Source: Ignavibacteria bacterium
Lineage (GTDB): Bacteria; Bacteroidota; Ignavibacteria; Tepidaquicellales; OLB5
Length of the DNA: 64,000 nt
NCBI GenBank assembly: GCA_017303675.1
Contig: JAFLBX010000002.1
Location: 957,642-1,021,641 of the forward strand
Reading direction: 5' to 3'
Shown here in pieces: positions 1-64,000 of this stretch; positions within the stretch are counted from its first letter, which is position 1, and each line of letters starts with the position of its first letter. Below the pieces are notes generated by a model, which ran no database searches, was not told where the DNA came from, and saw only the letters and a list, made by a program, of their open reading frames with translations. Both the position numbers and the translations under genes were made by a program.

Positions 1-227
1 CTTTACCGGCAGTTTCGAAACATATTAAGATATTAAGTGAAGCGCAGTTTATTATTAAAGAAAAAAAAGGACGGTTTATTTACTGCAGCTATAATTTCAA
101 TGCTATTAAGCCGGCATTGGATTGGATAAATACTCAGCACAGCCTATGGGATAACAGCTTTAACAAGCTAACAGAGTTAATAAAAATCAAAACGATTACT
201 AAACGTGGAAGAAGAAATAAAAGATAA
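1..227 (+). CDS. ArsR/SmtB-family transcriptional regulator, C-terminal fragment (5' end outside window)
   Basis: Frame +3 is open from the window edge to TAA at 225-227. The translation LPAVSKHIKILSEAQFIIKEKKGRFIYCSYNFNAIKPALDWI... fits the ArsR recognition helix/wing pattern. It overlaps the next gene by 23 nt, as in the common ArsR + SRPBCC pairing. Confidence 0.6.
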   Translation, partial: LPAVSKHIKILSEAQFIIKEKKGRFIYCSYNFNAIKPALDWINTQHSLWDNSFNKLTELIKIKTITKRGRRNKR

Positions 228-651
228 AACGCTAATTTATTTAAAAAGAGAATTTCCATGCAGCGCAGAAGAGCTTTTTAAAGCTTTTTTAAAAGAAGAA
301 TTGTTCAGTAAATGGTTCTGTCCCCCGGGATTTGAAGCGGGTAATTTTAATGTATCTCCCTTTGAAGGAGGTGGCTATAAATGTGAATTTTTGAAAGAGG
401 GGAAGCATGTATTAACCATCAAAGGTGAATATAAAGAAATAAAAAAATTCAGTCGCCTTATTTTCACATTAATGTATGATCCTGATCATTCAAATATAGG
501 TAAATGCATAATTACAGTCAGCTTTTCAGGTTCAGATTCAAGAACTACACTTGTACTTAACCAGGAAATAAACGGGAAAATTGAAAGTAGCGGCAGAACC
601 AAAGGCTGGGAATTTATGTTTGGTGTACTTGAAAAATTAATAATAAAATAA
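205..651 (+). CDS. SRPBCC / Aha1-domain (activator of Hsp90 ATPase homolog-like) protein
   Basis: 148-aa ORF with a GTG start. The N-terminus (L.REF.CSAEELFKAF...E.....W) and its position after ArsR are typical of this family. Confidence 0.55.
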   Translation: MEEEIKDKTLIYLKREFPCSAEELFKAFLKEELFSKWFCPPGFEAGNFNVSPFEGGGYKCEFLKEGKHVLTIKGEYKEIKKFSRLIFTLMYDPDHSNIGKCIITVSFSGSDSRTTLVLNQEINGKIESSGRTKGWEFMFGVLEKLIIK

Positions 652-668
652 AATATAACTTAATTATT

Positions 669-1076
669 ATGACAAAAGCAAAAGGAACAAAAGAATATCC
701 ATGGAAGCTGAAAACACCTCCCGGAACGTCAGAGTATGAAATGTACATAGATACAAAAGACGGCAAAGAGGTAATTGTTTGTACGGTCGGTAAAACAGTA
801 TTGCTTTATAATGCTGACTGTATAAAAGACCTGCATACAATGTTAAAAAAACACGGTGACTGGATGGAGCTCGGCTCAACTGATGAACAAAAAGAAGCAA
901 AAGAAGGAACAGTAGAAGCATGGGGAAGATCTCCCAAAAATCCAGTTGGCGGCTGGTATGGTTTAAAAAAAGGTTTAAGAGGACGGTTTGGAATGTACAT
1001 TCCCCCGTTACTGGAAGAATTGGGACTTGCTGAAGTGGAACATAATCCCAGAAACAACAGAATGAGGGCAAAATAA
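669..1076 (+). CDS. conserved hypothetical protein
   Basis: 135-aa ORF with an ATG start and tight spacing to its neighbours. The motif WGRSPKNPVGGWYGLKKGLRGRF looks conserved, but I cannot name the family. Confidence 0.5.
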   Translation: MTKAKGTKEYPWKLKTPPGTSEYEMYIDTKDGKEVIVCTVGKTVLLYNADCIKDLHTMLKKHGDWMELGSTDEQKEAKEGTVEAWGRSPKNPVGGWYGLKKGLRGRFGMYIPPLLEELGLAEVEHNPRNNRMRAK

Positions 1077-1078
1077 TA

Positions 1079-1390
1079 ATGAAAGCAGTAAGAGTACAAT
1101 ACAAGGTTAGACCTGAATATACAGATACCAATAAAAAGAATATCGCCGGAGTTATGAATGAGCTTAAGAAAGCCAATGAAGACGGAATAAAATATTCAGT
1201 TTTTATTAGTGAAGATGATGTAACATTTATGCATTTAGCTGTTTTCAGGCATGAAACAGAACAGAAGAAACTCAATGAAATGGAGTCATTTAAAAAATTC
1301 GCTTCAGAATTACAGGCAAGCATACCTGTTGAGCCTCCAAAACCTGAAACTCTGTTTCTCGAAGGCTCAAACCATTTCATAATCTGGTAA
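1079..1390 (+). CDS. small alpha+beta (ABM/Dabb-like) protein, putative
   Basis: 103-aa ORF starting 2 nt after the previous stop. Size and alternating beta/alpha pattern resemble antibiotic-biosynthesis-monooxygenase-like domains. This is a weak call. Confidence 0.35.
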   Translation: MKAVRVQYKVRPEYTDTNKKNIAGVMNELKKANEDGIKYSVFISEDDVTFMHLAVFRHETEQKKLNEMESFKKFASELQASIPVEPPKPETLFLEGSNHFIIW

Positions 1391-1456
1391 AGATACATTT
1401 TAGCAGAGTTCATTTATATTTTCTTTGCTATCTTATGCATATTTATTTATAGATTA

Positions 1457-2266
1457 GTGGAATATTTAGACAAAGGTAAATATTACGGAGTACCAAATAA
1501 GGTTATAAATCTTGGAGATATTGTTCTCACTGATAACGAGTACGTTCATAAAAAAGTAGACTGGCATTACCACGAAAATGCGTATTTCACATATTTGATA
1601 AAGGGCCGGCTTCAGGAAATAAATAAAAAAGAAACATTTAATTGTAATGCCGGCACTCTGCTTTTCCATAATTGCCAGGATGCGCATTATAATATAAAAC
1701 CGGATGGTTTTACCCGCGGATTCCAGCTTGAATTCAGCTCTGGCTGGCTGCACAAGCATGATTTCAAAACAGAAAATTTTGAAGGCTCAGGAATAATTTG
1801 TGATATTGAGCTTAGAAATATTTTCAATAATATTTATATAGAATCAGTATTAAATGATAATGTTTCGGCTATTTCCATTGAGGCTTTGCTTACAGAGTTT
1901 TTTACAGTTATGAACAGGCAGCATGAGATAAGCAATTCTAAATTACCTTCATGGTTAAAAACAGTGGAAAGCATTTTAACGGAAGAAACCGAAATGCCTC
2001 TAACTCTTGAAAATCTTTCAGAACGCTCCGGTGTCCACCCTGTTCATATTTCAAGGATGTTCCCAAAATACTACGGGACCACTATAGGTAATTATATCCG
2101 CAAAATTAAAATAAATAAAGCTATAGACCTAATTTTCAATTCAGAGCTCTCACTAACTCAAATAAGCGCAGCATGCGGCTTTTCCGATCAAAGTCATTTC
2201 ATCCGTGTTTTCAGAGCTTTCAGCAAAACCACACCGCAATTATTCAGAAAAACACTGAAAAATTAA
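1457..2266 (+). CDS. AraC-family transcriptional regulator (cupin N-domain + HTH)
   Basis: The C-terminal double HTH is present: LENLSERSGVHPVHISRMFPKYYGTTIGNYIRKIKINKAIDLI...LTQISAACGFSDQSHFIRVFRAFSKTTPQLFRK. Confidence 0.85.
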   Translation: MEYLDKGKYYGVPNKVINLGDIVLTDNEYVHKKVDWHYHENAYFTYLIKGRLQEINKKETFNCNAGTLLFHNCQDAHYNIKPDGFTRGFQLEFSSGWLHKHDFKTENFEGSGIICDIELRNIFNNIYIESVLNDNVSAISIEALLTEFFTVMNRQHEISNSKLPSWLKTVESILTEETEMPLTLENLSERSGVHPVHISRMFPKYYGTTIGNYIRKIKINKAIDLIFNSELSLTQISAACGFSDQSHFIRVFRAFSKTTPQLFRKTLKN

Positions 2267-2355
2267 TTTTTAATTTTTCTAAATGTTAATTTCATTCTAT
2301 TTTAGAAATCAGATGTTCATTATCTTTGTTGAAAATTAATTTTTATAAACTATTA

Positions 2356-4014
2356 ATGAAAATACTGCTAATCATTATATCATTAATTACTCTCCCAAAT
2401 GTAATATACTCATTAAATACTTTCGATAGCCTGTTTATTAAAGATAACGGAATTACTTCCGAAGTTCATAAGAACAACACAGGTAAAATTACATTTATGG
2501 AAAGTATTATTCCAGTTGAAAGTTTTACCGAATCTGATTTCCTTAGTTCAATTGAGCTTCTCAACGTAAAAGATCTGAACATTCGTGTGTATCTTAAGAA
2601 TTCGTTGACCAATGAGCTGCACAAACTTGCCCCGGAGCTTTCTGCTGATGAGCTAAATGCCAAGGGCAATTACAGGTTTGAATTTTATGTTGATGATAAT
2701 TTAATGTACTCAGAAGACCTAAATCCCGGCGCGGGTTCAGGTGAGAGTAAAAAAGTAAATACTGTTTTCAGGGTACCGCTGATAAGCTCAACCGGCGAAG
2801 ATTCATGGGGCAGGTTTTTATGGCAGAGATTCATGTTCAAAGGCGGAGAAGATGCCCTTACTGAAGGAACGCATAAGCTTAAAATTATTATTAAGCCGTA
2901 TTTTAAAAATGGATCTGTGATCTACGGTGATGTAATTGCATCCGGTGAAATTTTACTGAACATAAAATACCCCGAAATAAGCGAAGCAGAAAGCCGCATA
3001 CAGTTAATTTCAAGCAATAGCGGCTGGGAAACGGCTGGTGATGTGGTTGATACAGCTATTATCAGAGATCTTAATACCAAAATACTTCAAAATTACTTCA
3101 AAGAAATAACAGGTATTGCAGTAATAAAAAGCGGTGAGCTTGTTTTAGAAGAATATTTTAACGGTTACAACAGGGATTCCCTTCACGATACACGCTCTGT
3201 TGGTAAATCATTTGCATCTGCATTAACCGGTATTGCAATTAATGATGGCTTTATAAAGAGTGAAAATGAAACTTTAAACAAATTTTATGACCTAAAAAAA
3301 TATGATAACTTCAGCCTTGATAAAGAAAAAGTCACTCTTAAAAGCCTTTTAACAATGAGCTCAGGTTTTTACGGGTCTGATCTCGATATGAGCTCCCCCG
3401 GCAATGAGGAAAATATGTATCCCGCTGCTGATTGGGTTAAGTTCGCTTTAGACCTGCCTATGGATAGCCTAAAGACTATCGGTAAGAGCTGGGATTATTT
3501 TACAGCTGGTGTTGTATTGCTTGGTGATATTCTAAATAAATCTGTTCCAAACGGACTGGAAAAGTATTCAGCAGAAAAATTATTTCAACCTTTGGAGATC
3601 AGCAGGTATCAATGGGAATATACCCCGCAGGGTGTGGCAAACACTGCAGGCGGTCTCCGCCTGAGGCTGCTTGACCTGGCAAAATTCGGCTGGCTTTATA
3701 ACAATAAAGGGAAGTATAAAAATAAGCAGATACTGCCTGAAGAGTGGGTTAATAAATCACTGACCCGTCACCTGCAGATACCGGGCAGCGAAAATGAATT
3801 CTATGGTTACCTGTTCTGGAATATGATATTTAATGTAAATGGAATTTCTTACGAAGCATACTATGCAAGCGGAAATGGCGGGAATAAAATATTCATATTT
3901 AAAGAACTGCCTCTGGTAATTGTTATTACATCAACAGCATACAATAAACCATACTCACACAGGCAGGTTAATATAATTTTAGAAAAATATCTGCTGCCGG
4001 CAGTTGTGAAATAA
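2356..4014 (+). CDS. secreted serine hydrolase, beta-lactamase/PBP4* family with N-terminal extra domain
   Basis: The S-x-x-K motif (RSVGKSF) lies in a typical beta-lactamase-fold context. A signal-peptide-like start (MKILLIIISLITLP) begins at ATG 2356; the ORF track starts it at TTG 2326. Confidence 0.75.
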   Translation: MKILLIIISLITLPNVIYSLNTFDSLFIKDNGITSEVHKNNTGKITFMESIIPVESFTESDFLSSIELLNVKDLNIRVYLKNSLTNELHKLAPELSADELNAKGNYRFEFYVDDNLMYSEDLNPGAGSGESKKVNTVFRVPLISSTGEDSWGRFLWQRFMFKGGEDALTEGTHKLKIIIKPYFKNGSVIYGDVIASGEILLNIKYPEISEAESRIQLISSNSGWETAGDVVDTAIIRDLNTKILQNYFKEITGIAVIKSGELVLEEYFNGYNRDSLHDTRSVGKSFASALTGIAINDGFIKSENETLNKFYDLKKYDNFSLDKEKVTLKSLLTMSSGFYGSDLDMSSPGNEENMYPAADWVKFALDLPMDSLKTIGKSWDYFTAGVVLLGDILNKSVPNGLEKYSAEKLFQPLEISRYQWEYTPQGVANTAGGLRLRLLDLAKFGWLYNNKGKYKNKQILPEEWVNKSLTRHLQIPGSENEFYGYLFWNMIFNVNGISYEAYYASGNGGNKIFIFKELPLVIVITSTAYNKPYSHRQVNIILEKYLLPAVVK

Positions 4015-4016
4015 TT

Positions 4017-4676
4017 TCACACTAAATTATCATACTCCCCGTTTAAAAATGGATTTGCGGCTTTTTCCTCGCCTACTGTAGTAGCATCCATGTGTCCCGG
4101 ATAAATGACAAAATCTTCAGGGTATATCATAATTTTGCTGTTAATTGAATCAAGCAATATATCTATATCACCCATCCACAGGTCAGTGCGGCCAATTGAG
4201 CCGCGGAAAACTGTATCACCCCCGAAGATAATTTTCTCTTTTTCATCAACAAAGCATACGCTGCCGGGTGAATGGCCCGGCGTATGAATTATTCTAAACT
4301 CATTGCCCGAAACTTCAATAACATCGCTTTCATCAATAAATTTATCAGGTGCAGGCGGTTTTGGGAACTGCACACCGAACATTGCCGCCTGGTCCATTGC
4401 CCTATCGATAAGCGGCAGGTCTTCTTTGTGCATCAGCACAGGCACGCCAAATGTATCTATTGCCCATTTGTTGCCCATAATGTGATCGATGTGGCCATGG
4501 GTTAGCAGTATGAGCTTTATATTAATTCCGTTGGATCTGATGTAATTCAATATTTCATTTTTTTCAAAATCTTCATAAGCACCGGGGTCGATAATTACAC
4601 CCTCTTTTGTTTTCTCATCCCAATAGATGTAGCAATTCATTGAAAACGGGTTAACTGTGAATGTTTTAGTTGTCAT
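4017..4676 (-). CDS. MBL-fold metallo-hydrolase (glyoxalase II-like)
   Basis: Carries the LLTHGHIDH metal-binding motif, followed by HTPGHSPGS and GD...GR.D motifs. Confidence 0.85.
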   Translation of the reverse strand: MTTKTFTVNPFSMNCYIYWDEKTKEGVIIDPGAYEDFEKNEILNYIRSNGINIKLILLTHGHIDHIMGNKWAIDTFGVPVLMHKEDLPLIDRAMDQAAMFGVQFPKPPAPDKFIDESDVIEVSGNEFRIIHTPGHSPGSVCFVDEKEKIIFGGDTVFRGSIGRTDLWMGDIDILLDSINSKIMIYPEDFVIYPGHMDATTVGEEKAANPFLNGEYDNLV

Positions 4677-4783
4677 AAATTCCTGTTTGCCTGATCACTG
4701 ATCCGGCAGTCGAAACAGCGTTTCGACTTACCTGTTTATAGTATAGTTTTTACTTACTTTTTTAAATATTTTTGCAATTTACA

Positions 4784-5314
4784 ATGAACAACAGGGAAAA
4801 AACAGTCAAACCGAAGCCAACAGGCACAACGGGCAATATGTCAACAGGCAATATGCCTGTTTCAAAACCGCGAAAAGAGGTGGTAATTGCTTTAAATAAA
4901 AAGGCTTATCATGACTATTTGATCCTTGATAAATATGAAACAGGCATCGTACTAAGCGGCACTGAAGTGAAGTCACTTCGTGACCATAAGGCAAGCCTGG
5001 TTGATTCATACGCCCGTGTAAAGAAAAATGAAGTTTGGCTCTTAAACGCTAATATTGCTGTTTACAAGCTTGGGACGTTTACCAATCACGAACCAACCAG
5101 CAGCAGAAAGCTGCTGATGAAAAAAAGTGAGATCAGAAAGCTTGAAAACAAGCTTAAGGATAGGAGTCTTACTTTAATACCGCTCAAATTATATTTTTCG
5201 GGTCCCTTTGTTAAAGTAGAGCTTGGTCTGGCAAAAGGCAAGAAGCAGTATGATAAGCGCGAGTCCATTAAAAAGGCAGATGTACAGAGGCAGCTGAAGA
5301 GAGTGAAAGTATAA
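4784..5314 (+). CDS. smpB: SsrA-binding protein SmpB
   Basis: Has the SmpB core NKKAYHDYLILDKYETGIVLSGTEVKSLR...W.L.N..I.Y. The start is uncertain: candidates are TTG 4772, ATG 4784 and ATG 4853. Confidence 0.85.
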   Translation: MNNREKTVKPKPTGTTGNMSTGNMPVSKPRKEVVIALNKKAYHDYLILDKYETGIVLSGTEVKSLRDHKASLVDSYARVKKNEVWLLNANIAVYKLGTFTNHEPTSSRKLLMKKSEIRKLENKLKDRSLTLIPLKLYFSGPFVKVELGLAKGKKQYDKRESIKKADVQRQLKRVKV

Positions 5315-5324
5315 TTTTTATCAT

Positions 5325-5398
5325 GTCATTCTGAACTTGTTTCAGAATCTGTTTTTTAATATTGATTTAAGAAGACCCTGAAACAAGTTCAGGGTGAC
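5325..5398. repeat. REP-like hairpin doublet in inverted orientation (GTCA..CTGAACTTGTTTCAG..TC)
   Basis: The left copy at 5325-5349 is gtcattctgaacttgtttcagaatc. The right copy at 5374-5398, reverse-complemented, is gtcaccctgaacttgtttcagggtc. Confidence 0.8.
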
Positions 5399-5417
5399 AA
5401 ATTTTTATATAACATAT

Positions 5418-6629
5418 ATGTCATTTCCACCGGTAAAAGAACAAATTGATCATATTAAACGGAATACAGTTGAAATTATTCCCGAAGATGAACTCGTTAA
5501 GAAACTCGAAAAATCCATTAAGGAAAATAAACCACTCAGGATAAAGCTTGGGTGCGACCCTTCCCGTCCCGATCTTCACATTGGGCACGGTGTTGTACTG
5601 CAAAAGCTGCGTGATTTCCAGGACCTGGGACATAAAGCTGTGCTCATCATTGGTGATTTCACAGCAATGATAGGTGACCCTTCCGGCAAAAGCAAAACAC
5701 GACCCGCATTAACAATGGAAGAAACCCGCATAAACGGGAAAACATATTTTGAACAGGCTTCACGCATACTGCTTGAGAAAGATCTTGAGATAAGGTATAA
5801 CTCTGAATGGCTTGATAAGATGACCTTCAGCGATGTTATAAAGCTTTCAAGCAAATATACCGTAATGCAGATCCTTGAGCGTGATGATTTTACCAAGCGT
5901 ATGGCGAGTAAGACTCCCATTAGCCTGCATGAGCTGCTATACCCTTTGAGCCAGGCATATGATTCCGTTGCAGTGCAAAGCGATGTTGAGCTTGGCGGCA
6001 CCGACCAGAAGTTCAATTTACTTGTTGGAAGGGCAATTCAGGAAGCATACGGTCAGCCATCACAATGCATTGTAACATGCGAGCTGCTTGAAGGCACTGA
6101 TGGTGTTGAAAAAATGAGCAAGTCGCTAAACAACGCTATTTGCTTTACAGATTCACCTAAAGATATTTTCGGAAAATCAATGTCGATCCCGGATAAGCTC
6201 ATCTATAAATACTTTACGCTGGGCACAATGCTCAATGATGCTGAGCTGGCTGAAATAAAAAAACAGCTAGATGACCCGGCAACAAATCCACGTAACCTGA
6301 AGGTTCGTTTGGGTTATGAGCTTGTAAAGAAGTATTATGATGAAGAATCCGCGAAATACGCTCAGAATGAGTTTGAGACTATTTTTGTTAAGAAGGAAAT
6401 CCCGGATGATATCCCTGAATTTAAGCTTGACGCAAAAGAAGTAAAGCTGGTTACTATTATTAAAGAAAATAATATGGCGGCAACTTCTTCCGAAGCTATC
6501 AGGTTAATAAAACAGGGCGGTGTAACAATTGACGGTGAAAAGATCACGGATGAAAAGCATATTATCAGGGCTGAAAAGGATTTCGTGCTGAAAGTCGGCA
6601 AAAGGAAGTTTTTGAAGGTAAGGGTTTAG
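5418..6629 (+). CDS. tyrS: tyrosine--tRNA ligase (type 2, C-terminal S4 domain)
   Basis: Has the HIGH motif (DLHIGHGV), the KMSKS motif and a C-terminal S4-like RLIKQGGVTIDGEKI. GTG 5394 lies inside a repeat hairpin, so ATG 5418 is preferred. Confidence 0.9.
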   Translation: MSFPPVKEQIDHIKRNTVEIIPEDELVKKLEKSIKENKPLRIKLGCDPSRPDLHIGHGVVLQKLRDFQDLGHKAVLIIGDFTAMIGDPSGKSKTRPALTMEETRINGKTYFEQASRILLEKDLEIRYNSEWLDKMTFSDVIKLSSKYTVMQILERDDFTKRMASKTPISLHELLYPLSQAYDSVAVQSDVELGGTDQKFNLLVGRAIQEAYGQPSQCIVTCELLEGTDGVEKMSKSLNNAICFTDSPKDIFGKSMSIPDKLIYKYFTLGTMLNDAELAEIKKQLDDPATNPRNLKVRLGYELVKKYYDEESAKYAQNEFETIFVKKEIPDDIPEFKLDAKEVKLVTIIKENNMAATSSEAIRLIKQGGVTIDGEKITDEKHIIRAEKDFVLKVGKRKFLKVRV

Positions 6630-6633
6630 TTTC

Positions 6634-6768
6634 GACCTCACCCCTCTACGAGTCTTCGACTCGAAGAGTCGTAGACCTGCCCCTCTCCTGAAAGGAGAGG
6701 TGAGAAAGACCAATAGCTTTAGGTAATTGCCCCCCTCTCCCTCCGGGAGAGGGGTTGGGGGTGAGGGT
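6634..6768. repeat. B-family structured repeat copy plus second C-rich hairpin
   Basis: gacctcacccctctacgagtcttcgactcgaagagtcgtagacctgcccctctcctgaaaggagaggtgag aligns with the repeats at 47520, 54708 and 55233. It is followed by ccccctctccctccgggagagggg. Confidence 0.75.
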
Positions 6769-6871
6769 TCTTAACAATTATTATATAACGGTTTTAATTT
6801 TTATTTATTATATTTGCGCTGTATAACTCACCTATTTTTATTTAATTATCTAATTGGAGAAATAACAGAAA

Positions 6872-7417
6872 TTGTTCAAACCTACTAAAATCTTTTTCAC
6901 CAAGGGTGTTGGAAGGCATAAAGATTATTTACAGTCATTCGAGCTGGCTCTTCGTATGGCAGGCATAGAAAAATGCAACCTGGTTTCGGTATCAAGTATT
7001 TTCCCGGCAGGCTGCAAAAGGCTATCAAAAGAAGAAGGCGTTAAGCTTCTCGAGCCAGGGCAGATAACATTCTGCGTTATGGCAAGAAATTCCACAAATG
7101 AAGCCAACCGTCTTATTGCATCATCAATAGGGGTAGCATTACCCAGTGACGGCAATCAGTACGGGTATATTTCAGAGCATCACCCGTTCGGCGAATCTGA
7201 AAAAATATCCGGTGAGTATGCCGAAGATATTGCCGCGCAGATGCTTGCTACAACTCTTGGTATTGAGTTTGACCCTGAACAGGCATGGGATGAAAGGGAG
7301 CAGGTTTATAAAGCCAGCGGGCAGATATATAAAACCTTCAATGTTACACAATCAGCCGAAGGCGATAAAGCAGGTATTTGGACAACTGTTATAGCTGCTG
7401 CAGTAATGCTTCCGTAA
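6872..7417 (+). CDS. pdaD: pyruvoyl-dependent arginine decarboxylase
   Basis: The N-terminus [40 protein letters not shown] contains the VSSI self-cleavage serine context. TTG start with GGAGA 11 nt upstream. Confidence 0.8.
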
Positions 7418-7437
7418 AGTAAAATTCATCAAGCTAT

Positions 7438-8109
7438 ATGCCAAAAGTGAAGCTTCAAACGGATAATATTAAGGAATGTTTGATAGTATCACATGGCAAA
7501 TTAGTAAAGAGTGACTTAAACTATATATTAAAATTTATTAAGCCCCGTAAGGCATTATTTATAATTGCCTGTGACGGGGCTTCTGAATTTCTGAAAGCCA
7601 GCAGTATCACCCCCGATGTAATTATAGGCGATCTTGATTCCATAAAACCCGCAGTCCTGAAATATTTTTCAAGGAAAAATGTCGTAATAAAAAAAGTATA
7701 TGACCAGAATAAGAACGACCTTGAAAAAGCTATCATTTATGCCCTATCGAAAAAATTCAAGCATATAAATATTATCGGTTTTGGCGGCAAAAGGCTGGAC
7801 CATACTCTGAACAATCTGAGTATACTTAAAAAATTTTACCTTAAGGCTGATATTAGAATATTTGATAATGGTTTCGAAGGTAAAATAATTAACAGGATTG
7901 TTGAAATTGATTGCCGTATTGGTGATACAGTATCACTGATCCCATTACCTGAAGCTGCAGGCATTACTACCAGCGGATTAAAATACCCATTAAAAAACGG
8001 CTCGCTTGAAATTGGAATTCGTGAAGGAGCGTTAAATGAAGCTGTTGCTGAAAAGGTTTCGGTAGAGATTAAATCAGGTGTATTGCTTGTATTAAATAAA
8101 TCTACTTAA
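7438..8109 (+). CDS. thiamine pyrophosphokinase
   Basis: Carries the ACDGAS...IIGDLDSI...DQNKNDLEKAI...GGKRLDH motifs of the TPK catalytic domain plus a C-terminal thiamine-binding-like domain. Confidence 0.75.
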   Translation: MPKVKLQTDNIKECLIVSHGKLVKSDLNYILKFIKPRKALFIIACDGASEFLKASSITPDVIIGDLDSIKPAVLKYFSRKNVVIKKVYDQNKNDLEKAIIYALSKKFKHINIIGFGGKRLDHTLNNLSILKKFYLKADIRIFDNGFEGKIINRIVEIDCRIGDTVSLIPLPEAAGITTSGLKYPLKNGSLEIGIREGALNEAVAEKVSVEIKSGVLLVLNKST

Positions 8110-8121
8110 TTCTATGCATCT

Positions 8122-8217
8122 AATTCTGCGAGGAGCAAAGAGACGAAGCAGTCTCTTTAGAACATATTGCCTGAATTATGAGATTGCTTCGCTGCGCTCG
8201 CAAAATTTAGTTCTATA
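8122..8217. repeat. approximately 97-bp hairpin repeat unit (X family), single copy
   Basis: aattctgcgaggagcaaagagacgaagcagtctc...atgagattgcttcgctgcgctcgcaaaattta. The two arms are imperfect reverse complements. Confidence 0.8.
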
Positions 8218-8224
8218 ATTGAAA

Positions 8225-8521
8225 TTAAAAACTTAATGTATCAAAAAAATCATCCCAATTGGGATTAATTTTGTTTATTAAGTCAATTTTCTTCTTTCTA
8301 GAACCCGCTTTAAGTTGTCTTTCCCTTGCTATGGCATCATCGCCATTTGCAAATAACTCATAATACACTAATTTATTTACATTGTACCTGGATGTAAATG
8401 ATTTTACTGTTTTATTTTTATGATCCAAAACTCTTTGGTATAAGTTTATTGTAAATCCTGTGTACAATACACTGTTATACTTATTTGTCATAATATAAAC
8501 GGCAAATGTTTCCTGGGTCAT
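8225..8521 (-). CDS. GIY-YIG nuclease superfamily protein (UPF0213-like)
   Basis: Has the VYIMTNKYNSVLYTGFTINLYQRVLDHKNK...YYELF......AIARERQLKAGSRKKK signature. Confidence 0.85.
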   Translation of the reverse strand: MTQETFAVYIMTNKYNSVLYTGFTINLYQRVLDHKNKTVKSFTSRYNVNKLVYYELFANGDDAIARERQLKAGSRKKKIDLINKINPNWDDFFDTLSF

Positions 8522-8552
8522 ATTTTATAATATTAATTTTTTAATTCTATTA

Positions 8553-8782
8553 ATGAGATTGCTTCGCTGCGCTCGCAAAATTTATTATTTTCAATTCTGC
8601 GAGGAGCGAAGCGACGAAGCAGTCTCATTAAGAACATATTGCCTGATTTATGAGATTACTTCGCTGCGCTCGTAAAATTTAATATTTTCAATTCTGCTAG
8701 GAGCGAAGCGACGAAGCAGTCTCATTAAGAACTCATTGCATGATCTATAAGATTGCTTCGCTTCGCTCGCAAATTCGCACCT
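8553..8782. repeat. X-family repeat array (half unit + two approximately 97-bp units)
   Basis: atgagattgcttcgctgcgctcgcaaaattta recurs at 8553, 8650 and 8750. aattctgcKaggagcgaagcgacgaagcagtctcattaagaac recurs at 8593 and 8690. Confidence 0.85.
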
Positions 8783-8805
8783 TATATTACAGAAGAGAAA
8801 ATGTT

Positions 8806-11220
8806 TTACTCCCACACTACCCTTCTTGTAAAATCACCATTAGTTCTCAGTATAACAGCGCCTGTTTTACCGGCATCGAGCACATTAAATCCATTTTCAT
8901 ATAGTGCTGCCTTAAATATTTCTGCATTAAGCCTTCTTCTTCCCGAAACAATTTCACCAATAATAATATATGCGGGATTAACATTTGCAATAAACTGCGG
9001 CGGTGTTGTTGTAAATGAACCCGAAGAAGCAACGCGAATTACCTGCGTATTTAGGTCCAGATCATTCAAATACACTGAATTGTAAATTATTTCTTCCGGC
9101 TTTACTGCATCGGTAAATACAAAGGACTGGTCGCCAAACAAAAACTGTGTCATCATTGTGCCGGCTTTATACAGGCTGTCATAATAAATATACAGCCTGA
9201 AGTTACCATTTTTATTTATGATCTTAGAACTGCTGATGTATTCAACAGCAGTATTTTTAAAATTACTATTAAAATATTTCGATTCAATTATATCTTTGTA
9301 ATATACCGGGAGCATCATCTTCTTCACTTCTGTGTTCTGAACAAGGTACAGCAGGTTTCTGAACTCATCTTTATCCATTGAATTCATAATAAGAAGATCT
9401 ATTTTACCACTGCCCCCAGCTTTTAAATACGGCAGTACAGTTCGTTGCGCTGAATTATATTTATCACTTGATGTCCCGGCATTTATCAATACAGTTGTTC
9501 CGCCCGGCATTTTTACAGCAGTACAGTTTGATGAGCCTGTATTCAGGAATGTTATTTCAGCTTCATTGGTCATAGCTGCTACATCTTTCCATACAGCAAA
9601 ATTAATAATAAGCAGCAGGGAAACTGCCAAACGAATTATATAATTGCTTCTGTTTGCAGTCAAAACCAGGATCAATATTATATAATAAAATATCAGCATC
9701 ATACCATCAACAAAATACGTTTGCACATATGCAATATCCAGCCCGGCACAGAATTCAATTAGCAAAAGCTGTATATACAGCAGCATCTGGTTCACAGCCC
9801 CGAAAACTGAACCAAGCCATCCTGATAACGGTGAAACAATCACCATTATAAACCCTAATGCCAGCGAAATATTTGAAAGCGGAATGGCAAACAAGTTTGA
9901 TAACAGGGATATAACTGAAATTTTCTTAAACATAACAGCAGTTATGGGAAGTGTACCCAGCTGCGCTGCAAAAGTACCAAGGAATAATGCTGCTGCAGCT
10001 TTAAAAACCTTTACGGATAATTTATCACTGTTGAGCTCTTTGATCCATTTAATATTATTTAGCTTATTATTTAAAAACGGGTAAATAATTATTATGGAAA
10101 GCAATGCGGAAAATGAAAGTATAAAACCGGCATCAAAAAGCTGCCGGGGGTCTACAACTAAAATCAGCAACGCCGCAAATGAAAGTATATTATAGCTGTT
10201 TGGCCTGCGCCCTGCAATTTGCGCTATCAAAAAAACAGAAGCCATTATAACTGCGCGGACTATTGAAGGTGAATTGCCGGTCAGATCCATATAAAACAGC
10301 AAAGATGCGATAGTGATAAATATTTTATAATGCTGTTTAATTGGTATAAAGATAAGTATTGCCCAGATTATCAATGCAACATATGCTACATTCAGCCCTG
10401 AGACTGCGATAATATGCGCAACACCGGCATTTATAAAATTTTCTCTGGTCTCCCCTGAAATATTGCTTCTTTCACCAAGCAGCAGCCCTTTAAGATATTC
10501 AGCTTCCTGGCCGCTTAAATTCTCTTCAATTACTTCTAATGAATACTTTTTAACCGGTATTATCACATAAGTGTACCATGGATTTTGTGTTTCATTGCCT
10601 GTAAGTGTTATGCTTTCAAAGCCGTAAGCTGAAAATACTGCATCAACACCATGCATTTTCAGATACCTTCCATAGTCAAATTCTCCCGGGTTTCGCCTGC
10701 CCGGCAGCGGTTCGATCTTTCCTTTAAGCTCTACTATATCACCATAAGTAAACTCAGCCGCAGCTTCTTCGGTGAATTTGTTTTTATACACAGAAGCAAG
10801 CATATTTCCGGAAACAGATGAATCATTTACCGATATTAACTGTATTAAGAGCCTCATCCTGTCATCCTTCAATTCAGGCTGTTCTGCTACTATCCCTTTT
10901 ACTACTGAATTCGGCTCTGTTTGCAATATCCTTGCAGAAATGTTGTTCTCACCGGTTTTGTAATACCTGAATTGAAACGATAATAATCCGAAAAGCATTA
11001 AAAGGAATAAACAGGAAAAAAGGAACAGCTCTCCTTTTTGCAATTTGGGGTAAAGCACTGCTATAAAAATACCTGCAGTAACAATAGCAGTTAGGAAAAA
11101 CCACTCAGGCAAGAACGAGAGATCTACTTTCAGGTAATCACTGATTAATATTCCCAAAGCCATCGGGAAAACAGCAAGTGCTGCCGGGTATTTTCTGCTG
11201 AAGGTACTGAACATTTTCAA
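8806..11220 (-). CDS. comEC: DNA internalization competence protein ComEC/Rec2
   Basis: 804 aa. Contains N-terminal TM helices plus an OB-like region, a polytopic competence domain (GVAHIIAVSGLNVA) and a C-terminal MBL-like domain. Confidence 0.85.
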   Translation of the reverse strand: MKMFSTFSRKYPAALAVFPMALGILISDYLKVDLSFLPEWFFLTAIVTAGIFIAVLYPKLQKGELFLFSCLFLLMLFGLLSFQFRYYKTGENNISARILQTEPNSVVKGIVAEQPELKDDRMRLLIQLISVNDSSVSGNMLASVYKNKFTEEAAAEFTYGDIVELKGKIEPLPGRRNPGEFDYGRYLKMHGVDAVFSAYGFESITLTGNETQNPWYTYVIIPVKKYSLEVIEENLSGQEAEYLKGLLLGERSNISGETRENFINAGVAHIIAVSGLNVAYVALIIWAILIFIPIKQHYKIFITIASLLFYMDLTGNSPSIVRAVIMASVFLIAQIAGRRPNSYNILSFAALLILVVDPRQLFDAGFILSFSALLSIIIIYPFLNNKLNNIKWIKELNSDKLSVKVFKAAAALFLGTFAAQLGTLPITAVMFKKISVISLLSNLFAIPLSNISLALGFIMVIVSPLSGWLGSVFGAVNQMLLYIQLLLIEFCAGLDIAYVQTYFVDGMMLIFYYIILILVLTANRSNYIIRLAVSLLLIINFAVWKDVAAMTNEAEITFLNTGSSNCTAVKMPGGTTVLINAGTSSDKYNSAQRTVLPYLKAGGSGKIDLLIMNSMDKDEFRNLLYLVQNTEVKKMMLPVYYKDIIESKYFNSNFKNTAVEYISSSKIINKNGNFRLYIYYDSLYKAGTMMTQFLFGDQSFVFTDAVKPEEIIYNSVYLNDLDLNTQVIRVASSGSFTTTPPQFIANVNPAYIIIGEIVSGRRRLNAEIFKAALYENGFNVLDAGKTGAVILRTNGDFTRRVVWE

Positions 11221-11305
11221 AGTTAATTATTTTTGTTTTAAGATTTAATCCTTCTCTGTAATCTGACCAAATAATTTAGTAATTTGCATTAATAATAAAA
11301 ACAAT

Positions 11306-11914
11306 ATGAAACCAATAGTAACCGAAAGGCTTATAATCAGGGAATTCCGCCCCGCTGATCTTGGAGAAATTTACAGGATACTTGATGTTGAGCTGAAATT
11401 CAAGGATTCCAAGTTACAGGATTCATCAATAGCTCAGCGCAAAGAATGGCTTGAGTGGACGATACAGGGATATAAACAAAACCGCATGCTGCTCAATCCG
11501 CCCTACGGCGATCATGCGATAGTTCTAAAAGATTCGCTTCAGCTTATAGGAACATGCGGATTTGTTCCGGTTTTGGCTCCGCTTGGATTAGTTCCCTATT
11601 ACCGTTATATAGCCGATGCAACTGAAAGCGACCGCAATTACCCCGAGGTCGGGATTTTTTTCGCTGTATCCTCACATTACCAGTGCAGGGGTTTTGCGCA
11701 TGAAGCAGCATCAGGACTGATAAAATACGGCTTTGAAACTCTTAAGCTGCAAAGAATTGTGGGAATAACCAATATGTATAACAATCCATCACAGGCCGTA
11801 TTAAAAAGGCTTGGGATGAAAATTGAGCTGCTGCCTGAGCATAAATGGATGCAGGTTGTAGGTATTGCAGAAAATAACGATGAATGGAAAGCTAATATCA
11901 AAAAAGCTGGTTAA
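11306..11914 (+). CDS. GNAT-family N-acetyltransferase (RimJ/RimL-like)
   Basis: TERLIIREFRPADL start, QCRGFAHEAASGLIKYGFE acetyl-CoA site pattern, and N..S..VLKRLGM. Confidence 0.75.
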   Translation: MKPIVTERLIIREFRPADLGEIYRILDVELKFKDSKLQDSSIAQRKEWLEWTIQGYKQNRMLLNPPYGDHAIVLKDSLQLIGTCGFVPVLAPLGLVPYYRYIADATESDRNYPEVGIFFAVSSHYQCRGFAHEAASGLIKYGFETLKLQRIVGITNMYNNPSQAVLKRLGMKIELLPEHKWMQVVGIAENNDEWKANIKKAG

Positions 11915-11931
11915 GAAAAATTTTAAATTAT

Positions 11932-12396
11932 ATGAGTAAAATAAATTTTAACGGGAAAGAATACAACAGCCTAAACGAAATACCGGATGAGTTCAGGGTA
12001 ATGTTCAAAGATGAGAACAATAACGGGATACCTGACTTTGTAGAAGGCTTGCTGAACGCAAATACAACAGGCAGCCAAAAACCATTGATAGCAAATTTTA
12101 ATTCTTTCTTCTATAACGGTAAACAGTACAGCAGTATAGACCAAATGCCGCAGGAAGCCAGGGAAATGGTCAAAAAAGGACTTGGAAAACTTGAAAGCTC
12201 AGGGTTTGGAATGATGATGCCGGAAACAGGGAATGTTAATGTTGCTGCAGAGCAAACAACACATTCATTACCACACGGATTAAAAGAAGAAGCGCAGCAG
12301 GAGCTGCGGCCGGGTTTCAAATTCAGATTAATAATGACCTTTGTTATGCTGGTACTTGCTATTGTATATATAATTTGGCTATTAAAAATAATCTAA
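11932..12396 (+). CDS. hypothetical protein with C-terminal TM anchor
   Basis: 154-aa ORF with an internal duplicated NGKEY/NGKQYSS...P.E.R motif and a hydrophobic tail (LIMTFVMLVLAIVYIIWLL). Confidence 0.4.
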   Translation: MSKINFNGKEYNSLNEIPDEFRVMFKDENNNGIPDFVEGLLNANTTGSQKPLIANFNSFFYNGKQYSSIDQMPQEAREMVKKGLGKLESSGFGMMMPETGNVNVAAEQTTHSLPHGLKEEAQQELRPGFKFRLIMTFVMLVLAIVYIIWLLKII

Positions 12397-12409
12397 TTTT
12401 TCTAATAAA

Positions 12410-12850
12410 ATGAAATACATTACATCCCAGTACATGAAATACCTTGAAAATCTTGAAAAAGAAATATCACTTTATCATAACGAAATCGACTTATGGAAGC
12501 TGACCGGTGACCTTAAAAATACACCGGCAAATCTCGCTATGCATCTGTGCGGAAATCTAAAACATAATATTGGTGCTGTGATCGGCAAGAACGGGTATAT
12601 CCGTGATCGTGACTTTGAGTTTTCTCAAACCGGCACCGGCAAAAAGGAAATACTTGCAGAGATCACAAGTACAGCTGAAATTGTTAAACAAGTGCTTGAA
12701 TCACTTACACCCGAGCAATTATCTGAACAGTTCCCTGAAACATCTCACGGTGAAGACCAGACAGTTTATGATGCATTGATTAGGCTAGCCCTGCATCTGG
12801 GTTATCACACAGGGCAGATCAATTATCACAGAAGGATACTTACTAATTAA
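12410..12850 (+). CDS. DinB-family (DUF1572-like) four-helix-bundle protein
   Basis: Has the AMHLCGNL ... LALHLGYHTGQI histidine pattern typical of the DinB superfamily. Confidence 0.65.
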   Translation: MKYITSQYMKYLENLEKEISLYHNEIDLWKLTGDLKNTPANLAMHLCGNLKHNIGAVIGKNGYIRDRDFEFSQTGTGKKEILAEITSTAEIVKQVLESLTPEQLSEQFPETSHGEDQTVYDALIRLALHLGYHTGQINYHRRILTN

Positions 12851-12859
12851 AATGAAATA

Positions 12860-14152
12860 TTGATACAGGAAAGTTCTTTCAAAAAAGAATTTGAGTTTGA
12901 AAAAACTCTGAGTGAATACAAACGGGTAAAAATTATCTGTTACCTGCTTGGTATCGGTATGGTTATAAGTATAGCAAATAATTACCTGGATTTCCTTGAC
13001 CTGCAGAGATTTTTCAAATATAAAACCTCAGGGTACGCAATAATTATCTGGGTATTTTTCTTCCTTAATTATGAGCTAATATTTCTTTTCCTGCTTAAAA
13101 GATATATAAGAGATAAGATCTCAATTCACGATACTCTTAAGCTTGTACATACGATAATAGAAATAGTCTTCCCAGGGATACTGATGTTCATGCTTACAAT
13201 TATTGAAGAACGTGCAGTTTATCTTGATGCCCCGTATTTTCTTACCTATTTTCTTCTGATAGCTATTTCATCGCTTCAGCTTAATTTCCGGATAAGTTTT
13301 TTTCTTGGCATTGCAGCAGCACTGCAGTATTCAGCCTTAACTTACTATGTATATAATTATATAATCCCGGCACAGGATCTGAAAGCTCATATGCCGATAG
13401 CTTCATATTATGTAAGGGCTGTAATGATGCTCTTTACAGGAGCTGCTTCAGGAATGATAGCTTCGGAGATAAACAAACGTGTGCAGAACTCCTTCAGCCA
13501 GCTGATGGAAAAACAAAAAATTATCAACCTTTTCGGGCAGCAGGTATCACGTGAAATTGTTGATGAGCTGATACTCCGTAAAGATAACCTTGATATCAAA
13601 AGGGTTAATGCAACAATTATGTTCCTGGATATCAGGAATTTCAGCTCTTATGCTGAAACCAAAGACCCTGCTGAAATAATCCAGTTCCAGAATAATATTT
13701 TTGATCCGCTCATAGAAATAATTTCTAAACACAAAGGACTTGTAAACCAGTTCATGGGTGATGGTTTTATGGCTTCATTCGGCATTCCGCTGCAGATTGA
13801 AGACCACCGCCAGAATGCCTTCAATGCAGGGCTGGAAATAATTAATAAAATAAAGATACTTGCTGAAATGAATATCATACCCGTTACACGGGTTGGGATA
13901 GGCATTCATTCAGGCGAAGTAATTACAGGAAATATTGGTAATGATATACGCAAGCAGTATTCAATAGCCGGAACGACAGTAATTACAGCCGCCAGGCTTG
14001 AGCAGCTGAATAAGCAGTTCCAGACACAGTTTTTGGTATCACGGGATTTTCTTAACAGCATTAGTACAAACGGCCAGGCATCAGAATCGCTTGGCGAAGT
14101 TTCAATTAAAGGATTTGAAAAACCAATGGAGGTAATGTGCGTAAAAGTTTAA
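12860..14152 (+). CDS. membrane-bound class III adenylate/guanylate cyclase
   Basis: About 6-7 N-terminal TM helices are followed by the cyclase core ATIMFLDIRNFSSYAE...FMGDGFMASFG...RVGIGIHSGEVITGNIG. TTG start. Confidence 0.8.
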   Translation: MIQESSFKKEFEFEKTLSEYKRVKIICYLLGIGMVISIANNYLDFLDLQRFFKYKTSGYAIIIWVFFFLNYELIFLFLLKRYIRDKISIHDTLKLVHTIIEIVFPGILMFMLTIIEERAVYLDAPYFLTYFLLIAISSLQLNFRISFFLGIAAALQYSALTYYVYNYIIPAQDLKAHMPIASYYVRAVMMLFTGAASGMIASEINKRVQNSFSQLMEKQKIINLFGQQVSREIVDELILRKDNLDIKRVNATIMFLDIRNFSSYAETKDPAEIIQFQNNIFDPLIEIISKHKGLVNQFMGDGFMASFGIPLQIEDHRQNAFNAGLEIINKIKILAEMNIIPVTRVGIGIHSGEVITGNIGNDIRKQYSIAGTTVITAARLEQLNKQFQTQFLVSRDFLNSISTNGQASESLGEVSIKGFEKPMEVMCVKV

Positions 14153-14523
14153 TTTTATTCGTGATAGTTTTTGCTTATATCTGGGGATGCTCAGGCAGTG
14201 AGGATAAATACAGCCTGCTGGATAACAGCGACAGGAGTTCAATTGCAAAGATTTGCAAATGCATCGAGCCGTTGGAATTCTATAAACAAAAAATGTCCGA
14301 AGGTTCTGATACTGCGCAAAAGAGAATGTACATGGATACTTTCCAATTAAAAGCAGCTGAACTTTACCCTTGCATTGAAGAATTTGAAAAACTTGAAGTA
14401 AAATTCGAAACAGGTGAAAAATACCGGGAGCAGTTTATCGCCTATGTAAAGGATAAACATCCTTACTGCTCTAAGTTTATGATAGGTCTGGGTCCAAATG
14501 ATTCAGTAAACAATAAGAAATAA
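14137..14523 (+). CDS. putative lipoprotein, unknown function
   Basis: GTG start overlapping the cyclase stop by 16 nt. Signal peptide with a lipobox-like IWGC. Confidence 0.45.
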   Translation: MRKSLILFVIVFAYIWGCSGSEDKYSLLDNSDRSSIAKICKCIEPLEFYKQKMSEGSDTAQKRMYMDTFQLKAAELYPCIEEFEKLEVKFETGEKYREQFIAYVKDKHPYCSKFMIGLGPNDSVNNKK

Positions 14524-14530
14524 TTATTTT

Positions 14531-15001
14531 ATGAATGTTCTCTATAATTCTGTAAACCGAATAAACTCATATTTGCAGGAAATTCCTGAAAAAATAAATA
14601 AAATTCAGGAAGGTGAATTTACATACAAGAAGTCACCTAAGAAATGGTCGAAAAAAGAAATTTTCGGGCATTTGTGTGATTCTGCAGTAAATAATTTAAG
14701 CCGGTTTGTACGCGCACAATTTGAAACTGAGCCATTCCTGATAGTACCCTATGCACAGGATGATTGGGTTAGGGTTAATTACTACAATGATATGGATACC
14801 GGTGAACTTCTGAATTACTGGATCACTCTCAACAGGCAGATAGTACGGGTAATTTCAAATATTCCCGAATCAAAGCTCGCGGTGAAAATTGAGCTGGGCA
14901 ACGCAGCATTCCGCGAAGATTCAACCGATAAAACACTGCTGTGGCTGATAGAGGATTACGTTGTTCATATGGAGTATCACCTGAAGCAGATAGTTGAATA
15001 A
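14531..15001 (+). CDS. DinB-family protein (second paralog type)
   Basis: WSKKEIFGHLCDSAVNN ... VVHMEYHLKQI histidine pattern. Confidence 0.65.
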   Translation: MNVLYNSVNRINSYLQEIPEKINKIQEGEFTYKKSPKKWSKKEIFGHLCDSAVNNLSRFVRAQFETEPFLIVPYAQDDWVRVNYYNDMDTGELLNYWITLNRQIVRVISNIPESKLAVKIELGNAAFREDSTDKTLLWLIEDYVVHMEYHLKQIVE

Positions 15002-15005
15002 AAAT

Positions 15006-15233
15006 GTCATACCCGCGAAGGCGGGTATCCAGACTATTATTTCAGTAAATACAAAAACTCAGGAATTATGACTATAGCAAATAAGTTTTTTATAACCTTC
15101 TCTTTTTTGAAATAGTTGTAAGGAGTTTCTGCTTATCTTAATGAAGAAGTCACATTCTATAAAATTATCGTATTTCAAAGATCCACTTTTCAGCTTAAAT
15201 CAATTACTAGATACCCGCCTTCGCGGGTATGAC
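15006..15233. mobile_element. MITE-like element: 24-bp perfect terminal inverted repeats around a 180-bp AT-rich core
   Basis: gtcatacccgcgaaggcgggtatc at 15006-15029 has its exact reverse complement at 15210-15233. Each end is itself a hairpin. Confidence 0.45.
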
Positions 15234-16393
15234 AAGCAACCTATAAATACACCAATCGTACCGGCAAGCATTCCGCAAGATAAAGCAAACATATACATTG
15301 CATAATTGGAAATACCGGATATCTTAAACCAAATCACCAAAGCAGGATAAAAGAGCAGCACCTCACTCAGTAGAAACGAAGCTAGGAATGTGTAGATTCC
15401 ATACTTAAACCATATACCATTGGCATTAATAAAATCTGACCCTGCAATCCATCCCAGCATACCCGCAGAAATTACCCCAAGCATAACAAGGTGAATGAAT
15501 CCTATAGTCACTTCCCTGCTTAAAAAAGCGGCATCACCAATATTCGGTAAAGCTGAAACCAGCTGCAGCAGATATTTTACAAACAGTGCGAAAAAACTGA
15601 AACGGAACAATAACTGAACAACACTGCTTTCTTTATGGAATACCATTATTTCATTTGCAAATAAAAGCTTATACAGGTATCGCAGTCCGGCAAGCTGAAC
15701 AAATGCACTTAATACTGCAATCCAGTAGATATAAGCAGGTAATTTGAATCCTAACAGCGAAAGCGTATAAGCAGCAACATTGGAATAGAAGAGGAAATTG
15801 AACGCTGCCGAAGAGGTTTTCTCATTGAACTTTGCGCCTTTGTTTTCATAATACTTAAGCCATAAACCAATGAGGGCGAATATAAACCATCCGTTATACT
15901 GAAAGTGCAGGTAAAAATAAATTATCTGTTTGTAGAGATCAGTACCGGCGGAACCCTGCAGCATTACTGCAACCAATCCCCACGGACCCAGTGATGAAAG
16001 GAAAAGAAAAAATAAAGCTCCGTATATGAATTTTAATGATAGAGTTTCAGTCTTTACGGAAGCCAGGTCCTTAAGTACAAAGACTATAAAAAAATAAGAG
16101 CAGAAAATATGCAGAGTTGAAAATGTAATTGAATACGCTGCATATCCCTGCCATGCAAATGTGAAAAGCATACCAAGTATTGATACCTGCGTTACCCAAA
16201 ACAAAATATTATACTTTTTCTGCTTCAGGGGATCTTTTATGTATGAATGTACTATCGCAATGTAAAGCGCATTATAAAGCCAGCCAAGTATTGCAAAATG
16301 TGAGTGTGAGTGCAGGGTATTATCATAGTTCAGAAGTTCAACCGGAAATACGAACTTTAACCGGAGAAATGTACCTATTGCTGCAACAAGCAC
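15200..16393 (-). CDS. polytopic integral membrane protein (about 12 TM), unknown function
   Basis: 397 aa, hydrophobic throughout, with conserved-looking HSHSHFAILGW and GFIHLVMLGV. The last 10 codons are supplied by a palindromic repeat. Confidence 0.55.
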   Translation of the reverse strand: MLVAAIGTFLRLKFVFPVELLNYDNTLHSHSHFAILGWLYNALYIAIVHSYIKDPLKQKKYNILFWVTQVSILGMLFTFAWQGYAAYSITFSTLHIFCSYFFIVFVLKDLASVKTETLSLKFIYGALFFLFLSSLGPWGLVAVMLQGSAGTDLYKQIIYFYLHFQYNGWFIFALIGLWLKYYENKGAKFNEKTSSAAFNFLFYSNVAAYTLSLLGFKLPAYIYWIAVLSAFVQLAGLRYLYKLLFANEIMVFHKESSVVQLLFRFSFFALFVKYLLQLVSALPNIGDAAFLSREVTIGFIHLVMLGVISAGMLGWIAGSDFINANGIWFKYGIYTFLASFLLSEVLLFYPALVIWFKISGISNYAMYMFALSCGMLAGTIGVFIGCLSYPRRRVSSN

Positions 16394-16481
16394 AAAGTAA
16401 AAAAGCGAAAGTTTTATTTTATTATTGAATTCGAAAGTATTAATTATTAATTCTCCTTTTTAAAAGGGGGATATAAACACA

Positions 16482-18251
16482 TCAATTCAGGACCTTCATT
16501 TCAACTCTGCGGTTTTTGGCAGCGCCTTCCTCTGTTGAGTTATCAGCCACCGGCACGGTTTCGCCATAGCCCTTTGCTATCAGCCGGGCGGGATCAATCC
16601 CTGCGCCTGCCAAAAATGCAACCACACTTTCAGCCCTTTTTTGTGACAGCGAAAGGTTATAATCGTCACTGCCTTTGCTGTCCGTGTGAGCTGAAATTTC
16701 TATTTTAACTGTTGGATTATCATTAAGGAATTTTACAACTCTATCCAGCTCTATAGATGAGCCTGGCTGCAGGTCTGATCTATCAAAATCGAAGTAAATA
16801 TTATTCAATACTATTGAAGTATTTAGAAGTGACATCACAGACTGCATAACTATATCAACTGTAAGCTCACCAAACTCATTCTGGCCGGTTAGATCAATAT
16901 TATTGCTTATGGAATAATACCCCTGCCGTTCAGCAAAATAGCTGTAACTTGCTCCGTTTGGTAAAGTTATAATATAATTCCCTGTTTCAGGGTCGCTTGT
17001 AAGCTCACCCGCATTGAAATTCGAACCCAGGTCATACCACAATAGCCTTGCATCAAGCGGCTTTGAATTTTCATCAGTAATCCTGCCTTTAATTGTGAGC
17101 ACATTTTTCTCAGGCATAGCCTCCTTCGGAAGGCTTACACGGTAAATATCGTAGCCTCCTTTGCCGCCTTCACGGTCACTTGAAAAATATGCGAACTTTC
17201 CATCGGTGGATATCTTATATGCTACATCGTAGCCGGGAGTGTTGATCTCCTTCCCTAAATTTACAGGTTCGCTCCACACTTGCCATGATGTATCGCTAAG
17301 CCTCACGGTTTTGAATACATCCAGGCTGCCAAGCCCGTAATGCCCGTCACTTGAAAAATAGAGCGTCTTGCCATCCGGATGCAGAAACGGCGAGCGCTCT
17401 GCAAATGGAGTATTTACAATTTCACCAACATTCACAGGTTTTCCCCAGCCTGAATCATTTTTAACAGAAACATAAATATCTGTATTCCCTTCATACTCAC
17501 CATGGTAAAACTGGCCGCCTTTCACAAACTCACCTACCCCGCCGGGCCTATCACTGGTAAAGAAAAACGCTTTGCCGTCAGCGGTTAAAAATCCGTCACA
17601 CTCCCAATACTGCGAATTGAGGAGCTTGGGGAAAGGCTTTATTGCTGACCAGCCTGTGGAGGTTTTCTGCACATAAAAATTATCGCCGCCGCCTATGAAT
17701 CCTTTATATGAGCCAAAGAGCACCATCGTATTGCCATCGGCTGAGACGCTGTTTACAGCGTCATTTTCATTTGTACTGAAAGGCGCACCGAGATTTTTAG
17801 GCTTTATCCATGTATCGCTAATAAGCTGTGAATAGTAAATATCTTCACCGCCTTTTTTGCCTTCGGCAAATGTGAAATACATAAAAGAACCATCAATTGA
17901 TAGTACCGGGAAGTATTCGCTTTTTTTTGTGTTAACAGTTTCAATGTTCGTTACCGTGAGCCCCTCTTCCATAGCGCCTAAGAGAGCAATGATATTATCA
18001 GTGCGGTCAAATTGTTCTATAAATCTATCGCGGTATTCAAGGAATACTTTCATAGCGCTGTTATAATCCCCGGCTTCTATAAACGGCTTTGCAAGCCGCT
18101 GCACAGCTACAAATGCGTCTTCTGAAGGAGCGGTAAAAAGTATGTATTGCCTGAGCTCTTCGGGGGATGTTATGGTTTCCAGGTCACGCTGTGCAAATAA
18201 AGCACTAACTGCAAAGAATAGAAGAATTAATATTATTCCTGAAAATTTCAT
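16482..18251 (-). CDS. OmpA-family protein with TolB-like PD40 repeats
   Basis: Contains a signal peptide, PD40-type repeats (EYFPVLSIDGSFMYFT, ERSPFLHPDGKTLYFSSD), a CarboxypepD_reg-like segment and a C-terminal OmpA domain (ISAHTDSKGSDDYNLSLSQKRAESV...NRRVE). Confidence 0.85.
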   Translation of the reverse strand: MKFSGIILILLFFAVSALFAQRDLETITSPEELRQYILFTAPSEDAFVAVQRLAKPFIEAGDYNSAMKVFLEYRDRFIEQFDRTDNIIALLGAMEEGLTVTNIETVNTKKSEYFPVLSIDGSFMYFTFAEGKKGGEDIYYSQLISDTWIKPKNLGAPFSTNENDAVNSVSADGNTMVLFGSYKGFIGGGDNFYVQKTSTGWSAIKPFPKLLNSQYWECDGFLTADGKAFFFTSDRPGGVGEFVKGGQFYHGEYEGNTDIYVSVKNDSGWGKPVNVGEIVNTPFAERSPFLHPDGKTLYFSSDGHYGLGSLDVFKTVRLSDTSWQVWSEPVNLGKEINTPGYDVAYKISTDGKFAYFSSDREGGKGGYDIYRVSLPKEAMPEKNVLTIKGRITDENSKPLDARLLWYDLGSNFNAGELTSDPETGNYIITLPNGASYSYFAERQGYYSISNNIDLTGQNEFGELTVDIVMQSVMSLLNTSIVLNNIYFDFDRSDLQPGSSIELDRVVKFLNDNPTVKIEISAHTDSKGSDDYNLSLSQKRAESVVAFLAGAGIDPARLIAKGYGETVPVADNSTEEGAAKNRRVEMKVLN

Positions 18252-18509
18252 ATTTACAAATTTAACATATAATGGTCAAAAAGAATTTCACTAAAACGGG
18301 TAATACTATCCAAAAGTGACATTTCATTTTAAAAAGCAGCTTAAATACAACATTAAATTCTGCATCAGTTAGTCAATAAATTTATCAACTATTGAGCAAT
18401 TTACGTTAGAATTGCGAAATTGACTTTTTGACTTGATTTTTATTAACTTTCTTTTAGATTTTTTCTAAAAAGAGAATTCATTGTATTCCTAGAGGGAGGT
18501 TTATCAATA

Positions 18510-19943
18510 ATGAAGTACTTTATAAAAAGTATTTTTATATTTACGATTTTTGTAATTGTTAGCACAAAACAAATTTATGCACAAGTAACGCAAGAATGGG
18601 TTAAGAGATTTTCACTTCAAACAGACGCTGGCGACACCGCATATTCAATAGCAGTCGATGGTTCTGGATACGTCTATGTAGCCGGCATTGTTTGGAGAAA
18701 TGAGGACGATGCTTCATTTAGCTACTTATATGACTACGGAACAATTAAGTATGAACCAGATGGCGATTATTATTGGACAGGGCAAACTGCCCCTGGACAT
18801 AGATTATATAATAATTCACCCACAGATGATGGTATTGATGCTGCTTATTCAATTGTAGTTGACGGATCAGGAAACATTTATGTAACGGGCAGAAGTTATG
18901 GCAGTACTTCAACATCATTTGATTATGCAACTGTTAAATATAATTCAACAGGCGAAAAACAATGGGCTTCACGCTATAACGGGCCGGAAAGCAGTGATGA
19001 CGTGGCGGTTTCTGTTGTATTAGATGGTTCTGGAAACGTATATGTAACTGGGCGCAGCATTGACAAAAACTATGATATAGCAACAGTAAAATACAATTCT
19101 TCCGGCACTCAGCAGTGGGTTGCCAGGTATAACGGAAGTGGTGATGATGACGATGCCGCGGAGTCAATGGTAATAGATGGTTCTGCTAATATATACGTTA
19201 CAGGTTACTGCACTGGTAGTTCAACAGGTAAAGATTATGTTATAATCATATACAATTCTTCCGGGACTCAACAATGGGTTGCGACTTATAATGGCGTCGG
19301 AAGTGGTGAAGATATTGCACACACCATTAAAGTAGATGGCAGTGGTAACGTATATGTTACAGGCAGAAGTAAACAATATGCTTCAACTGATTTTGCTTAC
19401 GCAACTGTAAAATATAATTCCTCCGGAACCCAACAATGGGCTGCGATATATAACGGGAATGGATACGATTGGGACGAAGCATACTCACTTGCTGTTGATG
19501 GCTCAGGGAATGTATTCGTTACTGGAAAGAGTGAAGGACCAGCAAGTTTTACAAGCACATATTTTGATTATGCAACAATTAAATATAATTCCTCTGGGTC
19601 TCAGCAGTGGGAAGCAAGATATAATGGTCCCGGTAGCGATAACGACGAAGCATATGCCCTAGTAATTGATGGAAGCAGTAATGTCTATATTACTGGAAGA
19701 AGCAAAGGCAACGGAACAGACTTTGATTATGCTACAATTAAATATAACTCTTCAGGTACCCAACAATGGATTGCAAGATATGATAATGATTACAATGATG
19801 AGGCGTATGCAATTACTATAGATAATTCAGGAAATGTATATGTTACAGGCGGCAGTTATGAAACTGGAATTGAATTTGACTGGGCTACAATTAAATATTC
19901 ACAGAATGGTGATTTTATTCCTCAAACTCCGGTAACACATTAA
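18510..19943 (+). CDS. SBBP-type beta-propeller repeat protein (no T9SS C-terminal domain)
   Basis: About 9 tandem repeats of the form VDGSGNVYVTG.S......DYATVKYNSSGTQQW.ARYNG, preceded by a signal peptide. Confidence 0.7.
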   Translation: MKYFIKSIFIFTIFVIVSTKQIYAQVTQEWVKRFSLQTDAGDTAYSIAVDGSGYVYVAGIVWRNEDDASFSYLYDYGTIKYEPDGDYYWTGQTAPGHRLYNNSPTDDGIDAAYSIVVDGSGNIYVTGRSYGSTSTSFDYATVKYNSTGEKQWASRYNGPESSDDVAVSVVLDGSGNVYVTGRSIDKNYDIATVKYNSSGTQQWVARYNGSGDDDDAAESMVIDGSANIYVTGYCTGSSTGKDYVIIIYNSSGTQQWVATYNGVGSGEDIAHTIKVDGSGNVYVTGRSKQYASTDFAYATVKYNSSGTQQWAAIYNGNGYDWDEAYSLAVDGSGNVFVTGKSEGPASFTSTYFDYATIKYNSSGSQQWEARYNGPGSDNDEAYALVIDGSSNVYITGRSKGNGTDFDYATIKYNSSGTQQWIARYDNDYNDEAYAITIDNSGNVYVTGGSYETGIEFDWATIKYSQNGDFIPQTPVTH

Positions 19944-19963
19944 TGGAATATTTATAATAGAAT

Positions 19964-21547
19964 ATGAAGAATATTATATATTACATTTTCATTATGACTT
20001 TAAATATTTTATTACAAAATATTCAAAGTCAAGTAACGCAATCATGGGTTCAAAGGTTTAACAATACTATAAACGGCTGGGACGAACCGAGAGACATTGC
20101 CATTGATAAGTTAGGAGACATTTATGTAACTGGCTATAGTTTTATTAATTTAACCGAACGGTATTATTATACTATAAAATATAATTCTACTGGTGTTCAA
20201 CAGTGGGCAAAAAGCTATAATGTAGGATATGGCTCAGCTTTTGCAATCACTCTGGATGATTCCGCAAATGTTTATATAACAGGTGATAATACAAATGGCA
20301 TAATTACAATTAAATATACAACAACAGGCATCGAACAATGGGCAGCTCAGTATAACGGTCCGGATATCGACAACGCAAGAGAAATAGCAGTTGATAAAGA
20401 AGGCAATGTTTATGTCACTGGTTGGAGTTGGAACGACAGCACTTATTTTGATTATATAACAATAAAGTATAACAAATTAGGTCATCAACAGTGGGCTGTA
20501 CTGTATAATAGTATTACGAATTCTTATGACCAGGCACGCGCTTTAACAGTTGATAACTCAGGAAACGTGTATATTACAGGTTCAAGCGAAGGTAGCGGCA
20601 TTATAACAATAAAATATAGTTCAGCGGGTAATCAAATATGGTTGGCTAATTATTTTGGCGGTATTGGTTATGATATTGAATTAGACAAATATAATAATGT
20701 TTATTTAGCAGGATACACCGGCAGTGCCGGTAATCACAATTACATCACTATAAAATATGATTCTTCGGGTAACTTGCAATGGGCAAAAACTTATGATGGT
20801 TCAGGCGGAGATGACGTTTCTCAATGGATGTCATTAGATTCAACCGGCAGCGTTTATGTAACAGGTTACAGTTATGGGGGGGCTGCAACACGAAATGATT
20901 TTGCAACCATAAAATATAACTCAGCCGGGATTCAACAATGGGTTGCAAGATATAACGGACCGGGAAGCAGTCATGATTTTGTACGAAATGTTGCATTAGA
21001 TAGGGCAGGCGATGTTTACATTACAGGCTACGCTTATGTTCCTGCTGGCGGGACATTTGATTTTGCAACTGTAAAATATAACGGTATAACAGGTAATCAG
21101 CAATGGGTAGTGTTATATAACGGCACAGGAGATAGCAGCGATTACGGCTGGGCTCTTGATGTTGATAGTATGAATAATGTGTATGTTACCGGAGCGAGCT
21201 TTGGCAATGGTACAGGCAGAGATTTTGCGACAGTTAAATATTCACAAACAATAGGTATCCAGCAAATTTCAAATCAAATTCCGACAGAATACAGATTAGA
21301 GCAAAATTATCCGAATCCGTTCAATCCGGTAACGAAGATCAGGTTTTCAATTCCATCGGCAGAATTTGTTAAGCTCTTTATATATGACGCGCTTGGCAGG
21401 GAAATATCAACTGTGGTAAATGAAAGACTGATGCCTGGCATCTATGAAACCGAGTGGAATTCTGTTAATATGGGAAGCGGTGTTTACTTCTATAGTCTAA
21501 AAACTAATGGTTTTTCACAAACAAAAAAGATGATGGTAATTAAATAA
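19964..21547 (+). CDS. SBBP-type beta-propeller repeat protein with T9SS C-terminal sorting domain
   Basis: Same repeat type as the upstream gene, with a C-terminal EQNYPNPFNPVTKIRF...GVYFYSLK...KKMMVIK. Confidence 0.75.
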   Translation: MKNIIYYIFIMTLNILLQNIQSQVTQSWVQRFNNTINGWDEPRDIAIDKLGDIYVTGYSFINLTERYYYTIKYNSTGVQQWAKSYNVGYGSAFAITLDDSANVYITGDNTNGIITIKYTTTGIEQWAAQYNGPDIDNAREIAVDKEGNVYVTGWSWNDSTYFDYITIKYNKLGHQQWAVLYNSITNSYDQARALTVDNSGNVYITGSSEGSGIITIKYSSAGNQIWLANYFGGIGYDIELDKYNNVYLAGYTGSAGNHNYITIKYDSSGNLQWAKTYDGSGGDDVSQWMSLDSTGSVYVTGYSYGGAATRNDFATIKYNSAGIQQWVARYNGPGSSHDFVRNVALDRAGDVYITGYAYVPAGGTFDFATVKYNGITGNQQWVVLYNGTGDSSDYGWALDVDSMNNVYVTGASFGNGTGRDFATVKYSQTIGIQQISNQIPTEYRLEQNYPNPFNPVTKIRFSIPSAEFVKLFIYDALGREISTVVNERLMPGIYETEWNSVNMGSGVYFYSLKTNGFSQTKKMMVIK

Positions 21548-21569
21548 CATTATTATCTATCAATATCCA

Positions 21570-23366
21570 TTATTTCCGCAGGCGGAATTCAACCCTGCGG
21601 TTGAGGGCTCTGCCCTCTTCTGTATCATTTGGCGCAACGGGCTGTGATTCACCAAATCCCTGTGATATGATATTTGCGGGATTAATACCAATACTTACCA
21701 GGTAACTTACAACTGAAGCTGCGCGTTTATCAGAAAGCTCTTTGTTAAAATGGTCGCTGCCAATATCATCAGTATGTGCGTTGATTTCAACCATTACTTC
21801 GGGGTTTGCATGCATGAACCTGTACAGCAGGTTCAATGCTTCATGTGATTCATCCTTTAGTTCAAACTTACCGGAATCAAAAAATATATTTTCTATCTTA
21901 ATAGCTTTACCTGAATTTTTAAGCTCTTCAACTGATATTACGCTCATATTGGTATTTATCTGCTCAAAAGCTTTGGCTGCTGTAAGATCAAGGTAGTTTA
22001 CAATTGAATAGAACCCTTTAACATCGGCGTAATACGCGTAATACCTGCCTGTCGGCAGGGCGATAAAATATTCGCCGGTAACCGGATCGGTTTTTGCAAC
22101 GCCAACTTCTTTTTTTAGCTCTACATCTTCCCATTTAATTGTGGCTTCCACGGGATTCCCGTTTTCATCAAGCACTTTACCGTTAATTGTAACCACATCG
22201 CTTACCGGCTGCACTTCTTCGGGAAGCTCGACGTAATAAATATCCTCTTCGCCAAAACCCATATCGTTAACTGTGGAAAAATACGCGCGTTTGCCGTCAG
22301 TGGAAATTTTAAATCCCCAGTCCTCATTGGGAGTGTTTATTTCTTTCCCAAGATTTACAGGTTCGCTCCAGTGTGTCCACGATGAATCGTTTAACCGTAC
22401 CGATTTAAACACATCGCTTTTGCCAAGCCCGGGATGCCCGTCACTTGAAAAGTAGAGGGTTTTGCCATCGGGATGAAGAAATGGTGTTCGTTCAGTATAT
22501 GGTGTATTTATAAAATCACCAAGATTTATAGCGGTTTTGCTCCACGAACCGTCAGGCTCTTTTAAAACTACATACAGGTCAGTATTCCCCCAGTACATAC
22601 CGTGGTAATAGTCGCCCTTGGGTTTATAGTCACCCACTCCTCCGGGCCTTTCACTGCTGAACAATATCGCCTTACCGTCAGCAGTAAGGTACGCATCGGC
22701 ATCCCACCATTTGGAATTTATCGGTTCGGGGTATTGCTGAACTTCTGAGTAGCCTGATTTTGTTTTGACGGAGTAAAAGTTATCACCCCTGCCAAGCGCG
22801 TTCAGGTAATTGCCGAAAAGTACCAGGGTATTTCCATCGGCGGAAATGCTGTTTATATATTCATTGCTTTCTGTGTTGATACTGCCAATAAGAGGTTTAG
22901 CAATTATCCAGCGGTTATTAACTTCCTGTGAAATGAAAATATCTTCTCCGCCAATATTATCTTCCCTGTCACGCCCTGTGAAGTAGATCCTTTTTCCGTC
23001 AGGTGAAATCACGGGACTGTATTCACGGCCAAGAGAATTTATATTGCCGCCCATATTATAAAGCTTAATATTTTTCGCGGTATCGTTGATGATCGAAATT
23101 ATTTTATCAATACGGTCTGCCAGACCAAGGAACTTTGATTTATGGTCTTCGTAAACTTTTACAGCCTTAACCCAGTCATGTTTATATAATGAAGGAGCGG
23201 CAAGGTATTGAAGAGCAATGAATGCGTCTTCACTTGGCGCGTAAAGCTTTACGATATTTGCGTAATATTCCGGTGATTCGCCTTCATCAACCTGGATCTT
23301 CTGTGAAAAAATATTTAAAGGGATTAACAGGAAAAATATTATTGCTGCTGATAAATATTTATGCAT
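21570..23366 (-). CDS. OmpA-family protein with TolB-like PD40 repeats (paralog of 16482-18251)
   Basis: Same architecture as its paralog. The likely start is MHKYLSAAIIFFLL (signal peptide) at 23366 rather than 23486. The C-terminal OmpA domain reads INAHTDDIGSDHFNKELSDKRAASV...NRRVE. Confidence 0.85.
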   Translation of the reverse strand: MHKYLSAAIIFFLLIPLNIFSQKIQVDEGESPEYYANIVKLYAPSEDAFIALQYLAAPSLYKHDWVKAVKVYEDHKSKFLGLADRIDKIISIINDTAKNIKLYNMGGNINSLGREYSPVISPDGKRIYFTGRDREDNIGGEDIFISQEVNNRWIIAKPLIGSINTESNEYINSISADGNTLVLFGNYLNALGRGDNFYSVKTKSGYSEVQQYPEPINSKWWDADAYLTADGKAILFSSERPGGVGDYKPKGDYYHGMYWGNTDLYVVLKEPDGSWSKTAINLGDFINTPYTERTPFLHPDGKTLYFSSDGHPGLGKSDVFKSVRLNDSSWTHWSEPVNLGKEINTPNEDWGFKISTDGKRAYFSTVNDMGFGEEDIYYVELPEEVQPVSDVVTINGKVLDENGNPVEATIKWEDVELKKEVGVAKTDPVTGEYFIALPTGRYYAYYADVKGFYSIVNYLDLTAAKAFEQINTNMSVISVEELKNSGKAIKIENIFFDSGKFELKDESHEALNLLYRFMHANPEVMVEINAHTDDIGSDHFNKELSDKRAASVVSYLVSIGINPANIISQGFGESQPVAPNDTEEGRALNRRVEFRLRK

Positions 23367-23608
23367 GCCGTTTTTAAACGGCGTTAATTTGAAAAAGCTA
23401 ATATTTTCAATTAGTGATAGAATAGCTTTTTGTGCAAGTATTAATATATACTGGCACAAATTATCTAATTTTTTGGAAATTAGCAAGATTATTCTAACGG
23501 TAAAGAGTTAACCGGAATTTTATATATCATTTTTATACATTGAAATAAGCAGATTGTAAAATTATGTTATTAACGCTTCATAATTGAAATATAATAATTA
23601 CTTCAAAT

Positions 23609-24409
23609 ATGAAATTTATTAAATACACATATTCTGTTATTATACTTTTAATATCTATAAATTCTTACGCCCAGAATCCAGTATATAATCAATGCAGAAA
23701 CGGTCTTTTTATACTTATTCCGAATAACGGAACAATGCGTGACAGTATACTGATTTCTTTGCCTGCACTTTCATTTATTGCAGATATAAACATAACTATT
23801 GATACACTGATTCATACCTGGGTAAGTGATCTTTCTATTTACCTGAGAAAAGATACTGCCGGAGTTAAATTATTTAACAGAACAGGCGGTTCAGGAGATA
23901 ATTTCATAGGAACAATTTTTAATGATTCAGCAGCAATTTCGATAGGTAATGCTAATGCTCCTTTTACCGGACAATTTAAACCACATAACCCTCTTTCTGT
24001 TTTTAATGGATCCTTTAATGCGAGCGGTTACTGGTCACTATACATTTCAGATACTGCAACTGGTGATACCGGTTTTTTGAAAGCATGGTGTCTATCTATC
24101 AGTTATTATATATATATGGGCGGTATAAATACAGTTGAAATCCCCAACACTTACAGATTATACCAAAACTACCCTAATCCATTCAATCCTGTTACAAAGA
24201 TTAAATATGGATTGCCGGAAAATGGATATGTTAAATTAACAGTTTATAATGATCTTGGAGAAGAAATAATTGTTCTGCAGGATGGATACAAAACAGCAAA
24301 TACTTATGAAGCTGAATTCAACGCATCTGATCTGCCAAGCGGTGTGTATTATTATAAAATGGAAGCGAAAGGATTTATAGATTCAAAAAAGATGGTTATT
24401 GTAAAATAG
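23609..24409 (+). CDS. stand-alone proprotein-convertase P-domain protein with T9SS C-terminal domain
   Basis: HTWVSDLSIYLRKDTAGVKLFNRTGGSGDNF.GTIFND...G.W.L.I.D.A.GD.G.L..W.L resembles a P-domain. It ends in QNYPNPFNPVTKIKY. Confidence 0.6.
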   Translation: MKFIKYTYSVIILLISINSYAQNPVYNQCRNGLFILIPNNGTMRDSILISLPALSFIADINITIDTLIHTWVSDLSIYLRKDTAGVKLFNRTGGSGDNFIGTIFNDSAAISIGNANAPFTGQFKPHNPLSVFNGSFNASGYWSLYISDTATGDTGFLKAWCLSISYYIYMGGINTVEIPNTYRLYQNYPNPFNPVTKIKYGLPENGYVKLTVYNDLGEEIIVLQDGYKTANTYEAEFNASDLPSGVYYYKMEAKGFIDSKKMVIVK

Positions 24410-24459
24410 GTGAATTGGTGAGTAGGTAAGTTGGTGAGTAGTAATTAAATTATAAATGT

Positions 24460-25245
24460 CTATATATCCGGAGAAAGATGTTTAAACTCATATAAAGCTA
24501 TTCCTGCAGAAATTGCTACATTAAGAGATTCACTTTTTGAGTATCCTTCAATTTTCAACTTCTCAAATCCTGATTCAATTATTTCTTTTGATATACCGTG
24601 AGCTTCGCTGCCAAACACGATCACAGATTTATCAGATTTCGCTGATTGAGTGATCTGCGATAATGAACTTTCTGCATCAAGTGTAAACAGGTAAACTGAA
24701 TACCCTTTTGATTCAAGTTTCTTCAGCTCAACTGCAAGTTCAGCATCTTCAGTAATATTGGTATGGAATATCCCGCCCTGCGTTGAACGTATAACTTTGG
24801 GATTATAAGGGTCAGCACACTCCTTGCTGAGTATAATATTTTTTACACCGAACCAATAAGCTGTGCGTATAATTGTTCCCAGATTTCCCGGGTCACTGAC
24901 CCTGTCAAGTGCAATGACAAGTTCACCATTTGCAATGCCGCCTCTTGTTTTAGGATGGGCAACAACTCCAACAATTCCCTGTGAGCTTTCAGTATCGGTA
25001 AGTTTGTTAAATGACTTCTCAGGCAGCGGTTCAACAATGGTTTTATTAGTGGCAAGCTTTTCCAAAATTGCAGTATGTCCCTGCAGGTCAACCCCTTCAC
25101 GCAGTATTATATATTCAAGCTCATGAGGTGAGTTAAGGCATTCTTCAATTAAATGGAAGCCTTCAATGAGATATTTGCCGTGTTCTTCGCGGTATTTTTT
25201 CTGCTTCAGTGAAGCGAATTGTTTTATTTGGTTGGCGGTTAGCAA
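24460..25245 (-). CDS. TrmH/SpoU-family RNA 2'-O-methyltransferase (RlmB-like)
   Basis: Has the SpoU motifs DPGNLGTIIRTA, VFGSEAHGIS and ESLNVAISAGIALYE. TTG start. Confidence 0.85.
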   Translation of the reverse strand: MLTANQIKQFASLKQKKYREEHGKYLIEGFHLIEECLNSPHELEYIILREGVDLQGHTAILEKLATNKTIVEPLPEKSFNKLTDTESSQGIVGVVAHPKTRGGIANGELVIALDRVSDPGNLGTIIRTAYWFGVKNIILSKECADPYNPKVIRSTQGGIFHTNITEDAELAVELKKLESKGYSVYLFTLDAESSLSQITQSAKSDKSVIVFGSEAHGISKEIIESGFEKLKIEGYSKSESLNVAISAGIALYEFKHLSPDI

Positions 25246-25355
25246 TTTGTTGGATTACGTTAGTTTTGTTGTTGATCAAAAAGAACAACAACGGGTGAAT
25301 TAAAATATAAGTAAAATAACTTCACCTTTGTTTATACGACAAATCTTAGATTATC

Positions 25356-25393
25356 GTCTGGATTCTTCGCTCGCTTCGCTCACTCAGAATGAC
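25356..25393 (-). repeat. REP-like element (GTCATTCTGAG...GAATCCAGAC family)
   Basis: The reverse complement is gtcattctgagtgagcgaagcgagcgaagaatccagac. It has the same ends as the A modules at 47357 and 55012. Confidence 0.7.
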
Positions 25394-25507
25394 AAAAATT
25401 TTAGAAGTTAGTTTTCTTTTGCTTCTCTTTGGAGTGCATCAACTATGTTGATGCGAGCACTGAACTGCTGACGCAGTCAGGCGCAGTCAGCGCAATCCAT
25501 GAAAGGC

Positions 25508-26140
25508 TTACTTACCTATGAGTTTCAGGAATTCGGTCCTGGTTTTTTCATCTGATTTAAATCTGCCAAGCATTGCTGAGGCTGTTGCGACGGAATTCTG
25601 TTTTTCCACACCGCGCATCATCATGCACAGATGGGAAGCTTCAGTAACTACGGCTACTCCTTTAGGCTCAAGCACTTTGTTTATCATATCGCCTATTTCC
25701 CTAGTCATACGTTCCTGAACCTGGAGCCTGCGGCTGAACATTTCTACCATCCTTGGCAGCTTGCTTAACCCTACAATTTTTCCGTTGGGTATATATGCAA
25801 TATGGCATTTACCGAAAAACGGCAGAAGGTGATGCTCGCACAGGCTGTAGAAATCGATATCCTTAACAATAACCATTTCATCGTAATGCTCATTAAACAC
25901 TGCATTGTTCAGCAGCTTTTCAATATCTTCGCTGTATCCTTTTGTAAGGAATTTATATGCCTTCGCAACGCGGTTAGGCGTACGCAGCAATCCTTCGCGC
26001 TTCGGGTCTTCGCCAATTTCAGCAAGGATGTTTACAACACTTTCTTCAAGCTTTTTAATTGATTCATCGTTATAATTCACACTTATGATATTATTATCAT
26101 CATCCTGTGTGATGCCGTTATTTTTCTTTTTATCAGTCAT
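25508..26140 (-). CDS. folE: GTP cyclohydrolase I
   Basis: [21 protein letters not shown] and RLQVQERMT motifs. Confidence 0.9.
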
Positions 26141-26144
26141 AATT

Positions 26145-26564
26145 TTATGATTTTTTTCCTTTGTATTCCACTGAGTTGTTAATTGTTTCCTTTATTTTCA
26201 CTGAATACAATTTTCTGCCGGGAGAGTTGATTTTACCTTCGATCTGTTCCCATATAGCTACAGCAATATTTTCTGTTGAAGGGAGCACGCCCTTCATAAA
26301 ATCAACATCCAGGTTCAGATTTTTGTGGTCAACTTTGTTTATTATCTCCTTTTCAACTAGGAGCTTTAATTCTGTGAGGTCCATAACATACCCAATTTCG
26401 GGATCGACTTCACCTGCAACTGTTACATCCATTTCATAATTGTGCCCGTGCCCGTTCGGATTTGAGCACTTACCGTACTTTTTCAGGTTTTCTTCATCGC
26501 TCAAAGCAGGGTTATAAACACTGTGCGAAGCGCTGAAATGGAACTTGCGTGTAATATAAAGCAA
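26145..26564 (-). CDS. queD: 6-carboxytetrahydropterin / 6-pyruvoyl-tetrahydropterin synthase
   Basis: FHFSASH...[15 protein letters not shown] motif (Cys plus the HGH zinc site). TTG start. Confidence 0.8.
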
Positions 26565-26565
26565 T

Positions 26566-27438
26566 TTAATTTTTTGTTTTTAAGTTATTTAAAGCAGATC
26601 TGTAATGATATACAACGCTTAAAATTAGCAATAAGTTCATCAATATTAAATTCACAAATATATAATAATCATATCTGCCGGTGATTGCCGCTATACAGAT
26701 GAGGAAAATATGAGTTCCTATTGAAAGTGAGCTTGCAAATGTTAAAAACGGCTTATTTTCATACCAGATTTTTTTGGTTTCTGCATTTTGCGGCAGCCTG
26801 TTCAGCAAATAAATATCAAGCTTATAAAACAGCAGGTCCTGCCAGCCATAAATAACCTGAAATACCCTTTGCAGGAAAGTTGTCCAGCTATCCTGCAATG
26901 CAATATCTTCATCTGTGATATTTTCCAGTAGCCTGTTCTGAGTTCCTTTGCCTGAAGAGCGGGTAAACGAAACCTGGTAGTAAATGAAGTATGAACAATG
27001 CAGCATAGAAAATATCATAGCTACAAAGCCTGCGGCAAATGCAAGGTATGAGCCCCAGAGCAGATGCAGGTTGTATGATACAGCCGCAAAGCTGGTGAGT
27101 GTTACAATAAAATCAGAAATAGAATCATAGAACCGTCCGCGGCGTGAATCAAGTCCTTTGGCCCTGGCAAGTGAACCATCAACTTTATCGAGCACATTTT
27201 TATAGAACAGAAGGAAGGCTCCCCCGACAGCATAATATTTGCCGGGTATTACGAAAAGTACTGAAGCTGTTAAGCCAAAAACCATTGATAAAAAAATAAC
27301 CTGGTGAGGAGTGACCTTTGTATAATAAAAAAATTTGGTGATCTGTTTTGAAGTGATAAACAGGTATTGCTGCAGGTTTACAAATGTATTTCCCGGGTCA
27401 GTCTTAAGGGTTTTTTCGTATGAAAATTTATTTTTCAT
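26566..27438 (-). CDS. CDP-alcohol phosphatidyltransferase family protein
   Basis: DKVDGSLARAKGLDSRRGRFYDSISD matches the D-x2-DG-x2-AR-x8-G-x3-D-x3-D signature. The protein is polytopic. Confidence 0.75.
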   Translation of the reverse strand: MKNKFSYEKTLKTDPGNTFVNLQQYLFITSKQITKFFYYTKVTPHQVIFLSMVFGLTASVLFVIPGKYYAVGGAFLLFYKNVLDKVDGSLARAKGLDSRRGRFYDSISDFIVTLTSFAAVSYNLHLLWGSYLAFAAGFVAMIFSMLHCSYFIYYQVSFTRSSGKGTQNRLLENITDEDIALQDSWTTFLQRVFQVIYGWQDLLFYKLDIYLLNRLPQNAETKKIWYENKPFLTFASSLSIGTHIFLICIAAITGRYDYYIFVNLILMNLLLILSVVYHYRSALNNLKTKN

Positions 27439-27442
27439 AAGG

Positions 27443-28060
27443 TCAAAACTTAAGCTGAATATTATACTTTATTGATATTACCCTCAGCACAAATGCTGCT
27501 GAAATTGAGCTCAATAAAGCTACAAGCGAAGATTCAGGAAAATAATTCAGCAGAATCACAAAAACCAGCGCTCCGATAAAAGAACATGTTGCGTATAATT
27601 GCGATTGTTTAAAAAATACAGGCACTTCATTGCATATAACATCACGCATAACTCCCCCGAAAACACCGGTTATTACTCCAATTAGTACTGCATTGAACCA
27701 AAACACACCAGCGCTGAGCGCATAGCTTGTGCCAACGGCACTGAAAAGTCCAAGCCCCAATGCATCAAGCAAACCAAGTGATAAAAGCACAGGCTTTGAA
27801 AAACTAACAGACTTCCTTAATACAAAAACAGATATTACGGCAAGGGCGAGGATCATTACAGGGTAATTATAGTTTTCCATCCAGAAAAGCGGGTAACGGT
27901 TGATAAGAACATCACGCAGCGTTCCCCCGCCGAATGCAGTTACCATTGCTACGGAATATGTGCCGATAATATCCATTTGTTTTCTGCGGGCTTCTATTAT
28001 ACCCGTTATAGCAAATGCAAATATTCCGAGGATCTCAATGGTTTTTAGTAATGCGTCCAT
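27443..28060 (-). CDS. trimeric intracellular cation channel / UPF0126 (YadS-like) membrane protein
   Basis: Internally duplicated, with GGGTLRD and FGGVMRD motifs. Confidence 0.75.
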   Translation of the reverse strand: MDALLKTIEILGIFAFAITGIIEARRKQMDIIGTYSVAMVTAFGGGTLRDVLINRYPLFWMENYNYPVMILALAVISVFVLRKSVSFSKPVLLSLGLLDALGLGLFSAVGTSYALSAGVFWFNAVLIGVITGVFGGVMRDVICNEVPVFFKQSQLYATCSFIGALVFVILLNYFPESSLVALLSSISAAFVLRVISIKYNIQLKF

Positions 28061-28173
28061 TTGGCAATGAGCAATTAATAATGAACAATGAGCAATATTG
28101 GAAGAAGAAATTTAAAGCACTCAAATCAAAAAATAATTACACTTTACTCATTACTAATTATTACTTGAAGTTG

Positions 28174-28245
28174 TACTCCCGGAAGGACTCGAACCCTCAC
28201 CGGCAGGACCGGAACCTGACGTGCTATCCATTACACTACGGGAGC
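28174..28245 (-). tRNA. tRNA-Arg (anticodon CCG)
   Basis: The reverse complement GCTCCCGTAGTGTAATGGATAGCACGTCAGGTTCCGGTCCTGCCGGTGAGGGTTCGAGTCCTTCCGGGAGTA folds by hand into a 72-nt cloverleaf. The anticodon loop is TTCCGGT and the T-loop is TTCGAGT. No CCA is encoded. Confidence 0.85.
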
Positions 28246-28377
28246 AGATTATAATTAACTGCAAATTTACATAAAACTTAACAATGATGAAGTATTAAAA
28301 TATCCACCATTTAATTGTGGAATTAAATTCATTGTTAAATGTTACCATGTATTATAAATTGTATAAAATTATCTTGC

Positions 28378-29097
28378 ATGAAAAAAACAGCATTTATTAC
28401 AGATATTCACTTCGGTGAAAAAGAAGTAAAAGATCTTGGCGTTAACCAGGTTAAGAACTGGAACAGGATACTGGAAGATATACGCAAAAGGGGTGATATG
28501 GATGAGATCATTTTTGGAGGTGATATTGGCAGCGCCGGTTCACATAAAATGTTTTTTGAATCCCTTAACAACACAGGAATAAATTTCAGATTTATCCTAG
28601 GTAACCATGATAATTTCAGGGAAGTATCAGCTAACTTTAAAATTAATTCTGAAAACACAGGCGAGCTGTATTATCATTTCGATGAAGGCGGATACCGGTT
28701 CATTTTTCTGGATACATCAACATCCGCTTTCAGCCGTGAACAATTCAATTGGTTAAAGGGCAAGCTTTCGGCTTCACACAGGCTTGTAATTTTTATTCAC
28801 CACCCAGTACTCCATGTGGATTCAGTTGTGAATAAGCTGTATTCACTGGGTGGACGTGATGAACTGAAAGAATTATTACATTCAGTTGTAAATGAGGTCA
28901 CTGTATTTTGCGGACATCTACACAATGAAGATAAAGCTGCTGAAGGGAATATCACTCAGTATTTGACACCATCGGCAGCATACCAGGCATTAAAACACAC
29001 CGAAGAAATTATTACAGATATTAATGAATTCGGTTACCGTATCATAGAATTTACTGACAAAATAAACACCGAAACTATCATATTTAAGCTTAGTTGA
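28378..29097 (+). CDS. calcineurin-like metallophosphoesterase
   Basis: ITDIHFG, GGDIG, GNHD, HHP and GHLH motifs. ATG 28378 (MKKTAFI) is preferred over 28339. Confidence 0.75.
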   Translation: MKKTAFITDIHFGEKEVKDLGVNQVKNWNRILEDIRKRGDMDEIIFGGDIGSAGSHKMFFESLNNTGINFRFILGNHDNFREVSANFKINSENTGELYYHFDEGGYRFIFLDTSTSAFSREQFNWLKGKLSASHRLVIFIHHPVLHVDSVVNKLYSLGGRDELKELLHSVVNEVTVFCGHLHNEDKAAEGNITQYLTPSAAYQALKHTEEIITDINEFGYRIIEFTDKINTETIIFKLS

Positions 29098-30149
29098 AAA
29101 ATTTATTTAAATATATAGTAATAAGCTTCCTGTTAATTATTTTTACAGGCTGCGCCAAAAAACAGGATGAACTTACCGATACTCATAACAGCAAACGTCT
29201 GCGCGATGCTGTTGTTGGCTATATGTCTGAGCCGATGTTCCGCAATAAAGATTTTGTTCAGCAGATAACGGGCACAGAAGCTGACCTTAAGCTGTATGAC
29301 CTGGATGAAAAAACGCTTTACTTTGTAATAAATAAAAGTGATTTTGACAGCAGCACTACTTTAAATAAGCTTACCATAGATAAAAATTCAGTTGATTTCG
29401 GGTTCGAGCAGAACGGTGATGTTTTTCTTGGAGCATATACATTAAAAGGCACAAACAGGCATTTGTTCAGAATACCTAAAAATGATTTTAAGCCTGATAG
29501 CTCCCGCAGTGTAACTGTAAAATTCAAAGACGGCATAGTTTATACTCAGTCAATTATAGAGCTGGCAGATTTTGCAGATGACTCAACCGTTTACGGCGGC
29601 AATACCGGGGTTGAAACCAGAAAAAATAAATACATGGCTAATCATGGTGCGTTTATTGCTGTTAATGGAGAGCCAAGCTTAAATAGATTTATTAAGCTGA
29701 TAGTAAATGAAAGTGATAATACCGAAACCAAAGCGCAAAAGCTGCTTGATTTTGTTACCAATGAAATAAATTTCAGCCAAACCGAGGCTCAAGGCGGATA
29801 TGAGATACTAAAGCGGCCCAATGAAGTACTTATGACGGGTGTATCAGACTGCAGCGGGCTGACAATACTTTACGCATCTTTGCTTGAACAGGCAGGAATA
29901 AACTACAGGCTGGTATATTTCCCGGGACATATTGCCGTAGCAGTTGAAGGTAACTTTCCGAACAGAAATAACCTGCAAATAAAGTATGAAGATGTAATTT
30001 ACAATATTGCTGAAGTAACTGTAAAAGGATTTACAATCGGCGAAACAGTTTTATTGAATAAGAATGTTACAGAGGAGATCACATACATTCAGAAACCGGG
30101 GAAAGATTCAAAAATAATAAATTACAAAACCGGTAAGCCTCTGGAGTAG
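29094..30149 (+). CDS. lipoprotein with C-terminal transglutaminase-like cysteine-protease core
   Basis: Lipobox FTGC. VSDCSGLTILYASLLEQAGINYRLVYFPGHIAVAV gives the Cys...His of a transglutaminase-like fold. TTG start overlaps the previous stop. Confidence 0.6.
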   Translation: MKNLFKYIVISFLLIIFTGCAKKQDELTDTHNSKRLRDAVVGYMSEPMFRNKDFVQQITGTEADLKLYDLDEKTLYFVINKSDFDSSTTLNKLTIDKNSVDFGFEQNGDVFLGAYTLKGTNRHLFRIPKNDFKPDSSRSVTVKFKDGIVYTQSIIELADFADDSTVYGGNTGVETRKNKYMANHGAFIAVNGEPSLNRFIKLIVNESDNTETKAQKLLDFVTNEINFSQTEAQGGYEILKRPNEVLMTGVSDCSGLTILYASLLEQAGINYRLVYFPGHIAVAVEGNFPNRNNLQIKYEDVIYNIAEVTVKGFTIGETVLLNKNVTEEITYIQKPGKDSKIINYKTGKPLE

Positions 30150-30218
30150 ATATAATAATAGTTAATAAATTAATTTTCTTAGTTCTAAAAACACACCCCG
30201 GGCTAAAGCCCTCCCCTC

Positions 30219-30575
30219 TCAAGAGGGGAATTCAATTTCCGCTTTAACTTTTTTCGGTAATTTTTCATAAACAAGCTCATAAGAGGTTTTGATAAGAGCT
30301 TTCAGCTCAGCAGGCTTAAGCCTGCAGTTTCTTTTTACAGCTATCCATTTGGCTTTGGCAAGATATGGAGCCGGCACTATTCCTTCTGTTTCAATTAGCT
30401 CCTCAAAAACTTCCGGTTCGGCTTTTACCGACATCAGATTTTCCGATGTGTTATCAAGTGCAGTAATAACAAATATCTTACCCCCTACTTTGAACAGCAG
30501 ATGATCTTTCCACTGCACTTCTTCTGTTGCGCCTCTGAAGCTCATACAATATTCCCGAAGCCAATCAGTATTCAT
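30219..30575 (-). CDS. MmcQ/YjbR-family DNA-binding protein
   Basis: LREYCMSFRGATEEVQWKDHLLFKVGGKIF...PAPYLAKAKWI pattern. Confidence 0.7.
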   Translation of the reverse strand: MNTDWLREYCMSFRGATEEVQWKDHLLFKVGGKIFVITALDNTSENLMSVKAEPEVFEELIETEGIVPAPYLAKAKWIAVKRNCRLKPAELKALIKTSYELVYEKLPKKVKAEIEFPS

Positions 30576-30643
30576 ATAAAACTGCTAAATGATAATTATT
30601 ACTTGAACATAGTTATTTGCTATTTGTTATTTGATATTTGTTA

Positions 30644-31168
30644 TTAATGCCCTTTTCCATTTGCATGGTTTGATTTATGTGTAAGGTAAATTGAAACAGC
30701 AATCAGCAGTATTCCGATACTCAGATAAAGCAGGTTAATCATTTCTGTGTAATGGAAATTTATAGCATACTTAAAGAAAGTTACTATCAGAACCATTATA
30801 ACAACTTTAGCAATTTTTTCTTTCAGTGCGTCAAGATCATGTATAACAAGTACCTTTGAAGATGTTTCGTCGTTTTCAGCAATATCAATTTTACTTATAA
30901 AGAGCTCATATAATCCAATGCCAAATATAAGGAACACAGTTCCTATAAGGTAATAATCAATTGCGCCAACAAGATGCGATACTGTATTTTTGCCAAATTC
31001 CTCATAAGCTTCCGGACTGCTGAACGCATGAGTGAATTCACCAAGAACACCTATAACTTCGATCGTACCCATTACAATCATAATTAACGCAGAAATAATT
31101 GCTGATAATACCGCGAAAAAGACCATATAACGGCTTTTCCAGAGTAATTTTTCTATAAACTGTATCAA
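30644..31168 (-). CDS. YqhA/UPF0114-family membrane protein
   Basis: About 170 aa with 4 TM helices and an IEKLLWKSRYMVFFAVL start typical of UPF0114. Confidence 0.55.
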   Translation of the reverse strand: MIQFIEKLLWKSRYMVFFAVLSAIISALIMIVMGTIEVIGVLGEFTHAFSSPEAYEEFGKNTVSHLVGAIDYYLIGTVFLIFGIGLYELFISKIDIAENDETSSKVLVIHDLDALKEKIAKVVIMVLIVTFFKYAINFHYTEMINLLYLSIGILLIAVSIYLTHKSNHANGKGH

Positions 31169-31390
31169 TTTTACACCTTCAATTTCTTAAAAAAACAGTG
31201 ATTTTAACATAATTAAGGCAAAGATAACGATTTTATTTAATTTATGAAATTTATTAGACCAAATATCTAAATTTTAGTAACTAAATCAGTTAGAATGTTT
31301 ATTTTTAACCTATTGCTTAAATAAAAATCTTTACATATTTTTACGGATTATTGAATAATATTATTAATATTTAACACTAAGAAAGAAAAA

Positions 31391-33556
31391 ATGAAGAAAC
31401 TATTAACAGTTTTCTTAGGGCTTATTATGTTCGCAGTAAGCTCCTATTCACAAACAGGTTTTAATTCAGTTCATTCAAAAGATGGCAGCTTTGTTATCGC
31501 AGCAGGCGATGGCGGCGCTATTTTCATCTCTTACGATGGAGGCGCAAATTTCGGTTCATACCCTAATGCAGGTGTAATAAATTTTAACGGAGTTCAGTCA
31601 CTTAACCAGAAAGTCTGGCTTGTTGGTGATGCCGGAGCTGTTCAGGTAAGTACTAACGGCGGCGCAACTTATACAAACTACGGTATAGGCGGCGGCGATC
31701 TGAATTCAGTTTACTTTGTAGATGAAAATACAGGTTACGCAGTTGGCGCAGGCGGAAGAGTTGTAAAATCAGTTAATGGCGGAGCAACATGGACACCACA
31801 GACAAGCGGAACAGCTAACAATCTTAATGGTGTTAAATTCACAACCGCTTCAAACGGATATGCCTGCGGAGATAACGGTACAGTTATATATACTTTAAAC
31901 GGAGGCTCAACATGGCAAAGCTACACAACAGGAACAACTAAAAATCTTCTTTCAATTGATGCAGTATCACCTACTGTTGTTGCAACAGCAGCAGACGGAT
32001 TGATAGCGGTTTACAATGGCTCAGTATGGTCGATAAAAGATTATAAAAGCGTTATTAAGCCTGATGTTAGAGGCGTTTCAATGATATCAGCTACTACATG
32101 GTTCACTTGCGGCGGCGGCGGATTTGTTAATTTTACCACTGATGCAGGAACAACCAGGACATACCAGGAAAACCCGATGCAGGGAAAGTTAAGTGATATA
32201 TTCTTTTTTAACTCTTCAAACGGATGGGCAGTAGCCAATGATAATAAAGCAATTTTAAGGACTTCAAACGGCGGTGCAAGCTGGCAGTTCCAGAGCGGTG
32301 TTACTGTTAGCAGGTCTTTTGTAAGAAAAGTAAACACAAGCGGAAATATCGGCAATCCTTTCTGCCTGCACCCGCAAAATAAAAATGGTGTATTCATTCT
32401 TTCCGGTACAGTATTAAGAAGAAGCCTTGACAGAGGCGAAACATGGACAACATTAAACGGTGCAGTTCCGGGCGGTTCATGCCACTCATTCTTTGTAAAC
32501 ACTGCTGATACAAACCTGATGATCGCTTCAATGGGTTCATCCGGCGGCAGGGTTATTGTAAGCACAGATTACGGCACAACGTGGCAAAATTCAATTAACC
32601 CTATCAACTTAACATCTTATGGTATGCCTATGGAAGTTGACCCTAACTCACCGAATACAGTTTACCTGGCTCCCGATAACGCCCCGTTAAGAGTATCAAC
32701 AAACTGGGGTTCAACCTGGACTCTCTTAAGCGGCGGAGAAGCCGGCGGCACATTCAGAAGTCCATGTGATGTTATTATTCAGTATGAAAATCCGAATGTA
32801 ATTTTAATAGGTGACGGCACAACAGGTTCAGGTTCAGGCAAAGTTTGGAAATCGACCAATACCGGGCTTAACTGGTCATTAATTAACACTGTAACAGGTT
32901 CAGAGATCCCGATGATGGCAAATACATCACTTGACCTCAATTTATTCTATCATTCAACCTGGTCATCAGGCAGTTTCTGGAAAAGCCAGAATATGGGTTC
33001 TGCATTTACAAATCTGAACCAGACAGGCGCTCTTTGGGCTACTGATGTTTCAAAAGATGACCCTACCGCAGTTACATTCAACACATACAGCGGAAGCACA
33101 ACATATTTTTCATTAACATCAGGTTCATCATTTACTACACTTTCAACAACAAGCTCACCTGCAGCAGGTGTAGTGTTTTTAGATAAATCGAACCTGCTTT
33201 ACCAGCAGGGCAGCGGTGTTGATAAAATGGTTATTACATATAATGTAACACCTGTTGTATCCAACGGTCAGATATCTTCTGAGGTACCGGCAGCATTCGG
33301 TTTATCACAGAACTATCCTAACCCGTTCAACCCAACAACACAGATAAAATATGATATAGCTAAAGCATCATATGTTTCTATCAAGGTTTTCGATGTTTTA
33401 GGAAACGAAGTTGCAGCAGTGTTTAACGGAAATCTGGCAGCAGGAAAATATTCCGCTGATTTCAATGCATCAAACCTGGCAACCGGTATTTACTTCTATT
33501 CATTATTGGTTGACGGACAGAAAATTGATACAAAGAAAATGATTCTTGTAAAATAA
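31391..33556 (+). CDS. BNR/Asp-box (Ycf48/sortilin-like) beta-propeller protein with T9SS C-terminal domain
   Basis: At least 9 S-x-[DN]-G-G-x-[TS]-[WFY] boxes (SYDGGANF, SVNGGATW, STDYGTTW...). C-terminal SQNYPNPFNPTTQIKY...GIYFYSL. Confidence 0.7.
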   Translation: MKKLLTVFLGLIMFAVSSYSQTGFNSVHSKDGSFVIAAGDGGAIFISYDGGANFGSYPNAGVINFNGVQSLNQKVWLVGDAGAVQVSTNGGATYTNYGIGGGDLNSVYFVDENTGYAVGAGGRVVKSVNGGATWTPQTSGTANNLNGVKFTTASNGYACGDNGTVIYTLNGGSTWQSYTTGTTKNLLSIDAVSPTVVATAADGLIAVYNGSVWSIKDYKSVIKPDVRGVSMISATTWFTCGGGGFVNFTTDAGTTRTYQENPMQGKLSDIFFFNSSNGWAVANDNKAILRTSNGGASWQFQSGVTVSRSFVRKVNTSGNIGNPFCLHPQNKNGVFILSGTVLRRSLDRGETWTTLNGAVPGGSCHSFFVNTADTNLMIASMGSSGGRVIVSTDYGTTWQNSINPINLTSYGMPMEVDPNSPNTVYLAPDNAPLRVSTNWGSTWTLLSGGEAGGTFRSPCDVIIQYENPNVILIGDGTTGSGSGKVWKSTNTGLNWSLINTVTGSEIPMMANTSLDLNLFYHSTWSSGSFWKSQNMGSAFTNLNQTGALWATDVSKDDPTAVTFNTYSGSTTYFSLTSGSSFTTLSTTSSPAAGVVFLDKSNLLYQQGSGVDKMVITYNVTPVVSNGQISSEVPAAFGLSQNYPNPFNPTTQIKYDIAKASYVSIKVFDVLGNEVAAVFNGNLAAGKYSADFNASNLATGIYFYSLLVDGQKIDTKKMILVK

Positions 33557-33577
33557 TATTAACATATATTTAGGTAC

Positions 33578-33617
33578 AAACCCCGTTTAAACAATTTAAA
33601 CGGGGTTTATTATTTTT
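33578..33617 (+). terminator. rho-independent terminator
   Basis: aaaccccgtttaaacaatttaaacggggttt followed by a T-rich run, 22 nt after the stop of 31391-33556. Confidence 0.75.
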
Positions 33618-33672
33618 CAAAATATGCGTAAATTAGTATAAATTCAGTATAATTCACATCAATAATATTACA

Positions 33673-34494
33673 ATGAAATTCAATTACAGAAAATTATTTT
33701 TACCTATAACAGCTTTATTTATTATTAGTATGTTTGCTTATTCTTTCAACTGGTTTCCTTGGGGATATACCGGAACTACCAGGAAAGACAATGTAAACCT
33801 GGGCTGCGTATGTCATGGTGATACCGCTACTTCATCAGTTACAGTACAAATTATTGGTCCGGATAGTGTACCGGCAGGACAAACTGCATTATTCAGGCTT
33901 AAGCTGTCTGGAGGTCCTGCAGTAAAAGGCGGATTAAATGTTGCTTCCCAATTCGGAAGGTTGGACACAGTTGGAGGAACAGGAACATTAATTGACACTG
34001 TTATATGGGAAATTACTCATTCTGAGCCTAAACTCTTCAGTTCGGATACTGTTTCATGGATTTTCAAATACAAAGCTCCATTAACTATTGGGGTTGATAC
34101 TCTATTTGGAACAGCAAATAGTGTAAATGATACATTAGGGTCAGAGGGCGATAACTGGAACTGGAGCCCTAATAAACAAGTAAGAGTTTACAATCCGATA
34201 GGAATAGTTAATATCAGCAGCATAGCAAAAGATTTTTCGCTTTCGCAGAACTATCCAAACCCGTTCAACCCTGTAACCCAGATAAACTTTACTGTTGCAA
34301 AAACCTCTGATGTTAAGATCAGGATATTTGATATTATCGGTAACGAAATTTCTGTTATAGTAAATCAGACTATGACACCGGGAGAATACAGGGTAGATTT
34401 CAACGGCTCACAGCTGGCAAGCGGCACTTATTTCTATTCTTTAAGCGCTGATGGCAAAACAGTATCAACAAAAAAGATGTTGATGATAAAATAA
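33673..34494 (+). CDS. secreted protein of unknown function with T9SS C-terminal domain
   Basis: N-terminal TM/signal, a GCVCHG motif, and a C-terminal SQNYPNPFNPVTQINF...GTYFYSL. Confidence 0.55.
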   Translation: MKFNYRKLFLPITALFIISMFAYSFNWFPWGYTGTTRKDNVNLGCVCHGDTATSSVTVQIIGPDSVPAGQTALFRLKLSGGPAVKGGLNVASQFGRLDTVGGTGTLIDTVIWEITHSEPKLFSSDTVSWIFKYKAPLTIGVDTLFGTANSVNDTLGSEGDNWNWSPNKQVRVYNPIGIVNISSIAKDFSLSQNYPNPFNPVTQINFTVAKTSDVKIRIFDIIGNEISVIVNQTMTPGEYRVDFNGSQLASGTYFYSLSADGKTVSTKKMLMIK

Positions 34495-34669
34495 TGGCTG
34501 CTGTTTTATAAGAAATCCCGCTCAGCGGGATTGAAGATCATCTAATGATTACTAAAAAATCACCAAACATCAATTGTTGTAAAAGTATTCACAAAATACC
34601 ATTATTACCTTATAAAATTATTAAGTTGTATTAGTTTATAGTATTTAGAAAATATTTAACAAAAACATA

Positions 34670-34698
34670 AGACCGGTTATCATTACCGGTCTTTTTTT
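34670..34698 (+). terminator. rho-independent terminator
   Basis: agaccggttatcattaccggtct followed by T7. Confidence 0.7.
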
Positions 34699-34711
34699 AT
34701 GGTTGCATAAT

Positions 34712-34726
34712 AAAAAAAAAAAAAAA
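34712..34726. repeat. A15 homopolymer tract
   Basis: 15 consecutive A residues counted, 96-110 nt upstream of the ATG at 34822. Confidence 0.9.
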
Positions 34727-34821
34727 CGATATTTTCGTAAACTTAATTAACCCTTTTAGGGAGGAGGTCAAATAATATAAAAAATTAAATTCACCTTTTA
34801 ATAACATAAACAAAAAATAAA

Positions 34822-35481
34822 ATGAAAAAATCACTTAGCTTTTTCATATTCTTAATTATTTTTTTGTCAACATCCTACTCAACTTCTCAAACTTGTTTAA
34901 CAATTACAATTTATCATCCCGGATGCACTACTAATGTAGGAGCTAACAAGGAAATTAGATTTACAAGATACTCTCCTTCATTTGATAGCTTTTCATTGTA
35001 TACTAATTCAAATGGAGAAATTTATTATTGTTTTGATCCCGACGATGTTACATACTTTGTAGAGTTTCCTGCACTAGATTGCAATGAAAGCTGCGAAATT
35101 TATTTTGTACCTAAAAATATAGGTAATTTCAAACTTGTTTACGGTTGTTATCCAAATTGCAGTTGTGATAATGACGATCAATCTAACTACAAATCAAATT
35201 ACCAGAATATTATAATTGATAAATTCGAGTTGTATCAGAATTATCCAAATCCTTTTAATCCTATTACGAAAATTTCATTTAATTTACCGAAAGATGATTA
35301 TGTTAGTTTATCAATTTATGATCTATCTGGTAAACTAGTTAAGAATGTTTACTCCGGATATATTTCTGCAGGTTTAAATGCTTTCGAATTTGATGCTGCG
35401 GATTACCCGAGTGGAATTTATATATATAGATTAACAACTACTTATTTCGATAAATCAAATAAAATGGTGTTAATTAAATAA
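34822..35481 (+). CDS. small Cys-rich secreted protein with T9SS C-terminal domain
   Basis: Signal peptide, 10 Cys in about 110 aa, and YQNYPNPFNPITKISF. The gene is markedly more AT-rich than its neighbours. Confidence 0.55.
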   Translation: MKKSLSFFIFLIIFLSTSYSTSQTCLTITIYHPGCTTNVGANKEIRFTRYSPSFDSFSLYTNSNGEIYYCFDPDDVTYFVEFPALDCNESCEIYFVPKNIGNFKLVYGCYPNCSCDNDDQSNYKSNYQNIIIDKFELYQNYPNPFNPITKISFNLPKDDYVSLSIYDLSGKLVKNVYSGYISAGLNAFEFDAADYPSGIYIYRLTTTYFDKSNKMVLIK

Positions 35482-35675
35482 TAATTTACAAATTAAGCAG
35501 AAGTAATTAATCATAATTGCTTCTGCAATTCTTTATTTAACTAAAAATTCTTTACTAAATCTTCCCACCTATTATAGTTAGTAAAATGAAAATGTTGACT
35601 ATTGCATATATAGAGAAATGCATTTATATTACGAAAATCAATTAACATTTTTTTATAATAACTAACCAATCACAG

Positions 35676-37706
35676 ATGAAAAAATTTACAAAACTTTCTG
35701 TTATTATGCTTACAGTTATTACTGTAATAATAATACAGGCGTTTGATTTCAGCTCTGATGATTCGGATAAAAATCCGAATATAGACAGAGCACCTCATTG
35801 GGTACACCAAATGAGCCAGGTCAAGCAGAATAATAATCCCTTGCCGCTTACCCCGATAATTACCCCGGATGGGTATGATAACTATTTCCTTGGAACAGAT
35901 TTTGCAGAATGTAATACCGCAGTAAATCCAAGAAATCCTTTATGGATATTTACTGCCTATAACACTAATGGAACACATTACACTACAAATGGTGGTTTGA
36001 ACTGGTTAGTGAATAACCCGGGTTTTGGTGGTTCTGTAGCAGGCGACCCTGTAGTAGTATATGACAGTTTGGGTAATTTATATTATGACAATATGAAAAA
36101 CCCCATAACAGGCACCTGGATGCAAAAATCAACAAACAATGGCGTAACCTGGATATTAGGAAGTGTTACAGCTAATATAGGTAATGATAAAAACTGGATA
36201 GCTGCTGATCAAACAGCAGGTCCATATGCTAATTTTGTTTATGGTTCTATGACAAACGGAAGTCAGGCATCATTCAGCAGAAGCACAAATGGAGGAGCTA
36301 GTTTTTCATTAATTGGAAATTTAACACCGCATGGCTTACCTGGCACAATGCCTTGCGTTGGTCCAAACGGCTCTATACAGGGTGGCAGCGTATATGTTGT
36401 AACTAATTCCGGTTCAGCTTTTACTCCAACTTACACATTTTTCCGTTCCACTAATGGAGGGGCTACTTTACCAACATTACAATCAAGTCAAAGCGGATGG
36501 GTTAATACAGTCGGTACTCAATCTGGCGGAAGAAATTCGGTTCAAAATATGAGAACAAGACCTTATCCTTTTATCGCTGCTGATAACAGTTATGGTCCAT
36601 TCAGAGGAAGATTATATTGTATTTATTCTGCAAATGATCCGCCGGGATCAGGGAATAAACCTGATGTTTGGTGCAGATATTCAACAGATTTTGGCGTGAC
36701 ATTCTCAAGTCCTGTCAGAATAAATGATGATGCAAATACCCAGAACAACCACCAGTGGCACTCCACAATTTGGTGTGAAAAAGAGACAGGCAGACTGTAT
36801 GCAAGCTGGATGGATACAAGAAATACTCCCACCAGTGACAGCGCTGAGATCTACGCATCATATTCCACTAACGGCGGTGTTACATGGGTAACGAACCAAA
36901 AGCTTTCAAACCAGAAAATGAAAATTGACTGCGCAACTTGCGGCGGCGGCGGTACACCAAGATACCAGGGCGATTATAATGGTATAGTTGCTACACCTCA
37001 GGGCTCAATTGCCACATGGGCAGATTTCAGAAATGGTTCATTCGGAAGTTATGGCGCTTACTTCCCTGATTATGCTGTAAAAACAACTCCCGTTGTAAGC
37101 ATTACAAATGGTACGAATGACAGCGGTTTTGCATTTATAAGTGTACCAAGTGTTAAATTATTCACAGGTACCACAACATTTACCGCTTCGGTAGTGAACC
37201 CACCTGGATCAGGCACAATAACATTAACATTTCTTAACAGAAGTACTCCAGCTGCTCAAAACACATTAACTACTTATCCTGATTCTTTAAGGCTGAGAGT
37301 TAGAACTACCGGCGGTGTTCCTTCAGCTTTATATACAATCAGAGTTATCAGCAATGGTCCAAACGGCACTCCGGTTCATGAAAGAACATTTACAGTAAAT
37401 GTTGGTGCAGTTGGTATTTCAAATAACAACACTGGCGTACCTGATAATTTTTATTTATACCAGAATTATCCGAACCCGTTTAACCCGACAACAAATATCA
37501 GGTTCGATATTTCAAAAGCTGGCAATGTTAAGCTTGCAGTTTACGATCTTGCAGGCAAACAGGTTGCTGAGCTTGTTAATTCAAGTTACAATGCCGGTTC
37601 ATATACATATGATTTCAATGCTGAAAACCTGGCTACCGGAGTTTATTTCTATAAGCTCGAAACGCCTGAGTATACAAGCATAAGAAAAATGATACTGGTA
37701 AAATAG
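35676..37706 (+). CDS. BNR/sialidase-fold protein with T9SS C-terminal domain
   Basis: Asp-box-like motifs (STNNGVTW, STNGGASF, STDFGVTF, STNGGVTW) and a C-terminal YQNYPNPFNPTTNIRF. Confidence 0.65.
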   Translation: MKKFTKLSVIMLTVITVIIIQAFDFSSDDSDKNPNIDRAPHWVHQMSQVKQNNNPLPLTPIITPDGYDNYFLGTDFAECNTAVNPRNPLWIFTAYNTNGTHYTTNGGLNWLVNNPGFGGSVAGDPVVVYDSLGNLYYDNMKNPITGTWMQKSTNNGVTWILGSVTANIGNDKNWIAADQTAGPYANFVYGSMTNGSQASFSRSTNGGASFSLIGNLTPHGLPGTMPCVGPNGSIQGGSVYVVTNSGSAFTPTYTFFRSTNGGATLPTLQSSQSGWVNTVGTQSGGRNSVQNMRTRPYPFIAADNSYGPFRGRLYCIYSANDPPGSGNKPDVWCRYSTDFGVTFSSPVRINDDANTQNNHQWHSTIWCEKETGRLYASWMDTRNTPTSDSAEIYASYSTNGGVTWVTNQKLSNQKMKIDCATCGGGGTPRYQGDYNGIVATPQGSIATWADFRNGSFGSYGAYFPDYAVKTTPVVSITNGTNDSGFAFISVPSVKLFTGTTTFTASVVNPPGSGTITLTFLNRSTPAAQNTLTTYPDSLRLRVRTTGGVPSALYTIRVISNGPNGTPVHERTFTVNVGAVGISNNNTGVPDNFYLYQNYPNPFNPTTNIRFDISKAGNVKLAVYDLAGKQVAELVNSSYNAGSYTYDFNAENLATGVYFYKLETPEYTSIRKMILVK

Positions 37707-37727
37707 TATTTAGAAATTCAGTTTCAC

Positions 37728-37760
37728 AAAAAGCCTGGTCAGCTTGACCGGGCTTTTTTA
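37728..37760 (+). terminator. rho-independent terminator
   Basis: aaaagcctggtcagcttgaccgggctttttt. Confidence 0.75.
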
Positions 37761-38018
37761 TTGTTGTTAAACGAATTGTAGTCGAGAATTTTAGTGCTCG
37801 TTAAAAATTGTACATGTAATTATTTTCGAACCCTGAAATCCGAAAAATTGGCTTTGACACGGATTCGACCTCAAACCACTCCAGGTCCCCCCTCAGAGGA
37901 GGGAGTAAATATTTGACCTTTAATATTTGTCAAAAAAGCGTCTTTTATTAAAAATCAATTATTATTATATTATTTAAATTATATCTCAAATAACTAACTA
38001 CAAATTAAACAACCACAA

Positions 38019-40061
38019 ATGAAAAATATTTACAGAACTGCCCTCGTAATGCTGCTGATCTCAGCAGGATTATTTATTTTCCAGGGCTCAAACAGCTGGG
38101 TAGGCTGGGATGATGATCCCAATTTAGACCGTGTGCCTTACGAATATTTTCTGAGGAACATGAATAAACCCCACCAGGAACCGGTGCCATTTGTATTAAC
38201 AACATCAGATGGTTATGATAACTTTAACGTGGCAATTGATCTTGCTGAAGGGCATATTTCGATCAATCCTACTAATCCATTGAATGCTTTTGTAGCTTTC
38301 AACGGTAGCGGTTCACTTGGTTCTGTGCCAACTACAACTACAAACGGTGGAATTAACTGGTTCAGGGTTAACCCGGTTTGGGGGTCAACAATGACTGGTG
38401 ACCCGGTAACTGCATATGACAGTGTTGGAAATGCATATTTTGAAAATATGTGGAGCAATCCTATTATCGGAACAAAGATCGCAAAATCAACAGACGGAAC
38501 AGTCACATGGTCTAATGTTGCTAACGGCAATGCAGGTAACGATAAGAACTGGATAGCAGCCGACCAGACCGGCGGTCCTTATAAAGATCATATATACAGC
38601 GCAATGACAAACGGTGCAAGCTGTAATGTAGCCCGCAGTACTGATAAAGGTGCTACGTGGAACGTTGTAACAGCGCTCGTACCCCATGGATTACCGGGAG
38701 CAATGCCATGCGTTGGTCCTAACGGAAATATTCAGGGCGGAAGTGTGTATGTAGTAACAAATGCAGGCTCATCATTTTCACCTGTGTATTCATTTTTCCG
38801 TTCAACAGATGGCGGCGCAACATTCAGCCAGCAGTCACAGGTAAGCTTTGCCAACTGCGTTGGAGATAACGTAGGCGGAAGAAATTCAGTTCAGAATATG
38901 AGAACCCGTCCTTATCCGTTCATTTCAGCGGATAACAGTTACGGTCCAAACCGCGGAAGGCTGCATCTTATTTATGCATCCAACACACCTGTTGGCTGCG
39001 GCAACAAGCCTGATATATTCAGCCGCTATTCCACAGATTTTGGCGTAACATGGTCAGCCGAGAAAAAAGTTAATGATGATGCAAATTCAGAGAACAACAA
39101 TCAGTGGCATCCTGCAATGTGGTGCGATAAACAGACCGGTAGGTTATGGGTTCAGTGGCTTGATACAAGAAATACTCCCACAAGCGATAGCTGCGAAGTT
39201 TATGCAACATATTCAGATGACGGCGGCGCAACATTTGTTCCCAACGTAAAAATTTCAAACGCTAAATTTAAGATCAACTGCACAAGCTGCGGCGGCGCAG
39301 GCACTCCGTTATATTTAGGTGACTATAATGGAATTAATTCCGTTGGAAATATGTCTATGCTTTGCTGGGCAGATTTCAGAAGCAACAACTTCCAGAGTAC
39401 TGTTGCTTACTTCCCTGATTATGCTGTAAAAACCAGATCAACTGTAGATAGCTTAGCAGTTGCCGGTCAGACAAAAGACTACTATGTAACTATTCCTTCA
39501 GTAAAATTGTACACAGGCAATGTTAAATTCTCAGCTTCTTTAACAACACCACCTGCAGCCGGCGGAATAACTATTCAGTTTTTGAATAAAACAACAAACT
39601 TGCCTCAGGATTCACTGACAACTTATCCGGATTCAATTAAGATGAGGGTTTCAACAACTCCGGGTACATCAACCGGAAACTACACGTTGAATATTAAAAC
39701 AACAGGAACCGGCGGTATGCCACCTGTACATTTAAGGTCTTTTAATATCAGGGTACACAATCCAATTGGTATTACACCAATTGGCACAAATGTACCGACA
39801 AAGTTTGACCTATTGCAGAATTATCCGAACCCGTTTAACCCTGTAACCAATATCAAATTTGATATCGCCAAGACAGGATTAGTTAAGCTTTCTGTTTATG
39901 ACGTAACAGGCAGGCAGGTTGCAGACCTTGTAAACGGCGAACTTCATGCCGGAAGTTATAACTACGATTTCAATGCTTCAAATTTAGCGAGCGGTATTTA
40001 TTTCTACAAACTGGAAGCAGGCAATTTCACTTCTATAAAGAAAATGATCCTTGTTAAATAA
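38019..40061 (+). CDS. BNR/sialidase-fold protein with T9SS C-terminal domain (paralog of 35676-37706)
   Basis: Collinear with the previous gene. Shared blocks include NDKNWIAADQT.GPY, HGLPG.MPCVGPNG.IQGGSVYVVTN, GGRNSVQNMRTRPYPFI, DTRNTPTSDS and C..CGG.GTP.Y.GDYNGI. Confidence 0.65.
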   Translation: MKNIYRTALVMLLISAGLFIFQGSNSWVGWDDDPNLDRVPYEYFLRNMNKPHQEPVPFVLTTSDGYDNFNVAIDLAEGHISINPTNPLNAFVAFNGSGSLGSVPTTTTNGGINWFRVNPVWGSTMTGDPVTAYDSVGNAYFENMWSNPIIGTKIAKSTDGTVTWSNVANGNAGNDKNWIAADQTGGPYKDHIYSAMTNGASCNVARSTDKGATWNVVTALVPHGLPGAMPCVGPNGNIQGGSVYVVTNAGSSFSPVYSFFRSTDGGATFSQQSQVSFANCVGDNVGGRNSVQNMRTRPYPFISADNSYGPNRGRLHLIYASNTPVGCGNKPDIFSRYSTDFGVTWSAEKKVNDDANSENNNQWHPAMWCDKQTGRLWVQWLDTRNTPTSDSCEVYATYSDDGGATFVPNVKISNAKFKINCTSCGGAGTPLYLGDYNGINSVGNMSMLCWADFRSNNFQSTVAYFPDYAVKTRSTVDSLAVAGQTKDYYVTIPSVKLYTGNVKFSASLTTPPAAGGITIQFLNKTTNLPQDSLTTYPDSIKMRVSTTPGTSTGNYTLNIKTTGTGGMPPVHLRSFNIRVHNPIGITPIGTNVPTKFDLLQNYPNPFNPVTNIKFDIAKTGLVKLSVYDVTGRQVADLVNGELHAGSYNYDFNASNLASGIYFYKLEAGNFTSIKKMILVK

Positions 40062-40083
40062 TTTAATAGAATAAAATTATTCA

Positions 40084-40111
40084 AAAAGCCCGGTATTAGC
40101 CGGGCTTTTTT
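40084..40111 (+). terminator. rho-independent terminator
   Basis: aaaaagcccggtattagccgggcttttttt. Confidence 0.8.
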
Positions 40112-40311
40112 ATTTTGAACACAACTAAATACATATAAATCAGCAAATTTATCATTCTTCTTTTTAAAATGAATTGTTATACCGTGAATTGTTCAATATA
40201 TTTGAGCATAAAATAGAAAAGCAAAAGTTTAAAATAGTAAATTCAGGATTCCCGGAGGACAAAATTTTTAATTTTGGGGAACCTTTCAGTTTAATTTAAA
40301 ATAAAATTAAC

Positions 40312-42717
40312 ATGAATAAAAAACTACTCCCGCTGTTCTTATTATTTTTTTTAAGCACAGCTTCAGCAATTGCTGGAACAAAAATTAACGGGTACCTGCA
40401 GGATGCTTTGAATAAAAGCACCGATAACGATATGATCCACGTATACGTTACCTTTAATTCCCCTCTTGGCTTAAATGATTTTGCCGACATACCGTACGAT
40501 TTGCCAAAACAGGATAGAAGAAAAATTGTAATTGAACGTTTAATGGCACATTCTGAAAGGACACAAAGCAGGGTCTTATCATTCTTAAATGCCAGGGCTA
40601 CTGATATAAATGATATGGAAGTGTTATGGATCGTTAACGCAGTAAGGTTCACCACCAAACCTTCTGTAATTTATAACCTGGATGCTGGAAATTATTCAGA
40701 AATAACCGGTATAAATTTAGACCCGCAATACCCGGCAGAAATGATGATAGATGAAATTGTTGCTCCGGCTCCGTTCAATATGCTTGCTCCGGAACCCGGG
40801 ATTATGCTTATGAATGCAGATGATTGCTGGGCATTAGGCAATCGCGGCTGGGGTGTAAAAGTATCAAATGCTGATGATGGCTTTTGGTGGAAACACCCTG
40901 ACCTTGTAAAAGGTATTTGGCAAAACCTTGGCGAAGATGCAAATAATAACGGTGTGACTATCATTTGGGCTTCAGGTACAGGTTCAGTGATCGATCCGGG
41001 TGATGTGAACGGTGTTGATAATGACGGTAATGGTAAAATTGATGATTTTATCGGGTGGGATTATGGTACAAACAGCGGTACCATCTCAACAGCTTCACAC
41101 GGCTCAGCAACATTAGGACATGTTGTTGGCGATGGAACTATGGGCACGCAAACTGGTGTCGCCCCCTGGGCAAAATGTATGATCATGAGAAATCCTAGCG
41201 GTTATACCCAGCAGATCTCTGCATTCCAATATTCACTGCAGATGGGTATGGATGTTGTTACCAGCTCACTAAGCTTTAAATGGTATTTCAGCCCCAAACC
41301 TGATTTCAGCCTTGTAAGGCTTGCTACCGATATGTCTCTAGCAGGCGGAATGATACATGCAAATTCCACAAGCAATGACGGTAACACAACAGGTATCCCG
41401 CATAACATTTCTTCTGCAGGCAATAACCCTGCGCCATGGCGCCATCCTGATCAGTTAAAAATAGGAAATTTAAGTGGTGTGATCGGGGTTGGTAATGTTC
41501 ATGTAAGCACTGATGTAATTTATTCCACTTCACCGTGGGGTCCGGCTACATGGGGAAACTGGAATCTTTGGGATGCCGCATATCCGTATACAGTTCTTGA
41601 AAGCCATAAGGACTACCCCTACAGCAGAACTGCACCGGTAGAAATGCCTGATTCAATGGGACTTTTAAAGCCTGATGTATCTGCGCCGGGCCAGAATTCA
41701 ATTTCCACATATGTAAGCTCTGGTACAGGATACGGCTCAACTTTTGGCGGGACTTCATCAGCTACACCGCATACAGCAGGCTGTATTGCACTTATGCTTT
41801 CTATTAACCCTGAAATGCTGCCGGGTGATATTGACAGGGTACTCGAGCTGACTTCCATAGAAAAAGGTGACCCGGGCAAAGATTACAGGTATGGAGCCGG
41901 CAGAATTGATGCACTTCTCGCAACTACTTCACCTGCATGTTTAACTGAGGGTGTTAACGGAGGCAGCAACTGGCTTATTAACCAAACTACCCCGCCTAAT
42001 GATACAGCTAGAGAGCTTGTTGGATTAAAATTAAGGAATACTTCATCACCATGGATCGGTTCTTTGAAACAGCTCGTATTTTCCAGAAGCGGAACTGCAG
42101 CAGCTAATGATATTGAAAAGTTCAGGCTCTTCTGGGATGTTAACAAAAATAATGTTGTTGATGCAGGCGACCGCCTGCTGCACGAAGTAAACTTTGATGT
42201 TTCAAACCAGGTTGTGATGGACACTATCAAGTTCAAGGTAACAGATTCAGTAAGACATGTTCTGTTTTGCGCAAAAACAAAAGCCGGAGCGAATTCTTCT
42301 AATACAGTTGTTCTTGGAATGCCAAACAATACTTACTTCAAAAGCTATTACACAACAATCGCGCAGGCAACAAATTTCCCGTATGGCTCTACAGTAACGG
42401 GAACACCGAATATTGAAACACCGGTTATATTTTCATTGAAGCAGAATTTCCCGAATCCGTTTAACCCTTCAACTATGATCAGCTATTCACTTGCCAAACA
42501 GTCACTGGTTAAGGTACGTGTGTTTGACGCATTGGGTAGGGAAATTGCAACACTCCTTAACAACGTTCGTGATGCCGGCAACCATAATATTGAATTTGAC
42601 AGCAACTTCTTTAAAGGCTTAAGCAGCGGAATATACTTCTACAAGCTTGAAGCTTTTGAGCCAAACGGTAATGCGATATATTTTACTGATATAAAGAAAA
42701 TGATGCTGGTTAAATAA
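40312..42717 (+). CDS. S8-family (subtilisin-like) serine peptidase with T9SS C-terminal domain
   Basis: Catalytic His (SHGSATLGHVVGDG) and Ser (GGTSSATPHTAGCIALM) contexts, an N-terminal I9-like propeptide, and a C-terminal KQNFPNPFNPSTMISY. Confidence 0.85.
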   Translation: MNKKLLPLFLLFFLSTASAIAGTKINGYLQDALNKSTDNDMIHVYVTFNSPLGLNDFADIPYDLPKQDRRKIVIERLMAHSERTQSRVLSFLNARATDINDMEVLWIVNAVRFTTKPSVIYNLDAGNYSEITGINLDPQYPAEMMIDEIVAPAPFNMLAPEPGIMLMNADDCWALGNRGWGVKVSNADDGFWWKHPDLVKGIWQNLGEDANNNGVTIIWASGTGSVIDPGDVNGVDNDGNGKIDDFIGWDYGTNSGTISTASHGSATLGHVVGDGTMGTQTGVAPWAKCMIMRNPSGYTQQISAFQYSLQMGMDVVTSSLSFKWYFSPKPDFSLVRLATDMSLAGGMIHANSTSNDGNTTGIPHNISSAGNNPAPWRHPDQLKIGNLSGVIGVGNVHVSTDVIYSTSPWGPATWGNWNLWDAAYPYTVLESHKDYPYSRTAPVEMPDSMGLLKPDVSAPGQNSISTYVSSGTGYGSTFGGTSSATPHTAGCIALMLSINPEMLPGDIDRVLELTSIEKGDPGKDYRYGAGRIDALLATTSPACLTEGVNGGSNWLINQTTPPNDTARELVGLKLRNTSSPWIGSLKQLVFSRSGTAAANDIEKFRLFWDVNKNNVVDAGDRLLHEVNFDVSNQVVMDTIKFKVTDSVRHVLFCAKTKAGANSSNTVVLGMPNNTYFKSYYTTIAQATNFPYGSTVTGTPNIETPVIFSLKQNFPNPFNPSTMISYSLAKQSLVKVRVFDALGREIATLLNNVRDAGNHNIEFDSNFFKGLSSGIYFYKLEAFEPNGNAIYFTDIKKMMLVK

Positions 42718-42738
42718 GCGTAAGAATTTGATTCAAAT

Positions 42739-42769
42739 AAAAAACCCCGCTTCATAAGCGGGGTTTTTT
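42739..42769. terminator. bidirectional rho-independent terminator between convergent genes
   Basis: aaaaaaccccgcttcataagcggggtttttt has an A-run and a T-run on either side of the stem. Confidence 0.8.
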
Positions 42770-42812
42770 ATTTGTGAATATATTTTAAAAGGTGATACCA
42801 AAACTTCTGCAG

Positions 42813-44504
42813 CTACTTAATTAAGATCATTCTTCTGATATCACTGTAACCCTGCTTGCCGTTCAGCGGTAATGCATCAAGCCTGTAAATATATACACCG
42901 CTTGAAATCTGCGAAGCGTTGAAAACAGCTGAATAATTTCCGCTCATCTGCTGTGTATTTACAAGGCTGGCTACTTCCCTGCCCAGCATATCATAAACAG
43001 TAAGCTTAACTATGCTGTTTTCAGAAATTGAGTATGAAATACTCGTTGAAGGATTAAACGGGTTCGGATAATTCTGCTTAAGTGAATACTCCACATTCAC
43101 TGCGGTTCTGCCGCTTAAGCTTTGTGAAGGCCCAACAGTGAATATCTGCGGCTGTGACCAATCCGAAATGTTTTCAGGTGCGCCGCCGGGATTCTTTGCC
43201 CTTATTCTCCATGAGTATGTTTCTCCGTCAACCAATGAATTTCCGGTTATTGTATAGCTTGCCTGTGAAATATCAGTAAATGTAAATACATCATTTCTGC
43301 TGCCGCGTACTTTTGAAAGCTCAATATCGTATGTTGTGAAAGCTGTCATTGAATCCCATGTAAATGTTGGATTACCGGGAACGACCAGCTCATTTGCAGG
43401 AGATATCATCTTTGGCACCGGAGGTGCGTGAAATTCCGAAAGAACTCTTTTCCAGTGCAAATTATCTGGGTCGCCGAACTTTTCAATATTCCAGTCAGCG
43501 CCGGGACCTCTTCTCCAGTCCCAGAAAGCAAAATGCCAGCCGTAATCTTTCATAATATCAAGCTGGTCACCAAGGTATTCAATGCCGCCTGTCTGAGGCT
43601 TATACATACCCATTTCACCAATGAAAACCGGTTTACCGGTTGAAAGCTGGAATTCACGCAGCTTACCAAATACAGTATTTCTGAGAAATGCCGCATCGTA
43701 CAGTACCTGTGAGAGTGTTGTTATATTCCAGTAAACTCCGGGGTAGGTCATAGCAAACGGAACAGCCTCTTTGCTGAACTGAACCGGCTGATAATTATGT
43801 GCTGAGTATATTATGTATGGATCGTTAATTTCATACGCCGGGAATAACTCAGGGGTAGAGTAAGCGAAGCTTTCAAGAATTACCGGGAGCTCTGGATCAA
43901 CTTCCCTGATGCTTTGTACCCATGAGGTGTAAACCTGGTCCATATGGATATTATAAACATTTTCCAGGAAAAACTTATATGATGCTGATGTATTCGCCGG
44001 TATCACTCTTACTTTAGGCCTTGGTTCAATTACAAGGTTGATCCCAACAAATAAAGTATCGCCTGCATATCTTTGTACCACCATGTTAAGCATTTCAGCA
44101 TATTTGCTTTGCTCTGTGGTATTGCCGCTGTTCCACACCCTTGATTCACCGGTTGTACCCTGTGACTCATCAAAGGTATCATAAGCACCCGGACCTGAAC
44201 GCATTCCGATAACATAATGAATTCCGGCCTGGCGGCAGAAGTTAACAAGCATATCGCAGCCATCTATATTTGCCTGCACAAGGCCGTACGGCGCATCCGT
44301 TGCCATAAAGCCATCAGGCTGTATATGGAAGAGGTTACCGCCATAGTTTTTAAAATCAATAAAATCCTGAACTGATTTGGGTGATTCATAAAGCACGTTA
44401 TATCCCCTGAAATAAGAGCCGTTTTGCCACTTATCATATTTGGGATTAGAAAATGCTGTACCTATAAATAGAGCTGTTAATAGAATAATAAGAGTTGTTT
44501 TCAT
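42813..44504 (-). CDS. glycoside hydrolase (GH5-like TIM barrel) + Fn3-like domain + T9SS C-terminal domain
   Basis: (beta/alpha)8-like N-domain with candidate catalytic Glu contexts NLVIEPRP and FIGEMGM, followed by an Fn3-like segment and KQNYPNPFNPSTSISY. Confidence 0.55.
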   Translation of the reverse strand: MKTTLIILLTALFIGTAFSNPKYDKWQNGSYFRGYNVLYESPKSVQDFIDFKNYGGNLFHIQPDGFMATDAPYGLVQANIDGCDMLVNFCRQAGIHYVIGMRSGPGAYDTFDESQGTTGESRVWNSGNTTEQSKYAEMLNMVVQRYAGDTLFVGINLVIEPRPKVRVIPANTSASYKFFLENVYNIHMDQVYTSWVQSIREVDPELPVILESFAYSTPELFPAYEINDPYIIYSAHNYQPVQFSKEAVPFAMTYPGVYWNITTLSQVLYDAAFLRNTVFGKLREFQLSTGKPVFIGEMGMYKPQTGGIEYLGDQLDIMKDYGWHFAFWDWRRGPGADWNIEKFGDPDNLHWKRVLSEFHAPPVPKMISPANELVVPGNPTFTWDSMTAFTTYDIELSKVRGSRNDVFTFTDISQASYTITGNSLVDGETYSWRIRAKNPGGAPENISDWSQPQIFTVGPSQSLSGRTAVNVEYSLKQNYPNPFNPSTSISYSISENSIVKLTVYDMLGREVASLVNTQQMSGNYSAVFNASQISSGVYIYRLDALPLNGKQGYSDIRRMILIK

Positions 44505-44639
44505 GATTATTTTTTCCTTTTAAAATTAAACATTCACGTAACAAATTTAACTTGTACAAGGTATACTTTTAATAACGTGAAGACGTGAAATTTTAGGCTG
44601 GAAATATTTTAAGAGTTTAAAATGTATTTTAATGTAAAA

Positions 44640-44662
44640 ATCCCGCTAAAAAATAACGGGAT
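44640..44662 (-). terminator. terminator of the csp gene
   Basis: The minus strand reads atcccgttattttttagcgggat followed by tttt. Confidence 0.6.
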
Positions 44663-44691
44663 TTCATTTATTCTCGTGTACTAAGACAAAT

Positions 44692-44892
44692 TTATGCTTT
44701 AGTGACGTTTCTTGCCTGTAAACCTTTATCGGTTTCTTCTACCTCATATTCAACTTCCTGTCCATCCTCGAGTGATCTGTAACCATCTCCGACTATTGAC
44801 TTGAAATGCACGAATACGTCCTTTCCATCATTACCAGTTATAAATCCAAATCCCTTATCAGCATTAAACCATTTTACTTTACCTTTCTGCAT
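44692..44892 (-). CDS. cold-shock protein (CspA family)
   Basis: [16 protein letters not shown] (RNP1) and DVFVHF (RNP2). Confidence 0.9.
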
Positions 44893-45042
44893 TCGGCTTC
44901 TCCTCCTTTCTAAGTACTTAATTCAGCGTTAAAAACTACGAAAATCAACGCCCTTTAATACATCCGGACAAAATGCCCGGATTTAAACTATGCAAATATA
45001 CTAATTTATTATTAATAATAATACTTTAGTATAAAAAAAATG

Positions 45043-45114
45043 TGAGCCGGGGAGGTCTCGAACCTCCGACCCTCTCCTTAAAAGGGAGATGCTCTACCAC
45101 TGAGCTACCGGCCC
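45043..45114 (-). tRNA. tRNA-Lys (anticodon UUU)
   Basis: The reverse complement GGGCCGGTAGCTCAGTGGTAGAGCATCTCCCTTTTAAGGAGAGGGTCGGAGGTTCGAGACCTCCCCGGCTCA folds into a 72-nt cloverleaf with anticodon loop CTTTTAA. Confidence 0.9.
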
Positions 45115-45223
45115 TGCCTTAAAACTTAAATTGTTTAAAACTTATATTAAAGATCAAATTTTGATAAACCGCAATATAATCAAAAAATTACTGCAAAAAC
45201 ACGATAAAACAAAAAACTAATTT

Positions 45224-45631
45224 TTATGCACTTACTGCCTTAATTTTCGCTTTTGCGGTTTGCAAAGCGTGCTTTGCGGCTTCTTTATCAAGGCCCGGTT
45301 CTTTGGATTCCAGGATACGCTCTGCTTCTGCGCGTTCTTTTTCAGCGGCAGCTACATCGATATCTTCAACCGGCACGAGAGATTCCGCCAGCATCGTGAT
45401 ATGATTGGCATGCACTTCTACAGTGCCGCCTGAGGTCACGAAGTTTTTGGTCTCGCCGCCAGCCAAAACAAATTTTACCGGTCCCGGAATAATTGTTGAG
45501 ATAAAAGGGGCATGGTTATGAAGTATCTGGAACATTCCTTCAATTCCCGGAGCTGTGAAGCTTTTTACATCCCCTGCAAATACAACTTTGCCGGGTGTTA
45601 CAATTTCCAAGTGTATCAAACTATCTGACAT
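45224..45631 (-). CDS. atpC: F0F1 ATP synthase subunit epsilon
   Basis: 135 aa directly after atpD. L.IVTP......G.V....PG.EG.F.IL..H.P pattern. Confidence 0.85.
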   Translation of the reverse strand: MSDSLIHLEIVTPGKVVFAGDVKSFTAPGIEGMFQILHNHAPFISTIIPGPVKFVLAGGETKNFVTSGGTVEVHANHITMLAESLVPVEDIDVAAAEKERAEAERILESKEPGLDKEAAKHALQTAKAKIKAVSA

Positions 45632-45634
45632 CTG

Positions 45635-47050
<1,416 letters not shown>

Positions 47051-47356
47051 TTATGCTAAAAATGATATGTTTTATTGATTTATAATTAGTTAAGATTACA
47101 AATATATGCAAAATTTCAGAAACTTGAAAGTGCGAAATTAGAGTAAATAGGTTAAATTTGATGAAATAATGCTTGTAAGGCTGTCTCATTTGTCTCACAT
47201 TTCGGGTTAATAATTTATTTTTATGTATTTTCATTGATACTGGTTAGTTTTTGCGAAGTTTCTCACCGGTGCTGATTTTTTAGTATAAATGAGACATGTG
47301 AGATTTCTTGATTTTAGTCTGTAATACGGGAATTGTTGATGTTGTCTCAAAATGTT

Positions 47357-47745
47357 GTCATTCTGAACGAAGCGTAACGCAGTGAAGCGGAGTGAAGTCA
47401 CGCAGTGCTCTTCTACATCCAGACGATATTTTACAATGCATCTGTTTTCATTGAAATGCCCTTCGACTTCGCTCAGGGCGACAAAATTGCTTCGCTCGCA
47501 AAATTTATATTTTTCTTGTGACCCCCACTCCACGAGTCAAAGACTCGGTAGAGTCATAGACCTGCTCCCACATGGCAGAGCCAGTCCTTCGGCCTGTCAG
47601 GGGGAGAGTGACTATATTTGTCTTTCGGTTTCACTCGCAAAGCAGCAGTAGCAGGCGCGGCTTGCCCGCCTGGATTTATATTCATCAAAAGCAGACGTCC
47701 CATCATGCCGTTGGCTTGACCAGGCGGGACGTCTCTACAAAAAGC
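47357..47745. repeat. composite repeat block A-B-C (left flank of island)
   Basis: Module A is at 47357-47439, B at 47486-47615 and C at 47616-47745. Each matches modules at 54664-55300. Confidence 0.85.
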
Positions 47746-47755
47746 AAAAGATTAT

Positions 47756-48661
47756 TCATTCGGCTTCTGCAGCAGGCGCGGAATCGCCTTCAATGTATTT
47801 TTTCAAAAAGCGGGCAACGACATCGCGCGGTGTGCGGGGTGAAAACTTGGCGACTGCCGCATATACCGCATCCATATCATAACCGCCCCGCGGACGCTTT
47901 TTGGCAGCTTCAGCTGCGGCTTCAAGGGTTCTGCATGCCAATACAAGCTGGCGCACGCCAACCGGCGCTATATACATTCCGTTCTTGTAGTTCTCGCTTT
48001 CACGAAGCAATACCTGCTCTACATTATACTTTATAATTTCAGGCACGGATTTGCCGCCGTGTCCCGCCGAGAGTGACATCCTGTTTATACATCCTTTTAC
48101 AAGCGGCGAACTGACTTTGCATAACTTACCTTTAAGATTTATTTCAATGTGATCTACATCACCAAGCTTATCATATAAAGCTATATCCAGGAACAACTTC
48201 CTGATATCGCCGTCAAATTCAATTGGCTGCCCTGCCCCGTGCTTTGTGCTTACAGCCTCCGTGTGCTCACCCGCGGTAACTGCCGGCAAATGAGAGCTTC
48301 TATTTTTAAGCTCATCCAGCATACCTAAAACTTTTTTAAGCCTTTGGGCTGAATAGCTGAAACCGAACTCAAGCGAAAGCGCTTCCCGCATTTCATTGTA
48401 GGTTTTGCCCTTTTCCTTAAGCTCTGATACCAGCTTCAGATCACGGTTTGAAACGGGGCATTGTACCGATTTGCGGTTGAAGGTTTTATACATACCCGGG
48501 ATTTTTTTATTGATCTCACGGTACAGCGTGGCGCGCGAGATGTTATGTTTTTTAAGCGTGCCGTTAAATACGGTGCGGAAATCATCAGGGTCATTGTTTT
48601 CATAAACCAGCTTAAGGGTGTTAACGTCTTCGTGAAGCTCCTTATTGAATTTTTTTGGCAT
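47756..48661 (-). CDS. hypothetical protein with two HTH-like segments
   Basis: 301-aa ORF. ISRATLYREINKK and TYNEMREALSLEFGFSYSAQRLKKVL resemble resolvase/transposase-type HTHs. No catalytic domain recognised. GC is mosaic: the 3' third is about 55%, the middle about 30%. Confidence 0.45.
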   Translation of the reverse strand: MPKKFNKELHEDVNTLKLVYENNDPDDFRTVFNGTLKKHNISRATLYREINKKIPGMYKTFNRKSVQCPVSNRDLKLVSELKEKGKTYNEMREALSLEFGFSYSAQRLKKVLGMLDELKNRSSHLPAVTAGEHTEAVSTKHGAGQPIEFDGDIRKLFLDIALYDKLGDVDHIEINLKGKLCKVSSPLVKGCINRMSLSAGHGGKSVPEIIKYNVEQVLLRESENYKNGMYIAPVGVRQLVLACRTLEAAAEAAKKRPRGGYDMDAVYAAVAKFSPRTPRDVVARFLKKYIEGDSAPAAEAE

Positions 48662-49352
48662 ATTTTATACGGGTTAGTTTGGAATTTAATGTTTTTAAAA
48701 GGTATTTTGAGGAATAAAATATATATGCTGTTTGCATATATGGCAAATATAATATATGCGTATAATATATGTCAAGGGGGAAAATTGGGGTGACCTATGC
48801 CCGCAGAGTCCACCTTTTGAGAACATAAAGTCAGGGATTCTGCATGGACAGAAAGTTTTTTTAACCCCGAAGGGGTGGAATTTTTGTAGATTTTGGTTGT
48901 TGCTTTTTTGGTGAACCCTGAAAGGGTGAAATTATGAAAAGAAAATAATGTCACCCGTTCCGGGTTAAATTATTTTTTGGATCTAAGGTTACAATAATAG
49001 CACCGCTTCGCGGTTATGTATAAAACACTGTGGGGTGGTAAAAAAAGCCCTGGCGGCCTATGGACTGACTCCGGCATAGTAGAAATATGTATTCGTTTTG
49101 AGGCAGGCACAAACGACGGGGAAATGGCGGCAGATTGATAGTTGCTAACACAGAGACACAAAGAGCACAGAGGAATAAAGAAGGGTTAAAGTTATTTTTT
49201 GTAAAGCTAAACGCCGTTTCGCTTGCCCGAATCAGTGATTCGATCTGTAACAATTACGTACAATGCCGGAAATGCGCCATGGTTAATAGACGTTGGTGAG
49301 AACCTTAGAAAGCAACACAGGCACCAACAACGGTGAATTATGTACTTTGTTA

Positions 49353-49383
49353 TTTGTTTTTTAAATAATATTTAGTATATTTT
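49353..49383 (+). promoter_or_regulatory. candidate Bacteroidetes-type promoter (-33 TTTG, 19-nt spacer, -7 TATATTTT)
   Basis: tttg at 49353-49356, a 19-nt spacer, then tatatttt at 49376-49383. This compares with the -33 TTTG / -7 TAnnTTTG consensus. The background is AT-rich, so a chance match is plausible. Confidence 0.25.
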
Positions 49384-49389
49384 ATTAAG

Positions 49390-49773
49390 GGCATAATGTC
49401 CCTCGAAAGGAGTTTCTTATGTTTAGAAACATTTTTGAGGGCGGCGTGCCTCTATAATATTATGGATACAACACGGTGAATATCTACTGCACAGTCAGTG
49501 ATAATGATATTCTCTGGGTAATCTAATTTTGAAACAATCCTCAGGATGAAAGCACCAATATGGTGCAAACGTCGTCTTTAGGAACTTCGAAAAAGGAAAA
49601 CTGCGAGTCTAACCAACGAAAAACAGAAAGCCGAAAGAAAACATAAGATTATAGAGGGCAACCCAACCTAAAAAGTTGGGGTATAGTAGAAAACGGCTGA
49701 GGGTGGTTCCCTCAGTGTCTAGCCTACCGCGCACTCACCCTCAATTTAGACCCCTCATTTGAGGGGTTTTTTA
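49390..49773 (+). ncRNA. candidate approximately 380-nt plus-strand transcript (ncRNA or leader-peptide RNA), unclassified
   Basis: Bounded by a Bacteroidetes-style promoter candidate and a plus-oriented terminator. Its only ORFs are tiny, including a 12-codon ORF at 49419-49457 (MFRNIFEGGVPL) preceded by AAAGGAG. It contains several local hairpins. Confidence 0.3.
49749..49773 (+). terminator. rho-independent terminator oriented for plus-strand transcription
   Basis: cccctcatttgagggg is followed by tttttt on the plus strand. On the minus strand the stem is followed by tctaaatt, which is a poor terminator tail. Confidence 0.65.
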
Positions 49774-49851
49774 TTGTATTTACTGCAACTTTTTAGACGC
49801 TATAAATGAAATATTTAAAATTAGAAAGTTCACTTTTTTAAAAAACTTTTA

Positions 49852-50583
49852 TTAATTCTTTAATAGTTCAACAGCATACTTTTTGACTTTTTCCGATAAT
49901 ACCTGTTCACTAAATCCACAAAGCAAACCAATTAAAACTGTAACTCGGAAATCAGAATTTATATCAACTGTAGAAATACTACCCAATTCAATGTTTACAA
50001 CACCTAAACTAAAAAGTAAACCAATAATTAGTGTTAACAAGCCCGCAAATGAAAGTCGAATAACTGGCTCTAGTCTATCCTCTTCTATGATATGCAGGTT
50101 TTCAAAACTTAATTGTGTTTTCCTTGCTCCAAATGACAACCAAACACCAGGCATTGAACTAGCAATCAATATTAGATAAATGGTTGAAGACCAATTATTG
50201 TAATAACTGACAAATGAAATTAATACAAAAAATAAGCAAAATGCTATTGAGTAAATACCCAACTTTATCATATATTTATTTTTAATAATTCCACTCATTT
50301 TAACAACAATATCATATTTCAAATTGGCCAATGCTTGTAAAGCAACTACTGGATTTGCATTAGCACCAGCTAAACCAGCTTGTGCTAGAGAAAGGATTTG
50401 AAAAAAGTATTGCATATAAGATTTATTATCATCTTTAAAGATATTTTGTAACACAACCAATGCTTTCTCAATATCACCTTTCAAAATGAGTTGATTGCTT
50501 GAAGGAATATTTTCAGTAATATTAAATAAAATCTCCTTAGGAAATTCTTTATGTTGTGAAACTATAAATGCACCTTTTTCCAT
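49852..50583 (-). CDS. membrane protein (soluble N-domain + 4 TM), unknown function
   Basis: ATG 50583 lies 2 nt after the upstream stop, with GGGAGA 5 nt upstream. TM segments are IYSIAFCLFFVLISFVSYY, IYLILIASSMPGVWLSF, FAGLLTLIIGLLFSLGVV and VTVLIGLLCGF. Confidence 0.5.
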   Translation of the reverse strand: MEKGAFIVSQHKEFPKEILFNITENIPSSNQLILKGDIEKALVVLQNIFKDDNKSYMQYFFQILSLAQAGLAGANANPVVALQALANLKYDIVVKMSGIIKNKYMIKLGIYSIAFCLFFVLISFVSYYNNWSSTIYLILIASSMPGVWLSFGARKTQLSFENLHIIEEDRLEPVIRLSFAGLLTLIIGLLFSLGVVNIELGSISTVDINSDFRVTVLIGLLCGFSEQVLSEKVKKYAVELLKN

Positions 50584-50585
50584 AA

Positions 50586-50789
50586 TTATCTCCCACAACA
50601 GGGGCATTTATCTACTTCACCCCCTGTAAAAGAGAAAGATTTACCCAATTTATTAAAACCTTCTGACAGATCTTTGCTCTTATCAATCTCTTCTAACTCT
50701 TTTAATAATTTATCTTCAGTAGTCGTTCTTTTGGTATATCCTTTTTTATCTAATTTCTCTTTAACTTGTTTTAACATTGGTGTTAACAT
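50586..50789 (-). CDS. small charged protein with C-terminal CPCCGR tail, unknown function
   Basis: 67-aa ORF with a strong SD (GGGAGG, 5 nt spacer) before the ATG. Translationally coupled to the downstream membrane protein. Confidence 0.45.
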   Translation of the reverse strand: MLTPMLKQVKEKLDKKGYTKRTTTEDKLLKELEEIDKSKDLSEGFNKLGKSFSFTGGEVDKCPCCGR

Positions 50790-50840
50790 TTTAACCTCCC
50801 GATTATGTTTAGTTTATAAAAATTCTTTTTTTTTGATTAT

Positions 50841-51320
50841 TCACTCTACTTCTACCAACCATTTATAATTAATCATTACCCAGCCATCCTCTGACTTTGG
50901 GTCAACTTTACTTGAACCTTTTACATTTAATGTTCCATCGATATTAACAGTAAAAGACCCATTTGATTTTAGCTTGTATAAGTTCTTTACGTTTTCTCTT
51001 GTTAAGTCACATCTTGGACAACCGACAACAGTTCCGTCATTGAAGTAACCGACAAGACCGCCATTAGATGAAAAGAGGTATTGTAATTTCCGCTTATTCT
51101 GATTTTCTTCTTTACTACTTTTATTATCTCGCTCTACTTTGTCCGTAGTGTTCTCTTTCTCAACTAACTCTTTTTCCCTAATATTTAATTCTTTTTCTTT
51201 TAAGTTTAATTCGCGCTCCTTTAATGAATCATCTTTCGTACATTTTGAGAGAGTGCAAATAAATAGAAACAAGAAAAAGCTTAAACAAGATTTCAAAAGA
51301 ATGTTTTTAATTTTTTCCAT
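50841..51320 (-). CDS. secreted/membrane-anchored protein with KE-rich coiled-coil, unknown function
   Basis: Signal-like LLKSCLSFFLFLFICTLSKC, a coiled-coil KERELNLKEKELNIREKELVEKE, and a C-terminal beta-rich domain with CPRCD. ATG 51320 is preferred; TTG 51338 is possible. Confidence 0.45.
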   Translation of the reverse strand: MEKIKNILLKSCLSFFLFLFICTLSKCTKDDSLKERELNLKEKELNIREKELVEKENTTDKVERDNKSSKEENQNKRKLQYLFSSNGGLVGYFNDGTVVGCPRCDLTRENVKNLYKLKSNGSFTVNIDGTLNVKGSSKVDPKSEDGWVMINYKWLVEVE

Positions 51321-51346
51321 ATTGTAATATTGTTTCAATTTCTATT

Positions 51347-54300
51347 TTAATCCCCCTCAACAATCTTTATTTCTTCTTCGGTTAAGCCGTAAAGCTCGTA
51401 AACCAACCGGTCAATCTGGCGGTCAAGTGCGTTGCTCTTATTTTCGTAAAAGGTTTTATCTTTGTCTGTGTTTACTCGGTTTAAAACTGATTTGGTTTTT
51501 ATCAAATTATCAACATTCTCAATAATAGCATAATAGATGTTTTTATTTTCATCCTTAATATTCTTAATTTTTAACCTTCCAAAATATTGTTTTGTACATG
51601 TAACCCACCCGCCCCTGAAAATATTACTTATATTTCTCAGGTACCAAAATAATAACTTTGAATTAATAAGACCTAATACGTATTTCTCTGAATAATTCTG
51701 ATTTAAAACAGTAATACTAAAACCTCCGCTTGCCATCAAACAATATTTCGAATTGCCCGATATTAGCGAAAAAGATCCTTTCTCTGCCAAAAGAGGAATT
51801 AGGATTTGAGAGTTTTCATGCAATTTCAAATTTCTAGGAGCGCTATAACTATACCATTCTTTGAATTGTTTTCTCTTTTTTAGCTGCAATTTGTTCTGTA
51901 TTAAATACTTGTATGCATTTGGGAATCTTTCATTCAATTCAGCCTCACCAATTAACTCAAAACCATCATTTATGAAATAATATGGAAAAATTATCCTAAA
52001 TGTATTTATAGGGTTGAATAAATATCTTTTGAAGTCTGTTGCAAATATTGGGACCCTACTGATTTCTGCTTCAATGTTATTTTTTGTAAATTCCGATTCA
52101 TCAAGCATAAAGATCTTATCATTACCCGAAGATGACCCCCTACTTATTTCACAAGGTAACTGTAATAATTCTGTTGTATTTAATTCTAATTTTTCAATAA
52201 TGCTCTTGAATTTTAAATTTTCGAATTCCCATTCAGTACCTATTTCTGAAATATCATAAGTAATGTATTCAATCTTATCCTCTCTTAAATTCGAAACACT
52301 TGGTTTAGAGAACCTAAATGAGTTTGTGCTCTTTTTTTGCAAAACTATAATTGACGTATAAGTAGTTGCATTTACGAATATTTGTTGTTGTCTAAAATCC
52401 AAAATTGTATTTAGAAGATTACCTGCATATATGAATTTTCGAATATTTTCTCCATAGTCAGTAGTAAAAAATTTATTAGGCACAATAAAACTAGTTAACC
52501 CTCTTTGATTAATGCTATATATAGCTTTTTCGATAAAAACTACATACAAATCATAATTGCCCGATTTGGCTGAAAGATAATATTTTTTCAAATAATCTGC
52601 AATTTTGGGTGTGGTTTCTTTGAAAATTTGAATTCTAACATACGGCGGATTACCAACAATTGCATCAAATCCACCATTTTTCATAATAGCAGGAAAGGCA
52701 TCTTCAAAGTTCATTGCGTTAATTTTCTTTTCTTCTTCTTCAGACCACCCCGTCGCTTCGCGCCACCCCTCCTTGGCAAGGAGGGGAGCGTCGTTTGTAT
52801 AAATATCAGTACCAATTAATGAGTTACCGCAGATAATATTTTTGCTCAGGTCAGGCAGGATCTTTTCTTTAAACATTGCCTGCATTTCGTTTGCAGTTGC
52901 AAGGGTTTCATCTTCAAGCAGCTTTAAATAAAGTGAAAGCTGGGTTACTTCAACTGCCTGGTGATCAATATCAACTCCGTAAACATTATTAAGGAGAATC
53001 TGCCTTTTCTGTTTTAGTGAAAGTACCCACAAGCCATTACTGAAAATACAGCCGTCAGCTTTTGCTTCCTTAGGGTTTAGCTGGTAATACTTTGAGTGAT
53101 ACCTGAGAAGAGTATCGTAAACGGTAATTAAAAATGAACCGCTTCCGCAGGAAATATCGGCAAACCTAAGCTTTGATATTTCAGCAGGTGTTTTACCTTC
53201 GATAAGCTTGCCTACAGTGTTATCAACAATATACTGGACAATATACTGCGGAGTGTAATAAACGCCGCCGGCTTTGCGAACTTCGGGTTTTTCTTCAATG
53301 GTAACACGTTTATCTGTAGCGTGAACTACCTTACCCAGGAAGCGCTCATATATGCTGCCTAATATGTGAATCGGGATCGAGTTAAAGTTATACGGCGAGT
53401 TAATATGAGAAAGCTCTTTGCAAATATCCTCAAAGTCTTTGTCATCAGGGACAATTGCTGTGTTAGACCCCCTTTGTATTTCCCCATTGTTAAGTGGGAG
53501 TCGATCGATGAAATGCTCTTTAAATACGATACCGTTATACTTAGCATTGAGCGAGCGGCAGTCAGCAATGAAATCACCCCATGCTGTGCCTTTATCTCCA
53601 TATGTGCTTATATGATGCTCGCCTTCTATCAGCATATCTTCGAGGAAACGGATAAATACAAGGCGGTCAATTGTCCGCTGGGTTGCCTCGGTTAATTCTT
53701 CACTTGTAAGCGCGGGGTTTTTCTTTTTGAAAGAGCGGGCAAGGGTATTTCTGATCTCATCGAGCTCTTCAAGGAATGATTCATCAATGCTCTGGTATGA
53801 ACCGGGGAACAAGCCTTTTTGCACGGCTTTGCCGCGCGGCTTCGGCATTGTTTCGGCAAATTTTTCTATTGAGCCTGATTCAACCGCTTCACGGGAAAAG
53901 AGGTAATACAGCTTAGAGAATTTTTCCTTATCGGTATATTCAGTGTAATGGAAGCTTAAAACTTTCCGTTCTTTGGTATATTTTATATCAGGCTTATAAC
54001 GTGAATCCAGAATATGGAATTCTTCGAAATCAGTGAGGACAACAAGCGGAGTTTGGGCATTCCATCCGTAACGTATCGCCTGGAAGGAATCATATGGATT
54101 GGCAAGTGAGCGGGAGGGTTTTTTAGCTTCAACATAAAATTTGGGGTCACGGTAATTTGGTGAAAGGAAAAAAGCGTAATCAGCGCGTTTTTGGGTTTCT
54201 TTATCTTTTACACGGCGTTCTACTTTTACTTCCTGCTCGTAAGGATTTTTCTGGTGTTCATGGTTTACGTCCCATCCCAGGGCAATGAACAGCTTATCTA

Positions 54301-54415
54301 TGAAATCAAGCCTTGCCTGGGATTCAGAGTAATCAGAGGCCAGGTAATGTTTTTCGTTGGCGTTAAAATCGTTTACAAGTTTTTCAATTAAGCTGTATGC
54401 AGATTCAAGGGACAT
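51347..54415 (-). CDS. type IIG restriction-modification enzyme (fused PD-(D/E)xK nuclease, gamma-class N6-adenine methyltransferase, TaqI-like specificity domain; Eco57I-like)
   Basis: The N-terminal nuclease motif is ADYAFFL...FYVEAKKP. The AdoMet motif I is ADISCGSGSFL and motif IV is IVGNPPYV. The C-terminal LINSKLLFWYLRNISNIFRGGWVTCTKQYFGRLKI is TaqI_C-like. The 1022-aa ORF is intact. Confidence 0.85.
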   Translation of the reverse strand: MSLESAYSLIEKLVNDFNANEKHYLASDYSESQARLDFIDKLFIALGWDVNHEHQKNPYEQEVKVERRVKDKETQKRADYAFFLSPNYRDPKFYVEAKKPSRSLANPYDSFQAIRYGWNAQTPLVVLTDFEEFHILDSRYKPDIKYTKERKVLSFHYTEYTDKEKFSKLYYLFSREAVESGSIEKFAETMPKPRGKAVQKGLFPGSYQSIDESFLEELDEIRNTLARSFKKKNPALTSEELTEATQRTIDRLVFIRFLEDMLIEGEHHISTYGDKGTAWGDFIADCRSLNAKYNGIVFKEHFIDRLPLNNGEIQRGSNTAIVPDDKDFEDICKELSHINSPYNFNSIPIHILGSIYERFLGKVVHATDKRVTIEEKPEVRKAGGVYYTPQYIVQYIVDNTVGKLIEGKTPAEISKLRFADISCGSGSFLITVYDTLLRYHSKYYQLNPKEAKADGCIFSNGLWVLSLKQKRQILLNNVYGVDIDHQAVEVTQLSLYLKLLEDETLATANEMQAMFKEKILPDLSKNIICGNSLIGTDIYTNDAPLLAKEGWREATGWSEEEEKKINAMNFEDAFPAIMKNGGFDAIVGNPPYVRIQIFKETTPKIADYLKKYYLSAKSGNYDLYVVFIEKAIYSINQRGLTSFIVPNKFFTTDYGENIRKFIYAGNLLNTILDFRQQQIFVNATTYTSIIVLQKKSTNSFRFSKPSVSNLREDKIEYITYDISEIGTEWEFENLKFKSIIEKLELNTTELLQLPCEISRGSSSGNDKIFMLDESEFTKNNIEAEISRVPIFATDFKRYLFNPINTFRIIFPYYFINDGFELIGEAELNERFPNAYKYLIQNKLQLKKRKQFKEWYSYSAPRNLKLHENSQILIPLLAEKGSFSLISGNSKYCLMASGGFSITVLNQNYSEKYVLGLINSKLLFWYLRNISNIFRGGWVTCTKQYFGRLKIKNIKDENKNIYYAIIENVDNLIKTKSVLNRVNTDKDKTFYENKSNALDRQIDRLVYELYGLTEEEIKIVEGD
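52766..52786. repeat. perfect 9-bp-stem palindrome inside the R-M coding sequence
   Basis: cccctccttggcaaggagggg sits within a roughly 50-nt patch of about 70% GC (52744-52793). The patch encodes ...PLLAKEGWREATGWSEE... in frame. Confidence 0.8.
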
Positions 54416-54498
54416 AGTTAGTCCTCATTTTATATAAATTAATGGTAATATCAAATTTAGAAAAAAGTAATTTCTAATAAAACCCTAAAACAAAAATA

Positions 54499-54555
54499 GC
54501 GCAAATCACACACATGGGAACAATGATATGCTCCGCGCTTATGTATGATTTGCGC
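54499..54555. promoter_or_regulatory. imperfect inverted repeat upstream of the R-M gene
   Basis: gcgcaaatcacacacat (54499-54515) pairs with atgtatgatttgcgc (54541-54555). It lies 85-140 nt upstream of the R-M start codon. Confidence 0.25.
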
Positions 54556-54663
54556 CACCCTCTTTTCAAATATCAAATAACAAAGAACAAATAGCAATGA
54601 AAAAATCAATTGCTTAAGTATTCAGGGAAGTTGGTTTGGGTTTGAGGAGTTTTAGTGATTAAT

Positions 54664-54905
54664 GAGATTGCTTCGCTTTCGCTTGCAATTTATATATTTT
54701 TCTTGTGACCCCCACTCCACGAGTCAAGGACTCGGTAGAGTCATAGACCAACTCCCCCTGCAAGGGGGAGAGTGACTATGTTTGCCCTACGATTTCGCTA
54801 GCAAAGCTTCTGCAGCAGGCGCGGCTTGCCCGCCTGGATTTATTTATTCATCAAAAGCAGACCTCCCCTAATGCCGCTGGCTTGACCAAGCGGGACGTTT
54901 CTACA
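54664..54905. repeat. composite repeat block B-C (right flank of island, same orientation as the left copy)
   Basis: It shares two identical runs with 47486-47560: atttttcttgtgacccccactccacgagtcaa (32 nt) and gactcggtagagtcatagacc (21 nt). It also shares gcaggcgcggcttgcccgcctggatttat and catcaaaagcagac. Confidence 0.85.
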
Positions 54906-55011
54906 ACAATTTTCGTCTAGATCCTTCGACGAAGTTTATCCCGCAAAATTTTTTGCGGGACTCAGGATGACATGGATTAAAGCTTACGTATAGATTACAA
55001 GAACATGTGTT

Positions 55012-55300
55012 GTCATTCTGAACGAAGCGAAGCGGAGTGAAGTCACGCAGTGCTCTTCTACATCTAGACGATTTTTTACAATGCTACCGACTCATTTGGA
55101 ATTCCCTCCGCTCGCAAAATTATTATGGGCTTCTGCAGCAGGTGCGGCTTGTCCGCCTGGATTTATTCATTCATCAAAAGCAGACGTCCCAGCGGGACGT
55201 CTATACAGAGGCAAAATTTTTATTTTTCTTGTGACCCCCTCTCCACGAGTCAAAGACTCGGTAGAGTCATAGACCTGCTCCCCCTGCCAGGGGGAGAGTC
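55012..55300. repeat. composite repeat block A-C'-B' (rearranged third set)
   Basis: Module A is at 55012-55084 (gtcattctgaacgaagcgaagcggagtgaagtcacgcagtgctcttctacatctagacg). A shortened C is at 55125-55205 and B at 55210-55300. Confidence 0.85.
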
Positions 55301-55302
55301 AA

Positions 55303-56985
55303 TTACTGCATCTTGGCGGATTTGAGGATGATGGTGTTGAGGCCATCGATATACATATCGCGGACCTTTTTGCTCTTTAAATAAACAACCTGGTTGTAAT
55401 ATAAAATTACCCATGGCGCATCTTCGAGCACGATCTCTTCCATTTGGTTATAAAGTTTTGCGCGGGTGTTAAAATCGGTAAGGCGCATTGCAAGCTCATA
55501 TAATGAATCAGCCGCCATGTTTTGATAATGCGTGTAATTGGGTCCGGCCGGTGAGTGGTTTTTGCTGTAAAAAAGCGCCATGAAGTTTTCGGGGTCAAAA
55601 TAATCAGCGCCCCAGTTGCCGCGCCAGAAGTTAAGCTCTCCCCCGACCTGTGATGAGCGCATGGTTGATGCCTGCATAAAATCAAGCTGGGCATCTATTC
55701 CAAGATCGCGAAGCTGCGCCTGCACTGATTCCCCAATAAGCTTCTGTGTATCATCATTTGATACCACAAGCTTAAGCGTTAATCCTTTTCCATCGTGGTA
55801 ACCGGCTTCGCTGAGGAGCTGTTTGGCTTTGGCAGGATCAAAGCTGTAGCCTTTGAGCTCTTTGTTATAGCCCGGCATGCCGGGCGGGATGGGTCCGTTA
55901 ACCCCGGGTGTGCCGCGGAACTTCAGCACATAGCTGATAATTTTCTGGCGGTCGATGGCGTAGTTTATCGCCTGGCGAAGCTTGCGGTTATCTGAAAGGA
56001 CGTTGTTCTTTCCGCCGGGTACATTTTTATCAAGCTGTATTCCAAGGTAAACCGTATTAAGCCATGGCTGTTTGATAAGCTCAAACTCCTTTGTGTATTC
56101 AGGCTTAAGCGCTCCGGTTTCATCGGTTATCTGGCTTAATACTTCGGGAGAAGGTTCGTAGTATTCAAACCTTCCCTGCTGGAAATCGAGGAATGCGGTT
56201 TCACTGGATTTGATGAAGCTTACTTTGATGCCATCAAGATATACAAGCGGCTTGCCTGCTTTATTCAGGCTCCAGTAATTGGGATTTTTTGTCATTTCAA
56301 GCTCGCGGTCAACTTCCCACTTAACGAATTTAAAGGGTCCCGTGCCAACCGGGTTATAGCCGAAGTTATCTTTGTAGAACTCAACGGCTTCTTTGGGGTA
56401 AACAAATGAATACGGCATTGTAAGTATGCTCAAAAACGGCGCGAACGGTTTTGTGAGCGTAATGATAAGCGTTGTATCATCCGGCGCCTGGATGCCCGTT
56501 ATTTCTTTTACGTTGTTGTGTTTTTCTTTGATTGATGTTATGAACTCAAGTGCGCCTTTAACCTTATCGCGGAAAAGCCATGCCCCGCGTGTTTTGGTGG
56601 ATGGGTCACACACACGCTCAAAGCAGTATTTGAAATCAGAGGCTTTCACTTCCCTGCCTTTTCCGTCCGGGAAGCATTGGTTATCGTGGAAGAAAACCCT
56701 TTTGCGGATTGTGAATGTATAGGTCAGTCCGTCATCTGATATTTTGTATGATGAAGCAAGATTTGGCTCAAGGTTCATTTCACGGGAGTATTCCAGAAGA
56801 CCTTCGGTCATTTGCTGCAGCGGCCAGCCGGCAGCAAAGTTGCTGCACATAATGGGGTCAAGATTTTCTATCCCCTGCGCTTCGTTATACCTGAAAATAT
56901 TTTCAGAGGTTTCTTTTTTTGAGCAGGAGGTGAGGAGAATTGAACCAATAAAAAATAAGCAATATAAAATTAGTCTGATCTTCAT
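55303..56985 (-). CDS. ABC transporter substrate-binding lipoprotein, family 5 (peptide/nickel, OppA/DppA-like)
   Basis: Lipobox LLTSC and a YNPVGTGPFKFVKW signature. 560 aa. No permease or ATPase genes are adjacent. Confidence 0.85.
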   Translation of the reverse strand: MKIRLILYCLFFIGSILLTSCSKKETSENIFRYNEAQGIENLDPIMCSNFAAGWPLQQMTEGLLEYSREMNLEPNLASSYKISDDGLTYTFTIRKRVFFHDNQCFPDGKGREVKASDFKYCFERVCDPSTKTRGAWLFRDKVKGALEFITSIKEKHNNVKEITGIQAPDDTTLIITLTKPFAPFLSILTMPYSFVYPKEAVEFYKDNFGYNPVGTGPFKFVKWEVDRELEMTKNPNYWSLNKAGKPLVYLDGIKVSFIKSSETAFLDFQQGRFEYYEPSPEVLSQITDETGALKPEYTKEFELIKQPWLNTVYLGIQLDKNVPGGKNNVLSDNRKLRQAINYAIDRQKIISYVLKFRGTPGVNGPIPPGMPGYNKELKGYSFDPAKAKQLLSEAGYHDGKGLTLKLVVSNDDTQKLIGESVQAQLRDLGIDAQLDFMQASTMRSSQVGGELNFWRGNWGADYFDPENFMALFYSKNHSPAGPNYTHYQNMAADSLYELAMRLTDFNTRAKLYNQMEEIVLEDAPWVILYYNQVVYLKSKKVRDMYIDGLNTIILKSAKMQ

Positions 56986-57145
56986 AATTTTTTTTAGCTG
57001 CAGGTCACAAGACCTGCAGCGGGGTATTTTTGTTAATTTATTTTAACAGGCAAAGATATGGCTTTATAGGGAAAGATAAAATTTAAATAAATGTTCAGAT
57101 TTGAGTTTCGTATTTCATAGATTTTGCTCTGAAAAAAACTTTATG

Positions 57146-57173
57146 TCTGGATTCCCGCTTTCGCGGGAATGAC
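57146..57173 (-). repeat. REP-like hairpin (GTCATTCCCGCGAAAGCGGGAATCCAGA)
   Basis: Read directly from the sequence. It lies between two copies of a 21-nt direct repeat, agggaaagataaaatttaaat, at 57068-57088 and 57192-57212. Confidence 0.8.
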
Positions 57174-57542
57174 GCGTGGATATGCTTTTACAGGGAAAGA
57201 TAAAATTTAAATTTTTTTCTTTGAAGAATGGAACACTGATGAAACGGATGAAGCGGATATATACGGATTAAATAATTTATTAATAAGATAAGAATGATGA
57301 GAATTTAAATCTGATGAATCAAACGGAATAGTAAACTACTTTAGATCTTAATCTATGGGCTCAATATTATAAGCCTAAAAATGTAATTTGTGTATGTTAT
57401 AGTATTTAACTAATTTCATAACCCAAATACATTAGAAATTTCATGAAAAAGCCGATTTTGGCGTTATTTAATATACCAGATTTCGGTTAGGGAATTATTG
57501 TAGCTGAACTTTATATTTGTTGAAATAACAATCAAACATTCA

Positions 57543-58016
57543 ATGCTTCAGACTGTACAAAAGAACATATTCATATATAAATTTCTCAGCGGGTTAACGC
57601 CTGTTGGGTTCAGCAAATATACGCTGTGTTACGTATCATTTAAGCCGCGTGCCGGCAGCGGGTATTTTGGTGTAGCTGAAGGTGATGAGTTCCGCGAGAA
57701 GCTTGAAGGAAAAATTGTAATTAAAGCTTGGAAAGAGCTGCCGGGGAAATTCCCGATCTGTATACTTGGCGATTACTCCATAACTCCTGATACATTCAGC
57801 GGAATAATTATGATAGATAATTCCCAGGCGCTTGATAACCCGAAAAAGTATATTCCAAAAATACTTTCGGCTTTCAAGAACCGCTCGACACTTCTGCTTA
57901 ACCAGTTCCACGGAACACACGGCAGGGTTTTCTGGGAAAATGCTTATGATGAAATTACAATAGACAGTGTTGAATCATTCAACAAAGCTTTGAATCTGCT
58001 AAAGAAAGAAAATTAA
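57543..58016 (+). CDS. REP-associated tyrosine transposase (RAYT / IS200-Y1)-like protein with degenerate HUH motif
   Basis: GKIVIKAWKELPGKFPICILGDYSITPDTFSGIIMI parallels the family pattern G..V...W.EL...FP.I.LDEFV.MPNH.H.I. RVFWENAYDEITIDSVESFNKALNLL parallels LWQRNYYEHIIRNE..L.RI..YI. The H-x-H is replaced by T-F-S. This match is recalled from memory and was not searched. Confidence 0.5.
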   Translation: MLQTVQKNIFIYKFLSGLTPVGFSKYTLCYVSFKPRAGSGYFGVAEGDEFREKLEGKIVIKAWKELPGKFPICILGDYSITPDTFSGIIMIDNSQALDNPKKYIPKILSAFKNRSTLLLNQFHGTHGRVFWENAYDEITIDSVESFNKALNLLKKEN

Positions 58017-58079
58017 AATTTTATTGGGTTAATTACAGGATTAAATATCATGCAGTGAAAAAAGGGCGTCCGGTAGGCG

Positions 58080-58370
58080 CTCTTTATTTTGTTGTTTTAA
58101 AAATGTTAGGGGCTAAAGCCCATATTTGAGTGGAGGTACGCTGCCCACGGTCTAAAGACCGTGGCTATTTTCTAAAAGCGGCTCCTCCTGTCACTCCCGC
58201 GGAGTGATTTCCCCCGCTTAAAACAAGACTGTTGTTTCGAAGAGGAGGGAAAAAATGTGCTTCGACGAAGTTTATCCCGCAAAATTTTTTGCGGGACTCA
58301 GCACGACAAGGATTGTTTGAATACCCTTTGACTCACTACTGAGGCCGTCGAAACACTCAGGGTGAGATAT
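58080..58370. repeat. cluster of short GC-rich hairpins (BIME-like)
   Basis: Hairpins include ggggctaaagccc, ccacggtctaaagaccgtgg and cactcccgcggagtg. The segment cgacgaagtttatcccgcaaaattttttgcgggactcag is also found at 54927-54965. Confidence 0.7.
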
Positions 58371-58371
58371 T

Positions 58372-59661
58372 TTAAACTGTTCTGAGTTTTATTATAGCTT
58401 CGGTGCCCTCATTCAGCTTGCTTGTGATATTCAGCTCGCCTTTATGCGCATCGATAATTTTTTTGCAGATGGAAAGTCCAAGTCCGAAGCCGCCCGTGCG
58501 GCGTGAACGGGACCTATCAGCGCGGTAGAAGGGCTCAAAGATATTTTTAATATCTTCTTCCGGAATTCCGCTGCCGGTATCCTTAAAGCTGATGAAGGCT
58601 TCGCCTTTTTGTTCGGTGATACTTATTATTACATCATTCTGTGAATACTTCAGCGCATTATCTATGAGGTTCCTGAAGACCACCTGCATTTTATCCATAT
58701 CGATATTGCAGTATATTTCCTTAGCGGGATTTGTGAACTTCAGCCGGGAGTTCTCATCATATTCAGCGATGGTCTCATCCAGAAGCTCTGTAACATCAGC
58801 CTTTTCAGGCTTGATATGGTTGAACCCTGAATCAGCGCGGTAATTTTCAAGCAGCCCGGTTATCATACGCTCCATTTCAAGCACATCTTCTTCTATCTTT
58901 TCTTTTGATGAGCCAACTTCGAGTCCAAGCTTAATGCGCGTAAGCGGCGAGCGCAGCTCGTGTGATACATCTATCAATAGCTGTTCCTTATTCTTAATAG
59001 AGCTGTTGATCTTATCAGACATTACGCCGATTGAATCGGCAAGTTCGCCAAGCTCATCCTTCCTGCCTTTTGGCAGCTTCACATCATAGTTGCCTTCGCC
59101 AATGCTTACCACAGCAGCAGAGAGGTCCTTCAGCGGACTGAAGAGGCTGCGCAGAAGGAAATAAAGAATTACAATAATTACGCTGATAAATAAAATCAGC
59201 ATTAAAATTGCACGTTCAGGTTTAAATAGCTGGGGGTTAAAAGGTTTTATCACAAATACACCTTGCGGGAATCTGATGACTGAATACGGCTCGCCATCAT
59301 GGTGAGCTATAATGGACTCATTATCATCAAAACGCGCCCTGTCACCCGGATCGCTTAATATTGCATTAATATCAGGAAGCTCATCATTTGATGACCAGTT
59401 ATAGGGTGAGCCGATATATCTCATTTCAATATCGAGGTCATCGCATATCTGTTTGGCTTTAACGGTATCAGGCGGTATGCCGATTTCATAAACCAAATGG
59501 CGCTCCATTCGCCGTGAAAAATCACGAAGGAACTTTCTAGGCTTTTTATCTGAGGTTGCTTCGAATACAAAGAGCACAATTATATTCAGTAAAATACCGA
59601 ATACAAAAACTACCAGTATCAGCTTCAGGAATATCGATAAGTTGGGTGTTTTAAATTTCAA
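58372..59661 (-). CDS. sensor histidine kinase (CpxA/EnvZ-like: 2 TM, HAMP, HisKA, HATPase_c)
   Basis: H-box SHELRSPLT, N-box FRNLIDNALKY and G-boxes DTGSGI / GGFGLGLSI. Confidence 0.85.
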   Translation of the reverse strand: MKFKTPNLSIFLKLILVVFVFGILLNIIVLFVFEATSDKKPRKFLRDFSRRMERHLVYEIGIPPDTVKAKQICDDLDIEMRYIGSPYNWSSNDELPDINAILSDPGDRARFDDNESIIAHHDGEPYSVIRFPQGVFVIKPFNPQLFKPERAILMLILFISVIIVILYFLLRSLFSPLKDLSAAVVSIGEGNYDVKLPKGRKDELGELADSIGVMSDKINSSIKNKEQLLIDVSHELRSPLTRIKLGLEVGSSKEKIEEDVLEMERMITGLLENYRADSGFNHIKPEKADVTELLDETIAEYDENSRLKFTNPAKEIYCNIDMDKMQVVFRNLIDNALKYSQNDVIISITEQKGEAFISFKDTGSGIPEEDIKNIFEPFYRADRSRSRRTGGFGLGLSICKKIIDAHKGELNITSKLNEGTEAIIKLRTV

Positions 59662-59679
59662 TTAAAAATGCTCCGCATT

Positions 59680-60384
59680 TTATTTTTTCACCTCGTCTAA
59701 AAAGAACATATAACCGATGCTGTGCACGGTTTTAATTACCTGTTCCTTATCCTTTTTGCTGCCAAGCGATTTGAACTTATTACGAAGGCGTGAAACCATA
59801 ACATCAACTGAGCGGTCAAAGCTCATCCATGATATTCCGCGAGTGTTCTGCATGATCTCATCACGTGAGAGCACCTTGCCGTTATTCTTAACGAAAAGCA
59901 GCAGCAGCTCATATTCAGTTGAAGTAAGCTCCATATCTTTTCCGTGGTATGAAGCTGAGCGTTTATTGGGGTCAACAACCAGGTCCTTTAGCAGGATATT
60001 TTCATTTTTTTTCAGCTTAAGCTCGCTGCGGCGCAGCACTGATTGTATCCTTGCAAGCAGCTCACGCGGCTCAAACGGTTTTGGAAGGTAATCATCAGCG
60101 CCAAGCTCAAGCCCAACAACTTTATCGGTAACCTCTCCCCTTGCGGTCAGCATCACAACGGGGGTTTCGTGGTCTTTTCTTATCTGCTTAACAGTTTCAA
60201 AGCCGTCCATATCAGGAAGCATGACATCGAGTATGATAAGGTCATAGTGGTTGTTCTTTAACTTGACAAGGCCATCCTTCGGATTTTCGACCGCCGTAGT
60301 GATAAAATTGTTCTTACCGAGGTATTCCTCGAGCAGCTCATTGAGCTTGTTATCATCATCTATTATAAGTATCGATTTGGACAT
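59680..60384 (-). CDS. OmpR-family response regulator (CpxR-like)
   Basis: ILIIDDD...LDVMLPDMDG...MLTARGEVTDKVVGLELGADDYLPKPFEPRELLARIQSVLRR plus a winged-helix C-terminus. Confidence 0.9.
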   Translation of the reverse strand: MSKSILIIDDDNKLNELLEEYLGKNNFITTAVENPKDGLVKLKNNHYDLIILDVMLPDMDGFETVKQIRKDHETPVVMLTARGEVTDKVVGLELGADDYLPKPFEPRELLARIQSVLRRSELKLKKNENILLKDLVVDPNKRSASYHGKDMELTSTEYELLLLFVKNNGKVLSRDEIMQNTRGISWMSFDRSVDVMVSRLRNKFKSLGSKKDKEQVIKTVHSIGYMFFLDEVKK

Positions 60385-60494
60385 ATTATATTAATTGATC
60401 TTTCTAATTACCTTCATTTTTTGGCGCAAATAAAAGGGGAATACCGGAAGATTTCTGAAAAGTAAGTATTGTAAAAAAACGAACACTTTTTAAA

Positions 60495-60518
60495 GATTCC
60501 TGCCTTCGCAGGAATGAC
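60495..60518 (-). repeat. REP-like hairpin (GTCATTCCTGCGAAGGCAGGAATC)
   Basis: Read directly from the sequence. Same GTCATTC...GAATC frame as the other copies. Confidence 0.8.
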
Positions 60519-60632
60519 AAATTACTTTTAAGAAAATCTCTGATGCTCCCCCAATACTTTAAAAATACATATCATTAAACAGAGTTTCTATCTAAAAATA
60601 CTTTAATTAAATTCAGGTAGTTGGTTGTTTTA

Positions 60633-60800
60633 CCGCAGCCGCAGGCTTTTAGCCTGCAAATTCAGGGCGCAGCCTGAAGGCTGCGGCTACAGATAATTTA
60701 AAAAATTACGTTAATGAAGCTGCCGCAGGCTTTAGCCTGTGAATTTAGGGCGCAGCCTGAAGGCTGCGGCTACAGATAATTAAAAAATCATGTTAATGAA
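60633..60800. repeat. tandem duplication (period about 84 bp, 2 copies) of a double-hairpin unit
   Basis: ccgcaggcttt(t)agcctgYRaatttagggcgcagcctgaaggctgcggctacagataatt...gttaatgaa occurs at 60639-60718 and 60723-60800. Confidence 0.85.
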
Positions 60801-60833
60801 AATGAATTTTCAAACCAACCCACTACTAATTAT

Positions 60834-61400
60834 TTATTGTTTACCGTCTTCCCGGTCCCGTTTATCTTTGCGTTCTTTTCTTTTTTCATGGAACTCTTTC
60901 ATTTTATCAACGGCTTTATTTCTTTGTTCAGGTGTTAAAATACTGTGGAACCTGGCTGTCTGGTCAAGCATAAAATTACGCATTTCATCGCGCTCAGCGT
61001 CATGCTGTTTCATCATATCAAGCGCTTTCTGTTTATCAAAAGTATCGCCGCGGAACATTTCCATCATTTCACCCATATCTTTTTTTCTGTCGGTTTTTTT
61101 GCTGTCCATCTTAAGCTGTATCTCTTCTTTAATCTTCATCACTTCGTTTTTCTGCTGCTCTGTGAGATCAAGATCCCTTAAAGCCATTTCCATGATCATA
61201 CCAAGCGGACCGTGAGGCCTGTGTTTATCATAATATCCTTTGGCAAAACCAAATCCGGCAATACCGGTGATTATAACAAGCACTAATACCGCGCTGATTA
61301 TAATAGTCTTCCTGCTTTTTTTATTCTTTTGGTTTTTTGATGAAGATGAAAGCTGGTCATTCAGCTCCGGCGGATTGTTGAATGTATTCATATCTGACAT
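60834..61400 (-). CDS. Spy/CpxP-family periplasmic protein (LTxxQ motifs)
   Basis: N-terminal TM/signal followed by LDLTEQQKNEVMKIKEE and LTPEQRNKAVDKMKEF (LTxxQ repeats). Confidence 0.65.
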   Translation of the reverse strand: MSDMNTFNNPPELNDQLSSSSKNQKNKKSRKTIIISAVLVLVIITGIAGFGFAKGYYDKHRPHGPLGMIMEMALRDLDLTEQQKNEVMKIKEEIQLKMDSKKTDRKKDMGEMMEMFRGDTFDKQKALDMMKQHDAERDEMRNFMLDQTARFHSILTPEQRNKAVDKMKEFHEKRKERKDKRDREDGKQ

Positions 61401-61689
61401 TATTTTTTTGCTCCTTTTGCTACGGCAAATATTTTATTTGACGTATGAATTTTTACTTCAGAATTTATACAAATTTACTTCTTATACTCACAAATATTAT
61501 GATTTTATTGTAATTATACTGTAAATAAATGTTACAAAAAAAGGGGTTGTTCCATGAATTAATTGATGGAAAATACCTTAAAATTTTCCCAATAATTCTG
61601 AAACAACCCCGTAAAATTCTGAAATAATCCGCCTTCGGCTCCACTCATACGAACGAAATTTTTAATCTGAAAAACTAAAATACAATGCT

Positions 61690-62214
61690 TTATCTGAAGT
61701 TTTTCATCTGCTTGTATAATGATTTCAGCTTATCAACAGCATCATTTCTTTGCTGAGATGTCATTAAACTATGCAGCTTTTCAAGCTCATCAACCATATA
61801 CACAGCAAGATCCCTGTTTTCGGAATCCTGTAAGTTAGCAATTCTCATAGCTTCGTTCCTGTCATACTGCTCAGCCCTGAAGAGGGCTTCGATATCCTTA
61901 CCGCCGGTTACATGAGTAACTTTGCGGTTTTCAAGCTTTGCATTCAGATCGTTCTTAATTTTCATGACTTCAGTTTTTTGCTGCTCATTCAGGTTAATTT
62001 CGCCGGCGACCTGTTCAACCAGCTTGCCGTATGGGTCATCCTGCAATCCCGTAAAAGCATAACTGATAATAGACGTTCCGGTGGCAATTACAGCAGCGAG
62101 CAATAACCCGGTTAAAACGAACATTAATCCCGGTTTCCTTTTTTGGGTGCGGCCTTTATTAATGTGCTCATTCATTAATGGACCCGACCCTTTGTTTTCT
62201 TGGTGCGTTCTCAT
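61690..62214 (-). CDS. Spy/CpxP-family periplasmic protein (paralog)
   Basis: INLNEQQKTEVMKIKNDL and MTSQQRNDAVDKLKSL in the same layout as 60834-61400. The start may be ATG 62175. Confidence 0.6.
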   Translation of the reverse strand: MRTHQENKGSGPLMNEHINKGRTQKRKPGLMFVLTGLLLAAVIATGTSIISYAFTGLQDDPYGKLVEQVAGEINLNEQQKTEVMKIKNDLNAKLENRKVTHVTGGKDIEALFRAEQYDRNEAMRIANLQDSENRDLAVYMVDELEKLHSLMTSQQRNDAVDKLKSLYKQMKNFR

Positions 62215-62319
62215 TTTTTCAGCTCCCTGTTATTTAATAATTTGTGATTTGGGTTTATCTTGTAATATATAGAACACCAAAACATGCGGTAAATTTCCAA
62301 AACGTAAAAAATTAACGCT

Positions 62320-62334
62320 GTAAAAAAATGTAAA
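62320..62334. promoter_or_regulatory. CpxR-box-like direct repeat GTAAA-N5-GTAAA
   Basis: gtaaaaaaatgtaaa lies 106-120 nt upstream of the CpxP-like gene start (62214). Additional GTAAA pentamers occur at 62289 and 62303. Confidence 0.3.
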
Positions 62335-62432
62335 CAGCACAATCACATATTTAAACATAGGTTTGATAAATATTAAACTAACATCTTAAACAAAAAAATA
62401 TTAATTTGCTTATTAGAATAAAAACATAACGT

Positions 62433-63458
62433 ATGAAAAAGTTTATAATTATTTTATTTTTATTTGTTTATTCAATCAGCAGCAGTATTACGGCGCAGGA
62501 TACATTTTCTATAACGGCAGTTGACCCGGTAACGGGACTTGTTGGCAGCGCGGGAGCATCATGCATTGCCGGCTCAATAATATTGAGCGATGTACATCCG
62601 AACCGCGGTGTTATACATACACAGGCACAGTATAACGCAACCAACCAGGCAATTGGCAGAAATTTAATGAACCTTGGATTTTCACCGCAGCAAATAATTG
62701 ATTCCCTGGTTGCGCGTGACACTAATCCGTTTATCAGGCAGTACGGTATTACGGATTTTATCGGTAATACAGTCAGAACTGCGGGATACACAGGTGTAAA
62801 CTGCACTAATTATAAAAACCATAATCTGGGTCCAACTTTTACAGTACAGGGAAATATACTGCTTGGACAACAGATACTGGACTCAATGTACAGCAGGTAT
62901 GTTAACACTCCCGGCACAATGGCTGAAAAATTAATGGCTTCATTGCAGGGGGCAAAGGTAATAGGCGCAGATACTAGGTGTCAGCCTGTCAGGTCATCGA
63001 TTTCGGCATTCATAAGAGTAGCAAAGCCTACTGATCCGCAGAGCGGTCCATACTGGCTTGACCTGAATGTGCAGACAGTTCCCTCACCAAAGGACCCGAT
63101 CGATTCACTGCAGGTTTTATTCAACCAGTGGCAAACAACGGGGATTTCAAATAACCAGGGAATTTATCCTGAGACATTTTCACTCGGGCAAAACTTCCCT
63201 AACCCGTTTAACCCTGTAACAAGCATTACGTTCGATATCGGCACGCTTTCATATGTAAAGCTGGCAGTATATGATGTTGCAGGCAAAGAAGTTGCTGTGC
63301 TTGCCGATTATAATTTCCACAGAGGCAGATATACAATTGATTTTGACGCAGCGGGTCTTGCAAGCGGAGTTTACATTTACAGGATCTTTGCCGCTGATGT
63401 GTTGAATACATCGAAAAATGTGTTTACCGATACGAAGAAAATGGTGGTGATAAAATAA
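62433..63458 (+). CDS. DUF1028-like (Ntn-hydrolase fold) protein with T9SS C-terminal domain
   Basis: After the signal peptide, TFSITAVDPVTGLVGSAGASC resembles the DUF1028 N-terminus. C-terminal GQNFPNPFNPVTSITF. Confidence 0.55.
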   Translation: MKKFIIILFLFVYSISSSITAQDTFSITAVDPVTGLVGSAGASCIAGSIILSDVHPNRGVIHTQAQYNATNQAIGRNLMNLGFSPQQIIDSLVARDTNPFIRQYGITDFIGNTVRTAGYTGVNCTNYKNHNLGPTFTVQGNILLGQQILDSMYSRYVNTPGTMAEKLMASLQGAKVIGADTRCQPVRSSISAFIRVAKPTDPQSGPYWLDLNVQTVPSPKDPIDSLQVLFNQWQTTGISNNQGIYPETFSLGQNFPNPFNPVTSITFDIGTLSYVKLAVYDVAGKEVAVLADYNFHRGRYTIDFDAAGLASGVYIYRIFAADVLNTSKNVFTDTKKMVVIK

Positions 63459-63608
63459 CAAATAACAAATAGCAAATAACAAATAGCAACTTTATAGAAT
63501 AAATCGCGAAATGTTATCCCGCTTTCAGCGGGACTTCGAAAATTACTTCGTAATTTTCTTGAACGCAAAAGGAAAAGACATAAAAATTTCAATAATTAAA
63601 AGTTCAAA

Positions 63609-64000
63609 TTGCCGCAGATAGTAACCAATTACATAGAGCTTCATATATGCAGGAAGACTGACGAGGGAGATAAATTCCTGCTGCTAAAGCGTTCAGAGAA
63701 CGCCAAAATTTACCCCGGTATATGGCAGATGATAACCGGGACAATTGAATCACACGAACACACAAAAGATACATTGCTGCGCGAGCTTGAAGAGGAGACA
63801 GGCTTAAAACCTGCTAAGATATACAGCATTCCCAGGATAAACACATTTTATCTTGCGATTTCTGATAAAATATGCATGTCACCTGTTTTTTTAACTATTG
63901 TGGAGGACGAAAAAGTAACGATTAGCGATGAGCACTCAGAATATAAATGGGCATCGTATGAGCTGGCAAAAGATCTTATCCACTGGCCGAACCAGGTCGA
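63609..64000 (+). CDS. NUDIX hydrolase (3' end outside window)
   Basis: The frame is open from TAA 63597-63599 to the window end. Nudix box GTIESHEHTKDTLLRELEEETGL. The only start candidate is TTG 63609. Confidence 0.7.
   Translation, partial: MPQIVTNYIELHICRKTDEGDKFLLLKRSENAKIYPGIWQMITGTIESHEHTKDTLLRELEEETGLKPAKIYSIPRINTFYLAISDKICMSPVFLTIVEDEKVTISDEHSEYKWASYELAKDLIHWPNQV

What the first reader, a model, noticed from the sequence alone, without database searches (positions are those of the whole stretch)
49852..51338. Three unrecognisable AT-rich genes co-oriented with the R-M gene: candidate novel accessory or abortive-infection module
Three genes follow the type IIG R-M gene on the same strand, starting 26 nt after its stop.
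- (i) A 159-165-aa protein with a signal/anchor, a KE-rich coiled coil (KERELNLKEKELNIREKELVEKE) and a beta-rich C-domain containing CPRCD.
- (ii) A 67-aa highly charged protein ending in KCPCCGR.
- (iii) A 243-aa protein with a soluble N-domain and four TM helices.

Genes (ii) and (iii) are separated by only 2 nt (TAA tt ATG). Both have strong SD sites (GGGAGG and GGGAGA). The few host genes I inspected (for example 31391 and 51320) lack an obvious SD.

Sample lines across 51.6-52.6 kb (the adjoining 3' half of the R-M gene) give about 25-35% GC, and the cassette looks equally AT-rich by eye. Neighbouring core genes are about 40-45%.

A small soluble protein tightly coupled to a membrane protein, next to an R-M gene, is the general architecture of toxin/antitoxin or membrane-effector defence pairs. 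I could not match any of the three proteins to a family I know.
Basis: partly seen in the sequence, partly recalled or inferred. Interest (0 to 1): 0.72.

Follow-up and report, generated by a model that had tools for sequence, protein, structure and literature searches.

The report
Conserved zinc-knuckle plus membrane-protein defence-island pair
The three genes are real, but they form two separate units: a small lipoprotein gene that travels with the restriction enzyme, and a tightly coupled pair (a 67-aa zinc-knuckle protein plus a 243-aa membrane protein of unknown fold) that recurs across several bacterial phyla inside anti-phage defence loci, making it a good untested candidate for a new defence system.

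Summary
Three co-oriented, AT-rich, unannotatable genes follow an intact type IIG R-M gene in an Ignavibacteria genome.

- **g1 (159 aa)** is a lipoprotein. In three Ignavibacteria loci it stays attached to the R-M gene. Its more distant relatives sit in housekeeping contexts.
- **g2-g3** is an autonomous, obligate pair.
  - A g2-like gene lies immediately upstream of g3 in 29 of 30 assessable non-redundant loci. Natural g2-g3 fusions exist.
  - The g3 family has about 1,000 clusters at 50% identity, in Bacteroidota, Acidobacteriota, Ignavibacteria and other lineages.
  - It has no hit in Pfam, NCBIfam, PADLOC or PHROGs. A confident AlphaFold model (pLDDT 88) has no structural match.
  - No third partner gene is conserved.

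The pair recurs in defence contexts:
- inside a type I R-M operon next to Hachiman;
- next to Hachiman, TIR plus caspase, type I R-M and STAND or SMC ATPase genes;
- in a sister Ignavibacteria locus, its slot after R-M-g1 is filled by a GmrSD type IV restriction gene.

A near-identical relative lacks the whole 7.5-kb island.

Best reading: an uncharacterised two-gene defence or conflict module with a membrane effector. The mechanism is inferred, not shown.

The parts
51347..54415 (-). Type IIG restriction-modification gene (1022 aa). It contains a D..ExK nuclease motif, the methyltransferase motifs DISCGSGSF and NPPY, and a C-terminal TaqI_C specificity domain.
   Evidence: PADLOC REase_MTase_IIG E = 1.5e-211 over residues 10-1019. 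Pfam Eco57I, N6_Mtase, MmeI_Mtase, TaqI_C, HSDR_N. Motifs read from the translation.
51470..52640 (-). Variable specificity (TRD) segment of the R-M gene, low GC. It cannot be aligned between three otherwise homologous Ignavibacteria loci.
   Evidence: blastn block structure against L021 and L027. GC 0.297 for 51347-52640.
50841..51320 (-). g1: 159-aa lipoprotein. It has a signal peptide with an invariant lipobox Cys, an LKEKEL coiled-coil repeat, and a C-terminal domain with the invariant motif GYFxDG..CxRCD..W..Y. It is linked to the R-M gene, not to g2-g3.
   Evidence: Family alignment A5. The R-M-g1 block is conserved in L021 and L027. More distant homologs sit in housekeeping contexts.
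50586..50789 (-). g2: 67-aa soluble, charged protein. It has an invariant N-terminal ML..L and a single C-terminal zinc-knuckle motif, CPxCG[KR]. It is the obligate partner of g3.
   Evidence: Alignment A2. Present immediately upstream of g3 in 29 of 30 assessable clusters. Natural fusion P0237. Zinc-knuckle-like matches only.
49852..50583 (-). g3: 243-aa membrane protein. It has a cytoplasmic N-domain (beta-hairpin plus helices) and four membrane helices, with predicted N-in/C-in topology. The most conserved motif, GVWLSFGARKT...EEDRLEP..R, lies at the cytoplasmic end of TM2 and in the following loop.
   Evidence: Alignment A1. AF2 model with pLDDT 87.8 and pTM 0.72. Hydropathy and charge distribution. 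No Foldseek match in PDB or BFVD. 1016 representative relatives.
49697..49779 (.). Two terminator-like hairpins downstream of g3. One reads on the minus strand (49715-49697) and would end the R-M/g1/g2/g3 transcription unit. One reads on the plus strand (49748-49769 plus a T-tract).
   Evidence: Terminator scan. No minus-strand terminator-like site is found between the R-M start and the g3 stop.
49346..49745 (+). Conserved non-coding block of about 400 nt. It is about 91% identical to L021, against about 85% for the adjacent coding DNA and about 55% for the spacer. It is a candidate structured RNA convergent with g3. Whether it relates to g2-g3 is unknown.
   Evidence: Alignment A4 and identity profile. 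Fold z-score -5.5 on the plus strand and -3.4 on the minus strand. No Rfam hit. No other copy found.
47466..54922 (.). Island of about 7.5 kb: ORFan 301-aa gene, non-coding block, g3, g2, g1 and the R-M gene. It is absent from a 94-97% identical relative and lies inside an array of hairpin-rich repeats (47353-47756 and 54677-55300).
   Evidence: Empty site in L015. Repeats. ORFan status of 47756-48661.

Best explanation
**Setting.** The region is a horizontally acquired defence islet in an Ignavibacteria chromosome. It is built from separable blocks:
- (a) a type IIG R-M gene with a swappable specificity segment;
- (b) a small lipoprotein gene (g1) that travels with the R-M gene;
- (c) a cargo slot holding the g2-g3 pair.

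**What g2-g3 is.** It is an autonomous two-gene module, not an accessory of the R-M enzyme.
- g2 is a cytoplasmic 67-aa helical protein with one C-terminal CPxCG zinc knuckle.
- g3 is an inner-membrane protein with a cytoplasmic N-domain and four membrane helices.
- The two genes are translationally coupled and are always found together.

**Most likely function.** An anti-phage or anti-mobile-element defence module whose effector is the membrane protein.

**Proposed mechanism (inferred, not shown).**
1. g2 binds the cytoplasmic N-domain of g3. Because each g2 supplies only two Cys ligands, it probably pairs through a shared zinc site, either with a second g2 or with the g2 paralog found downstream of g3 in Bacteroidota. 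This would hold g3 inactive or act as the sensor.
2. An infection cue releases or rearranges g2.
3. g3 then oligomerises or opens and collapses membrane integrity or membrane potential, aborting the infection. Alternatively, it blocks DNA entry.

**Shown:** the anatomy, obligate pairing, fusions, spread, foreignness and context.

**Inferred:** the defence role, the topology, zinc binding, and membrane permeabilisation.
For: **Obligate pairing**
- A g2-like ORF ends 1-4 nt before g3 in loci from Bacteroidota, Acidobacteriota and Ignavibacteria.
- This holds in 29 of 30 assessable non-redundant clusters. The one exception is a 5'-truncated g3.
- A g2 paralog lies downstream of g3 in 7 of 30 clusters.
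- P0237 is a natural g2+g3 fusion, and P0292 and P0299 carry g2-like N-termini.
- No third gene is conserved across 27 loci.

**Separability from R-M and g1**
- L027 has R-M-g1-GmrSD, with homology ending at the g1 stop codon.

**Accessory and foreign character**
- A relative has an empty site.
- The same cassette occurs at a different chromosomal site in L021.
- The pair's GC is below that of its surroundings in most loci.

**Defence contexts**
- L005: HsdM-g2-g3-g2'-HsdS-HamA-HamB-HsdR, with gaps of only 1 to about 80 nt (mostly 2-10 nt).
- L006: HamA-HamB-g2-g3-g2'.
- L066 and L041: type I R-M.
- L067 and L003: TIR plus caspase genes.
- L031: a CAP12/Pycsar-type TIR protein.
- L007: PDC-S59/nSTAND. 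L008: LmuB-like. L003: PDC-M29A/AriA-like.
- A pooled PADLOC scan of 145 neighbouring proteins hit HamA, HamB, type I R-M, mad2, mad3, mad8 and PDC-M23B.
- By my own tally, 10 of 21 independent contexts hold a recognised or candidate defence gene nearby. A crude binomial null gives p of about 0.0002 to 0.03.

**Precedent**
- Genes embedded in immune operons have proved to be defence genes (10.1101/2024.01.29.577857; PMC11411939).

**Membrane effector with a cytoplasmic face**
- The AF2 model has pLDDT 87.8.
- K and R residues lie only on the N-domain, the TM2-TM3 loop and the C-tail.
- The strongest conservation is in that cytoplasmic loop.
Against: - There is no experimental evidence and no homology to any proven defence protein.
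- The context evidence is guilt by association from a small, hand-scored sample with a crude null.
- About half of the contexts show no recognised defence gene. L001, L004 and L039 look ordinary.
- The pair was not found on phages, plasmids or viral contigs.
- TM2 and TM4 are only weakly hydrophobic.
- Zinc binding and g2 dimerisation rest on a motif alone.
- The fusion-protein model was unusable (pLDDT 48), so there is no structural view of the g2-g3 contact.
Confidence: 0.5

Rival explanations
1. g2-g3 is a toxin-antitoxin-like addiction module. g3 would be the membrane toxin and g2 a small labile neutraliser. Its role would be to stabilise genomic islands and neighbouring defence genes rather than to sense phage.
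For: - It has a small soluble gene tightly coupled upstream of a membrane protein, conserved across phyla.
- It sits in islands and mobile-element contexts with recombinase, primase and transposase genes.
- It has low GC.
- TA pairs such as PIN/HicB lie nearby in L010.
Against: - Natural g2-g3 fusions are hard to reconcile with a separately degraded antitoxin.
- The second g2 paralog downstream of g3 is not a TA feature.
- g2 has no DNA-binding domain for autoregulation.
- The pair is absent from the plasmid collection, where addiction modules are common.
- TA and abortive-infection roles are not mutually exclusive.
Confidence: 0.2
2. All three genes (g1, g2, g3) form one accessory module of the type IIG R-M enzyme. 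Such a module might, for example, regulate the enzyme or link it to the envelope.
For: - The genes are co-oriented with short gaps, and no terminator is predicted before the end of g3.
- The four-gene cassette recurs at another chromosomal site in L021/L022.
Against: - L027 keeps R-M-g1 but has GmrSD in place of g2-g3, with the breakpoint at the g1 stop codon.
- More than 25 g2-g3 loci lack both g1 and a type IIG R-M gene.
- More distant g1 homologs lie away from any R-M gene.
Confidence: 0.05
3. g2-g3 is an ordinary accessory membrane function unrelated to conflict, such as metal or ion handling or an envelope stress response. It would merely tend to land in variable genome regions.
For: - One JGI record calls a homolog "cation transporter-like permease".
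- g2 has a metal-binding-type motif.
- Several contexts show no recognised defence gene.
Against: - No transporter family or fold is detected.
- No synteny is conserved with any metabolic or envelope gene.
- It is embedded inside a type I R-M/Hachiman operon.
- It is positionally replaced by GmrSD.
- It is present or absent between near-identical strains.
Confidence: 0.15
4. g2-g3 protects without killing the cell. It would act at the membrane to block phage DNA entry (superinfection-exclusion type), or to sense envelope perturbation.
For: - The effector is an inner-membrane protein, and no enzymatic partner is conserved.
- It sits next to R-M systems that act after DNA entry, so the two would be complementary layers.
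Against: - Known exclusion proteins are mostly prophage-encoded, and this pair was not found on phage or viral contigs.
- The conserved residues face the cytoplasm, not the periplasm.
Confidence: 0.1

Closest known systems
Lambda RexAB and other two-gene abortive-infection systems with a membrane effector (PMC12894663 describes a RexAB-type system)
   Same: A two-gene unit made of a soluble cytoplasmic partner and a roughly four-helix inner-membrane protein. It has no enzymatic domain and sits among defence genes. The proposed output is loss of membrane integrity.
   Different: - No sequence or fold similarity.
- The soluble partner here is only 67 aa with a zinc knuckle, not a roughly 280-aa sensor.
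- The membrane protein carries its own roughly 105-aa cytoplasmic domain.
- The pair is chromosomal rather than prophage-borne.
- Function is untested.
Transmembrane effectors of signalling defence systems (CBASS/Thoeris SLATT, Pycsar PycTM, Thoeris ThsF/DUF2270; 10.64898/2025.12.03.692087)
   Same: A membrane-spanning protein with a conserved, charged cytoplasmic surface. In several loci it lies beside TIR genes.
   Different: - No hit to SLATT, DUF2270 or any PADLOC TM-effector model.
- Most g2-g3 loci have no cyclase or TIR signal generator, so the pair is not an obligate effector of such a system.
Genes embedded in R-M and other immune operons, such as TgvAB within a type I R-M operon (PMC11411939) and the Hma-embedded candidates (10.1101/2024.01.29.577857)
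   Same: The genomic logic is the same. g2-g3 is inserted between hsdM and hsdS in L005, lies after a type IIG R-M gene here, and is interchangeable with GmrSD in L027.
   Different: The embedded systems described so far are nucleases, RNases or ATPases. None is a zinc-knuckle/membrane pair.
Rad50/SMC-type zinc hook and C2H2-type zinc knuckle (CPxCG)
   Same: A single CPxCG motif, with invariant C62 and C65, that supplies only two ligands. This would need a second chain to complete a zinc site. The zinc-hook comparison comes from my own knowledge.
   Different: - The motif sits at the extreme C-terminus of a 67-aa protein, not at the apex of a coiled coil.
- There are no His ligands as in C2H2 fingers.
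- Metal binding is untested.

Membership tests
Type IIG restriction-modification enzyme (the upstream gene) | A single polypeptide with an N-terminal PD-(D/E)xK nuclease, a gamma-class N6-adenine methyltransferase (motif I and NPPY) and a C-terminal target-recognition domain | tested here: met
   PADLOC REase_MTase_IIG E = 1.5e-211, covering 10-1019 of 1022 residues. Pfam Eco57I, N6_Mtase, MmeI_Mtase, TaqI_C, HSDR_N. DYAFF..VEAKK, DISCGSGSF and NPPY read in the translation. Activity not testable.
Any known or candidate defence protein family in PADLOC-DB v2 (including Kiwa, Zorya, CBASS/Pycsar/Thoeris TM effectors, Abi families, PDC and HEC candidates) | Significant profile match of g1, g2 or g3 | tested here: not met
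   Zero families at E <= 1 for all three proteins. Also none in Pfam, NCBIfam or PHROGs above noise.
Known membrane-protein folds (PDB to April 2026; BFVD viral models) | Structural similarity of the confident g3 model | tested here: not met
   Best Foldseek E = 0.69 with TM 0.26 (PDB), and E = 0.28 with TM 0.20 (BFVD). Profile against PDB sequences: nothing below E = 0.79. AlphaFold DB was not available.
Bacterial lipoprotein (g1) | N-terminal signal peptide with a hydrophobic core, followed by a lipobox ending in an invariant Cys | tested here: met
   Hydrophobic segment centred on residues 12-18. Cys27 is invariant in 18 homologs and mostly preceded by G or S. Lipidation itself is not testable.
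Zinc ribbon (g2) | Two CxxC (or CxxH) knuckles in one chain forming a four-ligand zinc site | tested here: not met
   Only one invariant CxxC (C62, C65) and no other conserved Cys or His in g2. g3 has no invariant Cys or His. g2 is therefore a single knuckle, and any zinc site must be intermolecular.
Type II toxin-antitoxin system | A small labile antitoxin neutralising a co-transcribed toxin, usually with a DNA-binding domain for autoregulation | tested here: inconclusive
   The gene order and coupling fit. However, g2 has no DNA-binding domain and natural fusions exist. Toxicity and stability are not testable here.
Defence-island gene (operational definition used in defence-system discovery) | Family members are significantly enriched next to known defence systems across genomes | tested here: inconclusive
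   By my own tally, 10 of 21 independent contexts have a recognised or candidate defence gene nearby. A crude binomial null gives p = 0.0002 to 0.03. A family-wide score against a proper background was not computable here.
Abortive-infection membrane effector (RexB-like in function) | Infection-triggered loss of membrane potential or integrity, with cell death before phage release | not testable with these tools
   Only the topology and conservation pattern are available.

The most novel reading that the evidence does not exclude
g2-g3 founds a new, widespread anti-phage defence system. It comprises about 1,000 clusters at 50% identity, mainly in Bacteroidota, Acidobacteriota, Ignavibacteria and other environmental lineages. 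These lineages would have been missed by E. coli- and Bacillus-centred screens. The effector would be a membrane protein of a previously unseen fold, controlled by a tiny partner that dimerises through an intermolecular zinc knuckle. In Ignavibacteria the module may additionally travel with a roughly 400-nt structured RNA.
Probability: 0.4. Interest if true: 0.7.

Novelty: new variant of a known kind. Interest (0 to 1): 0.55.

Why it matters
If g2-g3 defends against phage, it would add a compact two-gene system with a new membrane-effector fold and an unusual zinc-knuckle regulator. It is abundant in phyla such as Bacteroidota, Acidobacteriota and Ignavibacteria, where the defence repertoire is poorly charted. 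Its placement inside type I R-M/Hachiman operons, and its swap with GmrSD, give a clear and cheap experimental test. The locus also shows how a type IIG R-M gene is built from exchangeable blocks: enzyme core, specificity segment, tail plus lipoprotein gene, and a cargo slot.

Tried and rejected
**Family and fold searches**
- Pfam, NCBIfam, PADLOC and PHROGs scans of g1, g2, g3 and the 301-aa ORF returned only noise.
- Foldseek of the g3 model against PDB and BFVD found nothing.
- Profile searches of g3, g2 and g1 against PDB sequences gave nothing for g3 or g1. For g2 they gave only generic CPxCGK zinc-knuckle matches.
- Long family members were scanned for informative fused domains. The extensions are duplicated N-domains or g2-like segments. 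One has a ParA-like P-loop start, and none has a known effector or sensor domain.

**Structure of the fusion**
- A single-sequence AF2 run on the natural fusion P0237 was meant to show the g2-g3 contact. It gave pLDDT 48 and is unusable.

**Mobile-element carriage**
- g3 was not found in viral contigs, phage records or plasmid records.

**Conserved non-coding block**
- No Rfam family matched.
- No other copy was found in the window, the fetched loci, phages, plasmids or viral contigs.
- With only two distinct sequences, no covariation test was possible.

**301-aa ORF**
- It is an ORFan, so it gave no clue to how the island moves.

**Literature**
- Searches found no description of a zinc-knuckle/membrane pair of this kind.

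**Ideas considered and dropped**
- RiPP precursor for g2: rejected because g2 is fused to the g3 N-terminus in some genomes and no modifying enzyme is conserved.
- Serine hydrolase for g3 (WLSFG motif): rejected because there is no canonical GxSxG and no conserved His.
Full report
**Source and observation**

Exact protein look-ups place the window in an Ignavibacteria bacterium MAG. NCBI annotates atpD, a 301-aa hypothetical protein, g3, g2, g1, an "N-6 DNA methylase" and an ABC substrate-binding protein as consecutive genes (MBN8586208-214).

The three ORFs are exactly as described.
- g1 is 50841-51320 (159 aa from the ATG, 165 aa from an upstream TTG).
- g2 is 50586-50789 (67 aa, ending KCPCCGR).
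- g3 is 49852-50583 (243 aa).
- All lie on the minus strand, downstream of a 1022-aa ORF at 51347-54415.
- The gaps are 26 nt, 51 nt and 2 nt (TAA-tt-ATG).
- GGGAGG precedes g2 and GGGAGA precedes g3. The latter is formed by g2's own conserved Gly-Arg codons, so it is partly a coding constraint.

The upstream ORF is a complete type IIG enzyme (PADLOC E = 1.5e-211 over its full length; Pfam Eco57I, N6_Mtase, TaqI_C, HSDR_N).

- Cassette GC is 0.299 against a window mean of 0.385.
- Only 1.9% of equal-sized windows are as low.
- The 3' part of the R-M gene is 0.297.
- The flanking core genes are 0.46.

Only 7 of 47 long ORFs in the window have GGAG or GAGG upstream. So the remark that host genes lack a Shine-Dalgarno site holds as a tendency.

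None of the three proteins hits Pfam, NCBIfam, PADLOC or PHROGs.

**The island**

A contig with 94-97% identical flanks (L015) has the SBP gene and atpD separated by only about 1.4 kb of hairpin-rich repeats. The window carries about 7.5 kb more (47466-54922) inside that repeat array.

The island contains:
- the R-M gene, g1, g2 and g3;
- a conserved non-coding block;
- a 301-aa ORF that is an ORFan, with only its own cluster among 5.8 billion proteins.

**The "module" is two units**

Another Ignavibacteria lineage (L021/L022) carries R-M (975 aa)-g1 (150 aa)-g2 (67 aa)-g3 (243 aa) at a different chromosomal site, between lpxD and lpxC.
- Window 49346-51469 is about 85% identical at the nucleotide level.
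- The R-M 5' half is about 80% identical.
- The R-M specificity segment (51470-52640) cannot be aligned.

A third lineage (L027) lies in the same lpxD neighbourhood. It has R-M-g1 followed by a 543-aa GmrSD_N protein instead of g2-g3. Its homology to the window ends exactly at the g1 stop codon, position 50840.

So g1 belongs with the R-M gene, and g2-g3 occupies an exchangeable cargo slot. In a sister genome that slot holds a type IV restriction gene.

g1 itself is a lipoprotein.
- It has a hydrophobic signal with an invariant Cys.
- It has LKEKEL coiled-coil repeats.
- Its C-terminal domain carries the invariant motif GYFxDG..CxRCD..W..Y.
- The family is small (20 proteins).
- Its more distant members in Dysgonomonas and other Bacteroidota sit among housekeeping genes with no R-M gene nearby.

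**g2-g3 is an obligate, widespread pair**

- g3 has at least 164 relatives at 40-61% identity in the word-indexed search.
- The exhaustive profile search gives 1016 representative clusters at 50% identity (E <= 1e-3), of which 820 are at E <= 1e-10.
- Named carriers include Emticicia, Chryseobacterium, Chitinophagaceae, Flavobacterium, Saccharicrinis, Bacteroidales, Pyrinomonadaceae, Thermoanaerobaculia and Aminicenantes.
- In every fetched locus with upstream DNA, a g2-like ORF ends 1-4 nt before g3.
- After collapsing to 33 clusters at 95% identity, 29 of 30 assessable clusters have it. The one exception is a 5'-truncated g3.
- Seven clusters, in named or inferred Bacteroidota carriers, have a second g2 paralog immediately downstream of g3.
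- g2 has invariant M1, L2, L6, L32, C62 and C65, and the C-terminal motif CPxCG[KR].
- A natural fusion exists: P0237 has g2 at residues 5-83, including CVCCGK, and g3 at residues 93-339. Two other long proteins begin with g2-like helices.
- Other long members duplicate the g3 N-domain.
- An all-against-all comparison of neighbours in 27 loci finds no third conserved gene.
- g3 homologs were not found in viral contigs, phage genomes or plasmids.

**Structure of g3**

The AF2 model built with the family alignment is confident (pLDDT 87.8, pTM 0.72). Its elements are:
- a beta-hairpin (residues 6-22);
- helices at 29-48 and 53-71;
- a long helix at 78-128 that runs into the membrane;
- helices at 134-153, 173-193 and 212-225;
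- a C-terminal amphipathic helix.

Hydropathy is strong for 107-128 and 173-193 and weaker for the other two. All K and R residues lie in the N-domain, the 154-172 loop and the C-tail. This fits an N-in/C-in topology.

The best-conserved stretch is GVWLSFGARKT...F..L...EEDRLEP..R, at the cytoplasmic end of TM2 and in the following loop.

Foldseek finds nothing in PDB (best E = 0.69, TM 0.26) or BFVD. Profile searches of PDB sequences are empty for g3. For g2 they return only generic CPxCGK zinc-knuckle matches.

g2 has a single knuckle and g3 has no invariant Cys or His. Any zinc site must therefore be shared between chains. This is inference.

**Genomic context**

| Locus | Arrangement |
|---|---|
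| L005 (Chitinophagaceae) | HsdM-g2-g3-g2'-HsdS-HamA-HamB-HsdR, gaps of 1 to about 80 nt (mostly 2-10 nt) |
| L006 (Flavobacterium) | HamA-HamB-g2-g3-g2' |
| L066 and L041 | Type I R-M with a YgjP-like gene upstream; L066 also has CHAT and TIR proteins |
| L067 (Saccharicrinis) | Primase, transposase and P22_AR_N genes, then g2-g3-g2', then caspase and ThsB_TIR |
| L003 (Emticicia) | Homologous TIR and caspase genes downstream, and a PDC-M29A/AriA-like ATPase upstream |
| L031 | A CAP12/Pycsar-type TIR protein follows the pair |
| L007 | PDC-S59/nSTAND |
| L008 | LmuB-like SMC ATPase and a serine recombinase |
| L013 | SLATT_5 |
| L009 | Patatin |
| L010 | PIN/HicB |

The TIR-plus-caspase pairing is the composition of type IV Thoeris (10.1101/2024.10.24.620036).

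A pooled PADLOC scan of 145 neighbouring proteins returned HamA, HamB, type I R-M, mad2, mad3, mad8 and PDC-M23B.

Several contexts show nothing recognisable (L001, L004, L034, L035, L039, L068).

By my own tally, 10 of 21 independent contexts hold a recognised or candidate defence gene nearby. The null uses the 1.5% defence-gene frequency quoted in PMC13434031. It gives p between 0.0002 and 0.03, depending on neighbourhood size. This is suggestive, not rigorous.

The pair's GC is below that of the surrounding locus in most cases.

Genes embedded within immune operons have repeatedly proved to be defence genes (10.1101/2024.01.29.577857). TgvAB inside a type I R-M operon is one example (PMC11411939).

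**Interpretation**

The best-supported reading is that g2-g3 is an autonomous, horizontally mobile two-gene defence or conflict module. Here it happens to ride behind a type IIG R-M gene.

I propose that g2 binds the cytoplasmic N-domain of g3, and that the natural fusions argue for direct contact. I further propose that g2 pairs through an intermolecular zinc knuckle. An infection cue would then switch g3 into a membrane-damaging state, in the manner of RexAB-like or TM-effector systems. An exclusion mechanism is also possible.

Every step beyond anatomy and association is inference. Rival readings are given with their weights: a TA-like addiction module, an unrelated accessory membrane function, and the original three-gene R-M accessory idea. 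The last is largely refuted by the L027 breakpoint and by the many R-M-less loci.

**Comparison and novelty**

No membership in any known defence, TA, transporter or structural family could be established. Every sequence or fold test was negative.

In kind, this resembles membrane-effector abortive-infection pairs and the "embedded" defence genes. In its parts, it is new: a single-knuckle 67-aa partner, a membrane protein with its own cytoplasmic domain and an unmatched fold, and an optional flanking paralog. Literature searches found no description of it.

I rate it a new variant of a known kind, with moderate interest (0.55). It is a well-defined, cheap-to-test candidate. It is not a surprise in principle, given how many defence systems are being found.

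**Side observation**

About 110 nt downstream of g3, after a poorly conserved spacer, lies a block of about 400 nt (49346-49745).
- It is about 91% identical to L021. That is more conserved than the adjacent genes.
- It has hairpins with loop-only changes and at least one compensatory pair.
- It folds better on the plus strand (z = -5.5 against -3.4).
- A plus-strand intrinsic terminator sits at its 3' end.
- It has no Rfam match, and no other copy was accessible.
- It may be a structured RNA that travels with g2-g3 in Ignavibacteria.

Noticed in passing
window 49346-49779: A non-coding block of about 400 nt downstream of g3 is about 91% identical to L021:10838-11250. The adjacent genes are about 85% identical and the intervening spacer about 55%. 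The plus strand folds with z = -5.5 and ends in an intrinsic terminator (49748-49769 plus a T-tract). One hairpin shows a compensatory A-U to G-C change. There is no Rfam hit and no other copy was found. It is a candidate novel structured RNA.
   Followed up: partly
window 47353-47756 and 54677-55300; L015:8560-9700: The island is bracketed by a mosaic array of hairpin-rich repeat modules of 30-120 nt, for example CTCCCCCTGSCAGGGGGAG and GCGGCTTGCCCGCC. These occur only here in the window. They also fill the 1.4-kb empty site between the SBP gene and atpD in a near-identical relative. They may be a recombination or insertion hotspot.
   Followed up: partly
window 51470-52640 (within the R-M gene): The target-recognition segment of the type IIG gene cannot be aligned between three loci, although the flanking parts are 77-87% identical. 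Its GC is about 0.30. This suggests specificity-domain swapping, and therefore different recognition sequences in each lineage.
   Followed up: partly
window 47756-48661 (-): A 301-aa ORF (GC 0.466, weak HTH_7-like N-terminus) is an ORFan. Its only relatives among 5.8 billion proteins are its own cluster at 90% identity or above, seen on short contigs. It is inside the island but absent from the L021 version of the cassette.
   Followed up: yes
L027:3881-8946: A sister Ignavibacteria locus has the type IIG R-M gene and g1, followed by a 543-aa GmrSD_N (DUF262) type IV restriction gene, in the slot that g2-g3 occupies in the window. This pairs modification-blocked and modification-dependent restriction.
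   Followed up: yes
L005:8066-18710: A tightly packed eight-gene operon in a Chitinophagaceae MAG: HsdM, g2, g3, g2', HsdS, HamA, HamB, HsdR. Two other modules (g2-g3 and Hachiman) are nested inside a type I R-M system.
   Followed up: yes
L003:10945-12908 and L067:11044-12403: Homologous TIR and caspase-like genes (the composition of type IV Thoeris) lie directly downstream of g2-g3 in two unrelated Bacteroidota genomes, in opposite gene order.
   Followed up: partly
window 50841-51320 and alignment A5: The g1 lipoprotein family (about 20 members, in Ignavibacteria and Bacteroidota) has an invariant C-terminal motif, NGG.VGYF.DG....C.RCD, with no match to any known domain or PDB sequence. Its role next to the R-M gene is unexplained, and it was not modelled.
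   Followed up: partly

What the first reader, a model, noticed from the sequence alone, without database searches (positions are those of the whole stretch)
52744..52793. In-frame GC-rich palindromic repeat inside the R-M gene, coinciding with a compositional break
Inside the 1022-aa ORF there is a roughly 50-nt patch of about 70% GC, containing the perfect palindrome CCCCTCCTTGGCAAGGAGGGG. It is translated in frame as PLLAKEGWREATGWSEE. It resembles the C-rich hairpins of the intergenic repeat families in this window, such as ctccccctgcaagggggag and cccctctcctgaaaggagagg.

Hand counts of 60-nt lines give 42-45% GC on the 5' side of the gene (53.1-54.0 kb: nuclease domain and AdoMet motif I). 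On the 3' side they give 25-35% (51.6-52.6 kb: NPPY motif and TaqI-like specificity domain).

The patch therefore sits at the junction, between methyltransferase motifs I and IV. This looks like a REP/MITE-type element tolerated in a coding loop, possibly marking a recombination joint where the specificity half of the enzyme and the downstream AT-rich cassette were swapped in.
Basis: seen in the sequence. Interest (0 to 1): 0.62.

Follow-up and report, generated by a model that had tools for sequence, protein, structure and literature searches.

The report
Repeat hairpin inserted in restriction gene
A 51-base GC-rich hairpin repeat that normally sits just after genes in this bacterial lineage has been inserted in frame into a floppy loop of a restriction-modification enzyme, a known kind of event, and it is not the point where the enzyme's DNA-recognition half was swapped.

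Summary
Window 52744-52793 is 72% GC, contains the perfect palindrome, and reads in frame inside a 1022-aa Type IIG (Eco57I/MmeI-like) R-M gene.

The patch is a 51-nt copy (52789..52739, minus strand) of a dispersed two-hairpin repeat: CCCCTCCT-loop-AGGAGGGG, a variable second hairpin, then GGGGTGGT.
- There are 17 strict copies in this genome.
- The repeat occurs in 18/21 genomes of the genus, 3/4 other genera of the family, and 0/16 genomes of the neighbouring family.
- Most copies lie just downstream of co-oriented genes.

About 75% of homologues have a 13-residue loop at this site. Only four near-identical alleles share the insert. An AlphaFold model makes it a disordered coil. Other homologues carry unrelated hairpin repeats in the same loop.

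The compositional break is real, but it belongs to a target-recognition-domain cassette swap. Its 5' joint lies immediately after the NPPY codons (52640/52639), about 100 nt 3' of the element. The 3' joint lies about 120 nt before the stop codon.

Insert and cassette are unlinked: alleles with the insert carry other cassettes, and the allele with the most similar cassette lacks the insert.

Verdict: an in-frame REP-like insertion, analogous to Rickettsia palindromic elements. It is a new member of a known kind and of moderate interest.

The parts
51347..54415 (-). Type IIG single-chain restriction-modification gene (1022 aa): N-terminal PD-(D/E)xK nuclease, gamma-class N6-adenine methyltransferase, TaqI-like recognition domain
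   Evidence: ORF. Pfam Eco57I 4.9e-43, N6_Mtase, MmeI_Mtase, TaqI_C, HSDR_N. Invariant D79/E96/K98 and NPPY. Fold matches to CamA, M.BseCI, BpuSI, PglX and MmeI.
52739..52789 (-). 51-nt in-frame repeat element GCTCCCCTCCTTGCCAAGGAGGGGTGGCGCGAAGCGACGGGGTGGTCTGAA, encoding A543-E559
   Evidence: Family copies aligned. Stand-alone copies 92-94% identical in other species.
52766..52786 (-). Hairpin 1: perfect palindrome CCCCTCCTT-GCC-AAGGAGGGG
   Evidence: The 67-nt context folds at -26.5 kcal/mol as RNA.
52752..52764 (-). Hairpin 2 (GGCGC-GAA-GCGAC, one G.A mismatch); the variable module of the family
   Evidence: Hairpin 2 is stable in 16 of 17 genomic copies; this copy is the exception. Covariation on 9 same-length copies: 93% of cells paired against 78% when shuffled, 0/500. 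Replaced by TCCCGC-ACT-GCGGGA in alleles L004, L005 and L006.
52744..52751 (-). Conserved 3' tail GGGGTGGT of the element
52640..54415 (-). Conserved N-terminal module (start codon to NPPY), about 42% GC; 95-100% nt identity to metagenomic allele L005
52640..52651 (-). NPPY (motif IV) codons; the 5' joint of the recognition-domain cassette lies immediately 3' of them (52640/52639)
51470..52639 (-). AT-rich (about 29% GC) target-recognition-domain cassette. Unrelated to those of L001, L004 and L005; 60-77% nt identity to L002
51347..51469 (-). Conserved C-terminal tail (about 120 nt); the 3' flank of the cassette
   Evidence: Identity returns to 0.71-0.85 in all alleles. Tail identity 0.79-0.92 at protein level.
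50841..51338 (-). Downstream 165-aa gene that accompanies the R-M gene independently of recognition-domain type
   Evidence: 85% aa identity to the gene downstream of P0014 in L007. No Pfam hit.

Best explanation
**What the patch is.** It is a 51-nt copy of a lineage-specific, REP-like, two-hairpin repeat. The architecture is hairpin 1 (CCCCTCCT...AGGAGGGG), a sequence-variable hairpin 2, and a GGGGTGGT tail. The copy entered the R-M gene in frame, in the sense orientation.

**What it replaced.** It replaced the short variable tripeptide region of a 13-residue loop (ancestral D-G-N-M-F-P-G-E) between methyltransferase motifs I and IV.

**Why it is tolerated.**
- Its C/G-rich sequence has no stop codons.
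- Its length is a multiple of three.
- The loop is disordered and permissive.

It is most likely simply translated as an extra loop of about 13 net residues and carried as a passenger. This step is inferred.

**Its history.** It arose once in the N-terminal module of a small allele group. That module has since been combined with several different recognition-domain cassettes.

**The compositional break.** It reflects that modular architecture: a conserved module of about 42% GC, then an AT-rich exchangeable recognition-domain cassette bounded by NPPY and a conserved C-terminal tail. It does not reflect the element.

**How the repeat spreads.** This is unknown. The messy filled/empty junction (60 nt for 21 nt, no duplication) suggests illegitimate or microhomology-mediated copying rather than cut-and-paste transposition. 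This is also inferred.
For: **Family membership**
- The pattern CCCCTCCT N3-24 AGGAGGGG N8-36 GGGGTGGT has 17 copies in the genome. It occurs in 18/21 same-genus genomes, 3/4 other genera of the family and 0/16 genomes of the sister family. The reversed control gives 0 everywhere.
- The nearest own-genome copy differs only in the hairpin-1 loop and the hairpin-2 stem.
- Free-standing copies in other species are 92-94% identical to the patch.
- Hairpin 2 varies in sequence but folds in 16/17 copies and shows compensatory changes.

**Normal habitat**
- 14/17 copies are non-coding, and about 10 lie 12-160 nt after the stop codon of a co-oriented ORF.
- GC-rich hairpins are depleted from ORFs: 25/229 lie inside long ORFs, which cover 84% of the genome.

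**Derived insertion**
- 83/111 homologues have the 13-residue loop.
- Only P0003, P0005, P0006 and P0007 (N-module identity 0.92-0.98) share the insert. Six equally close alleles lack it.
- Species-representative relatives have empty sites.
- DNA-level filled and empty sites are shown.

**Permissive loop**
- AlphaFold gives mean pLDDT 82.5, but below 50 and coil for residues 541-554/558.
- CamA leaves query residues 498-582 unaligned.
- At least four unrelated hairpin elements occupy the same loop in other homologues.

**Joint located elsewhere**
-.

**Same process in other genes of this genome**
- QueG (30 aa against 9 aa in PDB 5D08).
- A CxxCxxCC protein where 116 aa match 71 profile positions.
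- RimO, a GNAT acetyltransferase and others.
Against: - The filled site is not a clean insertion. The four or five codons 5' of the element also differ (TNDA against DGNMF), so the exact boundaries and mechanism are unresolved.
- No transposase, terminal inverted repeats or target duplication were found. None of the 11 Y1_Tnp loci is flanked by this family.
- Perfect retention of the hairpin-1 stem in 4 of 5 alleles hints at some nucleic-acid-level constraint or ongoing gene conversion, which a pure passenger model does not predict. So does an in-frame replacement of hairpin 2 by another hairpin between alleles about 97% identical.
Confidence: 0.8

Rival explanations
1. The hairpin marks or promotes the recombination joint at which the specificity half and the downstream AT-rich genes were swapped in.
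For: The ML GC change point (52741) falls at the 3' edge of the patch, with support 52594-52751. The gene is a mosaic.
Against: - Nucleotide identity to L005 stays at 95-100% through and beyond the element and collapses only after the NPPY TAT codon at 52640.
- Insert-free alleles break at the same place.
- Insert and recognition-domain type are unlinked: P0002 has a similar domain and no insert, while P0003, P0005, P0006 and P0007 have the insert and other domains.
- The downstream gene matches a locus with a different recognition domain.
- With the patch masked, the change point moves to the other side.
Confidence: 0.05
2. The intragenic copy is functional at the nucleic-acid level. Candidate roles are a transcription attenuator, an mRNA processing or stability site, a ribosome pause tuning nuclease-methylase expression, or an active partner in ectopic gene conversion with other copies. 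Under this view it is retained by selection rather than merely tolerated.
For: - It is in the sense orientation and forms a stable RNA hairpin of -26.5 kcal/mol.
- The hairpin-1 stem is intact in 4 of 5 alleles, while the encoded residues change (A/S/G in the loop codon, L to I, E to A, E to D).
- Hairpin 2 is replaced by a different, perfect hairpin, in frame, inside a context about 97% identical.
- Family members normally sit in 3' UTR positions typical of RNA-level elements.
Against: - No U-tract follows the element.
- Hairpin 2 of this copy is weak, with 30% of shuffles as stable.
- The fold z-score is only -1.9.
- Six equally close alleles do without it.
- Only five alleles are available and there are no expression data.
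Confidence: 0.12
3. The sequence is an ancestral loop lost elsewhere, or a chance palindrome or assembly artefact.
For: None beyond its presence in five alleles.
Against: - 83/111 homologues from many phyla have the short loop.
- The DNA is 92-94% identical to free-standing repeats of the host lineage.
- Chance expectation is about 5 GC-rich hairpins per genome against 314 observed.
- The same insert is seen in five independent assemblies.
Confidence: 0.02

Closest known systems
Rickettsia palindromic elements (RPEs; Ogata et al. 2000/2002, Claverie and Ogata 2003, as summarised in PMC10969869 and PMC3733652)
   Same: - A dispersed palindromic repeat inserted in frame into genes for apparently functional proteins, adding a peptide at a structurally permissive site.
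- Several unrelated genes of one genome are affected; here they include the R-M gene, QueG, RimO, a GNAT acetyltransferase and a CxxCxxCC protein.
   Different: - It is much shorter (51 nt against about 100-150 bp).
- The sequence is unrelated.
- The host is a free-living Ignavibacteria-type lineage (names, an inference), not an obligate intracellular alphaproteobacterium.
- Only a small minority of copies are intragenic (3 of 17 strict copies).
REP / GTAG- and CGTC-tagged palindromic repeats (Di Nocera et al. 2013, PMC3733652)
   Same: - Short GC-rich stem-loops, dozens of copies, mostly downstream of coding regions between co-directional or convergent genes.
- That paper also reports REPs lying entirely within ORFs.
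- The same genome holds classical RAYT-flanked REP families.
   Different: - This family has no GTAG or CGTC tag.
- It has a fixed two-hairpin architecture with a variable second hairpin and a conserved GGGGTGGT tail.
- It flanks none of the 11 Y1_Tnp genes.
Target-recognition-domain movement in Type IIG, Type I and Type III methyltransferases (Furuta et al. 2014, PMC3983042; MmeI family modularity, PMC4833311, PMC2731914)
   Same: A conserved catalytic module is joined to exchangeable recognition-domain cassettes, bounded by conserved sequence on both sides. This explains the compositional and homology break.
   Different: These papers do not involve a repeat element, and here the element plays no detectable part in the exchange.
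Intragenic MITEs of Coxiella burnetii (QMITE1/2, PMC5896051) and intragenic ERIC/BOX elements (reviewed in PMC10969869)
   Same: Small non-autonomous repeats that create in-frame fusions in host ORFs.
   Different: Those elements have terminal inverted repeats and are 70-300 bp long. This element shows neither inverted termini nor a target duplication.

Membership tests
Type IIG (Eco57I/MmeI-like) single-chain R-M enzyme (host gene) | N-terminal PD-(D/E)xK nuclease domain | tested here: met
   HSDR_N 2.1e-6. Invariant D79, E96, K98 across 65 homologues.
Type IIG (Eco57I/MmeI-like) single-chain R-M enzyme (host gene) | Gamma-class N6-adenine methyltransferase with motif I (xGxGxF) and motif IV NPPY | tested here: met
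   Eco57I 4.9e-43, N6_Mtase 2.8e-19, MmeI_Mtase 3.1e-12. DISCGSGSF at residue 420 and NPPY at 589. Fold match to CamA at E 4e-29.
Type IIG (Eco57I/MmeI-like) single-chain R-M enzyme (host gene) | C-terminal TaqI-like target recognition domain in the same polypeptide | tested here: met
   TaqI_C 1.8e-6, just over the cut-off. The CamA alignment covers residues 582-933.
Type IIG (Eco57I/MmeI-like) single-chain R-M enzyme (host gene) | Cleavage and methylation activity | not testable with these tools
   Needs expression and assay.
REP (repetitive extragenic palindrome) families | Short GC-rich palindromic unit present in many dispersed copies | tested here: met
   17 strict copies in the genome; present across the genus and family; the reversed control gives 0.
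REP (repetitive extragenic palindrome) families | Predominantly extragenic, downstream of ORFs | tested here: met
   14/17 copies are non-coding, and about 10 lie 12-160 nt after the stop codon of a co-oriented ORF.
REP (repetitive extragenic palindrome) families | GTAG or CGTC tetranucleotide tag at one end (Di Nocera 2013) | tested here: not met
   The ends are (A/T-rich)GCTCCCCTCC and GGGGTGGT. Other hairpins in the genome do carry CGTC.
REP (repetitive extragenic palindrome) families | Cognate RAYT (Y1 transposase) gene flanked by the same repeat | tested here: not met
   11 Y1_Tnp loci. Those that have flanking hairpins are flanked by other hairpin types and none by this family.
RPE-like protein-coding palindromes | In-frame insertion in an otherwise conserved, intact gene, absent from orthologues | tested here: met
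RPE-like protein-coding palindromes | Insert lies at a surface or permissive position of the fold | tested here: met
   pLDDT below 50 and coil for residues 541-554/558 in an otherwise confident model. The region is unaligned in CamA. This rests on a prediction, not a solved structure.
RPE-like protein-coding palindromes | Sequence membership in RPE-1 to RPE-10 of Rickettsia | not tested
   No RPE sequences were compared. The taxon and length differ, so only the mode of action is claimed, not membership.
MITE | Terminal inverted repeats | tested here: not met
   The 5' end GCTCCCCTCC and 3' end GGGGTGGT(CTGAA) are not reverse complements.
MITE | Target-site duplication at a filled site compared with an empty site | tested here: not met
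   60 nt replace 21 nt with no duplication, and the junction is remodelled. Only one insertion event could be examined.

The most novel reading that the evidence does not exclude
**Hot spot.** The loop after the conserved G-x-[LM]-F of Eco57I-family methyltransferase domains is a cross-phylum hot spot. It repeatedly captures whichever hairpin repeat its host genome carries.

**Active copy.** In this allele group the captured element is not inert:
- its hairpins are kept or regenerated inside the reading frame;
- hairpin 2 was exchanged in frame between alleles about 97% identical;
- this could happen by ectopic gene conversion or by selection on an RNA/DNA structure that modulates expression of the self-toxic R-M enzyme.

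**New class.** The repeat family itself would be a new, RAYT-independent class of two-hairpin 3'-UTR element.
Probability: 0.15. Interest if true: 0.6.

Novelty: new member of a known kind. Interest (0 to 1): 0.4.

Why it matters
- **A worked example outside Rickettsia.** It shows how short genomic repeats add peptide segments to essential-fold enzymes. This genome has about eight further candidate cases.
- **A permissive loop.** It pinpoints a naturally permissive loop in Eco57I-type Type IIG enzymes. About 18% of the sampled homologues carry some insert there, which is useful for tagging or engineering.
- **Precise cassette boundaries.** It maps the natural recognition-domain cassette boundaries (immediately after NPPY, and about 40 codons before the C-terminus) that evolution uses to reassort specificity.
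- **A caution for annotation.** GC spikes inside AT-rich genes can be repeat insertions rather than horizontal-transfer joints.

Tried and rejected
- **Rfam.** Neither the gathering search of the whole window nor the permissive search around the patch found a family.
- **RAYT association.** I looked for a RAYT gene flanked by this repeat. 11 Y1_Tnp loci were found, and those with flanking hairpins are flanked by other hairpin types.
- **MITE hallmarks.** No terminal inverted repeats or target duplication were found, and the filled/empty junction is messy.
- **Link to a second repeat.** The patch spacer has a 75% match to the GCGAAGC-containing repeats around the GIY-YIG gene at 8.1-8.8 kb (I24/I25). 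I treat this as a shared mini-hairpin motif, not common descent, because the better relatives are the GGGGTGGT-tailed copies.
- **Hairpin 2 decay.** I first read the weak hairpin 2 as decay in the coding copy. However, a free-standing copy in another species (L022) has the same G.A mismatch, so this is not evidence of decay.
- **Compositional change point.** It is too imprecise to locate the joint, since masking the patch moves it by 100 nt. Homology breakpoints were used instead.
- **Homoserine dehydrogenase.** Its N-terminal 'in-frame' hairpins (C2:897661-899331) were rejected as probably upstream non-coding sequence read through by the ORF finder.
Full report
**1. The observation**

The gene strand is minus.
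- Window 52744-52793 reads CGACGCTCCCCTCCTTGCCAAGGAGGGGTGGCGCGAAGCGACGGGGTGGT. That is 50 nt at 72% GC.
- It lies in frame in ORF 51347-54415 (1022 aa).
- Pfam identifies the ORF as an Eco57I/MmeI-type Type IIG R-M enzyme with an HSDR_N nuclease, an N6-adenine methyltransferase and a TaqI_C recognition domain.
- The fold search agrees, matching CamA, M.BseCI, BpuSI, PglX and MmeI.
- The insert (residues 543-559) lies between motif I (residue 420) and NPPY (residue 589).

The GC contrast is real.
- GC is about 0.40-0.48 for 52.65-54.4 kb and about 0.27-0.33 for 49.8-52.65 kb.
- A likelihood change-point test gives 52741, with LLR 24.8 against at most 7.4 in permutations.
- Masking the patch moves the estimate to 52844, so composition alone locates the break only to about 52.6-52.9 kb.
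- GC-rich perfect hairpins are about 60-fold over chance genome-wide: 314 observed against 2-6 simulated.

**2. What the patch is**

A genome search shows it belongs to a dispersed family. The architecture is (A/T-rich)GCT-CCCCTCCT-loop-AGGAGGGG, a linker, hairpin 2, then GGGGTGGT. The full unit here is 51 nt (52789..52739), which is 17 codons.

The strict pattern has this distribution:

| Group searched | Result |
|---|---|
| This genome | 17 copies |
| Same genus | 18 of 21 genomes |
| Other genera of the same family | 3 of 4 genomes |
| Sister family | 0 of 16 genomes |
| Reversed-pattern control | 0 everywhere |

- Hairpin 2 differs in sequence from copy to copy. It is significantly stable in 16/17 own-genome copies.
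- It shows compensatory double changes in nine same-length copies that I selected by eye: 93% of cells paired against 78% shuffled, 0/500.
- Free-standing copies in other species are 92-94% identical to the patch. One example is G016:C147, CCCCTCCTTAGCAAGGAGGGGTGGCGCGCAGCGACGGGGTGGTCTGAA.
- No Rfam family matches.

**3. Normal habitat of the family**

- 14 of the 17 copies are non-coding. About ten lie 12-160 nt after the stop codon of a co-oriented ORF. This is the position typical of REPs (PMC3733652).
- GC-rich hairpins in general avoid coding sequence: 25 of 229 lie inside long ORFs, which cover 84% of the genome.
- The genome has 11 Y1_Tnp (RAYT/IS200-like) loci. Those with nearby hairpins are flanked by other types (CCCACGAC.., CGATGGGC.., AGACGCCCC..), never by this family.
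- No mobiliser is identified.

**4. It is a derived insertion in a permissive loop**

- Among 111 parsable homologues, 83 have a 13-residue loop, such as Y-D-G-N-M-F-P-G-E-E-E-R-K.
- Only P0003, P0005, P0006 and P0007 share the insert. Their N-terminal modules are 0.92-0.98 identical to this one. Six equally close alleles (P0002, P0008, P0012, P0014, P0015, P0016) lack it.
- R-M homologues in species-representative relatives have empty sites, with a 24-25 nt gap where this gene has 61 nt.
- At DNA level, 60 nt (ACAAACGAC plus the 51-nt unit) stand where empty alleles have 21 nt. There is no duplication and the 5' junction is remodelled.
- The AlphaFold model is confident overall (mean pLDDT 82.5, pTM 0.71). 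It gives pLDDT below 50 and coil for residues 541-554/558.
- The closest solved relative, CamA, leaves query residues 498-582 unaligned.

Other homologues carry different hairpin elements in the very same loop:
- a nested ACCTCACCC...CCCTCTCCTT-GCC-AAGGAGAGGG...GGGGTGAGGT palindrome (P0009, P0013);
- CCCCTCTCCTT-GAT-AAGGAGAGGGG followed by GGGGTGAGGTC (P0111);
- a dimer of CGTC-type REPs (P0061);
- a VETRH...ASSLQ element (P0029, P0078).

The loop has therefore been hit independently at least four times.

**5. The compositional break is a recognition-domain cassette boundary, not the element**

- Nucleotide alignment with three alleles shows 80-89% identity over the first 1.75 kb. Identity collapses after NPPY for L001 and L004 and recovers in the last 120-130 nt or so. 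L002, which has no insert, stays at 60-77% through the recognition domain.
- Against L005, identity is 95-100% from the start codon (54415) to the TAT of NPPY (52640). It is about 0.3-0.5 from there to about 51470, 0.85 to the stop codon, and unrelated outside the gene.
- Insert-free alleles of the same module also diverge right after NPP[YW].
- All four aligned alleles show the same GC drop in their unrelated recognition domains. AT-richness is therefore a property of the cassette pool.
- The downstream 165-aa gene is 85% identical to the gene following P0014, which has a different recognition domain. The AT-rich stretch is not a single imported block.
- This is the domain movement already described for Type IIG and Type I enzymes (PMC3983042; PMC4833311).

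**6. Mechanism**

*Shown*
- Family membership.
- Derived status of the insert.
- Frame preservation.
- Permissive and disordered location.
- Independence from the cassette joint.

*Inferred*
- The element was copied into the loop by illegitimate or microhomology-mediated recombination.
- It is translated as a passenger loop. Changes within it among alleles are mostly non-synonymous (A/S/G, L to I, E to A, E to D). The flanks change mostly synonymously: 0.8-0.97 nt identity against 0.92-0.98 aa identity.

*A residual oddity*
- The hairpin-1 stem is intact in four of five alleles.
- Hairpin 2 is replaced in frame by another perfect hairpin (CGC-GAA-GCG against TCCCGC-ACT-GCGGGA) between alleles about 97% identical.
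- The hairpin-2 type is also incongruent with flank similarity.
- This hints at gene conversion with other copies, or at structure-level constraint.

**7. The same process elsewhere in this genome**

In-frame hairpin repeats occur in the following genes.

| Gene | Location | Note |
|---|---|---|
| QueG | C1:2047563-2048594 | 30 aa where B. subtilis QueG has 9 |
| CxxCxxCC protein | C2:1231430-1232131 | three elements; 116 aa for 71 profile positions |
| RimO | C1:692350-693726 | |
| GNAT acetyltransferase | C1:748903-749424 | |
| Second large methyltransferase | C1:257701-260952 | |
| 990-aa repeat protein | C1:1012386-1015355 | |
| RAYT-like gene | C2:1022051-1022578 | |

Only QueG and the CxxCxxCC protein were checked against homologues.

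**8. Comparison and verdict**

- The patch works like the Rickettsia palindromic elements and like the intragenic REPs reported by Di Nocera et al. (PMC3733652; PMC10969869).
- It is not a member of those sequence families. It fails the GTAG/CGTC-tag and RAYT-linkage criteria for classical REPs, and the inverted-terminus and target-duplication criteria for MITEs.
- It is a new member of a known kind.
The 'tolerated repeat in a loop' reading is supported. The 'marks the recombination joint' reading is not.

Noticed in passing
own genome outside the window: C1:2047563-2048594, C2:1231430-1232131, C1:692350-693726, C1:748903-749424, C1:257701-260952, C1:1012386-1015355: Further in-frame GC-rich hairpin repeats occur in QueG, a CxxCxxCC (YkgJ-like) protein with three elements, RimO, a GNAT acetyltransferase, a second large N6-methyltransferase/R-M-like protein and a 990-aa repeat protein. 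This resembles the Rickettsia pattern of coding palindromes.
   Followed up: partly
window 8100-8780: A 98-aa GIY-YIG nuclease gene (8225-8521, minus strand) is embedded in an array of repeats of about 97 nt. The repeats contain GAGCGAAGCGACGAAGCAGTCTC and its complement, which include the stable d(GCGAAGC) mini-hairpin motif also present in the patch.
   Followed up: partly
window 47498-47703, 54685-54867, 55129-55299: Composite repeat modules of about 200 nt (repeat finder D11 and D18) bracket the 7-kb island that holds the R-M gene. A rearranged third copy follows.
   Followed up: no
L001 and L002 (relatives) compared with window 45-57 kb: In two related genomes the homologous R-M gene sits between lpxD and lpxC-fabZ. 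Here it sits between an SBP_bac_5-type substrate-binding protein gene (assigned by eye from the translation, not tested) and the atpDC genes. The locus itself has moved.
   Followed up: no
own genome, 11 loci (e.g. C1:483378-483725, C2:1530258-1530575, C2:1022051-1022578): There are 11 Y1_Tnp (RAYT/IS200-like) loci. Several are flanked by their own distinct REP type. The one just beyond the window end carries an in-frame copy of its own flanking REP (ETPQRGVS).
   Followed up: partly
L008:4872-5423: A Y1_Tnp gene flanked by CCCACGAC/CCCATAGC-type REPs lies directly downstream of the P0009 R-M gene. That R-M gene carries a different hairpin insert in the same loop.
   Followed up: no
window 57543-58016: The 157-aa ORF looks RAYT-like by eye (ITPDTFSGII against VMPNHFHGII) but has no Pfam hit. 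This fits a degenerate relative.
   Followed up: partly
element hairpin 1, window 52766-52786 and all family copies: The 3' arm of hairpin 1 contains a perfect Shine-Dalgarno-like AGGAGG, sequestered by a CCTCCT arm. The GGGGTGG tail could pair alternatively with the CUCCCC of the 5' arm. The significance is unknown.
   Followed up: no

What the first reader, a model, noticed from the sequence alone, without database searches (positions are those of the whole stretch)
57058..58370. RAYT-like (REP-associated tyrosine transposase) ORF with a lost HUH motif, embedded among REP-like hairpins
The 157-aa ORF at 57543-58016 aligns by eye to the widespread short Y1/IS200-like 'transposase' family in two places. 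GKIVIKAWKELPGKFPICILGDYSITPDTFSGIIMI corresponds to G..V...W.EL...FP.I.LDEFV.MPNHIHGI. RVFWENAYDEITIDSVESFNKALNLL corresponds to LWQRNYYEHIIRNE..L.RI..YI.

The two metal-binding histidines (H-x-H) are replaced by T-F-S, while a Tyr at the catalytic position is retained.

A GTCATTCCCGCGAAAGCGGGAATC hairpin lies upstream at 57146, inside a 124-bp direct duplication (21-nt identical ends at 57068 and 57192). A roughly 290-bp cluster of GC-rich hairpins lies downstream at 58080-58370.

The whole window is dense in REP-like elements. This ORF may therefore be a decayed or domesticated copy of the enzyme that spread them. Alternatively, it may be a non-catalytic REP-binding protein.
Basis: partly seen in the sequence, partly recalled or inferred. 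Interest (0 to 1): 0.65.

Follow-up and report, generated by a model that had tools for sequence, protein, structure and literature searches.

The report
Catalytically dead, domesticated RAYT-like gene

Summary
ORF 57543-58016(+) gets no Pfam or NCBIfam hit, even at E<=10. Its family profile nevertheless reaches thousands of canonical RAYT/TnpAREP proteins. Profile-profile probability is 99.8% (E 6e-29). The AlphaFold model's 30 best PDB matches are all IS200/IS605 TnpA or E. coli RAYT.

All 78 family members have x-F-[S/C/T/N] in place of H-U-H. The true catalytic Tyr (E. coli Y115, motif YIxNNP) aligns with Leu152. The C-terminal helix (alphaD) ends without the NP metal-ligand motif.

The gene is not decaying. 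Against sibling strains it shows 10 synonymous and 0 non-synonymous differences, and dN/dS is below about 0.1 where it can be estimated. It is single-copy in all 19 species-representative Ignavibacteria/Chlorobiota MAGs recovered. In 27 of 27 loci it sits tail-to-tail with a Cpx-like HK-RR-LTXXQ operon.

The flanking REP-like hairpins are incidental. The upstream hairpin lies in a 124-nt insertion absent from four sibling contigs, and no hairpin is conserved around the gene. In sibling contigs a paralog with HUH and Tyr, carrying its own GTAG-type REPs, starts about 110 nt beyond the window end.

Most likely function, inferred only: a non-cleaving binder of hairpin or single-stranded nucleic acid.

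The parts
57543..58016 (+). Gene for a 157-aa catalytically dead RAYT-like protein (HUH/RRM-like fold)
   Evidence: ORF. 78 full-length homologs. AF2 model with pLDDT 83.7 and pTM 0.79. Foldseek top 30 hits are all IS200/IS605 TnpA or RAYT 4er8. hhalign 99.8% to canonical RAYTs. Purifying selection.
57792..57800 (+). Former HUH motif, now T84-F85-S86 (codons ACA TTC AGC)
   Evidence: Aligns with H(98%)-U-H(98%) of 115 canonical relatives and with E. coli H59/H61. All 78 family members have x-F-[S/C/T/N].
57996..57998 (+). Leu152 codon at the position of the catalytic tyrosine (E. coli Y115; YIxNNP motif). The protein ends 5 residues later without the N-P motif.
57945..57947 (+). It is the first Y of the W-Q-R-N-Y-Y motif before strand beta4, not the nucleophile.
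   Evidence: It is Phe in a minority of family members (84% Tyr).
57840..57947 (+). Helix alphaC plus the alphaC-beta4 loop (residues 100-135). This is the most conserved part of the family (K102, F111, K112, R114, S115, L118, N120, H123, H126, R128, W131, N133).
   Evidence: Conservation by element. In E. coli TnpAREP, alphaB and alphaC form the REP-hairpin binding face (PMC3479197).
57089..57212 (.). 124-nt strain-specific insertion. Its boundaries are ambiguous by 34 nt because of the flanking direct repeats 57055-57088 and 57179-57212.
   Evidence: Absent from sibling contigs L001-L004, which are otherwise collinear. Repeats.
57150..57173 (-). CGTC-tagged REP-like hairpin: cgTC-ATTCCCGC-GAAA-GCGGGAAT-Ccagac
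   Evidence: Member of a tagged hairpin family with compensatory stem changes, 19 copies in 367 kb of Ignavibacteria DNA.
58061..58085 (+). Terminator-like hairpin plus T-run, 45 nt after the ORF stop. Probably the gene's terminator.
   Evidence: Conserved in sibling contigs, with one substitution in the stem (58065) and one in the T-run just after it (58086).
58260..58314 (+). Hairpin module (CTTCGACGAAG ... TCCCGCAAAATTTTTTGCGGGA) that replaces different sequence in sibling strains. A second copy lies at 54924-54978.
58372..61400 (-). Convergent Cpx-like operon that always accompanies the gene: HAMP/HisKA histidine kinase (58372-59661), OmpR-type response regulator (59680-60384), LTXXQ/CpxP-like protein (60834-61400).
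   Evidence: Pfam. Same arrangement in 27/27 loci, down to 45% ORF identity.

Best explanation
Shown:
- The ORF encodes a vertically inherited, single-copy descendant of a REP-associated tyrosine transposase. Its nearest canonical relatives carry the NH[FIV]H / WQ / YIxNNP signature of TnpAREP subclass 2.4 (Bertels group 4).
- It keeps the HUH-endonuclease fold: a four-stranded sheet, helices alphaB and alphaC on one face, and alphaD on the other.
- It has lost every residue that makes the enzyme cut and rejoin single-stranded DNA. Both metal-binding His are replaced (T84, S86). The nucleophilic Tyr is Leu152. The alphaD Asn-Pro metal-ligand motif is missing because the protein ends there.
- It is maintained by strong purifying selection across the class Ignavibacteria, at a fixed chromosomal position tail-to-tail with a Cpx-like two-component operon.
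- Conservation has moved away from the old active site. AlphaD is now among the least conserved elements. AlphaB, alphaC and the alphaC-beta4 loop are the most conserved, and the protein stays basic.

Inferred:
- It works as a non-cleaving binder of hairpin or single-stranded nucleic acid (DNA or RNA), using the face that RAYTs use to grip REP hairpins.
- It may recognise REP-like stem-loops or compete with active RAYTs.

Consequence for the finding:
- The REP-like hairpins beside it in this window are recent, strain-specific insertions and are not part of the gene's system.
- A paralog that retains HUH and Tyr lies about 6 kb downstream in sibling strains, flanked by its own GTAG-type REPs.
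For: Homology:
- The family profile reaches 3816 proteins. The canonical ones are PF01797/NF047646.
- A canonical-only HMM hits the ORF at E=8e-21. hhalign gives 99.8%.
- The AF2 model matches only Y1 transposases at E<=1e-3.
- The motifs of the relatives match subclass 2.4.

Loss of catalytic residues:
-, together with Y115/H59/H61/N119 from PMC3479197.

Selection and inheritance:
-. There are 19 species representatives, all Ignavibacteria/Chlorobiota, one locus each.
- Synteny holds in 27/27 loci.

Shift in conservation:
- Family conservation is alphaB 0.84, alphaC 0.82 and W-loop 0.86, against alphaD 0.60. In canonical proteins Tyr/Asn/Pro of alphaD are 0.88-0.94 conserved.
- Median family pI is 9.2.
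- In E. coli TnpAREP, alphaB and alphaC form the hairpin-binding face.

Hairpins are incidental:
-.

Paralog with HUH and Tyr:
- L001:11805-12302 has H81, H83 and Y161, and scores 24.4 bits on PF01797 against a cut-off of 23.
- Its relatives are embedded in GTAG-AGACG...CGTCT REPs upstream, inside and downstream of the gene.
Against: - There is no direct evidence of nucleic-acid binding.
- Residue-level mapping of E. coli DNA-contact residues onto the ORF differs between alignment methods. Only the element-level argument holds.
- No hairpin or other DNA motif is conserved next to the gene that could be its ligand.
- Family-specific invariant residues (E55, E65, C73, D92, H123, H126) could instead mark a new catalytic or metal site, or a protein-protein interface.
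- The N-terminal 25 residues are conserved but modelled with low confidence.
- The conserved neighbourhood with the two-component operon is convergent, so it is not co-transcribed. It may reflect only a stable genome region.
- Whether the window's own genome carries the intact paralog is unverified, because the window ends about 110 nt before its expected start.
Confidence: 0.6

Rival explanations
1. The protein is still an enzyme. It would have rebuilt an active site from new residues (for example invariant H123/H126 as metal ligands and Y135 as nucleophile) and would still process REP-like DNA.
For: - H123 and H126 are invariant and family-specific.
- Y135 is 84% conserved.
- N133 and D92 are invariant.
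- Strong purifying selection.
Against: - Y135 is Phe in several members, which is incompatible with a nucleophile.
- H123/H126 sit at the far end of alphaC and in the loop before beta4, away from the beta3 site that carried HUH (secondary structure).
- AlphaD, which delivers the nucleophile in all Y1 enzymes, is truncated and poorly conserved.
- No REPtron-like flanks.
Confidence: 0.08
2. It is a decaying pseudogene or remnant of the transposase that once spread the local REPs.
For: - All catalytic motifs are lost.
- No Pfam or NCBIfam hit.
- REP-like hairpins lie on both sides in this window.
Against: - 10 synonymous and 0 non-synonymous differences against four sibling contigs, and dN/dS at or below about 0.1 against other species where dS is estimable.
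- An intact reading frame of 154-166 aa in nearly all of the 78 homologs, with 20 invariant residues in the 36-sequence alignment.
- The same genomic position in 27/27 loci.
- The adjacent hairpins are recent insertions.
Confidence: 0.02
3. The HUH fold has been recruited for a function unrelated to nucleic acids. It could be a protein-protein adaptor or small-molecule binder, perhaps connected to the neighbouring Cpx-like envelope-stress system.
For: - Invariant linkage to the HK-RR-LTXXQ operon in every locus.
- Many family-specific invariant acidic and Cys residues.
- No conserved DNA ligand nearby.
Against: - The genes are convergent, with a spacer of 0-669 nt, so they are not co-transcribed.
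- Further neighbours (NUDIX, ribD) are also syntenic, so the linkage may be passive.
- The protein has no signal peptide or domain typical of envelope signalling. This is read from the sequence and was not tested.
- The protein remains basic (pI about 9), and the retained shared residues (W63, F111, K112, S115, N120, W131) are those common to DNA-binding RAYTs.
Confidence: 0.2
4. It is a dominant-negative regulator or 'immunity' factor. It would occupy REP hairpins or RAYT target sites without cutting and so restrain active RAYT paralogs. This is a specific version of the best explanation.
For: - Active-type RAYT paralogs and at least two REP classes coexist in the same genomes.
- Half-degenerate paralogs (x-F-H, Tyr or Phe at the catalytic position) occur in the same MAG as the dead gene.
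- E. coli TnpAREP is itself auto-inhibited and down-regulated (abstract of PMC3479197).
Against: - The dead gene is present in every recovered Ignavibacteria locus, whereas the canonical RAYT was seen in only 2 of 30 loci. Its maintenance therefore does not obviously depend on an active partner, although only about 12 kb per genome was examined.
- There is no experimental evidence.
Confidence: 0.1

Closest known systems
RAYT / TnpAREP subclass 2.4 of Quentin et al. 2018 (= Bertels group 4; PF01797 Y1_Tnp, NCBIfam NF047646)
   Same: - Detectable sequence homology over 142 columns (hhalign 99.8%).
- Same fold and size.
- Shared invariant W63, F111-K112, S115, N120 and W131.
- Low copy number.
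- Found in the Chlorobi-related lineages where group 4 is common.
   Different: - Lacks both His of HUH, the catalytic Tyr and the N-P of YIxNNP.
- AlphaD is truncated.
- No variable insertion or REP insertion after beta3.
- No flanking REPs.
- Fixed chromosomal position across a class rather than a patchy distribution.
- Not recognised by the curated Pfam or NCBIfam models.
E. coli TnpAREP (YafM; PDB 4ER8)
   Same: - Structural match: Foldseek E=1.8e-4, TM about 0.5, 129 columns.
- Conserved basic alphaB/alphaC elements that bind the REP hairpin in 4ER8.
   Different: - E. coli H59, H61, Y115 and N119 correspond to T84, S86, L152 and E156 here, and H123 and E161 have no counterpart.
- Subclass 2.2 rather than 2.4.
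- The E. coli gene sits in a REPtron.
IS200/IS605 TnpA (IS608, ISDra2, Sulfolobus IS200)
   Same: Best structural matches: E 1e-5 to 1e-4, TM 0.5-0.68.
   Different: - No HUH and no Y...Q motif.
- Single copy.
- No subterminal hairpins and no tnpB partner.
- Not mobile.
TnpAY1 sequences lacking HuH/Y motifs that Quentin et al. 2018 set aside as probably non-functional (for example 5 of 10 class 3 members)
   Same: Y1-fold proteins without the catalytic motifs.
   Different: Those were treated as defective copies and were not analysed. This family is demonstrably under purifying selection, syntenic and class-wide, so it is functional. No paper found in three literature searches describes such a clade.
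CGTC-tagged REPs (Di Nocera et al. 2013). This applies to the upstream hairpin, not to the ORF.
   Same: - A short perfect palindrome with a conserved 5' (C/T)GTC tag.
- Intergenic and multi-copy.
- Compensatory stem variation.
- Reported in Chlorobi and Bacteroidetes.
   Different: - Most copies here carry TGTC rather than CGTC.
- Copy number in a whole genome was not measured.
- The literature says this class has no dedicated transposase.

Membership tests
RAYT / TnpAREP (Y1 HUH transposase superfamily) | HUH-endonuclease fold (RRM-like four-stranded sheet, alphaB/alphaC on one face, alphaD on the other) | tested here: met
   AF2 model, pLDDT 83.7, with topology b1-hairpin-aB-b2-b3-aC-b4-aD. 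All 30 Foldseek PDB hits with E<=1e-3 are Y1 transposases, including 4er8.
RAYT / TnpAREP (Y1 HUH transposase superfamily) | Significant match to the curated family models (PF01797, NF047646) | tested here: not met
   No hits even at E<=10. The family profile also finds no PDB sequence.
RAYT / TnpAREP (Y1 HUH transposase superfamily) | Common ancestry shown by profile methods | tested here: met
   Canonical-only HMM hits the ORF at E=8e-21. hhalign 99.8%, E=5.7e-29. 31/40 sequences linked by the profile search hit PF01797 and NF047646.
RAYT / TnpAREP (Y1 HUH transposase superfamily) | His-hydrophobic-His metal-binding motif on beta3 | tested here: not met
   T84-F85-S86. 0 of 78 family members have His at either position.
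RAYT / TnpAREP (Y1 HUH transposase superfamily) | Catalytic Tyr on alphaD in the class 2 signature Y---NP | tested here: not met
   Leu152 at the Tyr column. The protein ends before the N-P motif.
RAYT / TnpAREP (Y1 HUH transposase superfamily) | REPtron arrangement: gene flanked by its cognate REPs | tested here: not met
   No hairpin is conserved around the gene in 21 loci, and the spacer is 0-669 nt. The hairpins in this window are strain-specific insertions. By contrast, the canonical paralog lineage is flanked and interrupted by GTAG-AGACG REPs.
RAYT / TnpAREP (Y1 HUH transposase superfamily) | Single copy, vertical inheritance (the 'domesticated' behaviour of RAYT groups 2 and 3, Bertels 2017) | tested here: met
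   One locus per species-representative genome, 19 genomes. Identical synteny in 27/27 loci. No second copy in the window.
RAYT / TnpAREP (Y1 HUH transposase superfamily) | Mn2+-dependent ssDNA cleavage and strand transfer at REPs | not testable with these tools
   Needs biochemistry. Predicted absent from the loss of all catalytic residues.
IS200/IS605 insertion sequence | Multi-copy element with subterminal hairpins, Y---Q motif, often a tnpB partner | tested here: not met
   Single copy. No conserved terminal hairpins. No Y---Q motif. Neighbours are SBP_bac_5 and a histidine kinase.
CGTC/GTAG-tagged REP (for hairpin 57150-57173) | Short palindrome with a conserved tetranucleotide tag, repeated in intergenic DNA, structure preserved by compensatory changes | tested here: met
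   4 copies in the window within 3 mismatches, against 0 expected. 19 copies in 367 kb, mostly with a (T/C)GTC tag, in four compensatory stem variants. Insertion polymorphism between strains. Whole-genome copy number was not measured.

The most novel reading that the evidence does not exclude
Ignavibacteria have exapted a RAYT into a class-wide, catalytically dead host factor that recognises tagged REP hairpins without cutting them. One possible ligand is the (C/T)GTC-tagged REP class, for which no dedicated protein is known. The factor might control REP-dependent termination or mRNA stability, or restrain active RAYT paralogs. The half-degenerate paralogs (x-F-H, Tyr or Phe) in the same genomes would be intermediate steps. 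This would be the first functional pseudo-enzyme lineage of the Y1 HUH transposases.
Probability: 0.15. Interest if true: 0.75.

Novelty: new variant of a known kind. Interest (0 to 1): 0.5.

Why it matters
RAYTs are the textbook case of bacterial transposases that look domesticated, yet every described group keeps an intact HUH/Tyr centre. Sequences without it have been discarded as defective.

This family shows that the fold can be kept for tens of percent of sequence divergence, at one chromosomal site, after all catalytic residues are gone. Selection must therefore act on something other than DNA cleavage, most plausibly the hairpin-binding face.

That gives a clean natural separation-of-function variant for asking what RAYTs do for their hosts. 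It also gives a candidate protein partner for REP classes that have no known enzyme. Finally, it is a reminder that curated models (PF01797, NF047646) miss such lineages: all members are annotated as 'hypothetical protein'.

If the protein binds nothing, it is simply one more conserved hypothetical gene with an interesting ancestry.

Tried and rejected
Searches that found nothing:
- Direct Pfam, NCBIfam and PDB sequence searches with the ORF.
- Family profile against PDB sequences: only chance hits, E>0.2.
- Rfam on the whole window: only two tRNAs, nothing near the ORF.
- Six-frame HMM scan of the window for an intact or second Y1 paralog: none in these 64 kb.
- Exact-match metagenome scan with the last 41 nt of the window, to read past the window end in the same strain: no match.
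- Three literature searches for HUH-less or inactive Y1/RAYT families: none described.

Ideas tested and dropped:
- Reading the '124-bp duplication' as a tandem duplication. Only 34 nt are repeated, and the 124 nt are an insertion relative to sibling strains.
- Treating the 90-nt insert as a high-copy element. BLAST of the locus against the window found no other full copy, and only a short resemblance near 15181 was seen by eye.
- Residue-by-residue transfer of E. coli TnpAREP DNA-contact residues. hmmalign and MAFFT disagree in alphaC, so only element-level statements are made.
- The GTAG-AGACG REP class as abundant in this window. Only one clean copy was found, at 55182-55202.
- A new metal site formed by C73/D92 together with H123/H126. 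This is judged unlikely from helix geometry only. No coordinates were available to measure distances.
Full report
THE OBJECT

The ORF at 57543-58016(+) encodes 157 aa. It lies between a divergent SBP_bac_5 gene (55303-56985, minus strand) and a convergent histidine-kinase gene (58372-59661, minus strand). An AT-rich 557-nt spacer lies upstream and a GC-richer 355-nt spacer downstream.

Direct searches gave nothing:
- Pfam and NCBIfam returned no hit even at E<=10.
- PDB sequences gave only a chance match.

IS IT A GENE?

Yes. A search of 5.8 billion proteins found 78 homologs. Nearly all are 154-166 aa, with identity running from 100% down to 46%. None has a Pfam domain. The few that carry a source name come from Ignavibacteria or Chlorobi MAGs and are called 'hypothetical protein'. 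An alignment of 36 of them has 20 invariant and 23 nearly invariant columns.

Selection is strongly purifying:
- Against four sibling contigs that encode the identical protein, the gene has 10 synonymous and 0 non-synonymous differences.
- Against other species, dS is saturated while dN is 0.09-0.5. dN/dS is 0.04-0.18 wherever it can be computed.

The 'decayed copy' reading is therefore excluded.

IS IT RELATED TO RAYTs?

Yes, beyond reasonable doubt, although curated models cannot see it.

- A profile of the family, searched against 1.84 billion representative proteins, found 3816 proteins at E<=1e-3.
- The hits beyond the family carry P[ND]H[FIVLM]HGI, WQRNYYEHIIR and IReYIxNNP.
- Of 40 aligned sequences, 31 hit PF01797 (Y1_Tnp) and NCBIfam NF047646 (REP-associated tyrosine transposase).
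- An HMM built only from 30 HUH-bearing sequences hits the window ORF at E=8e-21, 69 bits, and hits nothing else in the six-frame translation of the window.
- Profile-profile comparison of the family with 37 canonical proteins gives 99.8% probability, E=5.7e-29, over 142 columns.
- The AlphaFold2 model (pLDDT 83.7, pTM 0.79) has the order b1, beta-hairpin, aB, b2, b3, aC, b4, aD.
- All 30 Foldseek PDB matches with E<=1e-3 are IS608, ISDra2 or Sulfolobus IS200 TnpA, or the E. coli RAYT 4er8.
- The motif triplet NH[FIV]H / WQ / YIxNNP is the signature of TnpAREP subclass 2.4 in Quentin et al. 2018 (Bertels group 4). That group is reported as common in Cyanobacteria, Chlorobia and Caldilineae.

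WHAT HAS BEEN LOST

In E. coli TnpAREP the active site comprises H59-M60-H61, the nucleophile Y115, and the alphaD ligands N119 and H123, plus E161 (PMC3479197). The mapping below comes from a joint alignment of 73 family members and 115 canonical proteins, supported by A2, an HMM alignment to 4er8, hhalign and MAFFT --add of the E. coli sequence.

| Canonical residue (conservation) | E. coli equivalent | Window ORF |
|---|---|---|
| His (98%) | H59 | T84; variable across the family |
| His (98%) | H61 | S86; S/C/T/N across the family |
| Tyr (94%) | Y115 | L152 |
| Asn (94%) | N119 | E156 |
| Pro (88%) | P120 | N157, the last residue |

- None of the 78 members has His at either HUH position.
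It is Phe in a minority of members.

The protein has lost the whole catalytic apparatus.

WHAT HAS BEEN KEPT

Conservation by structural element in the family:

| Element | Mean major-residue frequency |
|---|---|
| aB | 0.84 |
| b2 | 0.83 |
| b3 | 0.83 |
| aC | 0.82 |
| aC-b4 loop | 0.86 |
| b4 | 0.61 |
| aD | 0.60 |

- Residues shared with canonical RAYTs: G56, I58, W63, L75, G87, I88, F111, K112, S115, N120, G127, W131 and I140.
- Family-specific invariants: E55, K61, K64, E65, C73, D92, K102, R114, L118, H123, H126, R128 and N133.
- The proteins remain basic, with a median pI of 9.2.

In the E. coli RAYT-REP complex, the hairpin is held by a positive surface formed mainly by aB and aC, with aC lying in the minor groove. 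Selection in the dead family therefore acts on the elements that bind the hairpin in the active enzymes, not on the element that delivers the nucleophile. Residue-level transfer of the E. coli contacts was not reliable, because two alignment methods disagreed in aC.

GENOMIC BEHAVIOUR

- A scan of one genome per GTDB species found 19 loci, all in Ignavibacteria, Ignavibacteriales or Chlorobiota MAGs, one per genome.
- In all 27 loci examined, down to 45% identity, the gene is followed tail-to-tail by the same histidine kinase, OmpR-type regulator and LTXXQ/CpxP-like gene.
- The upstream neighbour varies: SBP_bac_5, SnoaL, AraC or a Por-tail protein.
- The spacer to the kinase gene ranges from an overlap to 669 nt, and no hairpin is shared across loci.

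The gene is thus a stable, vertically inherited chromosomal gene and is not part of a REPtron.

THE HAIRPINS NEXT TO IT

Upstream:
- The hairpin, read on the minus strand, is cgTC-ATTCCCGC-GAAA-GCGGGAAT-Ccagac at 57150-57173.
- It lies in 124 nt that are simply absent from four sibling contigs that are otherwise collinear.
- The insert is a unique 90-nt segment bounded by 34-nt direct repeats, 31/34 identical. This feature is not what Y1 transposition produces, and I cannot explain it.

Downstream:
- The cluster is strongly structured (z=-6.25) and mostly conserved among the sibling contigs.
- Within the 58260-58314 module, which has a second copy at 54924-54978, the portion from about 58268 to 58300 replaces different sequence in the siblings.

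The hairpin family:
- The ATTCC-type hairpin belongs to a tagged family with 19 copies in 367 kb of Ignavibacteria DNA.
- Most copies carry a 5' (T/C)GTC tag and a GNRA-like loop, in four compensatory stem variants.
- This matches the CGTC-tagged REP superfamily described in Chlorobi and Bacteroidetes, which 'apparently lack a dedicated transposase'.

Overall, the window has 22 perfect GC-rich hairpins, against 0-4 in simulations.

A PARALOG WITH HUH AND TYR

Scanning all fetched loci with the canonical HMM revealed a 165-aa gene in sibling contigs L001 (11805-12302) and L002, between the NUDIX and ribD genes.
- It has H81, H83 and Y161.
- It scores 24.4 bits on PF01797 against a cut-off of 23, and E=1.6e-13 on NF047646.
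- By collinearity it would begin about 110 nt past the end of the window. I could not confirm it for the window's own strain.
- It is preceded by ctGTAG-AGACGACCC-GGT-GGGTCGTCTC and interrupted by the same REP in reverse orientation. That intragenic REP is the hallmark of subclass 2.4. An ATTCCCGC hairpin follows the gene.
- Its relatives in metagenomes (31-72% identity) are likewise flanked by, and in several cases interrupted by, GTAG-AGACG...CGTCT REPs with compensatory inner stems.
- The L001 copy ends four residues after the Tyr and lacks the NP motif that its 72%-identical relative retains, so it may itself be impaired.

If any enzyme moves REPs in this genome, this lineage is the candidate, not the ORF in the finding.

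INTERMEDIATES

Between the dead family and the canonical proteins lies a small clade (P0082, P0085-P0087 and L028:7435).
- It has x-F-H, FWEN instead of WQRN, and Tyr or Phe at the catalytic column. Some members still end in NNP or KHP.
- It scores better with the dead-family HMM than with the canonical one (98-105 bits against 56-62 bits).
- It has its own conserved neighbourhood: RND efflux, then the gene, then SIMPL and IMPDH.
- It coexists with the dead gene in one MAG (JAKEEM01: L022 and L028).

This suggests duplication followed by stepwise loss of the active site within this phylum. I did not build a phylogeny to test that.

INTERPRETATION

Shown:
- Homology, fold, complete loss of catalytic residues, purifying selection, single copy, fixed synteny and the incidental nature of the adjacent hairpins.
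- The existence of a canonical paralog with its own REPs in sibling strains.

Inferred:
- The protein acts by binding hairpin or single-stranded nucleic acid without cleaving it.

Rivals:
- A rebuilt active site. This is unlikely, because Y135 tolerates Phe and aD is degenerate.
- A function unrelated to nucleic acids, possibly tied to the Cpx-like operon. This is possible, although the genes are convergent and the whole region is syntenic.
- A dominant-negative role against active RAYTs.

KNOWN OR NEW?

RAYT domestication is known (Bertels 2017), but with an 'identical catalytic centre'. Quentin et al. excluded sequences lacking HuH/Y as probably non-functional. Three full-text searches found no description of a conserved HUH-less, Tyr-less Y1 lineage.

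I therefore rate it as a new variant of a known kind, of moderate interest. The ancestry is now clear and the function is open and directly testable.

Noticed in passing
L001:11805-12302 and L002:8320-8817 (expected at about 64112 onward, just beyond the window end): Canonical subclass-2.4-type RAYT gene (HUH and Tyr present, C-terminus truncated after YIKNV), lying between the NUDIX and ribD genes. A GTAG-AGACGACCC REP lies upstream, the same REP is inserted inside the gene, and an ATTCCCGC hairpin lies downstream. Metagenomic relatives show the same REPtron pattern.
   Followed up: partly
window 57055-57212: The hairpin-bearing 90-nt insert is bounded by 34-nt direct repeats (31/34 identical, with the mismatches clustered in the first 13 nt). 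Y1/RAYT transposition is not expected to make such a duplication, so the insertion mechanism is unexplained.
   Followed up: partly
window 54600-55300: About 700 nt without ORFs, made of GC-rich hairpin modules. It contains 89-nt (54685/55211) and 62-nt (54806/55129) direct repeats, a GTAT-AGACGTCCC-GCT-GGGACGTCT REP at 55182-55202, and a module (54924-54978) that recurs at 58260-58314.
   Followed up: partly
window 60638-60800: Two tandem copies of an 83-nt unit rich in GC hairpins (GCCGCAGGC...GCCTGC, GCAGCCTGAAGGCTGC), between the response-regulator and LTXXQ genes.
   Followed up: no
window 15006-15233: Two TGTC-ATACCCGC-GAAG-GCGGGTAT hairpins in inverted orientation, 204 nt apart, between convergent genes. 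The arrangement is REPIN-like. The segment near 15181 resembles part of the 57089-57178 insert.
   Followed up: no
window 60495-60518 (and the same site in L001-L004 and L009): A TGTC-ATTCCTGC-GAAG hairpin fixed between the LTXXQ and response-regulator genes in several species. On the transcribed (minus) strand it lies within the operon, so it may act as an internal attenuator or RNA-stability element.
   Followed up: no
window 51347-54415 (-): 1022-aa Eco57I/MmeI-like type IIG restriction-modification gene (Eco57I, N6_Mtase, TaqI_C, HSDR_N domains). No such gene is called at the corresponding place in sibling contig L001, so it may be a strain-specific defence island.
   Followed up: partly
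window 61690-62214 (-): An extra 174-aa ORF resembling the LTXXQ/CpxP-like neighbour (no Pfam hit at E<=1e-3). It is absent from sibling contig L001, where DUF1028 follows directly.
   Followed up: no
L028:5001-5486 and 7435-7908; L030:5001-5510: A second clade of half-degenerate RAYT-like genes (x-F-H; Tyr or Phe at the catalytic column). Two copies occur in one Chlorobiota MAG that also carries the dead gene. The clade has its own conserved neighbourhood: RND efflux, then the gene, then SIMPL and IMPDH.
   Followed up: partly
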